Assembly (NCBI GenBank): GCA_964016885.1
Contig: OZ024742.1
Location: 232,314,001-232,378,000 of the forward strand
DNA: 64,000 nt
Reading direction: 5' to 3'
Source of the DNA: Eledone cirrhosa
Taxonomy: Eukaryota
Below, piece by piece: positions 1 through 64,000 of the stretch (position 1 is the first letter of the stretch; the number at the start of each line of letters is the position of its first letter). The notes below the pieces were generated by a model. The model was not told where the DNA came from, did no database searches, and was given only the letters and a program-made list of their open reading frames with translations. Position numbers and translations under genes: made by a program.

Positions 1-1187
1 TGTGTTACATGACCTTATTATAATAATTGATCTAAAACTTTAATTTTTAACAATATTACCAGTAGCTTATTTATTATATTATATTATGTTATATATAAAT
101 GATAGGTATCATCTTAATCTTTAGACAATATAATCTTTGTTTATATTTAGACAAATGCATATATCTAATTTAATAATAAAAAATGTTTCAAGTTTAACTA
201 TAAGGCCTTTTGATGCTTTAAAGCATTCTAATTGTTAATCTGAATTTTTTTAAAATTGTTTTTTAAAAATTATATCATCAATATAATAATTAAATATATT
301 ATAATAAAATTATTAAGATTTACTCCCGAGAGGATGAAAAATAGCATGTTTTCTCTCTCATATTTACAATTAGTTTAAATATGAATTCATAAAATATGAT
401 TTTATAAATTAAATATGATAATATACTTTAATATTAATACAGATATTTATAAACTTTTATAGCCTGAAATATTATACACTTTAATTAATTCATTACTCTG
501 AACTAACTTAAAAGATTTGAAAGTTAACGGTCAACCGGACACATTTGGATAGTATATATAACTAATTAACTGAGGAAATTAACCCTTATTGATTACACCC
601 AGTTATATTTAGGATTTAGATTGATGAATATTTCTAGATAATTTAATAATTCAATGATTCGAGTTTACTCTATAGCATACCTATGCCCAAATGTATAGTT
701 GTGTATGGATATATATCATACACAGCTATACATCCCTCCCTATAATTATAATTATTCCTCTTTGTCTCCCTTTCCTTGATCAATTTTCCTTTGCTCTCTA
801 TACCTCTTCGAGCTATATTTTCCCCTCATATGTTTTCTCTCTCTCTTTTTTCTTTCCTCTTTCTTCAATAATTATTTGAATCTCTAACAGTCATGTAAAT
901 TACTGTTATGTATTTTAAAACTTTCTTACACGCACCCTCTGTATTATATGTATTATATGTAAGTTTTTTCATGTATCAATCTTAAAGTATATAAATATTG
1001 AGTTTTGTCATATCTTACTCACTACCATGACTGGATCTTAACCATCTACTATGTCAGGATATGTCATACATCATCTTATTTTATCTGATGAGGACGTACT
1101 GTTGAAGTTAGCTCAGTACCTCTGAAATATGTATAATAAAATATATTGATCACAATGAAGTTCTATTTTTGTTAATATTTTGAATGA

Positions 1188-1189
<2 letters not shown>
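1..1189 (+). mobile_element. Degenerate Penelope-like element 3' end / pseudo-LTR
   Basis: AT-rich decayed sequence ending in a hammerhead followed by AATAAA, then microsatellite. Same layout as 2200-3200. No recognisable protein. Confidence 0.4.
1077..1143 (+). ncRNA. Type I minimal hammerhead ribozyme (Penelope pLTR type)
   Basis: Stem I TATTTTAT/ATAAAATA; core CTGATGA; stem II includes GTACTG/CAGTAC; GAAA; short stem III T-ATGT-A; AUA cleavage triplet. Confidence 0.7.
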
Positions 1190-1218
<29 letters not shown>

Positions 1219-1290
1219 TGTATGTATGTATGTATGTATGTATGTATGTATGTATGTATGTATGTATGTATGTATGTATGTATGTATGTA
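1190..1290. repeat. (TATG)n microsatellite
   Basis: Read directly from sequence. Confidence 0.98.
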
Positions 1291-1787
1291 GGGTGACTTT
1301 GGACATCCTGCAGGAGTAAAAACAAAACCTGTCAAAGGGCAAAGGAGCTCTTAAGAGTCAATGGCCATCCAAAATCACTGGGAGAGATGACCCCTTAGCC
1401 TTTGTCAAGGCAGAATTCTAGGAGAAGGAAAACTCTGATATAACACCTGCAACCCTGATGGTATCCAATGATGTTGACTTGTTCTTCTTTTGGTAAATAT
1501 CATCTTGGTTAAGAGAGTGGGACTGGCTTTGTGCAGTGCCTTTGCTCACTATAAAAGCTTCACGGCACAGGCATTGCTTTATATCTGGAGATCTCTCTGC
1601 ACTTGTCGTCCCATGGTACCAAAGGCAAAGCACTATGTGTCAATAATTGTCACAAGTGTAGTGTTTGTACCAGAGTTTTCAAGTCGCTGGCTGGACTAAA
1701 AAGTCACACTCGTTCAGCGCATCGGTAGGGGTTCTCCTACATGGATATAATGTAGTGGCCGTACTCGAAAACGAGTTGGCAGCCACC
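1291..1787 (+). mobile_element. Non-autonomous (TATG)n-inserted retroelement, variant N1
   Basis: Flanked on both sides by (TATG)n; near-identical to 38791-39287; 5' part homologous to 38350-38695; ends in hairpin GTGGCCGTACTCGAAAACGAGTTGGCAGCCAC. Confidence 0.8.
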
Positions 1788-2046
1788 ATGTATGTATGTA
1801 TGTATGTATGTATGTATGTATGTATGTATGTATGTATGTATGTATGTATGTATGTATGTATGTACGTATGTACGTACGTACGTATGTATGTATGTATGTA
1901 TGTATGTATGTATGTATGTATGTATGTATGTGTATGTATATATGTGTGTATATATATGTATGTATGTGTGTATATATATGTATGTATGTGTGAGTATATA
2001 TATATGTATGTATGTGTGTATATATATATATGTGTGTATGTATATA

Positions 2047-2095
<49 letters not shown>

Positions 2096-2194
2096 ATGTA
2101 TGTATGTATGTATGTATGTATGTATGTATGTATGTGTGTGTGTATATATATGTGTATGTATGTATATATATATATGTGTATGTATATATATATA
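1788..2194. repeat. Compound (TATG)n/(TA)n/(TG)n microsatellite
   Basis: Read directly from sequence. Confidence 0.98.
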
Positions 2195-3078
2195 AATTTA
2201 TGACTTCGTATAAAATAACATATGGTTCATGTTTTAATTATATTCTTAAAATAAAAAAATGTTTAACTTTTTAACTTTATAACATTTAATCCTTAGTCAT
2301 CTGTATTCTTAAAAAATCACTTCTAACTTCCTTTACACTTCCTTACTGTTTTTATAATATAACTAAGTGGTTATTCCTTTGTAAACTCTCGTAAATTTTT
2401 CATAAATTTAGAATTATTTGGATGTTTAAATTTTGACTTACAACTTTTAATAAAATAAACTATACTAGTTTTGCTCTAATGTAAAATACTATATATTTAT
2501 CTAAATAATTTATAATCCTTAACATTTAAACTAATTATTAATATTAAATTATTAAATTAAATCTTTAATATTAAGGTAAATTTTAATCTTTAATTTTGAT
2601 TTCTAATTTTTTAATTTTAATTTAATTTTAATATAATTTTTCGACCTATCATTATAAGTATTATAATAAAAAACGTAATGAATCCTGCATTATAAATATT
2701 ATTCTTCCACGTTATTCTCATTTCTTCTCTCATTTAGATATACTTACGCTGTGTATATTTATCCTTTGAAACTCATCTCTTCATGCACTCTATTTTCACT
2801 ATCAATATATATATAATCGTTCTTTCTTTCCTCTTCTATCTTATTCCTTTCTTTTTTCTTTTTTTCTTTTTTCTCTCTCCCTTACATATTACCTTCTTCC
2901 AACAGTTTAATTTAAATAAATCGTTATCTTTTCAACCTTTCGGACACCCATTTGCATACTCACTCATAATTTTGTATCACCCTCAATAAATGTACTATCT
3001 CCACTATCCAGGAATCTCCAATCGTTAAGCTTGTCTTTTTTTCCGGGTATGTCAATATTTATTTATAAAACAAATCTG

Positions 3079-3144
3079 TATTTTATCTGATGAAAGCGCA
3101 CCATAATTTGCCTTGGTTGCCCTTGAAATATGTATAATAAAATA
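3079..3144 (+). ncRNA. Type I minimal hammerhead ribozyme
   Basis: TATTTTAT-CTGATGA-AAGCGCACCA...TGGTTGCCCTT-GAAA-TATGTATA-ATAAAATA. Stems I and III are identical to the 1077 copy; stem II has a different sequence but still pairs. Confidence 0.72.
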
Positions 3145-3275
3145 AATATGGTTTTATAAATATAGTTTCCATTTATTAATATATTGTGTATTTACTCCAC
3201 TAACTTGTTGAGTGCTTTATATCAGTTATAAAAATGTTTAAGCTTGTTGAATCCCAACAAATTAAATATAACCTC

Positions 3276-3345
<70 letters not shown>

Positions 3346-5018
3346 GAAGTTGGGCGTTGTTTGTTTGTTGTCCCGAACTTGCAGGCTACACCGTTCATCC
3401 GATTTTCATGAAACTTGACACATATATAAAACTCGAGCCATAGATTGGAATAGGTTACTTGAAATTTTCGAGAATCGATAATCGGGTCCCCAGAAGTCAA
3501 ACATCGATATTTTCAAAAATCGTCCGATTTCGATGAAACTCGACGCAAGTGTGTATTTTGATCCGGGGATGAACGTGGGCTACAAAATCGATAATCGGAC
3601 CCCCCAGAGGCAAAAATCGATATTTTCAGAATTCGTCCGATTTCAATGAAATTTGATATTACCACAATAATAGATCCATTAGGAGTTACTCCAAGGCTGC
3701 AAAATTCAGAAAGTTTTTTTAAACTCATAAATCATGCGTTAAATGTTTTTCATATTTTTTTCAAAAATCTTTCGATTTCAATGAAATTTAATATGTATGT
3801 ATTCAAACACAAGCACTTTTAATTTATACCTGGCGCAATCAAAATCAATTTCATACGCCCATATAAGCCCGCACACACTGTGACTCACGCGCGTTATTGA
3901 TTGGACGGCCTGTCTATACCACGAGCAGTATGTGTTCTCAACAATAGATACATAAACAGGTATGCACGCACGTGCGAACCGCCTTTTTCTCTTTGTGTGT
4001 ATCCGCTTTTTGTGAACAACAATAAATCCGGCCGTCTCACTAAACGGACCTTTACAGAATTTGCCCACTTACTTATCGGTGAGTTAGAGCTTATTTATTT
4101 AGACTACTTGCATGCCATTTCAGTTAAATTTAATTCATTTTTCGCCTTCCTTAAATTAAAAAATCCCCATTGGGACTAGGGGATTGTCGACATCTTAGCG
4201 TTAAACTTTTCATATTCCCCCTTATTCAAGTGCAAGTACAGTATTATCCCTATCTGAAAGGAAACCAAATTTAATCGTGTCTTTTGTGATTCCAAAAGCT
4301 AAAACCGGTGAGTAAATTTTCAAACAGTCTTAAATAATCATGCTTTTTAAAAAAAATTTACTAAATAATACTTTGACCAAGTTGTATTGGACACATACAA
4401 AGTTGTAAAAAATGTTACGTCCGTACCAATTTTTTCCTTTTTTAAACAAAAAGTTCTAAAAAAATTACTTAATTCATAACACTACTGACACAGCCTTTTG
4501 CACAAGAAGTGAGTAAGTTTTCGGGTTTTTAAACGTAAGTTCACCAAGGTTTGTGTCTTTTCCATTATTAGCCCACCTCTAATGGCATTTTTTGTTCTGT
4601 TTAGGACTAAATGTTATGAGCGTATTTGCAAATTGCTATTGTTCTTTAATTTTTTAATTAGTTGTCATAGACCATCTGCATGGAGTGCAATTAATTGCGC
4701 ACACGTACATACCTGCATGCAGATAAACACTGACAGCTAATAAAAAATCGATAATTTGCTTATTAAGACATCGGTCAAAAAGAGAGATTGAATGTACTTT
4801 AGAATAATTTTTTGAATATATTGTTCTTTTTGGCATGATATGTCAGAAATATAGCTACTATTCACTTTGGTTATTTTTTGTAACTAAGAAACGGTTCCTT
4901 TTGGGTGGATACTTAACGAGAAAGATCCCAGGGTTTTGGACAAGTTTGTTTCAGGCAGTGTATAGACGCCAATTTTGTCACACTTTGGTCATGAATTCGT
5001 ATTCTTTTCCAATAGATA

Positions 5019-5269
5019 CCGTATTTTCCGCTCTATAAGGCTCACCGGGATATAAGGCGTATCATTTAAAATCCGTGCAACGGCGTGTAAGGCCAACCAG
5101 GAAAATGCTATCTTCTTTACTTTTAGTCTAGATCTATTACTTCTGTTAGAGCCGTGATTGATTACCATTGTATTATTTATACATAAGGCTCACCGGAGTA
5201 TAAAGCGCAGAACTGTTTTTTGATGAAATTTAGGTATTTTAAGTGCACTTTATAGGCCGGAAAATTCGG
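5019..5269. mobile_element. pogo/Tc2-like MITE nested in the Helitron
   Basis: TIRs CCGTATTTTCCG / CCGGAAAATTCGG with TA target-site duplication. Confidence 0.75.
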
Positions 5270-5759
5270 TAAGTTATTATAATCATATTTCCAAACCTTC
5301 CCATTCACCAGTAACCATGCTAGCGAATCTGGTGTCACCTCTCTGTACTTAATCACCCCTCTCTAACCTAACAGCTTCGTTACACGTCGTTATTCCCACA
5401 CGGAAACGCTCAAGACTTACCTCCAAAAAAGATACAGCTACTGCTTTGAGACGACGAATTAGGCGTTCTCAGGTATGCGTTCACTCACAATTGGTTAATC
5501 CTTTATGCAATATTCTCCCTTAATGTTAGCAAGCACTGCGTTTATCCTAACTGTCACCACTTTTAAGCAACTACAACATTCTAATCGTAGTTATATTAAA
5601 TGTATTGTCTTACCTTGTTTCCCTTTTGTTCATATTACACTTTAATCATTTACTATTGGCACAGTGCCTTTGGCTTAGCTAACCAGTAGCATTAATTAAC
5701 TTTCTCTAGGAAACACCTCGACCCTCTGACCCTCTGATAGACGTCTTTCCCGGCTGGTT

Positions 5760-6080
5760 GAGTCACCAACATCTCGTACGACAAGGCTTGCTGATGTCCG
5801 CCTTCGTCGCTAACAAGCGCTTGCGGAGGAGTCACCAACATCCCGTACGACGAGGCTTGCTGGTGTTCGCCTTCGTCACCAACAATTGCTTGCAGAGGAG
5901 TCACCAACATCCCGTACGATGCGGCTTGCTGGCGTTCGCCTTCGTCACCAACAAGCGCTTGCAGAGGAGTCACCAACATCCCGTCAGACGAGGCTTGCTG
6001 GGGTTCGCCTTCGTCGTCAACAAGCGCTTGCAGAGGAGTCCACGGCAGACAGAGACAACAGGCTTGCTGCTAAGCGTTCC
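5760..6080 (+). repeat. 69-bp coding minisatellite (about 4.5 copies; 23-aa repeat)
   Basis: GAGTCACC unit starts at 5760, 5829, 5898, 5967 and 6036; translates ALAEESPTSRxxRLAGVRLRxQQ. Confidence 0.9.
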
Positions 6081-6470
6081 CGGCATACATTAGCTACTGC
6101 TGCCAAGATCTCAGGCTCGATAAAAGCAGCCTTCAGATATAACCCCTCTGAGGATTACGGACTTCTGCCTACAGTTTCCATTGGCAAAATGGATAATGTC
6201 TGTACATCATGCAAGACAATGAAGTGGCCAGGCGAGGCGCCTTCTGTGTGCTGTGCAGGAGGTAAGGTGCAACTAGAGGCATTAGCTGACCCGCCAGACG
6301 TTCTTCTGAATCTACTTACAGGTGACGAAACTACGGCTACAACGTTCCGCCGTAACATGTGGAAATACAACTCCTGTTTCATGATGACCTCCTTTGGTGT
6401 AGACAATAACAACACCAACAACAGCGTGAACCCCAACAACAACTTTGCACCTGTGATGCGCGGGAAATAA
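5886..6470 (+). pseudogene. Helitron RepHel N-terminal fragment (basic repeats plus Cys cluster)
   Basis: AF.Y.P..DY...VSIGKM..VC..C..MKWPGE..SVCC.GGKV.L..L..PP..L..LL.G.......FR.N..KYNSCF.MTSFG is the characteristic pre-Rep region of Helitron proteins. Rep and helicase domains are absent. Confidence 0.85.
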
Positions 6471-6573
6471 ATGTCACACATTTTAACAACAGAGCAAAGG
6501 TCGACTTACACCTGGGCAACGCCGGGTACTTCTGCTAGTATATATTAGTATATATTTATATATATATATATAT

Positions 6574-8012
6574 CTGTTAGTTCTATCGTTACTTATATTA
6601 TTGTGTGTTAGATTTTGCCTACCACAATGTTCGATTTGTCAAGCTATTTAAACGTATGCTATTACTCTAAGGACCTAACTTATCGAGTGCTTTGCTAACT
6701 CATTATTTCATATAAGTAGGCCGAATTTGCTTGCAAACCGCCAGAGATTCGATTTTACTAAATTTCCAATTATATTATTCTCCTAGATTTAATAATTAAC
6801 TAATTAATTTAATTAGACAATTCTGTTGATTGGTTAATTATTTGTGTTTGTTTTATAACATCTAGTCGAGAGCTTATCATGATGATTAGCGGAAATTAAA
6901 ATATTTCCTTTGTCTAACATTTTGAATGACCCGCCAAAAACCGAGGGTTATTTCCCTTGCTCGAATTAACACGTGACAGCTATAGATACGATACGCTGCA
7001 TTTAGCAGCAACATTTAGCCTATCACCCCTTTTCTGGGTAGAACGAAAAGTCTGTTGAAAAACTGAATCCTCCGTTCGATCATGGATACTACGAGCTTGC
7101 CAGTCACGTAAGTCTGATTTTTGATTTCGGATTCAAAGAAACACTTTAAACGTATAATCGTTTGATTTGTCCAGGTGTATTTTTCTCAACCTGTTAGTTC
7201 TATCGTTACTTTGGTATATTATTGTGTGTTAGATTTTGCCTACCACAATGTTCGATTTGTCAAGCTATTTAAACGTATGTTATTACTCTAAGGACCTAAC
7301 TTATCGAGTGCTTTGCTAACTCATTATTTCATATAAGTAGGCCGAATTTGCTTGCAAACCGCCAGAGATTCGATTTTACTAAATTTCCAATTATATTATT
7401 CTCCTAGATTTAATAATTAACTAATTAATTTAATTAGACAATTCTGTTGATTGGTTAATTATTTGTGTTTGTTTTATAACATCTAGTCGAGAGCTTATCA
7501 TGATGATTAGCGGAAATTAAAATATTTCCTTTGTCTAACATTTTGAATGACCCGCCAAAAACCGAGGGTTATTTCCCTTGCTCGAATTAACACGTGACAG
7601 CTATAGATACGATACGCTGCATTTAGCAGCAACATTTAGCCTATCACCCCTTTTCTGGGTAGAACGAAAAGTCTGTTGAAAAACTGAATCCTCCGTTCGA
7701 TCATGGATACTACGAGCTTGCCAGTCACGTAAGTCTGATTTTTGATTTCGGATTCAAAGAAACACTTTAAACGTATAATCGTTTGATTTGTCCAGGTGTA
7801 TTTTTCTCAACCTGTTAGTTCTATCGTTACTTTGGTATATTATTGTGTGTTAGATTTTGCCTACCACAATGTTCGATTTGTCAAGCTATTTAAACGTATG
7901 TTATTACTCTAAGGACCTAACTTATCGAGTGCTTTGCTAACTCATCATTTCATATAAGTAGGCCGAATTTGCTTGCAAACCGCCAGAGATTCGATTTTAC
8001 TAAATTTCCAAT
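6574..8012. repeat. About 620-bp tandem repeat, 2.3 copies, embedded in (TA)n
   Basis: CTGTTAGTTCTATCG starts at 6574, 7191 and 7812; copies nearly identical. Confidence 0.92.
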
Positions 8013-8042
8013 TATATATATATATATATATATATTTGTAAA

Positions 8043-8220
8043 ATAATTGTTTCTACTTTAGGCACAAGGCCAGCAATTACCCAGTACATTACTGGTACTT
8101 TATTTTATCGACCCCGTAAGGATGAAAAGCAAAGTTAACCTCGGCGGGATTTGAACTCAGACTCTAAAGGGACGTAACTATGCTAGAAAGCATGGCGTCC
8201 GACCCTCTACCGATACTGAT
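8043..8220 (-). mobile_element. tRNA-derived SINE
   Basis: Reverse complement of the SINE family at 8650-9280 (B box GAGTTCAAATCC; central CTTTCATCCTTACGGGGTCGATAAAATAAAGTACCAG). Confidence 0.85.
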
Positions 8221-8649
8221 GATCAGAGAACTTCCATTTTATTTAACAATACTGAAGCGTACTTGTTTCATATGTGTAAAATTCGTTCATGGATGTTAGT
8301 TCTTTACTGAGGAGAAACATTTTTTAGGGGTATTATAAAATATATTTTAACCGAATAATATTTTTGTTTTATTATTAATAAAACATAAAAATTACAAATA
8401 ATGTCCAAATTTTTCTGCAGACCACCATCTGCCACTCCTCTCCTCTTACTTTCATTATTTAATTTCATCTTTTTTATTGCAAACTTTTGAAATATTTAAC
8501 ATTTTGTTCGGAGAACACCCGTCGTTGAGATGGTTGTAATAACAAAAAATTACCATATTTTTATCTTTGATTTCATCTTGTCAAAGCGTCTGAAACTTTT
8601 CCATAACCAAATCTATACATATGTTCTGGTGTCACACCAATTTGTGTTT

Positions 8650-9280
8650 CAGTAGAGCATCGGACACCATGCTTTGCAGCATGGAGTTACGGCCCTTTGC
8701 GTTCTGAGTTCCGAGGTTAGCTTTGCCTTTAATCCTTAAAGGGTCGATAGTAAAGAACCAGTAACGCACTGCGATCAATTTAATCGACTTTCCCGTCCCT
8801 CTAAATTGTTAGCCTTGTGCCTAAATCAGAAACCATTATTTTATGGTGGATTGGCAGTATCGGTAGAGGCGTCGGACGCCATGCTTTGACGCATAGAGTT
8901 ACGGCCCTTGCCATTCTGAGTTCAAATCCCGCCAAGGTTAACTTTGCCTTTCATCCTTACGGGGTCGATAAAATAAAGTACCAGTAATGTACTGAGTAAT
9001 TACTGGCCTTGTGCCAAAAAGTAGAAACAATTATTTTACATCCATATAAGAGCGGTGGATTGGCAGTATCGGTAGAGCGTCGGACACTATGCTTCATGGC
9101 ATAGAGTTACGACCCTTTACATTCTGAGTTCAAATCTCGCCGAAGTTAGCTTTGCCTTTCATCCTTAAAGGGTCGATAAAATAAAATACCAATAACACAG
9201 TATTGGCCTTGTGCCTAAATCAGAAACCATTAAGGGCGGGGGTTGGTAGTATCGGTAGAGCGTCGGACAGCATGCTTTGT
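8650..9280 (+). mobile_element. Four head-to-tail tRNA-derived SINE copies (last one truncated)
   Basis: A box TGGCAGTATCGG, B box GTTCAAATC, conserved central domain resembling the Meta-type SINE domain, 3' GGCCTTGTGCC.AAA..AGAAAC.ATTA. Confidence 0.85.
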
Positions 9281-10219
9281 AACGACTTCCTGAAGCGAAG
9301 CGAAGTTAGTGGTTGTTGAGGATGAATAAACATGACAAATAAAGTAGTTTGGGCGAGATATAAAATTTACTTCATTCCAGTAAAAAAAAAAAAAAGGAAA
9401 AAAAGAATATGATTACTACGAATCATAAAAATACAAAGTAGTATAGAAACATTCACAATGAATACCGTGTTTGAGAAGTCCTTTTCGTTTTGTTGGAGAA
9501 GTTTTGTTTTATGTGCTATGCTGAAGTAGAAGGTGTCGAGTCATAGTCAGTCAGTATTATCCACATAGATAGTAGTAAAAGTGCAGACAAGGAACCGTGT
9601 CGTCTACTTCTATGGTAGATAATTCTCTGTCTGCCAGGATCACAAGACAGCCTATTTATATTGACGGCTAGTTATTTTTGATAAATAACAGATGGCCCCA
9701 TGATATTTTCTCCTTCATAGGAACGGTGCCATAAAACCTAGCCCCCCGGAAAATTTATATGTTGTCCTCTCAACGGGGTCGCAGGTAACATTTTGTTGGC
9801 CATGTCAGTGAGAGAACACCGTGGGGAAATATTTCTTTCGCTACATTAATTTCCCGCCCAGATCGAAACGGGAGTAACGATCCATAATCGAAAAGGTAAC
9901 GAAAGAGAGAACCAATGACCCCGGATAGAAAACTGTCACATAACTTCCCTTGTAGAAAAAGAAAAAAACAACAACAAAATACCGTAAAAATAAAATAAAT
10001 AATTAAATAAATAAATAAAAATGGACAAATTCCTGAGATTCGCCAACACTGCACCTAATATTCCCCCTCCATACACATACACACATGTATATCATGACTC
10101 ATACACTATTCACTTCACTGACATTTGTATATTATTCTATGTACTATACATGCACCTTTGATCAGTTGTAGTGCACCTGAGCACTGTACACAATAATTTC
10201 ATTATTATTATGAAGAATG

Positions 10220-11330
10220 TTACTTGAAATATTGGACATAACTAGATGGGCAGTACACCTGTCGACTGGATCTGGTACTTGTTGTTGACATAGAGTTAGG
10301 GTTACCAGTGGATGGGAGCGCCGATGTTGGGTTAACTTGGTCTGATGGTGACGGTTCATCCAAATCCACACGAGCTTTTTTTTTTAGCCGGTCGTCACTG
10401 ACAGCATTCCTCTTTCCATTAATGTCAAAAATGAAATGCGTGTCAGATGGAACTTGGGTAGTGATACTTTGAGGGAGAGAGGCAACGGATGGAAGGTTTA
10501 ACATATAGGTCCGCAGGCGATGGATGTAGTTCATTGGATCCGCAGTGGGTTGAGACCATTTTCTCGAGTAATACCAATGTTGTTCCAAACCAGCTCAGCT
10601 GGCGTAAAACAAAGTCCTTCTTTTGCAGTGGGGCGAATTCCAAGAAGGATGAGAGGTAAAATTTCCAACCAGCTGCTGTTGTTGACATAGGCTCGAAGAG
10701 CAGATTTTAATTGCCGATGGAAACGTTCAAACAGCTGTAGGGTGATCGGTTGTATGTGTTCGGTTACAACATAGGAGGCGTGTCAATTCGTTAGAAATGT
10801 TCGGTTTGAACTGGCAGCCTCTGGCCGTGGTATAACGCGAAATCCAATGCTGTACTAGTGCCTTGGTAATAGTTTCGGCTGTTGTATCAGATAGGGGAAT
10901 GGCCTCAGGCTTCCGAGAGAATCTGTCCACACAGGTCAAAAGGTGAGTACAACTCCGAAAAAGAGGTAGTGGTCCGACGATGTCGATGTGTACATGTTGG
11001 AAGCGCGCATCTGGTATTGCGAAGGTTCACAAAGGAGTTCTGCAATGGTGAATTTTTGCTTTCTGACACTGGGCGCAATGCCTGGTCCATTCCCTGACAT
11101 CCTTGTTCACACCAACCCAGACAAACCGGGCTGTTATTAACTTCAGTGGGGAGTTGGCACGAGGATGCGGTAGGTTGTGCAGCGCTGATAAAAAACAGAA
11201 AGTCGATGCTTTAGAGGTACGTAGGGCGCACGTGACCCGTAGACACATCACTCCAAATACCACCAGGAGAAAAAGGTTGAGGGAGGAGTTTGAAAGACAA
11301 GGAAGAAGAAGATGGAGCTCCCGTCAGTCT
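10220..11330 (-). pseudogene. Gypsy integrase remnant
   Basis: H..LH.L.HP...ITARFVW.G.NKDVREW.R.C..CQ.AKI (HHCC), LTCVDRFSR.PEAIPL...AETI..ALV..WISR; frameshifted. Confidence 0.9.
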
Positions 11331-11379
11331 GTTGGGCGGCGGCAATATCTCAGTGGTTGATAGAAGCAGAGGTGTGCAG

Positions 11380-12144
11380 TACACTTAAGTATGCCCGAGA
11401 AAGGGCGTCGGCTGCAGAGCTGTCTGACCCTTTAATGTAGCGAATATCAGTAGTATATTGGGATATATAATCCAGTTGGCGTACTAGGTGATATAAGGCT
11501 TGGAATATAAAGCGTACGTGAGAGGTTTATGGTCCGTGTAAATAGAAAACACAGTATCTTCTAATATGTGCCGGAAATGTCTCACACAGAGGTACGCTAC
11601 TAAAAGTTCCCCCCGACCGAATGTGTTGTACTTCGTTTCGGCCGGTTTGAGTCGTCTAGAGAAGAAAGAAATTGGCTGCCATGCATCGTCTATACATTGC
11701 TGGAGAACGCCACCGACCCCGACATCCGATGCCTCGACAAACGGACACAGCGGTGCGTCATGTTTGAGATGAACCAGCATTGTGGCCTCTGCTAAGGTCC
11801 TTTTGATTTTAAGAAAGGTAGCTGCTTGTGCATCATCGAAATTGATAAGCTGGTTCTTTCTTTTGAACTGCCGAATTATGTCTGTTAGCGGCTGGAGAAA
11901 CCTTGTACAGCGAGGATTGAACCGGTGGTAAAAAATTTTGAGGCTGAGGAACTCATGTTCTTTCCTCAAGGACGTAGGAGCGAGGAAATCTAAAATGAAC
12001 TTAACTTTGTCTTGGAGGGGACGGATTCCTTGTTTGTCGATGTAGTGTCCCAGAAAATCAAGGGAAGAAACACCGAAAAGACATTTGCCGGAGTTGATGA
12101 TAACACCAAACTGAGAAAAACGCTCGAAAAGCAGTCATAGGTAC
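11380..12144 (-). pseudogene. Gypsy RT C-terminus plus RNase H remnant
   Basis: KCLFG...LDFLGH, ASDVGVGGVLQQ...WQPISFFSRRL..AE.KY.TFGR.ELL..YL.VRHFRH.LE...F.IYTDHKPL. Confidence 0.92.
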
Positions 12145-14804
12145 TGTAGCAAGCTACTTTCCTTTGGCGCATTGATACCATTTCCGTACGTTGTTTGGCT
12201 GAATTCAGCCAATCGCTACCAGCGTAGGGAAATGTATCTCAACTTCTACCCAAATGGAGAAACGCTTTTTTTCAATAAACTCTCTCTCTTGCAGCTCGAC
12301 ACCGTTAAGGTAAACACCTCTTGATTTTGTTCCTCAAGCATAAACAATATGTAACGACAAAACATCACTACGGGCCTGGCTAACGCCTCAGCCAGTTGAC
12401 CGTACCTTCTCAAACCTTAATTTTGTTTGTTCATTTCTTTTGGCATGCCAGCCCAGCTAACGTAGCTCTTCTCGCAATGTCTGTATGTCTGATGTCTGCA
12501 TCACGACATTATGACGCTTTGTGTGTGTATATATGTATATATATAGTGTGTGTGTATATATATATATAGTGTGTAACGTTTTTCGAAATATTTACTTCTG
12601 CGTTCACAGATTGATTTTTTTTAGGTTCAGAAGATCCCGTTAAGGGTGAAAGCAGCGATTCTTTGCTTAAACTTTAATCTGTTATTTTAATATATATATA
12701 TATATATATAATTATATATTCGTGTACAGATATTTTTGTATACACAATAACAAAATATAAACAAACATATATCTTATAAGTTGAGCCAACTTATGCAGCT
12801 TCATATGCAAATGAGATTAAACACCTCATTTACACAGACGAGAAAACTATATATTTTCGGCTGTTTTCAAGTCCGGCAGTCGCAAGCGGTGGGAGGGATC
12901 GTCCTGACGAAGGCCAGTTAAGCCTAAAATGCATAGACGGTTGTCCCCCTAGCTTCTGCTGGACATCACCAGAGGGCGTCAGTCCCACAGTGTTTGCATA
13001 GCTACGGCTTCCTAAAACCCTATTTCTTTGGAAATGCGAAATTTCTATACATCTTATTAAATACTTCTTCATTGGTGACCCGTCGCGGGAACATTTTCGA
13101 ACTAAATGTTCCTCTAAAAAAAAAAAAAAGAAGTAGTATTTTAAAAAAGAAAACAACACGGAAGCTTTCTTGTATTGAATTGTGCCAACACACAATGTGA
13201 AAACTTTCTTGTTGATAACATGACATCACTTTTTTTACCTTCAATGAACCTGCCTAAGAAAACATTCTTTGAGGAAAAATTAGCTGTATTTTAAAAAATT
13301 ATAGCGCGAGAAAATTTTTATTCAATATGGCTTCCATTGACATCAACATCAACAAAATTGACAGCAGCAGCAACAGCGACACATTGGTTAACCACTAACC
13401 ATAAACACGGGAAAAACGATGTGGCAGCTTTATAGCCTTACCGACACAACCCACCGCACCTTAGAATCACGGGATTACAGCTACAATTACGACAACTACT
13501 ACACACCAACAGATCCAACTTGCTTTATTTTCAAAGCAACTTTAGCCATTTTTTCTGGCTGCCAAGCAATTTCGGCATTCATCTGGGAGGTCGACAATTT
13601 CTTGCCTACCCATCATCTCCTTGCCAGCACCTGCGAATATTGACTCACATTTTATGGCCGCATAACAGCCATCCTAGAGTTGTTGGATCTCTCTTCGCCG
13701 GAATTAGCAATGGGCAAATGCAGATACCTGCTCGTACACACCTACTGGTAAACTACCATAACATCTTCATCCACACAGCTCTGATATAATATTTACTATA
13801 ATAGCTTCATCTACGCAGCTCTGGTATAACACTTACCATAACAGCTACACAACTCTGGTACAACAATTACCATAACAGCTACACAGCTCTGGTAAAACAA
13901 TTACCATAACAACTAACATTTAATGCAAGAACAGCAAATTTTCGCCCATGTCGGACTTTATCCGTTTTCTGTTAGACCCCGCTAGTCATTTGACACAGCG
14001 GCTTAACAAAGCCCTTAGCGTCTCACAATTTTTCTTCTTGCATGCATTCTTTTGTTCAAATTTTTTCATCGGTGTGCTCTCTTTCAGCGTTTTCTTACTG
14101 GATCAATGCGAATTCAATCTTATTTATCGTCCTTCCGGACTAAATGGTGGGGGTATTGTAGCAAGCTACTTTCCTTTAGCGCATTGATACCCCCTTTCCG
14201 TACGCTGTTTGGTTGAGTTCAGCCAGTCGCTACCAGCGTAGGGAAATGTATCTCAACTTCCGCCCAAATGGAGAAATTCCCGCTTTTTTTCAATAAACTC
14301 CCTCTCTCTCTCTTGCAGCTCGACACCGTTAAGGTAAACACCTCTTGATTTTGTTTCTCAAGCATAAACAATATTATGTAACGACAAAACATCACTACGG
14401 GCCTGGCTAACGCCTCAGCCAGTTGACCGTACCTTCTCAAACCTTAATTTTGTTTGTTCATTTCTTTTGGCATGCCAGCCCAGCTAACGTAGCTCTTCTC
14501 GCAATCTTTGTTAATAAATTATATTAAAACGTTGTAAAGTCTTATGATGTTATCTATATATCTAAAACAGATAATATCTGTCTGCCTGTCTGACTCCCTA
14601 AAACTCGAGAACCACCGAAACGATTTTTTCAAACTTTACACATGTAATACTTATGGTAGTGTGAGTGTTTTGAGCAAAGAATATTTCCAATTTGCAATGT
14701 CCTAGGGACCGCATTAGACGCCGAACGTCGTGCCTTTATAATATTTGTCTGTATGTCTGGCTGTCTGCATTACGACATTATGACGCTATCTGTGTGTGTA
14801 TATA

Positions 14805-14883
<79 letters not shown>

Positions 14884-15744
14884 TGTGTGTGTATATATAT
14901 ATAGTGTGTAACGTTTTTCGAAATATTTACTTCTGCGTTCACAGATTGATTTTTTTAGTTTCAGAAGATCCCGTTAAGGATGAAAGCAGCGATTCTTTGC
15001 TTAAACTTTATCTGTTATTTTAATATATATATAATTATATATTCGTGTACAGATATTTTTGCATACACAAAAACAAAATATAAACAGCAGCAAAAACAAC
15101 AACAAAAAAGAGAGGGAACGCAATTACATGCTTTTGAAAAATCGTAATGGAAAATTATTTGCCTATTCACCGAAGGCGACTTCACTTTTCATTAGGACTT
15201 CTGCATCAATTGGTGAACATACGACGAAACATTGAAAGGAGTAAGACAACACCACTCTCTACCACTGCAGTCCCACATGCTTACTGCTCTGTAACTATTG
15301 CTTTCATTGTACCATAGCACAACAAATACATGTTCCGTTTGTCGAATGCCTTTTTACTTAACCCTATCGTCTTAGCTTTCGTGGATTGGACATTTTACTT
15401 TCAGGCACCCAATTAAGTTTAAACCCCTGGTAATCTACGACGAATTTTTTTTATAAGTACAAAATGTAGACACCATCTCGAGGCCGAGGTATTCAGTACT
15501 TCTCTGTACTGTTTCAGAAAGGAGGGATAAACATGCCAATCTATGTTTAGAATCCCGAGCAACGCCGGGCCATTCTGCTAGTATACTACTAAAATGGTGA
15601 ATAATAGATGCTGCTATACTGATAACATAATACATCATCATCTTATGTTATAAACTGCTTCACTGGTGACTTCTATTGATACACAATACACAAATACAAA
15701 TATTAACATTCCCACATACATATATCTTATTAAATACTTCTAAA
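12145..15744 (+). mobile_element. Non-autonomous LTR element nested in the Gypsy RT
   Basis: LTRs start TGTAGCAAGCTAC at 12145 and 14157 and end TTATTAAATACTTCT(TCA/AAA) at about 13071 and 15744; PBS TGGTGACCCG about 13073; PPT GGTGGGGGT; GTAC TSD; non-coding internal region with a 32-37-bp minisatellite at 13750-13915. Confidence 0.8.
14553..15581 (+). mobile_element. Non-autonomous Helitron inside the 3' LTR
   Basis: A|TCTATATAT start; CCCGAGCAACGCCGGG hairpin then CTAG|T end. Confidence 0.85.
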
Positions 15745-16290
15745 GTACCTTTTGTGTTCCTCATGGGATGTGCTAGCTACCAGCATATCATCAATATACG
15801 CGTAGACGAAGGGTAAACCACGTCCGACTGTGTCGATGAAACGCCGGAAGGTTGATGCAACATTGCATAAACCGAATGGCATCCTAAGAAACTCGAAGAA
15901 ACTAAAAGGGGTAATAATGGCCGTTTTCGGAATATCCTCAGGTTCAATTGGTTGTACGCCCGCACGAGGTCGTCTTTCGAAACGACTCTATCTCCGTGTA
16001 GGGTAGCAGAGAAACCCTGTATGTGAGGCACCGGGTACTTATCAGGTTTTGTGCGTGTGTTAAGAAACCGATAGTCCCCACACGGTCGCCAGTCAGCTAC
16101 AGATTCCTTGGGAACTATGTGAAGGGGTGAAGACCAACTGCTACTGGATGGACCAACAACACCCCGTTCCAGCATATGATCGAACTCTAATTTAGCGATC
16201 TTATCGCAGTCAGAAGCGAGACACCGCGGTGTAGAAGAAAACCGAGGGTCCGCGGTCACAATATGATGCGTAAACTGTGGGTCACAGGCC
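15745..16290 (-). pseudogene. Gypsy reverse transcriptase remnant
   Basis: PSSSSWSSPLHIVPK...WRPCGDYRFLN..TKPDKYPVPHI, DLVRAYNQ, and YIDDMLV in a shifted frame. Confidence 0.92.
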
Positions 16291-16429
16291 GACTGTTAAA
16301 AATCGGGCGCCTGATGTCATGGTGCTTACGCAGAATAGCGTCGTATCTGCCGGGCTGCACTGGGTTAAAAAAACAACAGAACTGAACCAATCAGTCTGTT
16401 GTGTTTAACGTCCACCAGGAAACCAAAAT

Positions 16430-17456
16430 GATGTAGGAAATCCGCTCCTAGGATCGGAGTCGGCAACTTGCGATGACGAAAATCCACTGGAAAACTCGGC
16501 GGAGCCCAAGATCCAAGGTTAAGGACTTTTCTCCGCATGTGGATATAGAAGAGTGATTTGCCGCCTTGAGAAGGACTGCTGTGGGTTTCCTGTTGCCTGG
16601 GACCAGGGCAGATGGTATGACGCTAACCTCCTCCCCGGTGTCCACCAGAAACCGAACACTGGTTGATCGGTCACTAATATGAAACAGGCGACTAGGTTTG
16701 ACAGAGCCAGGTGTAGTTGCTGCCGTTAATACCTGGCCAGATCGTTTCCCGGAACATAACGGGAATCCACCCTAAAAGAACAGGGCAATGGGCATTTAAG
16801 GGCCCTTCCGTCGAATTTACGGTGGTACCAGCATATGGAATCGGTTGTCCGGGTATAACTCGGGTCTCGAGGGCGCTGATGGCAAGCAAGCTGAGATGGT
16901 TTGGTGTTACTGCGTGACTGTAGCTGCATTTTAGCCATAAGTGCGTCCTGTTTCTCCACCCGAGCCTGCTGAGTCGCTACCTGTCCACTGGTAAATTTTT
17001 TCTTCCTCATTTTCTCCTTCTTCTTCTTCCTCCTCGTCTTCTCCAAAAAGAAGACGAGGAGGAAGAAGAAGAAGGAGAAAATGAGGAAGAAAAAAATTTA
17101 CCAGTGGACAGGTGTGTGTCTCCTGGGCCACAAATGACAGTGGTGCTGCTACTTCCATGATTATATCGGCTGAATCTGCTAGCCCCTCGATTGAGGTGGA
17201 TGTTTCACTGGCCGCCAAAATGCTGCGAGTTGCTGACGATAGCCTTTGTAGGAACAGTTGTTTCAGGATGGCCGGATCCATGGAATTTTCCCCCCAACAG
17301 TTGCTTTAGCCGTGTTAAGAACTGTGACGGTTTCTTATCGCCTAATTCCTCTGAATAAAACAGCTGGTTAATTCGTTGCTGCTGAGAGACGGATGTCCGC
17401 TTTATGAGTTCGGACCTTAATGTGGCATATGAAAATGAGTCTGGTGGTAGTTCCAT
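16430..17456 (-). pseudogene. Gypsy gag plus aspartic protease remnant
   Basis: Y..L...LI.RTS.S.QQR..QL...EELGD.KPSQFL; LKQLFLQRL; CWYHRKF...A.KC..PC; protease FLVDTG..VSVIP. Confidence 0.88.
16979..17113. repeat. Near-perfect 64-bp-arm foldback inserted in gag
   Basis: ACCTGTCCACTGGTAAA...CGTCTTCT - CCAAAA loop - AGAAGACG...TTTACCAGTGGACAGGT. Confidence 0.9.
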
Positions 17457-19007
17457 ATTGTTTGTAGATAGTCCGTTGAAGTGAAGCTTGGTAAATATTA
17501 ATTAATCGAAGCAAACTTATTGTAAACAGTTCAATCACGGCGGGGTCACCAATTGAAGTGAAGCGAAGTTAGTGGTTGTTGTTGAAGATGAATAAACATG
17601 ACAAATAGAGTAGTGTTGCTTAAATATAAAATTGACTTCACTCAGTAAAAAAAGGAAAAATGAATATGATTACTTCGAATAATAAAAAAAAAAAAGTTGA
17701 ATGGAAACATTCGCAAATGAATACTGTGTTTGAGAAGTCCTTTTCGTTTTGTTGGAGAAGCTTTGTTTTATATGCGTATCATCAGCATAGATAGTAGTAC
17801 AAGCGCAGAGACAAAGAACCGTGTCGTCTACTTCAATAGCAGAATATTCTCGGTCAATCAGGATCATAGGACAGCCTATTAACAGATGGCTTCCTGTTAT
17901 GTTCTCCTTCATAGGAATGGTGCCATAAAACCTAGTCTGCCGAGAATGTATGTGTTGTCCTCCCTACGGGGTCGTAGTTCGCTTCTCGGTCATTTTTGGT
18001 AAATTAAGCCGTTAATGTTGAATACATTTTCTTCTTCTTTATCTTCTTCTTCTTTTTCTTTTTCTTCTTCTTCTTGAGAAGGTCCCGGTGAGAAGAGTCA
18101 TCTGCCCTCAACTTCCAACAAATCTCCCCCACTTCAGCCCCACAGTCATATTAAAAGTAACCGCCTCCCATTATTTGGCAGGATCAATTCAACTATGTTG
18201 CTCAGTCTTCTGTCGCTTCCTTCGATCCTTTCTTAAACATTCTCACCACACGTCCGAATTATGCACCTGTAGCGGAATATATGTATTCTTTTGTGGATGA
18301 ATGATAAAAAAAAAAGAATAATGCCAAAATTGTGATGTTGACAATGTTTATTTTACAATAACAATATTCATTTGTTGGTACATTGAACATCGAGTAATAA
18401 ACTTGTGGCAGCTATTATCACTATATTATTTGCTGGCTAACTACTTCAAGCTAGCGCGTATGCATGTATCAATACAGCGATAGAATAGACGTGAAATAAC
18501 AGGAAGACGAAAGATTAGTGAAAAACATAAGTAAACCTACTGCATGTATGTTTATGTTTTTCTATTCTGTCGTCGGTCAAATTGCCGAGCTGGTATTAAA
18601 TGTGAGGGCATTAGGCCAGGAGAGAGAAAGAGTAAAAGATCTGCTGATGTAGTCCGTAGCCGAGAAAGTGAGAGCCAGTAAGGCCAGGAGAGAGAGATAG
18701 AGTAAAAGTGAATTGGCTACATCGTTATTCTCTCACGGACTACTGCTTCGGCCTGGCTGCTAGATTTCCCAAGTTCTTGTATTTATAATAACCCTATAAA
18801 CCCTATAGCTAGAAGGATATGTATATGGGGTTGATTTATGATCAGCCATCTGTGTTTCCTCTGTCTACAAGCTGGGGGTCACAGGTCAAGTGGTATGTAC
18901 GTTAATCATATTTGTTTCTTGACAGGACAATCGTGGGAACTTCCCAACAATAGGTGGTCCCAGAGGCGAGAACTCTTAGATTCGGTTTCGAATCTTCGCC
19001 GGTAAAT

Positions 19008-19140
19008 TTAGAGGAGAATTCCGTTACACACCGCATCGAATAACGTTACTCCAAAAACCCTTCGGGGGAACCTCATTTCGGTCGCTTTTATTCGTGATCG
19101 TATTCGTTCGGTCATTACCCAAGATTTTTTCTTATGACCG
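19008..19140 (-). mobile_element. RTE-clade LINE fragment
   Basis: SWVMTERIRSRIKATEMRF.RRV.GVTLFD.V matches the RTE post-RT region. Confidence 0.65.
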
Positions 19141-19219
19141 AGTGCTGAAGCTGGCGCAAGGGCGGTGAATTGGCAGTGGATTTTTGTCATCGCAAGTTGC
19201 CGACTACAATTCTAGGTTT

Positions 19220-19360
19220 TACAGCATAGAGTTGTGGCCCTTTACGTTCTGAGTTCAAATCCCGCCGAGGTTAACTTTCATGCTTATGGGATCGATAAAA
19301 TAAAGTACCAATAATGCACCAGGTCATTGCTGGCCTTGTGCCAAAAGTAGAAAATTATTG
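19220..19360 (+). mobile_element. SINE, 5' truncated
   Basis: Same family as 8650-9280. Confidence 0.8.
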
Positions 19361-20144
19361 CACCAGCTCCTGTAATTCCTGCAATTGATTCAGTCTCTTG
19401 TCTTCCATCATTCATTTTGATTGGGTTTAATTAATTTTGGTGATCGATTTTTATTTTTGTCAAGGACATTGGTAACAGCGTGAGTTGAGAATAAAATGAT
19501 ATTAAATTCATCAACCCTAACTTTAATTTAGTTAATAAAATGATTGCAAGAATGATTTTGTTTTGCAAAATTTTATTGACCACTTAATCAAATTGACCAT
19601 TATGATTCATCAAAGGATATCCCAAGGTCTCATAAAGTTCCTTAATAACATTTAATTATATCTTTGAATGTTTCATTCTGCCATTGAAGTTGTAGTAATT
19701 TTCATGAAAAGGTAGTTGTTACCTTTTTGTTTGGTAAATTGTTTATTTTTAAATACTATTGCCACTAATACCTCAGAGAATCTATTTCATTCCTTACACA
19801 CTTATAGTTCATTCCAAGCAAAAACATAATGAGGAAAGGGATGGGAAACATTTTGGAAAGAATCTAGAGATAAGCTCTAAGATTTCAATCCTCCATTATT
19901 TCAACAAAATCTGTAAAGGTTTAAAACTCAACAGACACTGGATGAAGTTATAGGACGATACATGAACAAATTACCACAGATGAATTGTGTGATGTTGTGT
20001 GTGTAGCGATAGGGTCACGTCCATGTAACTGTTAAGATGTATTCTTCGTAGGATGAATGATGAAGAATTGTGATGTTGTTGACAACGTTTATTTGGTAAT
20101 AGTGAAATTCGTTTGTTTGCAAAAGTATCATTAAAAATGTATTT

Positions 20145-21646
20145 TCAGAAGTATTTAATCTATATATATATAAAACTGAGGATGTATGTCTGTGTGTGTG
20201 TGTGTGAGTTTGAATCCTTAAAACTTGAGAAGCACCCAACCGACTGTTTTCAAATTTTAGACATGTAATACTTATGCTTCAGGGAGTGTCCTGAGCATTA
20301 GGTGACTTAGCGATCTCTCTGTATAATTCTTAGTCTTTCTCTTTTTAGATAGATACATACATATAACGTCGCGCCCTTATATTATCTGTCTGTATGTCTG
20401 GCTGTCTGCATTACGTCACTTCCCACAATTCCATCTGCGTCAGGAACGTGCCCTTATAATATCTGTCTGTATATCTGGCTGTCTGCATTACGTCACTCCC
20501 CTGAGGATGTCTATGTGTGTGTGTGTCTGTGAGTTTGAATCCCTAAAACTCGAGAAGTACCCTATCGACTTTTTTCAAACTTTACATGTGTATTACTTAT
20601 GTTTCAGAGAGTGTTACGCACATACAAAAATTCAAATTTTTGATCCCCTAGGGCCCGCATTAGGTGAAAAACTGCGTTTTTCCAGCCTTTTAGGGGTTTT
20701 TTGAGGCGTTACGTCAGACCGATTTCCTTGAAATTGTAACTATGTATTAGTCAGTCTCTTATTCATAACGTGAGCAAAGAAAATCCAACTTTTTATGGCC
20801 TAGGGCCCGCATTAGGTGAAAAACTTCATTTTTTTCCAGCTTTTTAGGGCTCCTTTGAGGCGTTACGTCTAGCCAATTTTCCCGAAATTTCAAGGCATAT
20901 TATGCACATAAAAAAAATTCATTTTCTTGATCCCCTAGGACCCGCATTAGGTGAAAACCTGCATTTTTCCTGCTTCACCGAGGAAAATCTTAAAGATTAT
21001 CCAGCCATCAGAGTATTCGGTTTATTTTCTTTACATATTGTCCAGGCATGCAGTTTTTCCACGATTAGGTCTGTTGGCGGCCCGCGTTCCAAAATACCTT
21101 ATCCCGTGCAACGCGGGGTATCGCTGCTAGTAAGATATAAACGTGAATGATAATATTTGTATTTGTGTACTGTGTATCAACAGAAGTCGACATTTTAATA
21201 GTATAGTATTACTTTTAGCAGCGTGTAATATGTAACCAGAATATGTAAGATAAAATAATGTTGACGCCAATTTGTAGTTCGTTGTAACAGAATTTATTAA
21301 CAATGTTTAAGGTGAAAAGAGCTGTATTAAGCTTGATTGGTTGGCATGAGAAAGAAATGAACAAACCAATTAAGATCTGTAAGAGAAGATACGGTCCAGT
21401 GGCTGAAGGGAGAAGACAGGCCGCGGTATTGTTTTGTAGTTACATATTGGAATGATGTTTGCGGAGCAAAAGCAAATGGTTGTTTACCTTAGCAAGGTCA
21501 AGCTGCAAGAGAATTAATTTATCAAAATAAGCGGGAATTTCTCCATTTGGGCGGATAGCGATTGGCTTAACTCGTACGGAAACAACGTACAGCCAAACAA
21601 CGTACGGAAAGGGTATCAATGCGCCAAAGGAAAGTAGTTTGCTACA
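20145..21646 (-). mobile_element. Solo LTR of the 12145-15744 family, containing a Helitron
   Basis: Ends ...GTAGTTTGCTACA, the reverse complement of the TGTAGCAA LTR start; TATT(T) TSD; interrupts a repeat also present in reverse at about 27800-28130. Confidence 0.7.
20159..21130 (+). mobile_element. Non-autonomous Helitron
   Basis: A|TCTATATATAT start; CCCGTGCAACGCGGG hairpin then CTAG|T; internal CCTAGGGCCCGCATTAGG subrepeats shared with the 14553 element. Confidence 0.88.
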
Positions 21647-21799
21647 TATTTACCAAACTTCTGTTGGTGGGATGAATTTCGTTGGCCTGGTACCGAGAGA
21701 GATCAAGAGCGAGAGAAAGAGAGGAGGGGACAAAGGGGTTAGTGTGTGAGACAGTTGACTACTACATCTTAGCTGGTCGGTAGTAACCCTGCAACTGTC

Positions 21800-22595
21800 C
21801 TCTTTAACTCTGGAAACTGGCTATTTATCACTATCGATTATTCTCAATCCGGAAACGGAAACAAGCAGATGGCCGTTTGCTTGACATCTTTTCTGTTTCA
21901 TGTGGCTGGCCATAGCCGAAAAAGGCATTACCACATGATGATGAAGTATAATACCTTTCAGACCAATAGCAATAAGGGCTCTGGAAAAGGGTCCGGCCCG
22001 ACAAGTGTCCCGGGGCACTGCAGCATCGGCCCAGTGGTCGTCCTGCTACTGCACCAAATTTCAAGTTTAAGCGTTTGAATATTGGGTGCTGGAACGTTCG
22101 CACCTTATTAGATTCTCAGTCTTTTACAATACGCCGTGGAAGAAAATCAGCACTGGTAGTCAAAGAGCTGCAGCGATACAACATGAACGTAATAGCCTTG
22201 TCTGAAACGAAACACACTCTGAAGAAGACCACTTCACAGAATAGTTTGATGGTTACACCTTTTATTGGAGAGGAAGAGCAGAAGGATGTAAGAGGGAGGC
22301 TGGTGTTGCATTTGCCGTTAAGAATTATCTAGTTTCTAAGCTAAAGGAACTTCCATGGGGATTAACTGATCGCCTTATATCAATGAGAATTCCATTATAA
22401 AAGAACAGGTTTGTCATTCTAGTGAGTGTATACGCTCCAACCATGAGTTCCTCTGAGGACGTAAAACTCTGTTTTATCTCTCACTGAATGAATAATCCGC
22501 ACGATTCCTCAGGCTGACAAAGTTGTAATTCTGGGTGACTTCAACGTTATAGTTGACAAGTATTATAAAACCTGGGATGTGCTCGGAAAACAGGG
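21800..22595 (+). mobile_element. RTE LINE 5' fragment (AP endonuclease remnant)
   Basis: NIGCWNVRTLLD...RKSALV.KEL.RYN..VIALSET; GYTFYWRG; GVAFAV; LVSVYAPT; ILGDFN; frameshifted. Confidence 0.88.
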
Positions 22596-22785
22596 AGTTT
22601 ATATTCCACTTCCTATGTGATAACGGTAAATCACTTACTTAATCACTTGCATCATAATGAACACTTATTCACTTACTTGTACACCCACATTCTCTGGTCA
22701 CCCTGTATTAGGCACATCAATCTTCTTTCGCCTACATTCTACACAACAGTGACCACACAACTTAGAAACCCACAAGTTAGTACAC

Positions 22786-22871
<86 letters not shown>

Positions 22872-22875
<4 letters not shown>

Positions 22876-23036
22876 GGAGGCTTAGTAAAATTGAATCTTC
22901 GGCGGTGTGCAAGCAAATTCACTCGACAAGGTAGGTCCTTAGAGTAATAACATACGTTTAAATAGCTTGACAAATTGAACATTGTGGCAGGCAAAATATA
23001 ACAGACAATACCAAAGTAACGAAAGAACTAACAGGT
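22872..23036 (-). repeat. Isolated diverged copy of the first ~200 bp of the 620-bp repeat, in (TA)n
   Basis: Reverse complement of CTGTTAGTTC...TTCCAATT with the same end points and an internal deletion. Confidence 0.8.
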
Positions 23037-23094
23037 TATATATATATATATATATATATATAAGTTTTTCGCTCTACATGGCTGAATACAATAA

Positions 23095-23439
23095 ATGTAA
23101 TCTGAGTTTTTCGAATATTAATAATAATATTCGATTCGTTTGCAATTATGCAAACAAGCCTCATTTTTAAAGCCATCTCAGTAGAATGAATCCCTTATTC
23201 TTGCTCTTGTGTTGGCATGTAAACAGAACTGCAGACACTAATGTTTCTGGGTATTACCCTTCATCAGTACAGTTCACTGTTCACCCGCCAACTGTCAGAA
23301 GTAGTGAAAATATATTATATTTTCTAAAAGAAGAGCCAGAATGAAGGGCTCATTCTACTGACATGGCTTTAAAAATGAGGCTTGTTTGCATAATTGCAAA
23401 CGAATCAAATATTATTATTAATATTCGAAAAACTCAGAT

Positions 23440-23443
<4 letters not shown>
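23095..23443. mobile_element. Penelope-type inverted terminal repeat unit in (TA)n
   Basis: About 113-bp inverted arms at 23095-23208 and 23331-23443 around a hammerhead. Confidence 0.75.
23226..23275 (-). ncRNA. Type I hammerhead ribozyme
   Basis: Minus strand GAACTGTA-CTGATGA-AGGGTAATACCCA-GAAA-CATTAGTG-TC-TGCAGTTC: 8-bp stem I, GGGT/ACCC stem II, GUC cleavage site. Confidence 0.85.
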
Positions 23444-23497
<54 letters not shown>

Positions 23498-24453
23498 TAA
23501 ATCTACCAAAATGTACGGTAGTGTCCAATCCGTATGAAGAACTCAATGTAATCCGGATATCATGAAAAGAGAAGATGCATTCAAAAACTACTTTCGGTGA
23601 AAAATAAACGGAAAACAGAGTCAAGATAAATTAATAAAATAATGAATAAACAAAGAAACAGTTCCTTATATTAAACAAATTCATCATTTTACGATCGTTT
23701 CTAGGATATATATGTGTTAGAGTTGGTATGCATATTCTATAGATCTATGTACAATATTTATACAAACTATCAGAGGGAATATACATACCTACACATATAT
23801 ATGCTGTCTTCAGAAATAATGATATTTGTTTATTGAAAAAAACAAAGATTCAATACAATAGGTCTGTTTGGGAACAGGTTTTGAATTGACCAATAGAGAG
23901 ATAGTGAGGGTCAGGATAGTAATATAGTAGTAGAAGAACCTTAAATTATGGGTAGAGGAAGGTAGATTTCAGTTTTGGATGGAAAAGAATATTATGAATG
24001 AAGGATTATTTTAGGGAAGAAATAGGTCCTATGCTGACCTCAGAAATAATTTTATTTTTTCATTGAATAAAACCAACAAAGATCTAATATATTCTGTCTG
24101 TTTGGTAAGAGGTTTAGAATTAACCAATAGAAAGTTAATAATTGGCCAAATGGTAAAATAGTAGTAATTGAAGCTTATTTTAGGGGTGAAAATAGGTCAG
24201 GTGGTCAGTAAAAGGTATACAAGCAGTTGCTGTTATAAAATAGTAATGCCAATACAAATATCTAAGGTGACTAAAGTTTTAAGATAAGAATGTTAGTGAA
24301 AAAAATACATCTATGAAAAGAATATAAATTAATTTAATTGATGGGTATATTTATATTGATAAAATTATACTAATACATATAGATATGATAAATAAGAGTT
24401 AGATGCAGTTGAAGAGTGCTGTTAAAGATGAGGGGAAATTAAAAGAATATAAA

Positions 24454-25493
<1,040 letters not shown>

Positions 25494-25497
<4 letters not shown>

Positions 25498-27649
25498 GCG
25501 GTTGTCTCCCTTGTTTTGATTGGGATCTAGACGGGAAGTGGAACCCTTTCTGCAACTTCCGGTCAGAGCCCTATAAAACTAACAACTTTAAGCTTCCTTT
25601 CTCTCTTTGCCTTTTCGGCACCAGGTCAAGAGTCTTCTCATTTGGCTCTGCCATTAATTTGGCCAACAGGCGCCTGGCCTTAGCCAGGCGCCCTCTGCCA
25701 GCCGCGTTTGCCTGGCAATCAAAACGGTAACTACTAACTTTGTTTTATTCTAACATCTATCTTTGACATGTCAAGTATTCTATCTACCGTTAATTAAATA
25801 TTATATACACAAACATTGTCTCGTTTTGTTACATTCATACACCCAGTATCCTCGCTATATTGGTGACCCCGACGTGATACGAACACGCAGCCGTTCATCG
25901 CTATAAGGGTCACCCCCCAAAAAAAGAAAAAAATAGCACATCTGGTTTTGTGAGTAACATTACGAATACACAGCAAATTTAGCGACAAACTATGAAAATA
26001 CTCAAGGACACGCACACACGCACATGTGGAATTCGCACAGACATACTTTTTCTCTCACGCATCAATTAACTGTCGCATTTCACCAATATATATATATATG
26101 TTTCTCGTTTCTTACAACGAACACTTTCAAAACAAAAAAAAACATTTCACGATATATATATATATGTTTCTCGTTTCTTACAACGAACACTTTCAAAACA
26201 AAAAAAAACATTTCACGATATATATATATGTTTCTCATTTCTTACAACGAACTCTTTCAAAACACACACAAAAAAAAAAGAAATTTGATATTCTTTAAAA
26301 AACATTTCAACAGGAACATTTATTTTCGATGAACCATTGCCTTTTGTTCATCGTTTTCTTCATCGTTCAAGTTTTTTGTTTTTTTCCAAAGTTCACACCT
26401 ATAATTATGCTGATTGAAGCCTTTCTTTTTCATCATTGTCACTTTCAAAATTGCACTATCATTTTCTCGCGCGTTAGAAATATTTTTTTTCAACCTTGTA
26501 TTGGCACGTGTAGGCAGCATAAATTCTCGATTCACTGAGATGTCTCTACTCACAGACAGCCGCACGCCAGAGATAGCATTTCTCCCCCAAGGATTCTTCA
26601 GCCTTAAGCTATATTCTTCTATTTGCCGGTTTATAAATTTACAATGTAAATTTACCGTTGATAACCGCGCATTTATTAAGAATGCTTATTTTTCTGGTCG
26701 CTGGCCTCTTGACCCTTCCAGGTCAACGCATTCTCAACATCGACCATCAACTTCGGCTGCTATTTCTAGCACTTTGCGCAACTCATTTTTTCTAAAAAAA
26801 AAATTTTTTACTGTGAATTTAAACACCGAATACGCTCACTCAGCGAGACAACAGCAGCAGCAACAGCAATACATCAATACAGCTTCACCAAAGCCAGAGA
26901 ATTCATTTTTGCAGCACTCTTCCTGTGAGAAAATCCATTCGGAGGTTGGAAATTTCACGATATACCACAGAACAGAAACCACCTGCATTCATTCTCTGGA
27001 ACACACTTTCTTTCCTGCTGTCATGTGATTGCACACCTGTGAACTATATTTTGAACTTTGAGCTCTTCTATTACTTTTACTTTATTACATTGTATCTTTG
27101 GGTGATGGATAGATGGATGTCCAGTCGTTCTCTGGCCAAGAGCGGTTGGCTACCTTGATATCTATCATTGATTTTTCCAGACATTCTTTTGTCGTAATTT
27201 TCATGCCTGTTACAACATTCTCGCCAACTTGCTACATATTTTCATTTCGATTTTTATACACTAAAATTCTGGCGGGAGGTTATGTAGCGGTTGTCTCCCT
27301 TGTTTTGATTGGGATCTAGACGGGAAGTGGAACCCTTTCTGCAACTTCCGGTCAGAGCCCTATAAAACTAACAACTTTAAGCTTCCTTTCTCTCTTTGCC
27401 TTTTCGGCACCAGGTCAAGAGTCTTCTCATTTGGCTCTGCCATTAATTTGGCCAACAGGCGCCTGGCCTTAGCCAGGCGCCCTCTGCTAGCCGCGTTTGC
27501 CTGGCAATCAAAACGGTAACTACTAACCTTGTTTAATTCTAACACTCTATCTTTGACATGTCAAGTATTCTATCTACCGTTAATTAAATATTATATACAC
27601 AAACATTGTCTCGTTTTGTTACATTCATACACCCAGTATCCTCGCTATA
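25494..27649 (+). mobile_element. Young non-autonomous LTR retroelement (366/367-bp LTRs)
   Basis: LTRs at 25494-25859 and 27283-27649 differ at about 4 positions; PBS TGGTGACCCCGACGTGAT is complementary to the tRNA-Trp 3' end; PPT GGCGGGAGG; inserted in (TA)n; internal 60-bp repeat x3 at 26085-26270. Confidence 0.93.
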
Positions 27650-28583
27650 ATATATATATGCAGCATTAATTTGATACTCTGTTCAATAGATTACCTTTTT
27701 CATTGTCAATCGACCACCAAGAAGCTTACCTCTGTGGCCTCATAGATAAGTTTACATTGTGAATGGGTTTTCAAGTTGCCAATATGTCTGAGATTTTGAC
27801 ATATCAAAAGACCATCTGTTTGTTCTCAGGTCTGGGAGACAAGGGAAGGGCTATTAATAAAGACCCTGCTCCTAGAGTCAAGCATGACAGTTGCAGTTGA
27901 TTTCTAGCAGTTGAGATGTAGTCCACCACTTTAGACAGACCCTGTGGTTCCTTCTCTTTCTCAGTCTCTCTCGGCGAAGCCAGCAAAATTAATTCCGTCA
28001 ACAGAAGTTTGGTAAATACATTCTTATTTATACCTTTGCAAGCAAACTCACATACACATCATCCTGATACATAATATCACACAGTTCATCTGTGTTGTTC
28101 TTCCTGTATTGTCATATAACTTCGACGAAAGTTATATCTAATAAATTAGTCACATAGTGGTTTTGTGTTATTGTGGTTCATATATTTCATTTTCTACGAT
28201 ATTAAGGTAAATCACTAACCCAAGGAACCATCACATCATCATCATAAACACTTACTCACATACTTGCACATCCGCAATCTCTGGTCATACTGTATCAGGC
28301 ACATCAATCTTTTCTCACCTACACTCTACACAACAGCGACCACACAACTGAGCAATACAAAAGTGAGTACATACACAACAACCGAATCAACATCACAACA
28401 CAACCATTCAGCCAAGCATCCGACCCGCCATATATACATATCGTCAGTGAGATTTACTCCTAAGGTGGATAAAAATCCAGAAACGCTAGTGTCTAGCGTT
28501 CTTACACAGCTATTGAGATAGTTGTGATATGATCACTTAAAACATTCATAGCGAGACTTATATATGTTTATTATAGATGAATA

Positions 28584-28745
28584 GGCGGCAAATTGGTAGA
28601 ATCGTTAGAACGTCGGATAGAATGCTTTGTAGTGTTCGTTCCGGCTCTCTGCTCCCTGAGTTCAAATCTCGCCGAGGTCAACTTTGCCTTTCATCCTTTC
28701 GAGGTCGATAAAAAAAAAAGTACCAGTCTAGTGCTGGGGTCGATT
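28584..28745 (+). mobile_element. tRNA-derived SINE (second subfamily)
   Basis: TGGTAGAATCGTTAG A box, GAGTTCAAATC B box, CTTTCATCCTTTCGAGGTCGATAAA core. Confidence 0.8.
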
Positions 28746-29592
28746 CTTCCTCTATATCTCTTTCTCAGTTCTTCTCTCCCACTTTCTATCTTTCTCTGGT
28801 AGAAATCTGCTGTACCCAGGCCTGGAGAGGGATGAGCTCCGCCAGGCTTAAAGTGCCCAAGAAACGCCGTATGTCAATACTGCGCCCCTATTACTGTATC
28901 AGGAGTTATGGGATCATACATACATTATACATAAACATATCGTATATGCCATCATAGACACTTCTATTACTAACCACTATATAGTTCTGGCTGTAAAATG
29001 AAACTGAGGATATTTAGCAGATAAAAATATTCTTTAGAATATTAGCAGAAAAGTCTTTAATATAGTTGTTAGGTGAGTGACTTATTGGCAAGTGAGTAAG
29101 TGAAGTTGATCTCAGTGAGTTGAGAGAAGTTATGCCATCTTTAAGGAAACAAAAACTGTATTCACTTATTGTGGTGTGAAGTGATATTACCGTAGGGAAA
29201 ATGATTTTCCGATATCACGTCGGGAGTAGCTACTTTAGCAGTTAAAGAAGTTATTTTGCAGATGAGATATTTAGTAGATTGAAAGATCATCTCAGAAGAA
29301 ATATGTTAAAGATGTATGAAGATTCAATGGTCGCAGAAATTATCAGAAGGCTGTTAAAACATTTTATAAAGGGTTTATTTTCTTCCGTAAAATATTACAA
29401 TAAAATGCTGCTGGCATGCCGCATGATTAAGTTGAACAAAAATGAAGTGTTGGTTATTGTGTAGGAAGAAAGTAGTAGGGCCCTTGCCGAGAGAGCCAAA
29501 GTTTCTTGTTTAGTGCTACATCTTGCTAGTATCGACCGGGAATGTAATTAGTTAGGTCTTCTCTCCTCGAAATGAAAGCAACAACTGTTTAG

Positions 29593-30689
29593 AAGGGGGA
29601 AAAAGCGCGAATTTGTTTGCTGGGCGGAAAAAGGTACCTGGTATTTCTACACCGATGACTTAGAGGACCGGCGACTTACCAAACTCAAGCCAATTGTTCT
29701 GCCGCGGTAAGTAGAGCCTTTGCTTACCACAGATAACCACATTTTTTCTGTAGCGCAACACGACAAACATTTTTGTTTTGTTTTGTTTTAGATAATTTAA
29801 ATCCATGACAAGGTTTACTTTAAAATTTCAAACTGCAGTAAGTTTGACACGTGTGTAACAATTATTTACAAGAGAAGAACTTAAATGTGAGGAAAATCAG
29901 AAGGCTAAAAATATAAGGATAATGCAAGATTACTGTCTAGAAAAATGAATATACACAATAATTACAATTAAAATAATGTAATGTGGTGCATGTATTTATT
30001 TTGTGTGAGTATTAATGAATGCTTAGCTAAAGGATAAATACTTTGTGAACGCATTATCAGGGGTGGTACTACCAAAAACACACATCTATTTGTATATGCG
30101 CTACAATTTATGTACATATGTTTATCACATATCGAAGTTTTTTTTATATCTTGGTTGACAGTTGATAATATATTATGTTAACCTTCATAGTAATTTCTTT
30201 TGTCATGTCATAACTTTTTCTCCCCATACACTATTTGCCAATTGTTAGTATGTGTATTCAGAGACATATCATAGGTCCTTTTGCTATAGTTTTTATAATT
30301 ATTGAAAGCTGTAAATGTAATATGACCTGTTTGAACTCAAATTGCATTTTCTGATAATTTTATAGTGCAAAAAGTTAAACTAATCACTACAACTAAATTG
30401 ACCAAATTTTCCCCCAACCCATCCAATTCAGAAATGCTTCCATCGCTCCTGATAATACTCTAATTTCTAAAGTACACGCACAAATTGGTATCTCGAAGAG
30501 ACGTCATAGTGAGAGAAGTTATTGGTTTGAATATCCAACATAGCATTCGAATTTGACTGATAGAGACACAAAAAGAATTTGGGAGATTCTTCGAAGATTT
30601 GACAAATTTATCGGGTTTTATAACATGCTCCCACGTGACCGAAAAGTTCTAGAACATTCTAAGATTATAAAGTTGAACATAAAATTTTG
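29593..30689 (+). pseudogene. Candidate two-exon fragment of an unknown spliced gene, with one in-frame TAG
   Basis: Exons 29593-29706 (donor CG|GTAAGT) and 30432-30689 (acceptor TTCAG|, donor TG|GTAAGT) are phase-compatible and splice into one frame with a single stop at 30541. Confidence 0.35.
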
Positions 30690-30766
30690 GTAAGTCGATA
30701 AGTCATTTTGTACCCAACGAAAGGATAAACATATATCATTCATAGAGATAGGAAGATAACCAGATA

Positions 30767-30833
<67 letters not shown>

Positions 30834-31289
30834 TAGAGAGAGAGAGAGAGAGGGGTGGGGTGGGTTCAACGAATAAGTTCTCTTTCTTAGTGTGTCTAAA
30901 AGTGACACGAGTCTATTCAGATGATAGATGATAAACAACAGCAGTAACAACTTTGATACACTGATAAGGCGGTTCTTTGTCTCAGAACTAGAGAACGCAA
31001 AGTATAACTAAAGTAGAGAAGCTTCAAGTCTTGTAAAACAATATTTGTACTGATGGTACACAATACAATACAATGCCTCTTTCTTTTACACTCCACTCGG
31101 TTAACAACATCACCTGATCGCCTTCAAAGGAGTTCGCACTATTTTGAACATTCGGTTTAGGTCAGTAGTACTCCAACTGTTTCTCCTTGCGGGGCAGTGC
31201 ACTTTATACCTAAATTCGGAAATTTATTCAGAAGAGGTATTTATACATATTAGCATAGCATTAAGTATAAATATATATAATTAAAACAA

Positions 31290-31490
31290 ACCTGGCAACC
31301 TCTAAAAACCCCAAACGGGGGGTACCATGAAAAACGTGCCCCAAAACGGGGTGAAATGAGGCAAAATGGGAAGATTTTAAACAATGAAAGCTATATCCAT
31401 TTTCACAAGAGAATCACAAGAGAAGACATCTCTCACCCATCCCAAAGTGGATGGGAGATCTCCCCGTCGGACGGGGAGAGTTGACAGGTC
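31290..31490. mobile_element. MITE-like dispersed repeat
   Basis: Ends ACCTGGCAAC / GTTGACAGGT; inverted homolog at about 40595-40740. Confidence 0.55.
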
Positions 31491-31634
31491 TGATTAAAAA
31501 TACAGAAAAAGCATTTGTACTTTCTTCTTCGGTTAATAAATGGAGCCAAGTTATTAATGAGAAACATACAGTAGCATCTAGTGTATGCTTCTCATTAATG
31601 ACTAATGACATCTAGTGAATAGATGTTTTTGTAA

Positions 31635-32153
31635 TCTATATATATATAAAAGTGAGATGTTTATTGGCTGGTTGGCTGAATCACACGAAAACTACACATA
31701 CACACACAAATACATACACACACATCTAAAGCTAGAGAAAAACACAGAGGGAGAGGCAGAAAGAGAGAGATAGGCCGTTATACAGAGGGAGATACAATAA
31801 AAGTGTTAGTTATTCACAGAGAGAGTAACGTCCCACGAAAGTCTAGAGACGGCTTAAACTATAAATTCTTTGATCTATAGGAAGGTTTAACAATATTATG
31901 TTAGCTTTTATAAAGTCACTTTACAGTCTTTGATTTTACAGAACAAAGAAAAATTGTTACTATTCGAAATGAATCTACACTCTAGCTTTTATACATAAAC
32001 TACTTACAGACAGTACTAACGAAGCTAAACACTTCAGAAGCAATGTTATGCGGTATATTGCTGCGTTTGGTAAGTCGATAAGTCATTTTGTACCCAACGA
32101 AAGGATAAACATATATCATTCATAGAGATAGGAAGATAACCAGATAGATATAT

Positions 32154-32238
<85 letters not shown>

Positions 32239-32746
32239 TGGGTTCAACGAATAAGTTCTCTTTCTTAGTGTGTCTAAAAGTGACACGAGTCTATTCAGAT
32301 GATAGATGATAAACAACAGCAGTAACAACTTTGATACACTGATAAGGCGGTTCTTTGTCTCAGAACTATCTTTTATCCATAAACTACTTACAGACATAAA
32401 CTACTAACGAAGCTAAACACTTCAAAAGCAATGCTATGCGGTATATTGCTGCGTATAAGATGACGTCCTTTGGAGCTGAAATGGATCATACTGACTATGG
32501 TTAATTCACATTTAAAATCCAAGGCCAATGCTACCATTTAATCAGCAGTTTACTGCCCCAGCCTAATAAGGAAGTTTTATGATTGTTTTTTTTTTTATGT
32601 CTCTCTCACACACACTCACACACACACACACACACACACATTACGGTCTCACCTCATACTGTAAACCAGACAACACATCGAATACAGTCTCTTTTATCCG
32701 TCTTCTCTTAACTATTCTCCCGGGCGAAGCCGGGTACCCCAGTTAG
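31635..32746 (+). mobile_element. Non-autonomous Helitron carrying a copied neighbouring segment
   Basis: A|TCTATATATATATAAAAGTGAG start; CCCGGGCGAAGCCGGG hairpin then TTAG|T end. Confidence 0.8.
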
Positions 32747-33908
32747 TGTTTTCTAGTTTAGTTTTTTCCCTCTTTGACATATGAACTTTATAACGAATTT
32801 CAATTAGTATTTTCCACATTTTGAAATAAAATTTTGCTTTTTCGCCGCAAATCTAATTACATTCTGCAGCGCATCAATGTGCTGGGCCACACAGTTTGAG
32901 AACCACAAGCTTAAGTCTTAGATTTAAGGAAAACAGACTTTCGACTCACTATTTTTCGGATTGCAACTTTCCTTGAGTAGTGGCCACTAACAACTAAAAT
33001 CACTAGCTTAGCTGAAGTAGAGGGGGCGTGGGTTGGTCCGCCCCGGGCGATACCTTTATGGGGGCGACACTTTAAGAGAGTCACTGAACAATATGTTGTA
33101 ATCTTTGTGGGAGGCAGATGGAGGGGAGAAAGGAGAATCTTAAGTGGCATACACTCTAACTTCTCTTCTGACTTAAAAGCTTCCGGACAGAGCTACCGTT
33201 AAATAGTACATGAGGCAACCTTATCAGCTGGTGCATAATGCTGTTATTCGTCATCCCTAGTCTTTAATAGATAATCCTGGTTAGCATGATAGGGATTTCG
33301 AGAGGCCACTCTATCTTTAGCTGGCTTACTCACAGAGATTAGCATTCTTATGTTGTTAACCAAAAAAAAATTCAGCACTGAGCAAACCTATGATCAAAGG
33401 CAATCTAACCATGATCATCTTTTTTTCTTTGTTTTTTTTTTAAAGACATAATGTATCTAGGTCTAAATTGTCCAATGTGTCCTTACTTTTCCAAGCCAGT
33501 ATGGAGTAATTTAAAGATTTCAATAATATCTCTAGCAGATCGAACGATTGTTTAAAAGCTTTAGCTCGCAGAGATTGGCGTAGTTACACGGCTTCTCCAA
33601 ATACGTTTGGCCATTCTCAAATCAAAACTTTGAGCCAGTCATTGCCGTTTCTGTCAGCATCGGGTGGTTTGATCATTGCCTAATAAAAATAATATACCTC
33701 GACCTCATAATCTCTTCCCAGCAAAAACTATTTCGCGAATAGGTGCTAACTGGTCGAATATATGCCTATTCTATACAGACTACTTTTGGTAACAGATGTA
33801 ACTCTCTTCTAGCCTATCTGAAACTAAGGTAATCAAAACTATGACATTCCTCTACAACTCCCACGCAATCAAACCCAACAATCCATAAACTGTCTAATGT
33901 ATGTATGT

Positions 33909-34503
33909 TATCTCTTTCTCTTAATTTCGAGTATATTTATTTTGACCGGCCACCTTCCTGGTGGCAAGGTTGTAAAAGAAAGGAAATTGTCATCCCTTGA
34001 ATTGCAAGAATGTTTTGCAAATTTTGAAGGTGCCAGCTATCGCAGCCATTTGTAGACTATGAATTAGGGAGCTGCGCTCTTTGTCCGCAAATCCAAGTTC
34101 AGTCATACTTTGGTCCAAACGGGTTGGTATATAACCCGTAGCTCCAATAATGATGGGTATGAAACTAAAGGTGTATCTTGGATACTGAATTTGCAAACTC
34201 TTCATCAATGGTCCGTAGATGTCCTCCTTCTCCTGTATTTTTTTGACAACGTTTACATCAAGTGGGCAGCTGATCTCCACAACAGAACACGTTTTCAATG
34301 TGTGGTCCCAAACAACAATAACAGGCCGGTTGTGCTTTAATTTGGTGGCAGTTTTTATTTTCAGGTTCTACCAGTATTCCTTAGTGCCATCTGTCTCAAT
34401 ATATTCTTCCTCGTTTGTTGTTAATTTTGTTTTCCGAAGTGCGTTCCAGATGGTTCTAGCTATCCCATCGTGTCTCATGGGGAGGTAGTAGCGTGATGAC
34501 ATT
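33909..34503 (-). mobile_element. R4/Dong-like RLE non-LTR retrotransposon, family A, 5' truncated copy 1
   Basis: RHD motif, KHNRP(D)IVVWD...VVEISCP.D.N..K..EK..Y..L restriction-like endonuclease; short 3' UTR then (CATA)n tail; (CATA)n at 5' junction. Confidence 0.88.
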
Positions 34504-34521
34504 GTATGTATGTATGTATGT

Positions 34522-35288
34522 AATCTCTTTCTCTTAATTTCGAGTATATTTATTTTGACCGGCCACCTTCCTGGTGGCAAGGTTGTAAAGGAAAAAAAAT
34601 TGTCATCCCTTGAATCGCAAGAATGTTTTGCAAATTTTGAAGGTGCCAGCTATCGCAGTCATTTGTAGACTATGAATTAGAGAGCTGCGCTTTTTGTCCG
34701 CAAATCCAAGTTCAGTCATACTTTGGTCCAAGCGGGTTGGTATATAAGCCGTAGCTCCAATAATGATGGGTATGAAGCTAAAGGTGTATCTTGGATAATG
34801 GATTTGTAAACTCCTCATCAATGGTCCGTAGATGTCCTCCTTCTCCTGTATTTTTCTGACAACGTTTACATCAAGTGGGCAGCTGATCTCCACAACAGAA
34901 CACGTTTTCAATGTGTGGTCCCAAACAACAATATCAGGCCGGTTGAGCTTTAATTTGGTGGCAGTTTTTATTTTCAGGTTCCACCAGTATTCCTTAGTGC
35001 CATCTGTCTCAATATATTCTTCCTCGTTTGTTGTTAATTTTGTTTTCCCAAGTGCGTTCCAGATGGTTCTAGCTATCCCATCGTGTCTCATGAGGAAGTA
35101 GTAGCGAGATGACATTCTTTCGCAGCTGGCAACAATGTGGCTTACATCGTCGATCTTTGTTTAACATAGCCTACATTTATTGTCAGCTGCTGTCCCTCCC
35201 CTTTTGTGCAGCAGATATTTGGTAGGGAGTTCTTGTTCCTGTATTGCATAGAGATATCCCTCAAGGTGTGATGTCATAAACTTGTCGG
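34522..35288 (-). mobile_element. R4/Dong-like family A copy 2
   Basis: ORF 34603-35115 (RPDIVVWD..E.SCP) plus upstream EGYLYAIQEQELPTKY and a CCHC knuckle (CRLC...IDDVSHIVASC); microsatellite on both sides. Confidence 0.9.
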
Positions 35289-35360
35289 TATGTATGTATG
35301 TATGTATGTATGTATGTATGTATGTATGTATGTATGTATGTATGTATGTATGTATGTATG

Positions 35361-35579
35361 TTCTTCTGGTTTTATAATTTCACAAATTTTTTCCCAATAG
35401 AGAGAGAGTCGGTTTCGAACATAAACACAAGATATTGGAATTTACACATCAACTCCTTAGTGCCATCTGTCTCAATATATTCTTCCTCGTTTGTTGTTAA
35501 TTTTGTTTTCCGAAGTGCGTTCCAGATGGTTCTAGCTATCCCATCGTGTCTCATGGGGAGGTAGTAGCGAGATGACATT
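35361..35579 (-). mobile_element. Chimeric insertion: family A internal piece fused to the family B 3' UTR
   Basis: 35455-35579 matches A (MSSRYY...GTKE); 35361-35454 matches the B 3' end at 35657-35750. Confidence 0.8.
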
Positions 35580-35656
35580 GTATGTATGTATGTATGTATG
35601 TATGTATGTATGTATGTATGTATGTATGTATGTATGTATGTATGTATGTATGTATG

Positions 35657-37439
35657 TTCTTCTGGGTTTATAATTTCACAAATTTTTTACCAATAGAGAG
35701 AGGGTCGGTTTCTAACATAGACACAAGACATTGGAATTTACACATCAACTCGGTAGATATGTATGCACGCATGTGTAGATATGGATGTTATTGTATGTGT
35801 GGATGTGTATGTTTTGAGTTGTATGTGGGCATGTGTATATGCTTTGTATCGTACATGTGTATATGCAGTTATTAGATGCAACATTTTTGGAATGCTTTAC
35901 ATATTTTTACTGTTCCATTAATGGATTGTACTGGTAATGTCCTAACTAGTTGTGTTCTTTCTGTTCCTGTGAAGCCTAGCTTCTCAAGATTTGTATTGAG
36001 GCAGTTACTAACATACCCCAGTGCCCCAAATAATCACAGGCATAAATCTGAAGGTGAAATCAGGGTGGAGTATCTGCAGATATCTCATTAGTTCTGCATA
36101 AATATTCTCATTTTCGATAATCTTTGATATTATGCTGGGCAGCTTACTTCCACTGCTGTGCATGGCTTCTTTTCCCCGTCCCATATCATTATATCTGTTC
36201 TGTTATGCCTGCATTTTATTGGGGTTTTTACTGGAACATTCCACCAGTATTCTTTCATATTATGTACATGGATGTCTTCCACATTGCTGTAGCTTTTAAT
36301 GTGTTTATTATCGGGCTATCTTTTTTACGAACTGCATTGTACAGTGTTTTGGCCACTACATAGGTAGATAGTACCGCGATGACATCTTTGGACAGCTGCT
36401 GATGACATGGGTGATATCCTCGATGTTAGTTCTGCAGAATCTGCACTTGTTATCACATCTAGGTGTTTTGCCTGCATCCCTATCTCTTTTGTGAATCAGG
36501 TATTTCGTGTTAATCTCCTTTTCTTGGATTGCAAAAGCGTATCCTTCAAAGTGGGAGCCAATATAACGGTTGTTGGTCCAAGATAGACTACTTTCCTTAT
36601 CTATATTACTCTCACTCTGGAGCTTCCTGGCAACATATCCATGCATGATTTTTTACTGATAAGCATGCAGTTTTTCATCCATGGATTCACTGCGATACTG
36701 CTGAGCGACTTCCCTGGGTGTGAGTTTTTGATTATCACACAGGGAATATCTCTCGAGGAGTTCCTTCCCAACTCTCATGAGCTTATCTGTTTCATGCAGA
36801 TAGACTTGCTCGAGAAACGGGCTCCTACGCTTCGAGGTTCGTAGATGTTGTCGGAGGGATATGATGCGACATCCAAATGCTGTCTGGACTGATGTTAGGC
36901 CTCTGCTTCCCTGCTTACGTTTCAAGTAAAGGCGGTCTATGTCACTGTTGATGTGGAGGTTTCCTGTGTTGTTTAGTATTTTTCGAGTTCCAACATCAAC
37001 TGCTCGGATTTCGTCTATCGTCCAATTGAGTATTCCAAACGTTGGTGTTAGGACAGGCACAGCAAACACATTGTGAGCCACTGTTTTGTTTTGCGCAGAG
37101 AGTTCCGATGACCAGATCTTTCTTAATCGGGTGTAGTATTCCCTGGTTACGCGTTCTTTATTACAAATACCATTATAGGATATGTTCTCATCTATCCCCA
37201 GGTATCTGTAGCAGTCCTCATCAGATATCGGTGAAACAGTTAGGCCATTGATGACAATGTTGCTAGATTGGGTTGTTGTTTTTCCCCGCTTTACAGCCAT
37301 GTATGAGCATTTATCTTGGCCAAACTCCATTCCTATATCATTTGAGAACGTTGTAACCAGGTCAAGATTTTTCTTCATCCCATCCATGTTCTTGGCATAG
37401 AGTTTCAGATCGTCCACAAAGAAATTATGGGTTAGGTTC
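35657..37439 (-). mobile_element. R4/Dong-like family B, 5' truncated (RT end, thumb, CCHC, RLE)
   Basis: LTHNFFVDDLKLY, YRYLGI, DIDRLYL.RK.G.RGL, HGY, CRFC...EDITHVISSC, EYWWN...HNR.DIMIWD...VEVSCP; distinct 3' UTR plus (CATA)n tail. Confidence 0.92.
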
Positions 37440-37526
37440 GTATGTATGTATGTATGTATGTATGTATGTATGTATGTATGTATGTATGTATGTATGTATG
37501 TATGTATGTATGTATGTATGTATGTA

Positions 37527-37825
37527 CATGGGAGTGAAGGACCCTTAGCTTTTGTCAAGGCATTCTTCTAGGAGAAGGCAACTCAGGAAACTGGGATAAC
37601 TCCGATATAAAACCTGCGGCCCAGTAGTTACCGATGATGTTGATCTTTTCTTTTTTTCGGGTTGTAGCTACTGTCGCCCAGAGAGTGGAATTGGCTCAGT
37701 GCACAGTATTTCCTCACTTTAAAAAATATCTTTACGCACAGGCATTGCACGATAGAATTAATTAATAATTATTAATAAAGGTGTATCGTGCAATGGCCAT
37801 ACTCGATAACGAGGGGGCAGCCATC
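37527..37825 (+). mobile_element. Non-autonomous (TATG)n-inserted element, variant N2 (5' truncated)
   Basis: Highly similar to 38480-38771; (TATG)n flanks. Confidence 0.8.
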
Positions 37826-37858
<33 letters not shown>

Positions 37859-37898
37859 TGTATGTATGTATGTATGTATGTATGTATGTATGCATGCA

Positions 37899-37948
<50 letters not shown>

Positions 37949-37951
<3 letters not shown>

Positions 37952-38232
37952 CTCTTAATTTCGAGTACATTTTTGACCGACCACCTTCCTGGTGGCAAAG
38001 AAATTGTCATCCCTTGAATTGCAAGAATGTTTTACAAATGTTGAAGGTGTCAGCTATCGCAGCCATCTGTAGGGAATTAGGGAGCTGCGCTCTTTGTCCA
38101 CAAATCCAATTTCAGTCATACTTTGGTCCAAGCGGGTTGGTATATAACCTGTAGCTCCAATAACGATGGGTATGAAGCTGAAGGTGTATCTTGGATACTG
38201 GATCTGCAAACTCCTTAGAAATGCTCCGTAGA
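37949..38232 (-). mobile_element. R4/Dong-like family A copy 3 (short 3' fragment)
   Basis: IYGAFLRSLQIQYPRYTFSFIPIVIGATGYIPTRLDQSM plus the family A 3' UTR. Confidence 0.88.
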
Positions 38233-38243
38233 TGTATGTATGT

Positions 38244-38771
38244 CGGGTCACTCTTGAGTGCTATTGGCAACATGTAACCCAGTACAACCTGTCGCATGGT
38301 CGGGTCGTCGGCGACTAAACCGGCAACCCCACCAAGTTTACTTGGTGAGGAGGGTAATTTTGGACACCCTGCAGAACAAAAAACAAAACCTGACAAAGGG
38401 CGGAAGAACTCATAAGAGTCAACAGCCATCCCAAAGTGTGTAAATATGTATATACACGTGTACCGCACGGTTAAACCACTGGGAGTGAAGGACCCCTAGC
38501 CTTTGTCAGGGCATTCTTCTAGAAGGCAACTCAGGAAACTGGGATGACTCCGATATAAAACCTGCGGCTCAGTAGTTACCGATGATGTTGAGCTTTCTTC
38601 TTTTCGGGTTATAGCTACTGTCGCTCAGAGAGTGGGATTGGTTCAGTGCACAGTCTTTCCTCACTTAAATAAATATCTTCACGCACAGGCATTGCACGAT
38701 AGAATTAATTAATAATTATTAATAATGGTATATCGTGCAATGGCCATACTCGATAACGAGGGGCAGCCATC
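38244..38771 (+). mobile_element. Non-autonomous element N2, longest copy
   Basis: Starts after TATGTATGT, hairpin-rich, ends ATGGCCATACTCGATAACGAGGGGCAGCCATC then ATGT repeats. Confidence 0.8.
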
Positions 38772-38790
38772 ATGTATGTATATATGTATG

Positions 38791-39287
38791 TAGTGTTTGT
38801 ACCAGAGTTTTCAAGTCGCTGGCTGGACTAAAAAGCCGCACTCGTTCAGCGCATCGGTAGGAGTTCTCCTACATGGATATAAAGTAGTGGCCGTACTCGA
38901 AAACGAGGCAGAATTGTAGGAGAAGGAAAACTCTGATATAACACCTGCAACCCTGATGGTATCCAATGATGTTGACTTATTCTTCTTTTTGGTAAATATC
39001 ATCTTGGGTTAAGAGAGTGGGACTGGCTTTGTGCAGTGCCTTTGCTCACTATAAAAGCTTCACGGCACAGGCATTGCTTTATATCTGGAGATCTCTCTAC
39101 ACTTGTCGTCACATGGTACCAAGGGCCCAACACTATGTGTCAATAATTGTCACAGGTGTAGTGTTTGTACCAGAGTTTTCAAGTCGCTGGCTGGACTAAA
39201 AGTCACACTTGTTTAGCGCATCGGTAGGGGTTCTCCTACATGGATATAAAGTAGTGGCCGTACTCGAAAACGAGTTGGCAGCCACCA
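38791..39287 (+). mobile_element. Non-autonomous element N1, permuted / partial tandem copy
   Basis: 3' segment (38791-38906) precedes a second unit (38907-39287) matching 1408-1787; (ATGT)n tail 39288-39370. Confidence 0.82.
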
Positions 39288-39341
39288 TGTATGTATGTAT
39301 GTATGTATGTATGTATGTATGTATGTATGTATGTATGTATG

Positions 39342-39373
<32 letters not shown>

Positions 39374-39454
39374 AACTACTATTTTAAAAACATGAAGGTA
39401 ATAATAATAATTGTTTCTACTTTTGGTATAAGGCAGGGGAAGTACCATTGTTTG

Positions 39455-39860
39455 TACTTTCTGAAAAGTTAAATCTTCAAATTTACTTTGAAAGCCGACA
39501 CAGGTGAAGCCATACGTACAGACAAAGCTTCTTCCAGAAAGCTGAAGTTGACTTACAGAAAGTCTGACCATTACGGCTCTTCATTCTCGTATTTGGCACC
39601 ATAAGGAGTCCATTGCTACTTGACCTTATCTCAAACGTATTGCTGTCTCTTTTCCACAAAGCAGTTCACCAATGTATTGAGGGGCAGGCTCATGTACAAT
39701 TTGGAATGTCAACAGTAGAATCTTAAATGTTATTTTGCCTTTTACAGGAAGGCAGTGTCGATCCTTAATATGTTCAGAGATATGGTTATATTTATTTCTC
39801 CTTACGATTATCTCAGCTGCAATATTTTGAATCAGTTGAGGTAGTCAGGGCTTAAAGAGC
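39455..39860 (-). mobile_element. L2-clade LINE ORF2 C-terminal remnant
   Basis: KITFKILLLTFQIVHEPAPQYIGELL...IRSSSNGLLMVP...FW.KL...IR...FK..LK fits the L2 ORF2 tail pattern. Confidence 0.65.
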
Positions 39861-39870
39861 TTTGATTATA

Positions 39871-40266
39871 CTCTTGAGTACCAAATAATAGGGGAAGGCG
39901 TGGAATAAACGAGGGTGGGGAGGAATAGTCGGGGTGGGTGAGGTGGAATATCGGTAATTTTTTAAAAGTTGTCTCCGTTGATTTATTTTTAAAGACCAGA
40001 CTAGTTTAAATAGTAAGACCCTAACCCTAACCCCTCCTATTTTTATTTTATAGCATATGGGATTTCTAGTAATGTAATTTTTTGTCATGTATAATGATTT
40101 TTAATGTATGCAGAAAATTAATTGTCGCAGGAATGCTGCCACTTAAAATAAAATTTCGCCGGTGGTGGTAGATTAGCAAACTTTAATAAGCGGTAAATAA
40201 GAGGGGCGGCTGGGGATCTGAAAAATGTATGGGGGGGGGGGGGGGGCATTATTCGAGACCCGAGAG
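39871..40266. mobile_element. Tc1/mariner-superfamily MITE
   Basis: Imperfect TIRs CTCTTGAGTACCAAATAAT / ATTATTCGAGACCCGAGAG with TA TSD. Confidence 0.6.
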
Positions 40267-42071
40267 TAGGTTTCGGAGATATTTATTTGGAAAACACATA
40301 ACTTGGAAAAGCAAAAAGTGACATTGTGCACAGCACATCCCGTAGCCGGGTTTTTTAGTCTCTTCAGAGCAAAGTTAACTTATTTCTTAGTCTCTTGCAG
40401 GGCTAACTTATTAGACATTTCCTAAGTCCCTGCATTTGCTGCCCGTTTTGCTTCTCACACCCCATAGTGCATATAAACAACAACACTCCTCCCAAACACT
40501 CCATCTCTTCACACCAAAGCGTCACTCACATTCAGTCTAAACATATCACACTGAATATCCTGTACATGACAACCTACACACCACATCACAGACTTACTTT
40601 GGGGTGGGTGAGATATGTCTTCTCTTGTGAAAATGGGTATAACTCTCACTATGTAAAATCTTCCCATTTGCCTCATTTCTCCTCGTTTGGGAGCACTGCT
40701 TTTCATGGTACTCTCCGTTTGGGATTTTAGTTGGCAGGTCCGCCATCACTACATATAAACAATATACAAAATTGCAAGAGGCTTCACACGCCAAGCCTCG
40801 CAGTCTCCGTTGATCCAATATCGTTTAAAAGTTAGTTTCTTCTTCAAAATCAGAAAGTACTTCATCTCTAATCAGTTGCTCACTCTAATACTAACCCTCT
40901 AAAAATCTCAATTACGATCCATTTTCAAATACTGACATATTTGGGACGGTAGTGTTGCTACACTCACAAACATCCTAGGCTCTATTGGCTGATGGACAAA
41001 TATTTATTCCCCAACACCCTACAAGTGACTCACAAACACGCTCTTTTCTTCCAGTCCCTTTCAGTTGTTACTTCAAAAGCCACTGCTCTTTTGAATTAAA
41101 TATCTTCATACTCCCTTTCCCCATCCTCTCTTAGCACACCTGTCTCTCCTCCGCTCGTCTTTTCTATTTTACCAGATCCCGCATTAAACTCTTTTCCAAC
41201 AATTCCTTTCTAGAATAACATTTTCGGGAAATTCTTCTCCGCCTATGTTTTTTTTTCCTACAAGCATCAACTAGCTGTTGAAAGTGATTATGAATCACAT
41301 CAATCTCACCAGTCTGAGAGAATTTGCGAAGGTTATGGAGGCTTCCCTCCTCTGTTTGAATGATAATAAAAGAAAAAGAAAGAAAAATCGCTTGACCTCA
41401 GCTTGAACTTCATTTAATCTCTTCTGGTTCTGAGAACTGGGGACTTATGTCAACAACAATTAACATATGGTTTCTGTCTTTTTTTACTTTTGTTATCCGC
41501 TGATATTCTACTCTTTTTTTCTAATACAAATGATTGTTTAGGAAGAGGGGCAGTAATGGGTTAACACATTCCAAACCAGCCCAATAAAAAGAAATTAAGT
41601 CACATGTGAATAGGAACGGGGAGGAAAAAAACGTGAACAACTTTGGGTGAGAATTCCATAGAAAATACAAATACAAAAGAACAGGAAATACCAAAAATTT
41701 CTAAAGTAAAAAAAAAAAAACGTTTTTATTGAATTAGAGTTGGATAATAGAACCCCGTTTTAATTGAAAAACAAAAATACTTTTTATGTTGAAATTGAAT
41801 AAAATTATATTATATTTGATATGAGTCATTTTAATTGATATTTTCTTTTATTTGATTAAATATTTTGAAAACTTTTTAATTCTGGGAATTATGGTTCTAT
41901 AATTATTAATTTACTTCTATCATGTATAACAATAGTCAAGTTATTTTCCTTACAAAATATGGAATTATTAGAAAATTCAGAATTGTGGTATTTTCCGGGA
42001 TAGCGTATTAGGAGAAACAAAAACATTTGCTATTTTTTGACACTTCTCCCCGAAAATGATATTCTTTTTTT

Positions 42072-42235
42072 TCATTGATATTTTTTTAAATAAGGAACCA
42101 GGAAGCTGACTGCTGGTTTGATGTTCAAGGGACTACTGCCACCAATAACGTTGTCGTCAGCAGCAGCAGAGCGGGGCGACCTAATTTTATAACATGGCGC
42201 ACAACACTGCTTTCTCAGTGATGGACACTTTGGAG
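42072..42235 (-). CDS. Candidate terminal coding exon of an unknown host gene (Cys cluster plus RSPR site)
   Basis: Acceptor CTTAATCTTATATAG|; reads xPKCPSLRKQCCAPCYKIRSPRSAAADDNVIGGSSPLNIKPAVSFLVPYLKKYQ*; GC-richer island in TE-poor AT-rich DNA; AATAAA downstream on the minus strand. Confidence 0.35.
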
Positions 42236-43351
42236 CTATATAAGATTAAGTGAACAGGACAAATTCTACAAATACGCTTTCAATTCGTTGTAGTATCGAA
42301 TGTAATAATATATTTATATGTATATATATTGGATATATCTATTCATTTAGAAAATCTTCGATATAAAGAAGTAAAATTCCTTGATACAAACATTAAATAT
42401 GCTTTTCTCTTTCAAGTCATTAATGCTTGCCTCCACTGCAAGCTGTTTAGTTTGGGCATTATTGTTTAATTTCGTGAAAACGGAATCATCAGGTAGGTGA
42501 CTAAAAATTTTATTGGTAATTTATTATTAGTCTTATCATTATCCAATTGTTTCTATGATTATTTAATCTTTCTTTGCATATAATAAAAGCATCGTCTGCC
42601 AAGGATGCAGACTATTTTTCAACTCTCATAATTTATTATTCATTAAAATTCAAATGTGATATTAATTATCAGTCTTATTAATTTAGCTTTATAGTTATAA
42701 AAAAATTAAGAATGCAACCCTTTCATTCGAAATTGGTTATAAAATATAAATTCAAATATATTATTATTATTATTGTTGTTGTTGTTGTTGTTGTTTGATA
42801 ATTAAAATTAAATAATAATATTAGATAACAATGTTTCTTTTATTGTTTTAATCAATTTGAAATCGCACCATTTAGCTTGGTGTTGCCCCCACAATCTTAA
42901 TTAATGTGAACATTCCTTATTTTATAAAGTAAATAATATTAAAATGAAAAAAAAAAAAAAATTAATATCTATAATGTAACAAGGTAAAAATGAATTTGGA
43001 AGTTTCTTAAAAAAAAGTTTAATTCAGTACTTTCAACAGGATGATTTGATGGGGGGAGAAAAAAAATCTGAAATTTCTCGTGCATATGACATAACATCGC
43101 TGCATTATTTTTCCCGCAAATTATTAACATGTAATTATCGACATATGCAACAAACGATAAACGAAAGATTTTTAGTTTTTGAATGTTGTAACAACTATAG
43201 TTGAATAAATGGACCAGCAGCCAGTTGATGGTTAATATTGTTTTTATTTCATACTTTCGCTTTCATGCGCTCAATCATGCGCCTTTTCTATTGCTGCTGA
43301 CAGACTCAACATTTTCATACTCAACTGTAGGTACCTTTTTAGAAGTCGAAA

Positions 43352-44526
<1,175 letters not shown>

Positions 44527-45909
44527 GCTAAACGAACACAACAATAAATTATTCAGAAACATTGGCATGGGAGTGGACGAGTATATTTTAATCCTCTCTC
44601 CAGATATCTTATATATAATCTGTAATTTCTTCTTTACATGAACTCTGTAGCATGATTTGAACCAGTTTGCATTAGATCTATATGTTTATATGTATGCATC
44701 TACTCGTTCGTGCATTTATGTATGTCATTCTCTCTCTTTCTCTTTTCTATTCTCTTTCGCTCTTTTTCTTTGTACACAAATACACATATATGTATGTGTG
44801 TGTGTAGGGAAGAGCTTTTATTTCAATCATGTTATATTGTGTATGTGTGTCGAATTAATTTAGCGCGCTGAAGACACACACACACACACACTGTCTCTCT
44901 CTCTCACACACACTCACTCACTCACTCAAACACATACATATAGATAGATATTATCAGTTTGTATCCATCTATGTTTATCGAATTTTATCCACCAGTTTCA
45001 CTGTATCCACCCGACTGTTTTTATCTGTTTATCTATGTGACGAGCTGTCTGTCCATCTCCGGGACTATATCTGCCTGCCAATTCTCTTTCCTTTTCTTTT
45101 TTCTACATTCCTTCACAGATGTTTCATCGCTCTTGCTTATTTCCATTAGTTCATCCATTACCGATGGATGCTACTGTGTTACTATTGAGCCAACGACGGA
45201 GCTTCTACGTGATCGCTAGAACTGCTAGAAATAACAGCCAAATTTCACTCATAGCATATCTTATCACCCAAAAGAACGAAATAAAGGAGACATTTGATGA
45301 TGTAGTCCTTAATGCATTATGTCCGAGTGATACATTATATAATGTGGTTCTACATACATTATGTCTTAAATAAATGACGGAATGATCACGGTTGGCACGC
45401 CTTTGGTCATAGATCCGCTTGATCAGAACTAACCTATAGTTAATAAAAAAAACAGCAACAAATGTATCATATTTACTATACTGTTTCTAACTCCATTCAT
45501 TTTCTTAGCTTGGGTTCACCTTTACCGAGTTAGTATCAAAATTTGAAAATTTAATCTTTCAGGTGGTTGAATGATATATTCTATAAAATTGATATATTCT
45601 ATAAAATTGATATATTCTATAAAATTGATTCATAATCTAAATCTGTTAATTATATAACTCGTAAACCTTTTGAAGATAAACATTATATAAACAACGATAC
45701 GATACATAAAACGTTACAAAACTAGTGGTTATTTACTTTTTTTTTTAAATACAATGTTCGATTATATAGATATTGATATTTAACGGGCGCTTTGTAAAAT
45801 CTGTGCAGCTTTTTCCAACGGCATCGCTAAACTCAAGTCTTGATTTTCATGTTCAAAAGCACAAGATCTTCAAGTGGTTTATATTCGCCCGACACTTAAC
45901 CCCTGAAGT

Positions 45910-45951
<42 letters not shown>

Positions 45952-45960
45952 ACATACATA

Positions 45961-45995
<35 letters not shown>

Positions 45996-47293
45996 TCCTC
46001 CAAAATTGTATACACATATTTATTAGAATGCTGTTGAAGTGTGTACATTTTTTTAGGACGCCCTGTATATATATATATAGCTTTTGGAACTGATCATAGT
46101 TCCATTTCCGAGTAAATCCCCAAAAAGCACATCGTTTTATTCTTGTTGCCATTTGTTGTTTTTGGAAAATTCAACACAATGACTGCTATTATGATCGATT
46201 CTTTATTTATAAGCACCTAATTCTAATCAATCACTTTACTTGAGGATATAATTAGGTTCTTACTAAAATATTTTCTATCGCTCTACCATGACTTAATATT
46301 ACTACTTTGTTTCTTTTACCTCTAAAAACTCCAGGTTTCACATATTTCTAAGAAACAACATTAATATTACCCCCACCGCAACCATCACCATCATCACAAC
46401 CACCACCACCATCACCACCACCACACACATACAATGATACTACTGATCGTAATACTACTACTAGGACGACGACAAAGATACTACTAATATTACTGCTATT
46501 TTGTATGCTAAGATAATGAATTAGATTATACTTTTATTTATAATAGAACATCTTGTAAAGAAGCTGAAACAAACCGACCCATCAAATTCCCATTTTGCAG
46601 GATAGTAATACCAAAGTTAACATTTCTGTTGGAGTTTAAGCCTTTAAAATATGGGATTATTGATTCAAACACTTGTAGAATAGCTATAAATAGCAGAATT
46701 CCTTTATTCTAATCGTGTCCGTCTATAAAAGAATAAATGAGATTGGTATATTTAATGTGGATTTTCAAGATCTGAAAGCCAGTAAGTAAATTCTAGTCAC
46801 ATAAACCCTTATAATAAAGGATTACATTTGTTGTTTTTGATGTTGGATTAAAACAAAGTAGGTAATAAAAGGAGCTAAGATAAATATATAAAGGTTCAGT
46901 GAAGGTGAGTTGCTGCCCAACACTCACAATTCTAAGAGAAAATATTCACTATAGTAATAATAGATGATAGAGAAGGAACATGATTATGAACTAGGAAGAT
47001 TGAAGATTGTTTAATATGGGAAAGGCTTACCAACCTTTTCGAGACCATATTTCTTTGAAAATAATCAAGAATTTGAAGGAATTTAGCAATATAACTAATG
47101 TTATCATTATCAAGCATTATGGAACATAACTTAAGAAATTATGATGAAAGTGTTTTAGATAAATTTAACTCTTTTGTTACCATATTTCTAACAAAAGACA
47201 CTGTATAAGGTTTTCAAATAATTTGGAAAATTATCAAGAATTTGAATGGATTTTATAATATAACTAACTTTCTTGTTATTAAGTTGGTGTTTG

Positions 47294-47830
47294 CAGGGCC
47301 AGATTTAGACGGGGGGGGGGGGGGGGGGCACATATACAAAAAATTAAAAATCCTCAATTTTACATATCAAAATTGGCTGGTGCAAGTAATTAGAACTGAA
47401 AAGTTATACATACAAGTATTAAATTTTAAAAATATAACCATCCTCATTTTACATCCACTTTCCACACTGGTTATACGAGTTGTCATAGTCCAAGATCAGA
47501 CATATTAGAGCGACCTCATTTTGCTCATACATTACATATTTGGCATGGTTTCTATGGCTTGATACCCTTTCTAGCATAACCACTTTAGATTGTTTACTGA
47601 GTGCATTGTTTTTTGTAATACCAGCAAATACTTTTTATTGATAACAACCTGTTGTCTCTAAAGTAGAGAAAATTTTATGAATTTTGCCACAGTAAGGACA
47701 TTAAATACTTTTTGTTAAAAATAGAGTTCTCATTGTCAAAGGGATAAAAGTAAAAAGCCCAGTAGAAGGCATTGCTATGGCTGTACTGGTGGGGCCCCTT
47801 TGCCCCCCCCCCCCATTAAATCCGGCTCTT
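47294..47830. mobile_element. hAT-type MITE nested in a TTAA-flanked piggyBac-like MITE (about 47165-47953)
   Basis: TIRs CAGGGCCAGATTTA / TAAATCCGGCTCTT with 8-bp TSD GGTGTTTG. Confidence 0.8.
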
Positions 47831-48019
47831 GGTGTTTGGAACATAACTTAACCAATATTCTTACATAAAATTATGACAGAAGGATTTTAGATACAGTTTA
47901 GAAACAGTTTTGTATTATAAAGCCAGGGGTGGTTTGGTATCAAAAAGGTTAATTAGAAAGATATCTTTCTTCTGAATTTGGTCTATGATGAAATGCACTT
48001 GGTAGAGTGCAAGGTTGTA

Positions 48020-49040
48020 TGAGGGTTGGCTGAAAAGTTCATAAGCTGACCAAGATACTCTCATGGAAATGTGATCAAATAGGGTTTATTTTTTAACATA
48101 GTCCTCCTAACGGTCCATTCTCTTCTTTCATTGGTGAAGAAGCTTTCATCCTGTTGGATCACTGTGGTACTGGTTCCCATCCAAGTGGTTTTTTATGTTA
48201 GGGATTAGGTGATAGTCAGATGGGGCCAATCAGGAGAATTGGGGGAGGGGGAGGTGATCAACCAGTTCAAAGTCACAATCATGCACAGCAGCCATTGAAA
48301 CCAAGGACTTGTGTGCTGAAGCATTGTCCTGATGAAAAGACCCCTTTCATCAGTTTTCCTGGGCGTATGGTTTTGATAACTTCCTCAGAAAGTTGGCGTA
48401 GTACTCTCCATTGATGGTGTGACCCTTTTGAAGATAGTTAACAAACACAATGCCTTTTGAATCCCCAAAACTGAGACCATCACCTTCTCCACATGAAACG
48501 ACCTTGGGCCTTTTGGGAGCAAATGAGGAGGGGTGGTTCCACTATATGGATTGTTTCTCTGTCACTGGATCAAAGTAATGAACCCAACACTCATCGTGAG
48601 TTAGGAAACCAGCTGGATCTGCCTCAAACAATGTCAGATTTTCCTGTGATGGGATCAGCTTGGTGCACTTTTGATCAGGTGTCAGAAGATGGGGCACTCA
48701 CCAAGGAGAAACCTCCATCATGCCAAGTTCATTGTGCAGAATATTCTCAACTCTCCCTCATGGGATATGCTAATAGCATTGGTTATTTGATTTATAGTCA
48801 ATCACCTGTTATCCATCACCATGTGGCGAACATGATCAATGTTTTCATTGGTGGTGGCAGTTGCAGGACATCTTCAAGACTTTCCCATCCCCACCTAAAT
48901 TCAGCTGCACTATTGATAAAGCTGGAGCATCATCCCTTAATTTAGCAAACTTTTCAACATGAAAGTCCTTGGGGGCTAATCTCATTTTCTGCAGGTACTT
49001 GATAACACCACTATGCCAAATTTTGTCCATTTTCAATCAA
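48020..49040 (-). mobile_element. Degenerate mariner transposon
   Basis: TA then TGAGGGTTGGCTGAAAAGTTC TIR; MDKIWHSGVIKYLQK...LRDDAPALS transposase N-terminus; HQDNA and SPDLAPSDY remnants. Confidence 0.82.
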
Positions 49041-49289
49041 TTATTTCAATCAATTTCAATCAATTAATGAAGAATTTTAAGGGAGTTATTAAAATCATTG
49101 ATTATTTCATTACTAAGATATTAACTTAACATATCCTAGTAGTAGTATTACGATCAGTAGCATCATTGTATGTGTGTGGTGGTAGTGGTGGTGGTGGTAG
49201 TGATGGTGATGATGGTGGTGGTGGTGATGATGGTGGTGGTGATGGTGATGGTGGTGGTGATGATGGTGATGGTTGTGGTGGGGGTAACA

Positions 49290-50229
49290 GCTACAGGAAA
49301 CAAGTACCACCAATCTCTGGGAGGGCTCTGTAGAGACAGTAGACAGCTTCTGCTACCTAGGTGACCGAATTAGCAGTGGAGGTGGGTGTTCAGAAAGTAC
49401 AATAACTAGGGTAAGAACAGGATGGAAGAAGTTCAGGGAGCTACTGACACTGCTAGTTGCAAAAGGCTTCTCCCTCAAAATGAAAGGCAGACTGTATGAT
49501 GCGTGTATCTGAACAGCAATGTTACAAGGTAGTGAGACCTGGGCGCTGAAGGTGGAAGACTTACGTAGATTAGAGAGAAACGAAGCCTGCATGCTCCGAT
49601 GGATGTGTAACAGTAATATACGCGACCGACAAAGCATAAATGAATTGAGAGAGAGACTGAGCATAAGAGGAATCAAATGCTGTGTGCAGGAGAGGCGGTT
49701 GCGCTGGTATGGACATGTGATGCGTATGAAGGATGACAGCTGCATAAAAAGGTGCAGAGCACTAGAAGTCGATGGAAACCGCGGAGTGGGGAGACCCAAG
49801 ATGACCTGGGATGAGGTGATAAAAGCCGACCTTACCCAATTACACCTCTCCAAGGCGATGACACACGACCGTGACCTCTGGCGTCACGCAGTAATACAGA
49901 GTACCCGACCTCCCATGGGTACAAGCTGAAGCATATAGACAATATGCCCCCACACCCTCCCACTGCAAGGTGGTCGTGGAGGTGCCACGGCAAAAAAGCA
50001 CCCAGCCCACACTGTAAAGTGGACGTGTAGGCGCTATGAAAAAGCACCCAGCACTCACTGTAAATGAGGTTAGTGTTAGGAAGGGCATCCAGCTGTAGAA
50101 ATCAAGCCAAATCAGTTCCTGTATGAGCAAGGCATGGTCAGCCGACCAGACACTGCCCACAACAGGACAACTCATCTAACCTATGCTAGCGTGGAAGAAC
50201 GGACGTAAAACGGTGATGATGATGATGAT
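49290..50229 (+). mobile_element. RTE LINE 3' fragment
   Basis: YLG, GWKKFREL, GSETW...LERNE..MLRWMC, RRLRWYGHVMRM, GRPK.TW; 3' UTR; (GAT)n tail. Confidence 0.92.
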
Positions 50230-50769
50230 CGTTCTTATATAAAATTATGCTGCAAGAGTTTAATTTAAATAGGAACCATTTAAAATGGGTGGTTTTGTTT
50301 CATAAGAACCATTATCAGTTTTGACTGGGTTGGTGAGGTTTAGGTAAATTATAGTCATTGACCATCAGTTGGGCACTAAAGAATATCATTTGAAGTTTAT
50401 ATATATATGTTGCATCGTTTTTATATTATGAAAAAGATATAAAAGCCAACATATCACGTCTCAACTATATATTGTATATGTGTGTATATACATACATACA
50501 CACACATATATATATATATATATATACACGTATGTATATACACACATATACAATATATACTTGTAAGTCACAAAAGTTGAGATGTGACATGTTGACTTTT
50601 ATATTGTTTTCATATAAAAATGATGCAACATAGATGAATATAGGTGGTGAAGTAACTCTGGAAGAGACCAAAACACCCACAGAGTCACTTAACCACCTGA
50701 TAAGAATCAACTCCTGCATTCGGAGACAGAGTACAGCAGCACCTCCAAAACAGACCCGTGTTTACCAAG

Positions 50770-52932
50770 CAAGTGTGTGTGTGTGTGAAAGTCTGTGGAT
50801 GAACTATCTGTGAGACCAATGAACTAATCATTTGCAACACAAAAATTCTGTGACACCCATTTGCAATACAAATTTCAGGAAACTAGCCAGCCTCCTGATT
50901 TCATATGAATCAGGTGAATACACAAGCCAGATTGATTGCTTACTTGTTAATAGACTGTAATTAACACTAAGGCCATCCCTGAGGGAGAATGCACTGCCCA
51001 ACAGAAATTAGTTATTAGTGACATCAAAATAAACACAAGACAGTACACTATATGCAGGAAAATATGGAGACGGAGTGTTTGAAAGCGAAAGGACCTTTCA
51101 GTTAAATATAGGTTTAGAAAGGCCTTACAGGATGAAGTAGATGAGAGGGATGATGAACTAGGTACATATAACGTGGAGGACAACTGGAAATTCCTATATG
51201 ACAACCTTTTGCAAACTACTGAGGACACGTGTGGCTGGAGTAAAGCACCAGCCACACAGTGGTGACCTGGTGGTGAAACAGTACACTAGATAGAGCCATT
51301 AAAGCCAAGAGACAATCATGGAAAGACTGGAAAAATGGGGGTAACAGAGACCAGTACCAGGTTGCTAAGAGAGAAACTAGACGACAGGTATACACAGCTC
51401 AGAGAGAGGCTGAGAAAAGAAAGTTTGACAATATTTTGAGACATGAGGACCAGAGATGTGAAGTATTTCACATTGCAAGGCAGTGTGTTAGTGTAAATCG
51501 GGATGTTGTTGGGGAAAAATCAGTTAGAAATGACGCTGGTGCACTAAGCACCACTGATGCCCAAAAGAAAGAGGCCAGGAAATATTACTATGAGAGATTG
51601 ATGAATGTAGAGAATGATTGGGAGGAAGAAAAGAGACTTCCCCAACTTACCCAATAGAAGGACCAACCATTGAAGTTGACAGTTATGGGGTTAAAGAAGC
51701 AATCAAAGTGATGAAAAATCATAAAGCTGCAGGACCATCAGAGATAGTTGCTGAGATGCTAAAAGCATCGGGAGAAGTAGGAATCAAACTAGTAACCTGC
51801 ATACTGAATGGTGTCATACACAATGACTGGTGCAGCAGTACAAACATAAATTGCTACAAGGGTAAAGGTGATGCTCTAGAAAGGAGCAACTACAGAGGAA
51901 TTAAACTACTGTACTAAGTTATAAAACTGGCAGAAAGAGTTATAGTACAACTAATTAGGGAATATGTCAAATTAGACGAGATGCAGTTTGTGTCATGCCT
52001 GGGAAAACTGTTATAGATGCTCTCTTCTTAGTGAGACAGCTACAAGAGAAGTTCCTAGCCAAGAATAAGCCACTATATTTAGCTTTTGTTGATCTAGAAA
52101 GGTCTTTGACAGAATACCTTGATCTATTATCTGGTGGTTCTTAAGTAAATTAGGTGTAGAAGAATGGCTTGTGAGAGCTGTGCAAGCCATGTACACAGGA
52201 GCTGTGAGTAAGATACAGCTATAAGTTCCAACTATGGAAACGGAATTTAGAATCAAAAGGTCTGAGAGTAAACTTAGCCAAATCTAAAGAGCTAGTGAGT
52301 AGGAAAGAAAATAAGATCCTAATCCCTTCAGGGAAGTGGTTCTGTTCCATATGTAGAAAAGGAGTAGGCATAAACTTCATATGGTGTACACAATGTAAAT
52401 CTTGAGTACACAAGAGCATAATAGCTAGGATAAGGATAGGATGGAAGAAGTTGACAACAAAAGGTTTCTCCCTACATACAAAAGAATGACTGTGAGCCGT
52501 GTGATGCTGCATAGTAGTGAAACATGGGCAGTGACTCCAGAAGACATATGTAGGCTGGAGGAAAATGAAGCAGTCATGTTTCGCTGGATGTGTAAAGTAA
52601 ATGTGAGAGAAAGGCAAAGCTTGGATGAACTGAGGGAGAAGCTGGGTTTAAGAGGAATCCAAGGTGGTGTGCAGGAGAGAAGACTGTGTTGGTACGGATA
52701 TGTGATGTGCATAGATGATGATCTATGGGTGATGAAATGCCAGTGGATGGAAGCTGCAGTAGAGATAGACCAAGAAAGACCTAGGTAGAGGGCATGAGAG
52801 GTGACCTAAAATCGCTGAGATTCGCAGAGGAGATGATGAAGGAATGTGGTGAGTAGAGAGATGCTGTGCTGAAAATGGATCCATCCAACCCATGCAAGCA
52901 TGGAAAAAAACGGATGTAAAAAATGATGATAT
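50770..52932 (+). mobile_element. Degenerate RTE LINE with internal deletions
   Basis: Fragments homologous to the 53691 ORF (KAAGPSEIVAEMLK, NYRGIKLL, FVDLEK); GATGAT tail. Confidence 0.88.
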
Positions 52933-53319
52933 ATATCTATGTGTGTATGATTGTAGATATATAATATATATATATGTGTGTGTATGTGCGTGAAAAGTAA
53001 ATGGAAAACATTAAAGCAAACAATACAGTACAGCCAGAAACACTAACAACACATTTAGCAGTCCCCTGTATCATGAAAAGGAAAAAAACTTTTGAGGAAA
53101 TTTTTAATATTTTCAAGTTTTTATAGTTTTTTATGCTGTCTGAAGAGTTCAAGTTATCAAAATTGGTAGTCCTCAGCAAAATATGTATAACGGAGCTTTA
53201 AATAAACCTAAATCAACTGATTATGGCTTCTGGTATTTTTAATACTATATATATATATATATAGCGGTGCCCCAGCATGGCCTCAGCCGGATGGCTGAAA
53301 CAGGTAAAAGAGTAAAAGA

Positions 53320-53354
<35 letters not shown>

Positions 53355-53430
53355 GAAGGAATTGTGGTAAGGAACCCAGATGGACCATAATGCACCAGAG
53401 TATTCAATACTTAGGGTAGTAGAGTGGGTA

Positions 53431-53543
53431 ATAGGAAAAAGTATGACCCCGACGGCAGAGCTCAAGCCGTTTCGACGGCTATTTCTGGACTGAAATAGCC
53501 GTCGAAACGGCTTGAGTTCTGCTGTTGGGGTCATACCTTTTCC

Positions 53544-53546
<3 letters not shown>
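53431..53546. repeat. 55-bp-arm hairpin (Penelope-like inverted pLTR end) in (TA)n
   Basis: ATAGGAAAA...GGCTATTTC-TGGACT-GAAATAGCC...TTTTCCTAT. Confidence 0.85.
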
Positions 53547-53575
<29 letters not shown>

Positions 53576-53647
53576 AGATGCAGGTGAAACTCCAGAGTAA
53601 CAAGACTCACAATTTACCCTTAATAAAATGAATATATATTTAAACAT

Positions 53648-53690
<43 letters not shown>

Positions 53691-53692
<2 letters not shown>

Positions 53693-55691
53693 GCGGGATG
53701 GGGGAAGTAGAGAGGACTATCAAGTGGCCAGGAGGGTAGCTAGGAGACAAGTGTACTTCGCAAGAAGGGAAGCTGAGGAAAGAAAGTTCAAGCATGTTCT
53801 ACAACGCGATGACCAAAAACGTGAGGTGTTCAGGATTGCTAGGCAATGCGTCAAGGAAAACCGTGATATTGTCGGGGAGAAGTGTGTACTAAACGACGAT
53901 GGCACACTTGCCATCACCGACGCTGATAAGAAGGTAGCTTGGAAGTGTCACTATGAAAGGCTACTAAATGAGGAGAATAATTGGGAGAAAGGCAGTCTCC
54001 CCCATATCGACCCAATAGAGGGACCAGCAGTGTTAGTCGAGGGGAGTATAATAAGTAAGGCAATCAAGGATATGAAGACTGGTAAGGCGGCTGGGCCTTC
54101 GGAAATAGTTGCTGAGATGCTGAAGGCATCTGGCACGGTGGGACACACCATGGTCACCCGCATAGTTAACCAAGTCGTACAGAATGGGGTTGTTCCGAAG
54201 GACTGGCATAGCAGCATCATCGTTAACTGTTATAAGGGTAAAGGAGACGCCCTAGATAGGAGTAACTATAGAGGCATTAAATTAATCGACCAGGTCATGA
54301 AGGTCACGGAAAAAGTAATAGCGCAACTAATCAGAGAGAGAATTGACCTAGATGAAATGCAGTTCGGGTTTGTGTCAGGCAAAAGTACCACAGACGCTCT
54401 TTTCATAGTACGACAACTACAGGAGAAGTACCTAGCTAAAGGTAAACCCCTCTACTTAGCTTTTGTCGACTTGGAGAAAGCCTTCGACAGAGTCCCCCGC
54501 TCCATTATCTGGTGGGCTCTTAGAAAACTAGGCGTTGACGAATGGCTTGTGAGGGCTATACAAGCCATGTATAAAGAAACAGTCAGCAAGGTTAGAATTA
54601 ACAACGAATATAGTGATGAGTTTAGCGTAAAAGTTGGCATCCATCAGGGCTCTGTTCTCAGTCCACTACTATTTATTATTGCCCTTCAGGCTATAACAGA
54701 GGAGTTCAAGACAGGCTGCCCATGGGAACTCCTATACGCAGACGACCTGACACTCATAGCGGAATCAATGGCCGAGCTAGAGAAGAAATTCCAAACATGG
54801 AAGCACGGCCTAGAGTCAAAAGGACTTAAAATTAACCTGGCTAAGACCAAAGTACTAGTTTGTAGGAAAGAAAACAAGGCGGCGGTCCCTTCTGGGAAAT
54901 GGTCGTGCTCGGTGTGTAGGAAAGGCGTAGGTAGAAACTCCATTTTATGTCCTAAATGCAAAGTATGGGTGCATAAAAGATGTAGTGGGATCACAGGTAA
55001 GCTAACTAAGAACATAGATTTTACATGTGGCCGGTGCTCTGGTGCAATAAGTAGCAGCAAGTGCCCACAAACTACTAGCTCTTTCAATTGCGCAGAGGGT
55101 TCTATAGAAATAGTGGACAGCTTCCGTTACCTGGGCGATAAAATCAGCAGTGGGGGAGGGTGCTCTGAAAGTACTGTAGCTAGAGTCAGAACTGGTTGGA
55201 AAAAGTTCAGAGAGCTTATACCACTATTAGCTGCTAAAGGGTTCTCACTAAAAATGAAAGGCAGGTTGTACGATGCCTGCATACGAACAGCAATGCTGCA
55301 TGGCAGTGAGACCTGGGCATTGTGTGCAGAGGATATACGCAGACTAGAGAGGAACGAAGCTTGCATGCTCCGCTGGATGTGTAACAGTAATATACGTGAA
55401 CGGCAAAGCATAAACGAACTAAGGAAAAAATTAGAGATAAGAGGGATCAGATGTTGTTTACTCGAGAGAAGGCTACGTTGGTATGGACACGTGATGCGCA
55501 TGAAAGTCGATAGCTGTATAACAAAGTGCAGGGCAATAAAGATAGACGGTAGTCACGGAATAGGCAGACCTAGAAAAACCTGGGACGAGCTGATAAACTC
55601 CGACATCACACACTTACACCTCTCCAAGACAATGTCACTGGACCGAGACCTTTGGCGGTACTCAGTAACAGAGAAAACCCGCCTTACCTAA
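53691..55691 (+). CDS. RTE-clade LINE reverse transcriptase, 5' truncated (no endonuclease) but uninterrupted, with a PHD-like Cys/His insert
   Basis: NYRGIKL, QFGF, FVDLEKAFDRV, HQGSVLSPLLF, LLYADDL, FRYLG, RRLRWYGHV. The ORF start in the track (53628) lies in flanking DNA/microsatellite. Confidence 0.95.
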
Positions 55692-56068
55692 ATATATAGT
55701 AAAACCTACTCCAGCCAGTAGGCATCTCTAACAAAATACACCCCGTCCCACCACCACCACCCCCACCCGATCCACACCACCCCGTTCTATGTAAAGTTAT
55801 GTTGGTGCCGCGCCATCGAGGCCGAAACAAATGAGATCGTGTAGGTGTCACGACAAAAAAACACACAGTCCACGCTGTAATGTGGCCGTGTAGGCAACAC
55901 GGTAAAAACCTCCCAGACCCACACTGTAAATGTGGTTGGTGTTAGGAAGGGCATCCAACTGTAGAAAACCTGCCAGACAGTCCTATGCGAGCAAGACAAT
56001 CACTCTTGCCTCAAGTGGGACTACCCCTGTCCAAACCCATGCAAGCGTGGAACACGGACGTTAAACGT

Positions 56069-56107
<39 letters not shown>
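53691..56107 (+). mobile_element. Young RTE LINE copy
   Basis: Open RT frame; 3' UTR with GTTAGGAAGGGCATCCA.CTGTAGAAA motif; (GAT)n tail 56070-56107. Confidence 0.93.
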
Positions 56108-56108
<1 letters not shown>

Positions 56109-56264
56109 ATATATATATATATATATATTAGAAGATAAATAACATTTCCTTTGTGTAGGTCAAATCATTTACTTGGTGTGATTATTAAAAAAAATAATAA
56201 TAACAATAATTGTTTCTACTTTAGGCACAAGGCCAGCATTTACCCAGTGCATTACTGGTACTTT

Positions 56265-58560
56265 AATAATAATAATAATAACAATAATGAAAATTATTGT
56301 GTACAGTGCTCAGATGCACTACAACTCATCAAAGGTGCATGTATAATACATAGAATAATGGAAAAATATCAGGAAAGTGAACAGTATATGAGTCATTATA
56401 TACACACATGCGTATGTGTGTATAGAGAGGGGGAATATCAGGTGTAGTGTTGGCGAATTTTGGGAAGCATGGAAGTTTTAAAGGATGCAGTGTCCCGAAT
56501 ACTAACAACTGATGCAGGTAATTTGTTCCATGCTTCAGCAACTCTGAGCGTGAAAAAATGTTTACAAAAGTCTTGGGAGCTGTACTATTTTCGGATTTTG
56601 TAAGCATATCCATGGGTGTTAGACACATGGAATTCAAAAAGTTGCTCAGGGTTGTTATTGGAAAGATGGTTAATAATCTTGTGGGTGTCTACCAAGTCAG
56701 TTGCCAGATGCTGGAACTTTAATACATCCATGCCCAAGGAAGCAAGGCATTCAGAGTATGATAGATGCCTGATGGAGGGTATTCGTTTGGTTGCACGTCT
56801 CTGAAGAGTTTCGAGGAGATCAATATTCTGAGCAGGATAGAGGTTCCAGACTTGTGATACAAATTTTAAGTGTGGATGCACCATAGCTATATACAGCTTT
56901 AAACAGATAGCTGGAGAGTGGCTGACAAAGGTCTTACTGAGTGATACTAAGACACCCTCAGCCTTCTTGACCGTTTTAGAGATGTGCTTTGTCCAACACA
57001 AATTGCTGTTGATAATAATGTCCAGGTTACATTCACAATAAGATTTCTTGAGATTGGTGTTGTAGAGGGAATATGTGAACACTGGTTTTTGTCCACAGTC
57101 AGTTTGAGTTGCTAGTCTGTAATCCATTGCTGCATTATGTTCAGGTCTGATTACAGGAGAGATCTGTGTACAGGAGAGATCTGTGTACAGGATCTGTCTT
57201 TTTTAATCTCAAGGTACAGCTTGATGTTATCTGTATATTTCAGCACTGTTGCATTCTTTAAGTTGGCATCTATGCCATTAATATATGCAACAAACAAAAG
57301 GGGACCAAGAACAGATCCTGTGTTATACCAGATGTCATCTCATAGGGTGAAGATTGCTGTCCTAGAACCATGACTACCTCTTTTTGACTGAGAATGAAGG
57401 ACTTCAACCAGTTATAAAGATCATCTCTCACACCCATTGCAGAGAGTTTGCCATAAATCTTTTGTGTGGCATAGAATTAAAAGCTTTAGCAGAGTCAAGA
57501 TAAATAACATCTACCCTTGTGTTGCCATCAGTGATTCGGATAATGTTTTCAAGAAACTCGAAGAGTTGATCAGAGCAGCTGAAGTTAAGGATAAATCGAA
57601 ATTGTGAGGGTTGGATAAGGCTGTGAGAGTTCCAGAAGTTCCATAATGTTTCTCTGACACACGACTCCATCAATTTGGTGATGCAGCTAGTAAGTCTGAC
57701 TGGACGATAGTTGACAGGTGACTTGCAATCACCCTTTTTGATCAGAGGAATGACACTGGCAGTTTTCCACTGTTCTGGAGTAAGACCGTTGTTAAGGCAG
57801 AATTGAATGAAAGCTGGTGCAGAAGGAAGTACCCACCACATTTGAGAAGCAGGTATGTAACACCTTCAAGACTAGGAGAGGCATAGTTGCGTTTATTCTT
57901 AAGTTGGTGTCGCAGTATTGCAGGAGTAAATTCTATAGTTGCTATAGAATTTGCTGTCAGAGGTGGTGGAGATGGTATATTTTGATTTTCAACAGTAAAA
58001 GTGTCTGCATTCTTTGGGATTGTAAATAATCTGGCCTCTGTAGGGATTGCGAAGAGGACCAATTGGAGAGTGAGGGCTCTGCTTTAAACGTACATATTTC
58101 CAGAACACTTTGCTGTCGGAGTTGGTTGCTGCGTGCTGTTCAAATTCAAGCACTGCTTTTTTTTGTCACCTGCTTGAGATAGTTAGATGATCTATTGCGC
58201 TTTTTTCTATTAACCCCTGATCCATGTAGTCTGTTTGAGATAGTTAGATGATCTATTGTGCTTTTTTCTATTAACCCCTGATCCATGTAGTCTGTATTCC
58301 CGTTCAGCATCACAATGTTCTTTGCTGGCAAGTTGGACTGCTGCAGTCTCCCAAATTGCACTTTTGTTGTTCATGTACTTATTTTTTATTATTTTTTCAC
58401 TATTTTTGTCATATAATATATTTTGATTTTGATTTTCTCTGTATACCAAAATGAAATTTATGTATTAGTTTTGTCAGCAGTAAGCGAGGAATATTGCAGA
58501 TATGTTGAACTCACCACTAATAACATAGGTAACCTTTTCTCAGATAATTCTCTTTCTGAT
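56265..58560 (-). mobile_element. Degenerate CR1-clade LINE
   Basis: WKTASVIP..KKGD..SP.NYRPV.LTS.I.KLME, DVIYLD..KAF.S..H, GSVLGPLLF.AYIN, QRRATKRIP.IR.LSY.E.L..L; (ATT)n tail. Confidence 0.9.
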
Positions 58561-58733
58561 GAAGTACAATTGCAGACTCATAATGGATGCAAATGAATAT
58601 TATACAATGCAGTCAGTGGATATAGAGTGTTATGTAATTGTGCAGAAACATATGTTAAAGATATATTACACAATAAATTCTTTTTCAATCCACCTCTTTC
58701 CTGCCTAGTTTTTCCTAATTTTTTCCTGGTACC

Positions 58734-58768
<35 letters not shown>

Positions 58769-59035
58769 ATAACAAGTTATCGTTATAGGTAATCCAGTTA
58801 GAGTACTCCGGGTTGTGGATAGTTTTAACGTACAGCTTTGTTTGACTCAACAAGATGTCTTCATAGCTATGTAGCGAGCTCGAGGTAATTACTATGCAGG
58901 TTATACTTGGAGTAATAATATTTAAAGAAAGAAGAGTAACATGGTAGGCTGTGCAATAAGGGTTTTATTTAAAGTATTGACAATTGTTTCGTTGATCAGA
59001 TGTGTCTAGAGTTCAATAATCACTTGGTGCTGTGT

Positions 59036-59113
<78 letters not shown>

Positions 59114-59264
59114 ATATATACAAAGAGAGAGTAAGAGAAAGAGCGTGTCTGCAGTACTGAGACTGAGGTGACCAGAAACCATGGGTGTACTCAATATATG
59201 GGAAAATGCAGTGTGGGTATAAAGGTAGGTATAATCCTGACTGCAATGCCAAGCAGTTGGGATT

Positions 59265-59453
<189 letters not shown>

Positions 59454-60197
59454 CACACATATATATATAATCATTGTTTTACCATGCTGGGACTTTTTAA
59501 GGCAATGTTTTCTTGCCGGATACCCTTCCTGACAGGAACCCTTTTAGTTACATCAGATGACACACACAAGAATTCAGTGTACCCTATTCTAATCTGAATA
59601 CCAGCAATGATGATGATAGATCATGTGATTCCATGATTCCAGATATAGATAGCAGCCAGTTCCATCATACAAGCATTTGGAGCTAACCACTTAGATATGA
59701 GTGAAAGATTTTCTGAAGTTAATGCCTGGAGAAATCCAGGAGAACAATGACAAAAGCAATAATGTGTGGTAAGGGATTTGTATTGAGAGCAAGTGACAAA
59801 AATGTTACACTTATTTAGACAATAAAAAAATGATCATGGCAAAAAATAAACTGACATTTTGATAAGGACTTTACTTTGCAACCATACAGTTCTCGAACAA
59901 GTGACTTCTACTATAGCCTCAGGTTGATCACTGCTTTGTGAGAAGTCTGTTGTGTGTTTGTATGTGTTTGTGTGTCCGTGTGTATGCTAATGTTTGTATC
60001 TGTGTTTATGCCCCATAACTTAGCGATTCAACAAAAAAAAAAAGTGATCAATAAAATAAGTATCAAACTTAAACAAAAAACAAAAAACAATAACAAATGT
60101 TGTAAAATCGTAGGAAAACAATTTTTCAAGTTAGATTATTGTAAAGTTTAGGCTGAATTGAAAATCATTCTTTAGGGTTCTTAAAATGTTGCCAAAA

Positions 60198-61040
60198 TAA
60201 TTGTTTCCACTTTAGGCACAAGGCCAGCAATTTTGGGGGAGGGGAAAGTCGATCAAATGGTGCTTCATTTTATCAACCTCTTAAGGATGAAAGGCAAAGC
60301 TAACCTCAGCAGGTTTTGAACTCAGAATGTAAAGGGCCATAGCTCTATACTGTAAAGCATGGTGTCTGACGCTCTACCGATACTGCCAATCCACCGCAAT
60401 CAAAATAATTACTTCTAATTTAAGTACAAGATCAACATTTTGGGGGGAAAGGGAGAGTTCATTGTATTGGCTTCTCTGGCATTTTATTTTATCAAATTCA
60501 GAAGGATGAAAGACAAAGTTGACTATGACAGGATTTGAACTCAGAATGTAAAGAGCTGGAATAAATACTGCAAGGAATATTGCCTGACATCTTAGTTAAT
60601 CCATTGCTCTTATGTAAGTACCAAAATAATAGAAGTCAAAATGATCAAGTAGATATAGTATCAGTGTCTTGATTGGAGAGATATTAGCTCATATTACATT
60701 ACTAGAATTATGCTATGTTTTGTATAAAGCAATAAATATCTACTCTAATTAGCTACTAGTTGAAGCAAGTAAAATCAGCAACAGAATTGTCATGGTTGGC
60801 CAAGAAAAACTGAAATATACAGATTACTGTATCAAAATGGCTTTCTTGTACATAATTCTTTCTACTTTTGGCACAAGGCCATTAATTATTCCAGTGTATT
60901 ACTGGTACTTTATTTTATCGACCCTGTAAAGCGGAAAGGAAGAGTTAACCTCGGTGGGATTTGAACTCAGACTATAAAGGGCCGTAACTCTTTGTTGCAA
61001 AGCATGGCGTCAGACCCTCTACCGATACTGCCAATCCACC
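60198..61040 (-). mobile_element. Three SINE copies (about 60198-60397, 60405-60605, 60855-61040)
   Basis: Reverse complement of the 8650 family (GATTTGAACTCAG, CCGATACTGCCAATCCACC). Confidence 0.82.
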
Positions 61041-61609
61041 ATGACTGAACAGATACAATTATTTTTTTTTATTTTTCTTGCATATATAAAAAAGAAATTT
61101 CATAGCCACCCAGAAATGATTGCTGTCTATATGGCCAATATGCTCATGAGAATTAGTATTTCTTTTTATTAAATAATTGAGCAAGCTACACGAAATTCAT
61201 ATCCAAGTCATCTTCTCAATCAAAATTATTACCTTCTTGAAAATATGATCACTTTTATATAATTTAAATGGTATCAGCTGCTAATAGAAAAGAGGCCAAA
61301 GCACATTTAGTTACACAAGTTTCCATAAGAATATTTCTTTTACATATTGGCTCTTCCAGTACAGCCTTCCATTGTCATTTTAAATATATTATGATTTCAA
61401 TAATGTCACTTTGATGAATTAAAGAAAGGAAAAAGAAGAAAAACAGACCCTAAAATATATTTTCCGTGCTATTTCCAACTTCACCTTTTCTCTAAAACCA
61501 CTGTTTTGTATAGAACCTTACTTCCCTTTTCTAATATATATATATATATATATAATATATATATAGAAGACCCAACTTCCCATGGGAACAAGCCGAAGCT
61601 AAAGCATAT

Positions 61610-61850
61610 AGACTATATGCCCCCATCCCCTCCAACTGGTCGTGGAGGTGTCATGACAAAAAACCACCCAGCACTCACTGTAAATGAGGTTGGAGTTAGG
61701 AAGGGCATCCAGCTGTAGAAATCAAGCCCAAATCAATTCCCGTATGAGCAAGACAAGGTCATCCGACCTAACATTGCCCACAACAGGACAACCCGTCTAA
61801 CCCATGCTAGCGTGGAAGAATGGATGTAAAACGGTGATGATGATGATGAT
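61610..61850 (+). mobile_element. RTE 3' UTR fragment
   Basis: Matches 49940-50229; GAT tail. Confidence 0.82.
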
Positions 61851-62076
61851 ATATATAAATATATATATAAGTATGTATACGTACATACATATATGTATAC
61901 AGACGTACAGTAGTATGTATATATATATATACATACATGCACACATATATATATGTACGTATGGATTTACCGAACATTTATTATAATGCTCGGTTTGTTT
62001 GTAAACAAACATCCCGAATTAAGCCGTACAGTGTTTAGCAACCACCATTGCCCTTTTGTTCAACACTGACAAAAGA

Positions 62077-62119
62077 ACGATGTACTAGTTTCAAGCTTAT
62101 TAGCTATCGTCAGCACCGT
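62077..62119 (-). ncRNA. Type I minimal hammerhead ribozyme
   Basis: Minus strand ACGGTG-CTGACGA-TAGCTAATAAGCTT-GAAA-CTAG-TA-CATCGT; palindromic ACTAGT stem III; GUA site. Confidence 0.85.
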
Positions 62120-62504
62120 ATACCTTCCTGCCAGATGATTGAACGTCTGAAAATATATACTTTCCTTATGCATATTAACGGCTGAGCAGCCTAATTTGCA
62201 TATCGAGTGAGTTAATCGGCCAGGCGCACTGAAAACGATAAATGGAAAATTGAAACGAAATTTCATTTCTCACTCTTAGTACCGGCTGTTACTTAAATAT
62301 AAGTATGTATACCTACATACATATATGTATACAGACGTACAGTAGTATGTATATATATACATACATGCACACATATACATATGTACATATGGATTTACCG
62401 AACATTTATTATAATGCTCGGTTTGTTTGTAAACAAACATCTCGAATTAAGCCATACAGTGTTTAGCAACCGTCGTTGCCCTTTTGTTCAACACTAACAA
62501 AGGA

Positions 62505-62547
62505 ACGCTGTACTAGTTTCAAGCTTATTAGCTATCGTCAGCACCGT
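62505..62547 (-). ncRNA. Type I minimal hammerhead ribozyme, second tandem copy
   Basis: Identical core 428 bp away; one stem I mismatch (CAGCGT). Confidence 0.8.
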
Positions 62548-62824
62548 ATACCTTCCTGCCAGATGATTGAACGTCTGAAAGTATATACTTTCCCTATGCA
62601 TATTAACAGCTGAGCAGCCTAATTTGCATATCGAGTGAGTTAATCACAAACCAAGCATTATAATAAATGTTCGGTAAATCCATACGTACATATATATATG
62701 TGTGCATGTATGTATATATATACATACTACTGTACGTCTGTATACATATATGTATGTATACATACTTATATTTAAGTAACAGCCGTACTAAGAGTGAGAA
62801 ATGAAATTTTGTTTCATTTTTTCC

Positions 62825-62855
<31 letters not shown>

Positions 62856-64000
62856 CTTAAAATGACAACGGAAGGCCATAGAAAATGACAACGGAAGGCC
62901 ATAGAGGCTAAAGCACATTTAGTTACGCAAGCCTCCATAAGAACATTTCTTTTACATATTGTTGATTATAAAGCAAATAGAAATTTGAGTATATGGTCTA
63001 TAATTGTAATAGATATAATTGCAGAACAGCTTTTACTTTGGTAATTGAGAACTCTTGCTCATATACACTCCTTTAAAACGATAGAGTGAGAATCTTACTA
63101 ATGTCGAAGGGTATTTCAACAATCCAATTGCAATTATAATTGCTTATGCTGCAATACAGACTAAACACAATGAAAAGCAAAAATAAAGAAATAATAAAGC
63201 TCTTGAAATCAATATACTCAATTAACATAACAATGACCAGCTTCAAGTAAATTTAAAGCTTAGTGGCTGTAAGTAGTTAAGTAATAAACTGTTCACAGTT
63301 TCCAATTTCAATGGAGTGCAATTGATACAGATGGTCACTGTTTTTCAAATGAGAATTACTTAGTTTAAATTCCCATATCAACTTAGTTTATGAGAAAGAA
63401 ACAGGCTGCATTGCAAATGACTTCAGTAATTAGCCTGATAATATTGATCACCTGTAAATAGGTCATGCTTTTAATGACTGGTTGTATGTAGATCTTTCGA
63501 ACTAGGTTTCGAACATTGTTTGGTTAGTGATAATTTTAGAATTTGGCTCCATTGTTGCTGAAAGAGTTCCAGATCAATACTGTGAACACTATTGGACTAT
63601 CTCCAGGTTTCTAGCTCTGGAATCTTGATCTTATGTTTTACTCCCTGAGCCTTCCTCCATAGAAGTTAGGAGATGTATGTATAATCACTTATCATAGACA
63701 GACCACTAACTGTGTTTGATGAGCCCATCTAAGCACATGTATATACAGGAGTCAACGAGGGATCCTCAATGTGGTCACATAACCTGCTAGAAACAGCAGC
63801 CAGTTCACCTATAAATCACAAATCACATCCTAACCATCTTTAAAGAAGAAAGAATATATTGGATAATTTAGTCAGTCCCCAAAGTACTGTGTCTGAGTAG
63901 AAAACAGGATGTCTTTGATCATATCTTACTTGATCAGGACTAACCTGGGGCCACGCAGCAATCTGTGTGTATATATAAGTGTATATATATATATATATAT

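Follow-up and report, generated by a model that had tools for sequence, protein, structure and literature searches.

Organization of the array

The analysed window comprised 64,000 nt of Eledone cirrhosa contig OZ024742.1 (assembly GCA_964016885.1, positions 232,314,001 to 232,378,000, forward strand). A stack of eight element pieces was confirmed in it, with nine TATG tracts (no strand assigned) between and around them. The left end is formed by a (TATG)3 tract (33897..33908), where the left flank and the junction start were present in read contigs, followed by A1 (33911..34503, minus strand), a 5'-truncated family A copy with the C-terminus of the restriction-like endonuclease (RLE) and the 3' UTR (reference positions 3653-4243; ~97% identical to other A copies). 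After a (TATG)5 tract (34504..34522) lies A2 (34524..35288, minus strand), likewise 5'-truncated, with CCHC, RHD and RPD..E..K motifs in a reading frame interrupted by one stop and one frameshift; it is 96% identical to A1. A (TATG)18 tract (35289..35361) leads to an A/B chimera (35360..35579, minus strand), in which A 3653-3777 runs into the final ~92 nt of B, and a (TATG)19 tract (35580..35657) to the 5'-truncated, decayed family B copy (35658..37439, minus strand), which retains the end of the RT (RVT_1, E 6.7e-6), CCHC and RLE and is at most 92% identical to other B copies. The minus-strand translations of A2 and B read as RT/CCHC/RPD..E..K fragments.

Beyond a (TATG)21 tract (37440..37526), the 5'-truncated, RTE-derived, non-coding C1 (37529..37827, plus strand) is 93% identical to C2. 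The next tract (37828..37949) consists of (TATG)n with CATG variants and (TG)24, and its (TG)n portion (37902-37949) adjoins the 3' end of A3. A3 (37950..38235, minus strand) is an older 3' fragment of family A with deletions, 87% identical to young A copies. A (TATG)3 tract (38232..38243), the full-length, 528-bp C2 (38244..38771, plus strand) and a degenerate TATG/TA tract (38772..38792) precede the D unit (38793..39286, plus strand), in which a D fragment (reference 472-587, 95%) is connected to a young D copy lacking its 5' end (reference 219-599, 99.5%). The right end is a (TATG)21 tract (39287..39371), the right flank of which was present in a read contig.

The array had been annotated as eight insertions in one microsatellite, three of them non-coding. 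The eight TATG-bounded pieces stand, eight independent insertions do not, the chimera probably being a local duplicate; the three non-coding copies are present, but they belong to two families, C and D, and the D unit is itself two pieces.

Families A and B

Families A (~4.2 kb) and B (~4.1 kb) encode, in this order, N-terminal helices (predicted to be Myb/SANT-like), RT, CCHC and RLE, as assigned from an 823-aa frame in locus L099, RVT_1 and zf-RVT matches, and motifs conserved in the alignment. The R4/Dong clade is characterized by a single long ORF in which RT precedes CCHC and a PD..(D/E)..K endonuclease. No AP endonuclease was found in the long ORF, and the domain content bears out the initial assignment of both families as RLE-type Dong/R4-like LINEs. 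R2 proteins, which are of interest as insertion tools, are their best solved relatives. N-terminal zinc fingers are present in R2, NeSL and CRE and are not known from the R4/Dong clade; the N-termini of A, B and their homologues gave no zinc-finger Pfam match and no Cys/His pattern, and contain a conserved W..W..P three-helix domain with weak fold matches to Myb/SANT-like domains (best Z 6.4).

The nearest named protein to A is from Argonauta hians. In a quick RT tree of unnamed relatives, A and B formed a long-branch group (SH-aLRT 100) together with (CTTA)n-flanked elements, beside (TAA)n-flanked ones. Close metagenomic relatives are flanked by (CTTA)n and distant ones by (TAA)n; relatives at 29-36% identity mostly carry (TAA)n at their end, several of them on both sides. 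These flanks suggest that a lineage related to Dong took up tetranucleotide targets. Since close RLE proteins (~50% identical) with targets one base apart, CATA and CTTA, thus occur as natural pairs alongside a TAA-targeting outgroup, what determines the choice of target in R4/Dong elements becomes directly testable.

Dong of Bombyx mori targets (TAA)n (PMC2887409, PMC3774820). With the Dong/R4 clade A and B share the single ORF with RT, CCHC and RLE, 5' truncation and a microsatellite on both sides; they differ in their (CATA)n target and in being dispersed through the genome in thousands of copies. Dong further carries an HDV-like ribozyme (PMC3774820), whereas none was found at the A/B 5' end, either by Rfam, which covered the window and hence no full-length 5' ends, or with a home-made, unvalidated descriptor run without a positive control. 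Simple-repeat insertion has been described for Togen in (TG)n, for some HERO families and for Mino in (AC)n (PMC4640811, PMC3124438); these belong to other clades with dinucleotide targets, and the available text of the sources does not name CATA/TATG for them. In octopus, Dong-R4 and RTE families are abundant or recently active (PMC13282606, PMC8967140, PMC9115989) and resemble A, B and the RTE element described below by clade, with no target site given in the portions of these papers at hand.

Family R and its derivatives C and D

Family R encodes APE and RT in a single frame broken by one stop (Exo_endo_phos, E 5.7e-11; RVT_1, E 1.6e-31) and has the short 3' end adjoining a simple repeat that characterizes the RTE clade. 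Its first atlas match was a CFDP2-like protein (0.97), a name which we take to mark BovB-type endonucleases. TATG was found at 9 of 10 visible R 5' junctions, showing that the autonomous element, too, occupies these arrays.

Family C is derived from R. C2 is composed of a head of ~220 nt in common with D, an RTE 5' UTR piece and an RTE 3' end: C 221-484 matches the R 5' UTR at 89-90% and C 490-528 the R 3' end at 95-97%, with no ORF, as in bipartite non-autonomous RTE elements. Neither of two long R copies that were inspected contained a match to the first 220 nt of C. Bov-A, WALLSI3 and RTESINE are likewise made of a 5' UTR piece and a 3' end (PMC5786205); the additional head sets C apart from this description. 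Family D matches the R 5' UTR at 67% and the R 3' end at 83-87% over 30 nt, and in its 3' part there is what looks like the remnant of a C2H2-like zinc finger, similar to the end of the RTE ORF. A limited search found no autonomous element with the exact D 3' end; D would be mobilized by an RTE element. At loci not selected on D, only the 3' end was present in 20 cases and only the 5' end in 2; for C the truncation polarity is weak when taken alone (7 vs 4).

A partnership of the non-coding copies with A and B, as first suggested, was not upheld: the copies are RTE-derived, lie in opposite orientation and do not resemble full-length A or B in sequence. An assignment of C and D as same-sense partners with 3' truncation was dropped after R had been identified, and their ends do not match those of TIR elements or Helitrons. 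Rfam gave no matches in the whole window at gathering score and, by E-value over 37.4-39.4 kb, repeat-driven miRNA matches alone with no tRNA family, a search that decayed heads can escape; no convincing ribozyme emerged when the C/D head was folded as RNA.

RTE insertion has been described as not sequence-specific (PMC2887409) and as leaving a Tn-TA signature (PMC13295347). Unlike this, R, C and D lie inside TATG/TA arrays with fixed polarity, so that in a clade usually called non-specific a family with strong, strand-polarized microsatellite use is found. On the 3' side, (TA)n was the array context of D in 14 and TATG in 13 of 29 copies, and in the control RTE family P, which has a templated (GAT)n tail, 11 of 18 visible 5' junctions lay in (TA)n and 1 of 18 in CATA. 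RTE targeting is therefore looser here than that of A and B and may reflect a general preference for AT repeats.

Target junctions of families A and B

Junctions were compared with a background sample of 600 kb, evenly spaced across the genome, in which CATA occurred twice on the strand in question in 0.88% of 30-nt windows and TA in 6.3%; the copies compared had been chosen as the closest matches to those in the window rather than drawn at random. Against this background frequency the stack in the window lies far outside chance. The true 5' junctions were CATA in 22, TA in 2 and other in 4 of 28 A copies, and CATA in 23, TA in 2 and other in 1 of 26 B copies, with TATG in none, giving (CATA)n on the correct strand at 45 of 54 junctions and non-repeat DNA at 5 of 54. 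From these counts and the background, CATA is preferred over TA ~80-fold. The genome holds 281 exact full-length A starts, and CATA stood just before 29 of the first 30, which were inspected. At the 4,607 exact A 3' ends, 3,336 matches (a few double-counted) run on into ACATACA and 363 into ACATATA. With 45 of 54 5' junctions and 29 of 30 full-length starts in (CATA)n against a 0.9% background, the CATA repeat is the target of A and B and not merely their tail, and the (TAA)n of Dong proper is not what flanks them. This agrees with the initial annotation, which would have been refuted by a majority of 5' junctions devoid of CATA, and copies with (CATA)n on both sides were seen across the genome. 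A literature search, with Repbase and Kojima and Fujiwara 2004 outside its reach, found no paper describing CATA/TATG as a target.

The TA content of the 5' and 3' flanks was correlated across copies (rho 0.62, n=116; A/B alone 0.42, n=49), as expected if a pre-existing array was split; CATA content was uncorrelated between the A/B flanks (rho 0.07), and an allele with an empty site was not encountered.

Polarity, clustering and proposed mechanism

Wherever an A/B copy had an RTE-derived neighbour, the two were in opposite orientation (28/28), and A/B neighbours were in the same sense in 24 of 25 pairs. Another element lay within 260 bp of 77 of 145 sampled copies, compared with 37 of 1000 random windows, and similar mixed stacks were found at dozens of other loci. 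Two unrelated kinds of retrotransposon use the same repeat from opposite directions, in this array and at many other loci, likely because each nicks or primes on its own strand. TRAS and SART use one telomeric repeat on opposite strands and in opposite orientations. Parallel targeting of U2 snRNA genes by unrelated endonuclease types is described for Utopia and Keno (PMC4640811). Compared with both pairs, the common target here is a dispersed microsatellite, approached from opposite directions by an RLE and an APE clade.

We consider it probable (roughly 80%) that a (CATA)n/(TATG)n microsatellite was already present and became the repeated target of two unrelated systems with fixed opposite polarity, likely by opposite-strand TPRT, so that elements stacked. 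The insertions would have been spread over a long time. A and B would nick the TATG strand, with the 3' end joining at ...AC|ATAC, the 5'-truncated end returning into CATA and the target being duplicated barely or not at all. For R, C and D the nick would fall on the CATA strand, with priming on a brief AT match to the end of the RNA (...GCAGCCAYC|AT); these families also accept (TA)n. As each insertion would leave repeat on both sides, the site would stay usable and elements could stack, local duplication contributing the chimera. A more far-reaching version, to which we would give even odds, places A and B in a so far undescribed lineage related to Dong, whose target changed from (TAA)n to (CATA)n here and to (CTTA)n in close relatives, with the RTE elements independently specific for the opposite strand; such microsatellites would then be polarized landing pads common to two endonuclease classes.

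Under an alternative that is unlikely overall and suits R, C and D more than A and B, most of the specificity would come from the RNA 3' end, which would pair with DNA exposed where alternating AT-rich repeats are nicked or broken with little sequence preference, rather than from recognition by the protein. The 3' junctions start with AT in 30 of 30 R and 27 of 29 D copies irrespective of array type, the flank of A copies within (TA)n still begins with ACAT, and family P, too, lands in (TA)n. Against this, A and B choose CATA over the far commoner (TA)n, the repeat used changes with phylogeny among their relatives (CTTA or TAA), and Bov-B copies are reported to be rarely flanked by tail-like targets (PMC13295347, section 4.1); we infer recognition by the protein.

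Abundance of the repeat

CATA runs of at least 16 bp made up 0.18% of the 600-kb sample, compared with 2.8% for (TA)n, which makes the TATG runs 15-fold rarer. These elements adjoined 13 of 32 such runs and 8 of 14 runs of at least 24 bp. At this level, no support was found for an unusual TATG abundance explained by a feed-forward loop, as had been proposed, and the evidence for regeneration of the target is weak. That the repeats are templated tails, and that stacking into earlier tails built the arrays, is very improbable, even though close neighbours were seen for more than half of the sampled copies and D shows target duplications of 8-27 nt in 14 of 29 copies (21% in control pairs), enough for each insertion to lengthen the array by a few units. 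No element lay within 60 bp of 19 of the 32 runs, lone copies have arrays on both sides, and in 26 of 53 A/B 3' flanks the perfect (ACAT)n is broken within 14 nt, the break being included in a duplication in just 2 of these 26 (5% in control pairs); long or consistent A/B target duplications were not above control pairs.

Instead of an array grown from its own tails, repeated use of a pre-existing microsatellite remains our preferred reading. Families A, B, R, C and D together made up ~2.8% of the 600-kb sample, and the repeat landscape is thus shaped by them. Because they carry simple repeat on both flanks, their insertions may be overlooked by insertion-polymorphism callers, a blind spot that could bear on the low Dong activity reported in PMC9115989.

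Origin of the chimera and integrity of the array

The 27-mer at the chimera junction occurs once in the genome. The 5' junction of the chimera is identical to that of A1 and absent from 54 other A 5' ends (0/54), and a 6-bp deletion common to the chimera and the adjacent B is absent from 28 other B copies; from these two shared features, the chimera is probably a product of local duplication and deletion rather than an insertion. At 99% likeness and only ~4-fold depth, no read contig covered its B side or junction. Truncation points of A were joined to TATG in read contigs and in raw reads of another individual; no piece in either set crosses the whole array, leaving the interior without spanning confirmation. 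An array that is largely an assembly artefact or a local tandem duplication would accommodate this gap, the chimera and the tandem duplicates seen within other arrays (L176, L109), but is highly improbable, given that the units are of different families and ages (identities from 87% to 99.5%) and are truncated at different points, that A1 and A2 are no more alike than unrelated copies (96%), that mixed stacks recur elsewhere and that both outer flanks were found in read-derived contigs.

Insertion sites of families A and B

Full-length sequences of the Dong/R4-like LINE families A (4,243 bp) and B (4,057 bp) were obtained by extending eight long copies of each. Both code for RT and contain CCHC and RPD..E..K (endonuclease) motifs, and AP endonuclease was absent from their proteins, which share ~50% identity and whose solved-structure relatives were R2 proteins in 5/5 cases. 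Their conserved N-terminal three-helix domain, predicted with pLDDT above 90, may resemble Myb/SANT, but with weak matches (best Z 6.4) this is a lead only. In the 3.0-Gb genome, family A gave 4,607 exact 3'-end and 281 exact 5'-start matches; its closest named protein is from Argonauta hians.

Junctions were sampled from the best-matching other copies, 29 from A and 28 from B, after one segmental duplicate was dropped; 5' junctions were traced through internal deletions, and three running off their locus were left out. A junction counted as CATA when ≥2 units lay within 30 nt on the strand of the element, and background was taken from 60 evenly spaced 10-kb stretches (600 kb). CATA was found at 45 of the 54 5' junctions ((TA)n at 4, neither at 5, TATG at 0) and at 29/30 full-length A starts (first 30 of the 281), with a background per strand of 0.88% for CATA and 6.3% for TA. 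Since truncated copies cannot bring the donor's 5' flank, the upstream repeat belongs to the insertion site. Targeting of (CATA)n by these LINEs, which the initial annotation had proposed from the array, is real and genome-wide; nicking chemistry at the repeat is what we infer.

The same annotation had described (CATA)n tails. The 3' flanks do carry CATA (A 26/29, B 24/28, both strands in 2 more), and A 3'-end matches continue genome-wide into ACATACA (3,336) or ACATATA (363). A templated tail is nevertheless not supported: the perfect (ACAT)n is broken within 14 nt in 26/53 A/B 3' flanks, with the departure included in a duplication in only 2/26 (71/1,352 control pairs). The two flanks of one copy correlate in TA content (rho 0.62) and CA content (rho 0.35; n=116); for CATA content in A and B alone they are uncorrelated (rho 0.07). 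The control RTE-like family P, which has a templated (GAT)n tail, showed CATA at 1/18 and (TA)n at 11/18 visible 5' junctions.

Relatives and published targets

A metagenome scan returned 80 loci, of which the 30 reaching furthest toward the C-terminus were inspected. Among the five closest relatives (46-52% identity), three contigs at 50-52% had (CTTA)n flanks, L263 at both ends, L262 at the 5' end and L265 at the 3' end, and two had no repeat at the available ends; most of the 25 distant ones end in (TAA)n. In a quick RT tree (65 rows), A and B fell together with the CTTA elements and 21 protein-search homologues in one long-branch group (SH-aLRT 100), with B closer to the CTTA elements than to A at modest support.

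Passages in PMC13282606, PMC8967140 and PMC9115989 describe Dong-R4 and RTE as abundant or active in octopus genomes and name no target site for them. According to passages in PMC3774820 and PMC2887409, Dong has a TAA target and a 5' ribozyme and RTE insertion is not sequence-specific; PMC4640811 describes RLE clades as mostly target-specific, with Togen targeting TG, and Utopia/Keno convergence, and PMC5786205 bipartite RTE derivatives (see also PMC8869645, PMC3124438, PMC13295347). No CATA/TATG target was found in the literature searched; Repbase, Dfam, supplements, or Kojima and Fujiwara 2004 could already record it.

RTE-derived families in the same arrays

The non-coding families C (528 bp, 4,682 candidates) and D (599 bp, 4,441 candidates), previously taken for partners of A and B, derive instead from RTE-clade LINEs, C from family R. 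C 221-484 comes from the R 5' UTR (89-90%) and C 490-528 from the R 3' end (95-97%), and C-like sequence at locus L091 shares a reading frame with the AP-endonuclease ORF that follows it. The first 220 nt of C are common to D and older families and absent from both long R copies checked; D, whose top copies are 99-100% identical to each other, is farther from R than C, and its zinc-finger remnant resembles R's ORF end. In both, truncation affects the opposite end from that lost in A/B: at loci chosen independently of C and D, the GCAGCCACC end stood alone in 20 D copies and the other end in 2 (full 10, internal 2), the same count for C being 7 and 4.

Flanks of R carry TATG at 22/30 3' sides and 9/10 visible 5' junctions, and 5' flanks carry it in 26/29 C and 18/29 D copies ((TA)n in 11/29 D). 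Adjacent RLE-RTE pairs were opposite in 28/28 cases, RLE-RLE pairs same-sense in 24/25 and RTE-RTE pairs same-sense in 22/27. The RTE system's use of the same (CATA)n arrays in opposite orientation to A/B is real. Duplications of 8-27 nt were seen in 14/29 D copies vs 21% of control pairs (C 4/29 vs 7%; R 2/11 vs 3%).

An inverted repeat links the R 5' and 3' UTRs (GCATTGCACGA / TCGTGCAATG; L185 reverse strand, 1668 and 5985); in C, the junction of the two R-derived parts falls within this stem, so that a hairpin remains (38688-38742). Older relatives of the C/D head (76-85%) at L172, L188, L196, L110 and L035, mostly next to TATG/TA repeats, imply further non-autonomous families of this type. 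The interval 1189-2193 holds another 5'-truncated D copy, at 1290-1787, flanked by (TATG)25 on one side and a long degenerate TATG/TA array on the other.

History of the array and stacking

All eight pieces of the stack were located at 33897-39371, with nine TATG tracts between and around them; compared with natural full-length reference copies, they are A1, A2, a B/A chimera, B, C1, A3, C2 and D, numbers denoting individual copies. Identities of 87% for A3, 92% for B, 93-96% for C, 97% for A1 and A2 and 99.5% for D show that the array grew over a long period. The count of eight insertions stands only approximately, at about seven to eight. The chimera's A/B junction occurs once in the whole genome, its A part and A1 have an identical first base position (shared by 0/54 other A 5' ends), and its B part and the adjacent B have a common 6-bp deletion absent from 28 other B copies; despite 6 mismatches over ~92 positions to that B, it is best read, from sequence comparison, as a probable local duplication with deletion. 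The D unit comprises two D pieces.

Both outer flanks are present in read-derived contigs, and A truncation points are joined to TATG there and in another individual's raw reads; no piece spanning the whole array was found in either. In further arrays, at L176, L109 and L098, there are either tandem duplicates whose 5' junctions are identical or long A copies head-to-tail.

Stacking in repeat arrays is general, 77/145 sampled copies having another element within 260 bp vs 37/1,000 random windows. The initial annotation had invoked a feed-forward loop of target regeneration. CATA runs of ≥16 bp are few, however (32 in the 600-kb sample, 0.18% of bases vs 2.8% for TA), so target scarcity would explain stacking without it; 13/32 runs adjoin A, B, C, D or R elements.

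Other features of the window

Family P, young and preferring (TA)n arrays (1,462 search candidates), lies at 53601-56108, with a PHD-like finger match after the RT domain. At 5692-6470, a reading frame containing 69-bp tandem repeats matches Pfam STPRs and is followed by a Cys-rich motif reminiscent of Helitron proteins. Decayed LTR-type RT/RNase H fragments and more LINE RT fragments were found at 11484-12134, 15777-16295 and 56585-57865. At 30774-32311, (GA)39 and AGATGAT repeats reappear ~1,380 bp apart, which suggests a tandem duplication.

Follow-up and report, generated by a model that had tools for sequence, protein, structure and literature searches.

Background

In stringent LINE-SINE pairs like UnaL2 and UnaSINE1, the two partners have in common a conserved 3' stem-loop that is followed by short tandem repeats, and SINEs of the UnaSINE1 type carry Pol III-type, tRNA-derived heads. 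For RTE elements, bipartite non-autonomous families are described as common (PMC7245038, PMC5786205), with Bov-A, RTESINE1/2, WALLSI3, MAR4_MD and the hagfish RTE-2_EBu and RTE-4_EBu derivatives as examples (PMC5786205, PMC7245038). According to the available parts of these accounts, such families combine an RTE-type LINE's 5'UTR with its extreme 3' end, have no ORF, end in a microsatellite-like tail, are probably moved by the enzyme of the parent and occur as several independent derivatives per genome; their restriction to a few clades is called unexplained in the part of PMC5786205 at hand. RTE elements with microsatellite 3'UTRs are likewise on record in the accessible part of PMC2887409. 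The octopus element RTE-2_OV encodes an endonuclease (EN), a reverse transcriptase (RT) and a C2H2 finger in a single ORF of ~1100-1200 aa, and a microsatellite that starts at the ORF end fills most of its 3'UTR; neither a non-autonomous partner nor a terminal hairpin is described for it in the available part of PMC9115989. Its sequence is stated as not reported (PMC13282606), which limits any likeness to one of description. Finally, the accessible part of PMC3414825 describes the SIDEs of R2, i.e. the joined 5' and 3' ends of a non-LTR element that insert through target-primed reverse transcription (TPRT) with variable 5' junctions.

Here we analyse two short repeats, N1 and N2, from a stretch of 64,000 nt of the Eledone cirrhosa genome (contig OZ024742.1, positions 232,314,001 to 232,378,000; hereafter the window). 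They fall in a known kind, namely the bipartite non-autonomous RTE derivatives, and most probably the element at 38244-38771 is a full-length N2: a high-copy element without an ORF in which the 5'UTR of an APE-type, RTE-like LINE is joined to the last ~40 nt of that LINE. Copying probably takes place in trans, through the reverse transcriptase of the LINE, which would recognise the shared 3' stem-loop and prime on AT/ATGT repeats. With the UnaSINE1-type SINEs N1 and N2 share the 3' stem-loop and short repeats held in common with a LINE partner, but their head is the LINE's own 5'UTR. As far as the available descriptions of the bipartite RTE families go, three things differ here: (ATGT)n or (AT)n stands on both flanks, three parent-derivative pairs occur side by side with one parent intact, and a covarying 5'UTR-3'UTR helix, which those descriptions do not mention, brackets the deleted part. 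The R2 SIDEs, in what could be consulted of PMC3414825, belong to a site-specific element with a restriction-like endonuclease (RLE) in rDNA and retain a proven 5' ribozyme, whereas N1 and N2 have a partner of the APE type and target a microsatellite, and neither Rfam scan nor consensus folding revealed a ribozyme (see below).

N1 and N2 in the window and in the genome

BLAST comparison with full-length references, which are single genomic copies, confirmed that the four N copies that a first-pass annotation had reported within (TATG)n arrays are all real, all enclosed by such arrays and all on the + strand (Table 1). At 38895-38915 the N1 3' fragment, which ends inside its terminal hairpin (...CGAAAACGAG), is fused directly to about position 226 of N1 (GCAGAATT...), and this junction looks like a template switch or an abortive or re-initiated copy. 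The longest ATG-initiated ORF on the + strand of 38244-38771 measures 39 aa, i.e. the element has no coding capacity. ARAGORN reported no tRNA-like gene in 1000-39600, and the three one-mismatch B-box matches in the window, where 4.0 are expected by chance, all lie outside the N copies, so that the earlier statement that credible ORFs and Pol III boxes are lacking holds. Classification of N1 and N2 as Pol III SINEs was tried and rejected, as neither a tRNA-like head nor internal boxes were detected in the N copies (ARAGORN, B-box and Rfam searches).

Table 1. Positions, strands and defining properties of the elements, structures and repeats discussed in the text (positions without a copy label are those of the window)
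Feature	Position	Strand	Description
N2, full-length short variant, 528 nt	38244-38771	+	N2 positions 1-528
N2 head	38244-38441	+	79.3% identity to L120 positions 3-200, the extreme 5'UTR end of LINE-P
N2 mid region	38464-38727	+	90.3% identity to L161 positions 1231-1494, ORF-proximal 5'UTR of intact LINE-Q
N2 closing helix, 5' strand	38690-38701	+	CATTGCACGATA
N2 closing helix, 3' strand	38731-38742	+	TATCGTGCAATG; 3-nt overlap with outer stem of terminal hairpin
N2 terminal stem-loop	38740-38771	+	ATGGC-CATA-CTCG-ATAA-CGAG-GGGCA-GCCAT + C; same type as LINE-Q 3' end
N2, 5'-truncated	37529-37828	+	N2 positions 237-528 (BLAST match 37529-37825)
N1, 5'-truncated	1290-1787	+	positions 108-606 of the 606-nt full-length copy, 98.4% identity
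Closing helix of that N1 copy	1572-1584 / 1745-1757	+	
Terminal hairpin of that N1 copy	1755-1787	+	
N1 3' fragment	38791-38905	+	abuts the next feature
N1, 5'-truncated	38906-39286	+	N1 positions 226-606
Host microsatellite (GTAT)n	37440-37526		
Further host microsatellite tracts	37829-37949; 39287-39371; 1189-1290; 1788-2193		
LINE-T fragment	21894-22592	+	5'UTR end and APE; older related RTE-like lineage
RLE-type LINE, C-terminal part	34520-35290	-	CCHC knuckle, RPD...E motif, (ACAT)n tail
Related RLE-type pieces	36653-37567 (RT); 37950-38221	-	
LINE-Q helix			CATTGCAC / GTGCAATG; 8 pairs; separation 4095 nt
N2 helix			strands as above; 12 pairs; separation 53 nt
N1 helix			CATTGCTTTATAT / ATATAA(A/T)GTAGTG; 13 pairs including G-U; separation 186 nt
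LINE-P helix			CATCGCCTGAT / ATCGGGCGATG; 11 pairs; separation 3503 and 2886 nt
LINE-S helix			ATCGCTTGT / ACAAGCGAT, then CAG / CTG; 9 + 3 pairs; separation about 3500 nt
N3 helix			strands and pairs as LINE-S; separation 73 nt
N3 and LINE-S copies	L128 735-1272; L016 20-533; L150; L003; L158 (reverse strand)		
Composite repeat copies	L034-L063 (e.g. L035 1501-3520); L064-L068; L121, L122, L124		

First-look searches of the 3.0-Gb genome with the last 296 nt of N2 and the last 208 nt of N1 yielded at least 2541 and at least 1190 candidates, respectively, both numbers being lower bounds. The best N2 copies are 95-97% identical. In the case of N1, the 40 best copies, all of which were scored, are 99% identical and spread over many chromosomes, and because the copies are that alike N1 must have been active very recently. 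Full-length copies begin directly after ATGT, N2 with CGGGTCAC and N1 with CAGGTCAC, the N2 start being common to 19 of 30 genomic copies. A fixed 3' end opposite a variable 5' end, the polarity that had been described from the copies in the window, is also what the larger samples display (n=30 for each family): the 30 best N1 copies all have the same 3' end, 15 being full length and 15 truncated at scattered 5' positions, and N2 copies start at position 11 or before (19/30) or at positions 75-321 (11/30). This polarity fits TPRT with an AU(GU) tail. At some element 5' ends (L010 and L013, both N2 flanks, and L020) the first ~15 nt are present as an inverted duplication (TTACCAGTAGCACCA..TGGTGCTACTGGTAAC), as expected for an outcome of snap-back priming in second-strand synthesis.

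The (ATGT)n tails that this polarity had been taken to imply are found, in the form of (ATGT)n or (AT)n, and they stand on both flanks. All 30 N1 copies have a 5' flank of (ATGT)n or (AT)n and a 3' tail of the same type (16 ATGT and 14 AT, counted by hand); for N2 a crude classifier called the 5' flank a repeat in 22 of 30 copies, and most of the other eight end in ATGT when inspected by eye. As repeat flanks hide target duplications, one is readable in a single copy only, namely the 5'-truncated N2 copy L029, which lies outside a repeat and carries a duplication of ~21 bp. Copies of N1 also sit inside the microsatellite-rich 3'UTR of LINE-Q copies (L132, upstream part; L155, 5512-5935), so that the 3'UTR of the LINE itself is a landing pad.

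Autonomous LINEs related to N1 and N2

Several N2 copies have a coding element with an N2-like terminal hairpin upstream of them, and tracing this element led to four to five related LINE lineages. The first, LINE-P (~4.6 kb; L120, L116, L117), begins with an N1/N2-type head, to which a repeat-rich spacer, the mid region (shared as far as GCACAGGCATCGCC) and an ORF are joined in this order, and it ends in the hairpin and then AT(GT) repeats; its ORF encodes an APE domain (Pfam, 30.3 bits with a cut-off of 24.5) and an RT domain, followed by C2H2-like fingers. The heads of N2 and N1 are 79-86% identical to the first ~200 nt of LINE-P copies. The sampled LINE-P copies are all degraded (82-87% identity), and genome searches recovered no intact LINE-P, only degraded or composite-repeat copies with a longest open frame of 642 aa. 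With the APE domain of LINE-P as a protein query, ~70 of the 150 matches listed have open frames of >1150 aa that are stop-free in the match (counted by eye).

LINE-Q is a family with many intact ORFs of ~1200 aa that encode APE, RT and three C2H2 fingers. All listed copies among 23 that were chosen for their open frames have ORFs of >1200 aa, and they are 96.6-99.2% identical to one copy. The Pfam model Exo_endo_phos matches residues 83-304 with 44.5 bits (cut-off 24.5) and RVT_1 scores 106.8 bits; at the C-terminus the C2H2-type models remain below their cut-offs, and three CxxC...HxxxH fingers can be read in the translation. Within L155 there is no ORF of 200 aa or more besides the main one, i.e. 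the element has a single ORF and no ORF1. The 3'UTR (~430 nt) starts with (TG)n ~15 nt past the stop codon, is made up mostly of repeats and ends in exactly the hairpin of N2, the sequence common to both being GTGCAATGGCCATACTCGATAACGAGGGGGCAGCCATC, followed by (AT)n or (ATGT)n; the tails of the 23 copies are (AT)n in 11, (ATGT)n in six and mixed in three, and in three a tail was not found. The autonomous elements with the same terminal hairpin, on which the first-pass annotation had staked its reading, thus exist as LINE-Q and LINE-P.

The correspondence between N2 and LINE-Q extends to both sides of the ORF: N2 positions 221-484 are ~90% identical to the last ~260 nt before the LINE-Q ORF, and N2 positions 488/492-528 are 95-97% identical to the LINE-Q 3' end. 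The head of N2 (1-220) is absent from LINE-Q, the own 5' end of which (GAGGGAGCTTATAG...) is different; N2 therefore combines a P-type head with a Q-type body and is a mosaic rather than a simple one-step deletion of the present-day LINE-Q. The LINE-Q 5' end being unrelated to the head of N1, N2 and LINE-P points to a swap of 5' ends between lineages. The 5'UTR of LINE-Q, as read in L155 (716-1880) and in the upstream parts of L161, L162, L165 and L175, is ~1.5 kb long and contains low-complexity runs (poly-purine, (CAA)n, (CA)n, (GCC)n and T25).

Alignment of N1 and N2 shows that head and mid region are common to both up to GCACAGGCATTGC, after which they diverge. The N1 3' part reads, by eye, as the end of a LINE ORF with the last C2H2 finger. 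Accordingly, the earlier description of a shared 5' region with different middles stands as far as the sharing is concerned, and the middles are not arbitrary: that of N1 is a LINE ORF end, and the 12-bp stem of N2 has its equivalent in N1 and in every partner LINE examined. A parent with the exact 3' end of N1 was not found, a genome search with the N1 3' part returning N1 copies only.

A further lineage is LINE-S, with L158 and about 15 other copies; it is accompanied by an ORF-less derivative of its own, N3, that consists of the LINE-S 5'UTR up to just before the ATG and ~45 nt after the stop codon. N1, N2 and N3 each match an autonomous lineage at both ends and do so without its ORF, which bears out the proposal that N1 and N2 arose from autonomous non-LTR elements by internal deletion, with both the 5'UTR and the 3' end retained. 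A homologous-protein search returned full-length proteins elsewhere of 1050-1200 aa with the same domains; neither this search nor the protein atlas provided a clade name for the partner proteins beyond their domain layout. Judged by the architecture and the likeness to the published RTE-2_OV, i.e. by a single ORF with endonuclease, RT and C2H2 finger and a microsatellite-filled 3'UTR, the partner LINEs probably belong to the RTE clade; the layout also agrees with the general account of RTE elements in PMC2887409.

The terminal stem-loop

Eight lineage variants share an inner 5-bp hairpin, A-CUCG/CGAG-U, with a variable tetraloop, and the hairpin types of N1, N2, LINE-Q and LINE-P have an additional outer stem of 5-6 bp; in N3 the inner stem reads CTCT/AGAG. 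In an alignment of 10 lineage representatives, 89.9% of the hairpin cells pair, compared with 24-50% in slid controls. The outer pair is A-U in nine and G-C in one (N1), and one inner pair is G-C in six and U-A in four, LINE-S and N3 representing the change to U-A. That the hairpin covaries, as had been suggested from the window copies, is borne out by these two pairs that changed on both sides and by a covariation score above 500 of 500 shuffles; the support from the 10 rows is moderate, because they are related to each other and also supplied the structure itself.

A closing helix between 5'UTR and 3'UTR

In every lineage, complementarity in a fixed register links the nucleotides immediately after the conserved 5'UTR motif GCACAGG with those immediately before the terminal hairpin (Table 1). 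The 12-bp stem that had been noted in N2 is the N2 form of this helix: the stem is indeed present, but it is not private to N2. For LINE-T, a single copy (L200) has both ends, and inspection by eye gives ~10 pairs and one bulge. The helix covaries across five lineages, and in the autonomous elements it encloses the whole ORF. At position 7 the pair is A-U, U-A or C-G depending on the lineage, at position 4 it is U-A or C-G, and at position 9 two LINE-P copies differ, with G-C in one and A-U in the other. Part of the variation within families is CpG decay, a process that produces G-U pairs in the absence of selection, and it is the transversion pairs between lineages that constitute the real signal.

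Predicted duplex energies point in the same direction, cognate 5' and 3' segments reaching -14 to -26 kcal/mol versus -4 to -9 kcal/mol for LINE-Q against LINE-S and -8 to -12 kcal/mol for LINE-Q or N2 against N1. Cognate segments outscore 492-500 of 500 shuffles, with the exception of the CpG-decayed LINE-S copy L180 (120/500), and spurious anchors inside ORFs, which served as informal negative controls, gave no pairing. The minimum-energy and centroid folds of whole N2 and whole N1 include the helix beside the terminal hairpin (z -3.5 and -2.5, respectively), and the helix competes with the outer stem of the hairpin for 3 nt.

In the autonomous elements, ~8-13 nt after GCACAGG would thus pair with the nucleotides before the terminal stem-loop, 2.9-4.1 kb away; with the 5'UTR paired to the 3' end, the whole ORF would therefore sit in a loop. 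A limited literature search found no report of long-range or panhandle pairing in non-LTR elements, and the covarying closing helix is the one lead that goes beyond what published accounts were found to describe. It is conceivable, and we put it forward tentatively, that the RTE-type LINEs studied here keep the 5'UTR-3'UTR helix under selection, that helix and stem-loop together form the true recognition module of the RT, and that template switching across the helix base sheds the ORF, which would explain why RTE elements, in contrast to most LINE clades, are biased towards bipartite 5'UTR+3'UTR parasites.

Alternative origins of the N copies

The first-pass annotation had attributed N1 and N2 to a third family of RLE elements (R2/R4/Dong-type), the restriction-like endonuclease of which would nick the strand opposite to that used by the neighbouring RLE families. 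The minus strand of 34400-38243 does hold at least three RLE-type LINE pieces that have (ACAT)n tails and are interspersed with the N copies of the + strand, so RLE elements share these arrays on the other strand, and R2 is known from the accessible part of PMC3414825 to yield internally deleted elements. Yet every LINE that shares sequence with the N elements at either end has an N-terminal APE (Exo_endo_phos) domain, then RT and C-terminal C2H2 fingers directly before the 3'UTR, and in none of them does a CCHC or PD-(D/E)xK domain follow the RT, which leaves an RLE source barely tenable. What survives of the proposal is the orientation, opposite to that of the minus-strand RLE neighbours, and not the RLE class of the N elements themselves; with RLE elements on the minus strand and N elements with APE-type partners on the plus strand, two endonuclease classes share one array on opposite strands. 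Elsewhere in the window we noted a 696-aa open frame with RT and a PHD finger (53601-55691, + strand), an RNase H fragment of an LTR retrotransposon (11484-12134, - strand) and a 69-bp tandem repeat with an STPR-repeat open frame (5814-6470, + strand).

It is also very improbable, if somewhat less so, that the N copies are by-products and represent 3' portions either of longer, composite repeats or of LINEs that were truncated at ATGT repeats in their interior. This idea draws on a set of 30 copies, each of which has a 5'-truncated LINE-P 3' end, a short (ATGT)n and a full N2, all 30 also sharing an upstream repeat X of ~1.3 kb; most N2 copies and 30 of 30 N1 copies examined, however, stand alone between microsatellite flanks without an upstream LINE-P, N1 copies scattered over the chromosomes are nearly identical (see above), and the internal junctions are constant and family-specific. 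The composite repeat itself, with at least 1409 candidates, runs from X (starting with GGCACTACAACGCTATTAGCTG) through a microsatellite, ~2.5 kb of 5'-truncated LINE-P with a frame break common to all copies and a short (ATGT)n to a full N2 of the long variant. This layout is common to all of the 30 best copies, which are ~95% identical, and in 4 of 4 the 5' flank is non-repeat; the shared layout, X included, implies that the composite unit itself was amplified. Unlikely, too, is a self-cleaving HDV-like ribozyme in the head, as had been envisaged at 38244-38375, that would cut the precise 5' end and free the N and LINE RNAs from RNAs produced by read-through of the microsatellite or of elements upstream. 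For some RTE families, HDV-like ribozymes have been reported (Ruminski 2011, as cited in PMC5786205), among the non-coding parts the head is conserved best (79-88% between lineages for the first ~200 nt), whole N2 and N1 fold more stably than shuffles, full-length copies have a single start position, and an upstream TATGT, predicted to pair with an internal ACATG, is retained even in (AT)n contexts. The Rfam scan of 37400-39400 at E<=10, however, returned no ribozyme family, only miRNA-like microsatellite noise; consensus folding of the head gave simple nested hairpins, among which a small 5' hairpin covaries (CGCTC/GAGCG, CACTC/GAGTG and CACCA/TGGTG, the N2 copy in the window having the CACTC/GAGTG form); and threading of the HDV P1-P4 helices by eye failed, with P1 mismatched and P2 without a partner. 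With no model match and a fold of nested hairpins the ribozyme idea is unsupported, within the bounds set by the poor performance of covariance models and RNAalifold on double pseudoknots.

A model for N1 and N2

In the preferred reading, that of N1 and N2 as derivatives mobilised in trans by an APE-type, RTE-like LINE, the N elements would be transcribed from the retained 5'UTR, probably by Pol II. The LINE-Q protein would bind the stem-loop, perhaps together with the closing helix, its APE domain would nick the strand that carries (ACAT)n/(AT)n, and the RNA would anneal at the nick through its AU(GU) tail, giving rise to target-primed reverse transcription. As for the deletions themselves, recombination or a switch of template close to the base of the closing helix may have produced them.

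Conclusions

The analysis names the likely carriers of two abundant and until now unclassified short repeats, and it shows that two unrelated classes of endonuclease colonise these tetranucleotide arrays from opposite strands. If functional, the closing helix would offer a structural explanation, open to test, of the known but so far unexplained readiness with which RTE elements give rise to bipartite non-autonomous derivatives, and would define a minimal cis-acting module, namely closing helix, stem-loop and AU(GU) tail, for use in RTE retrotransposition assays.
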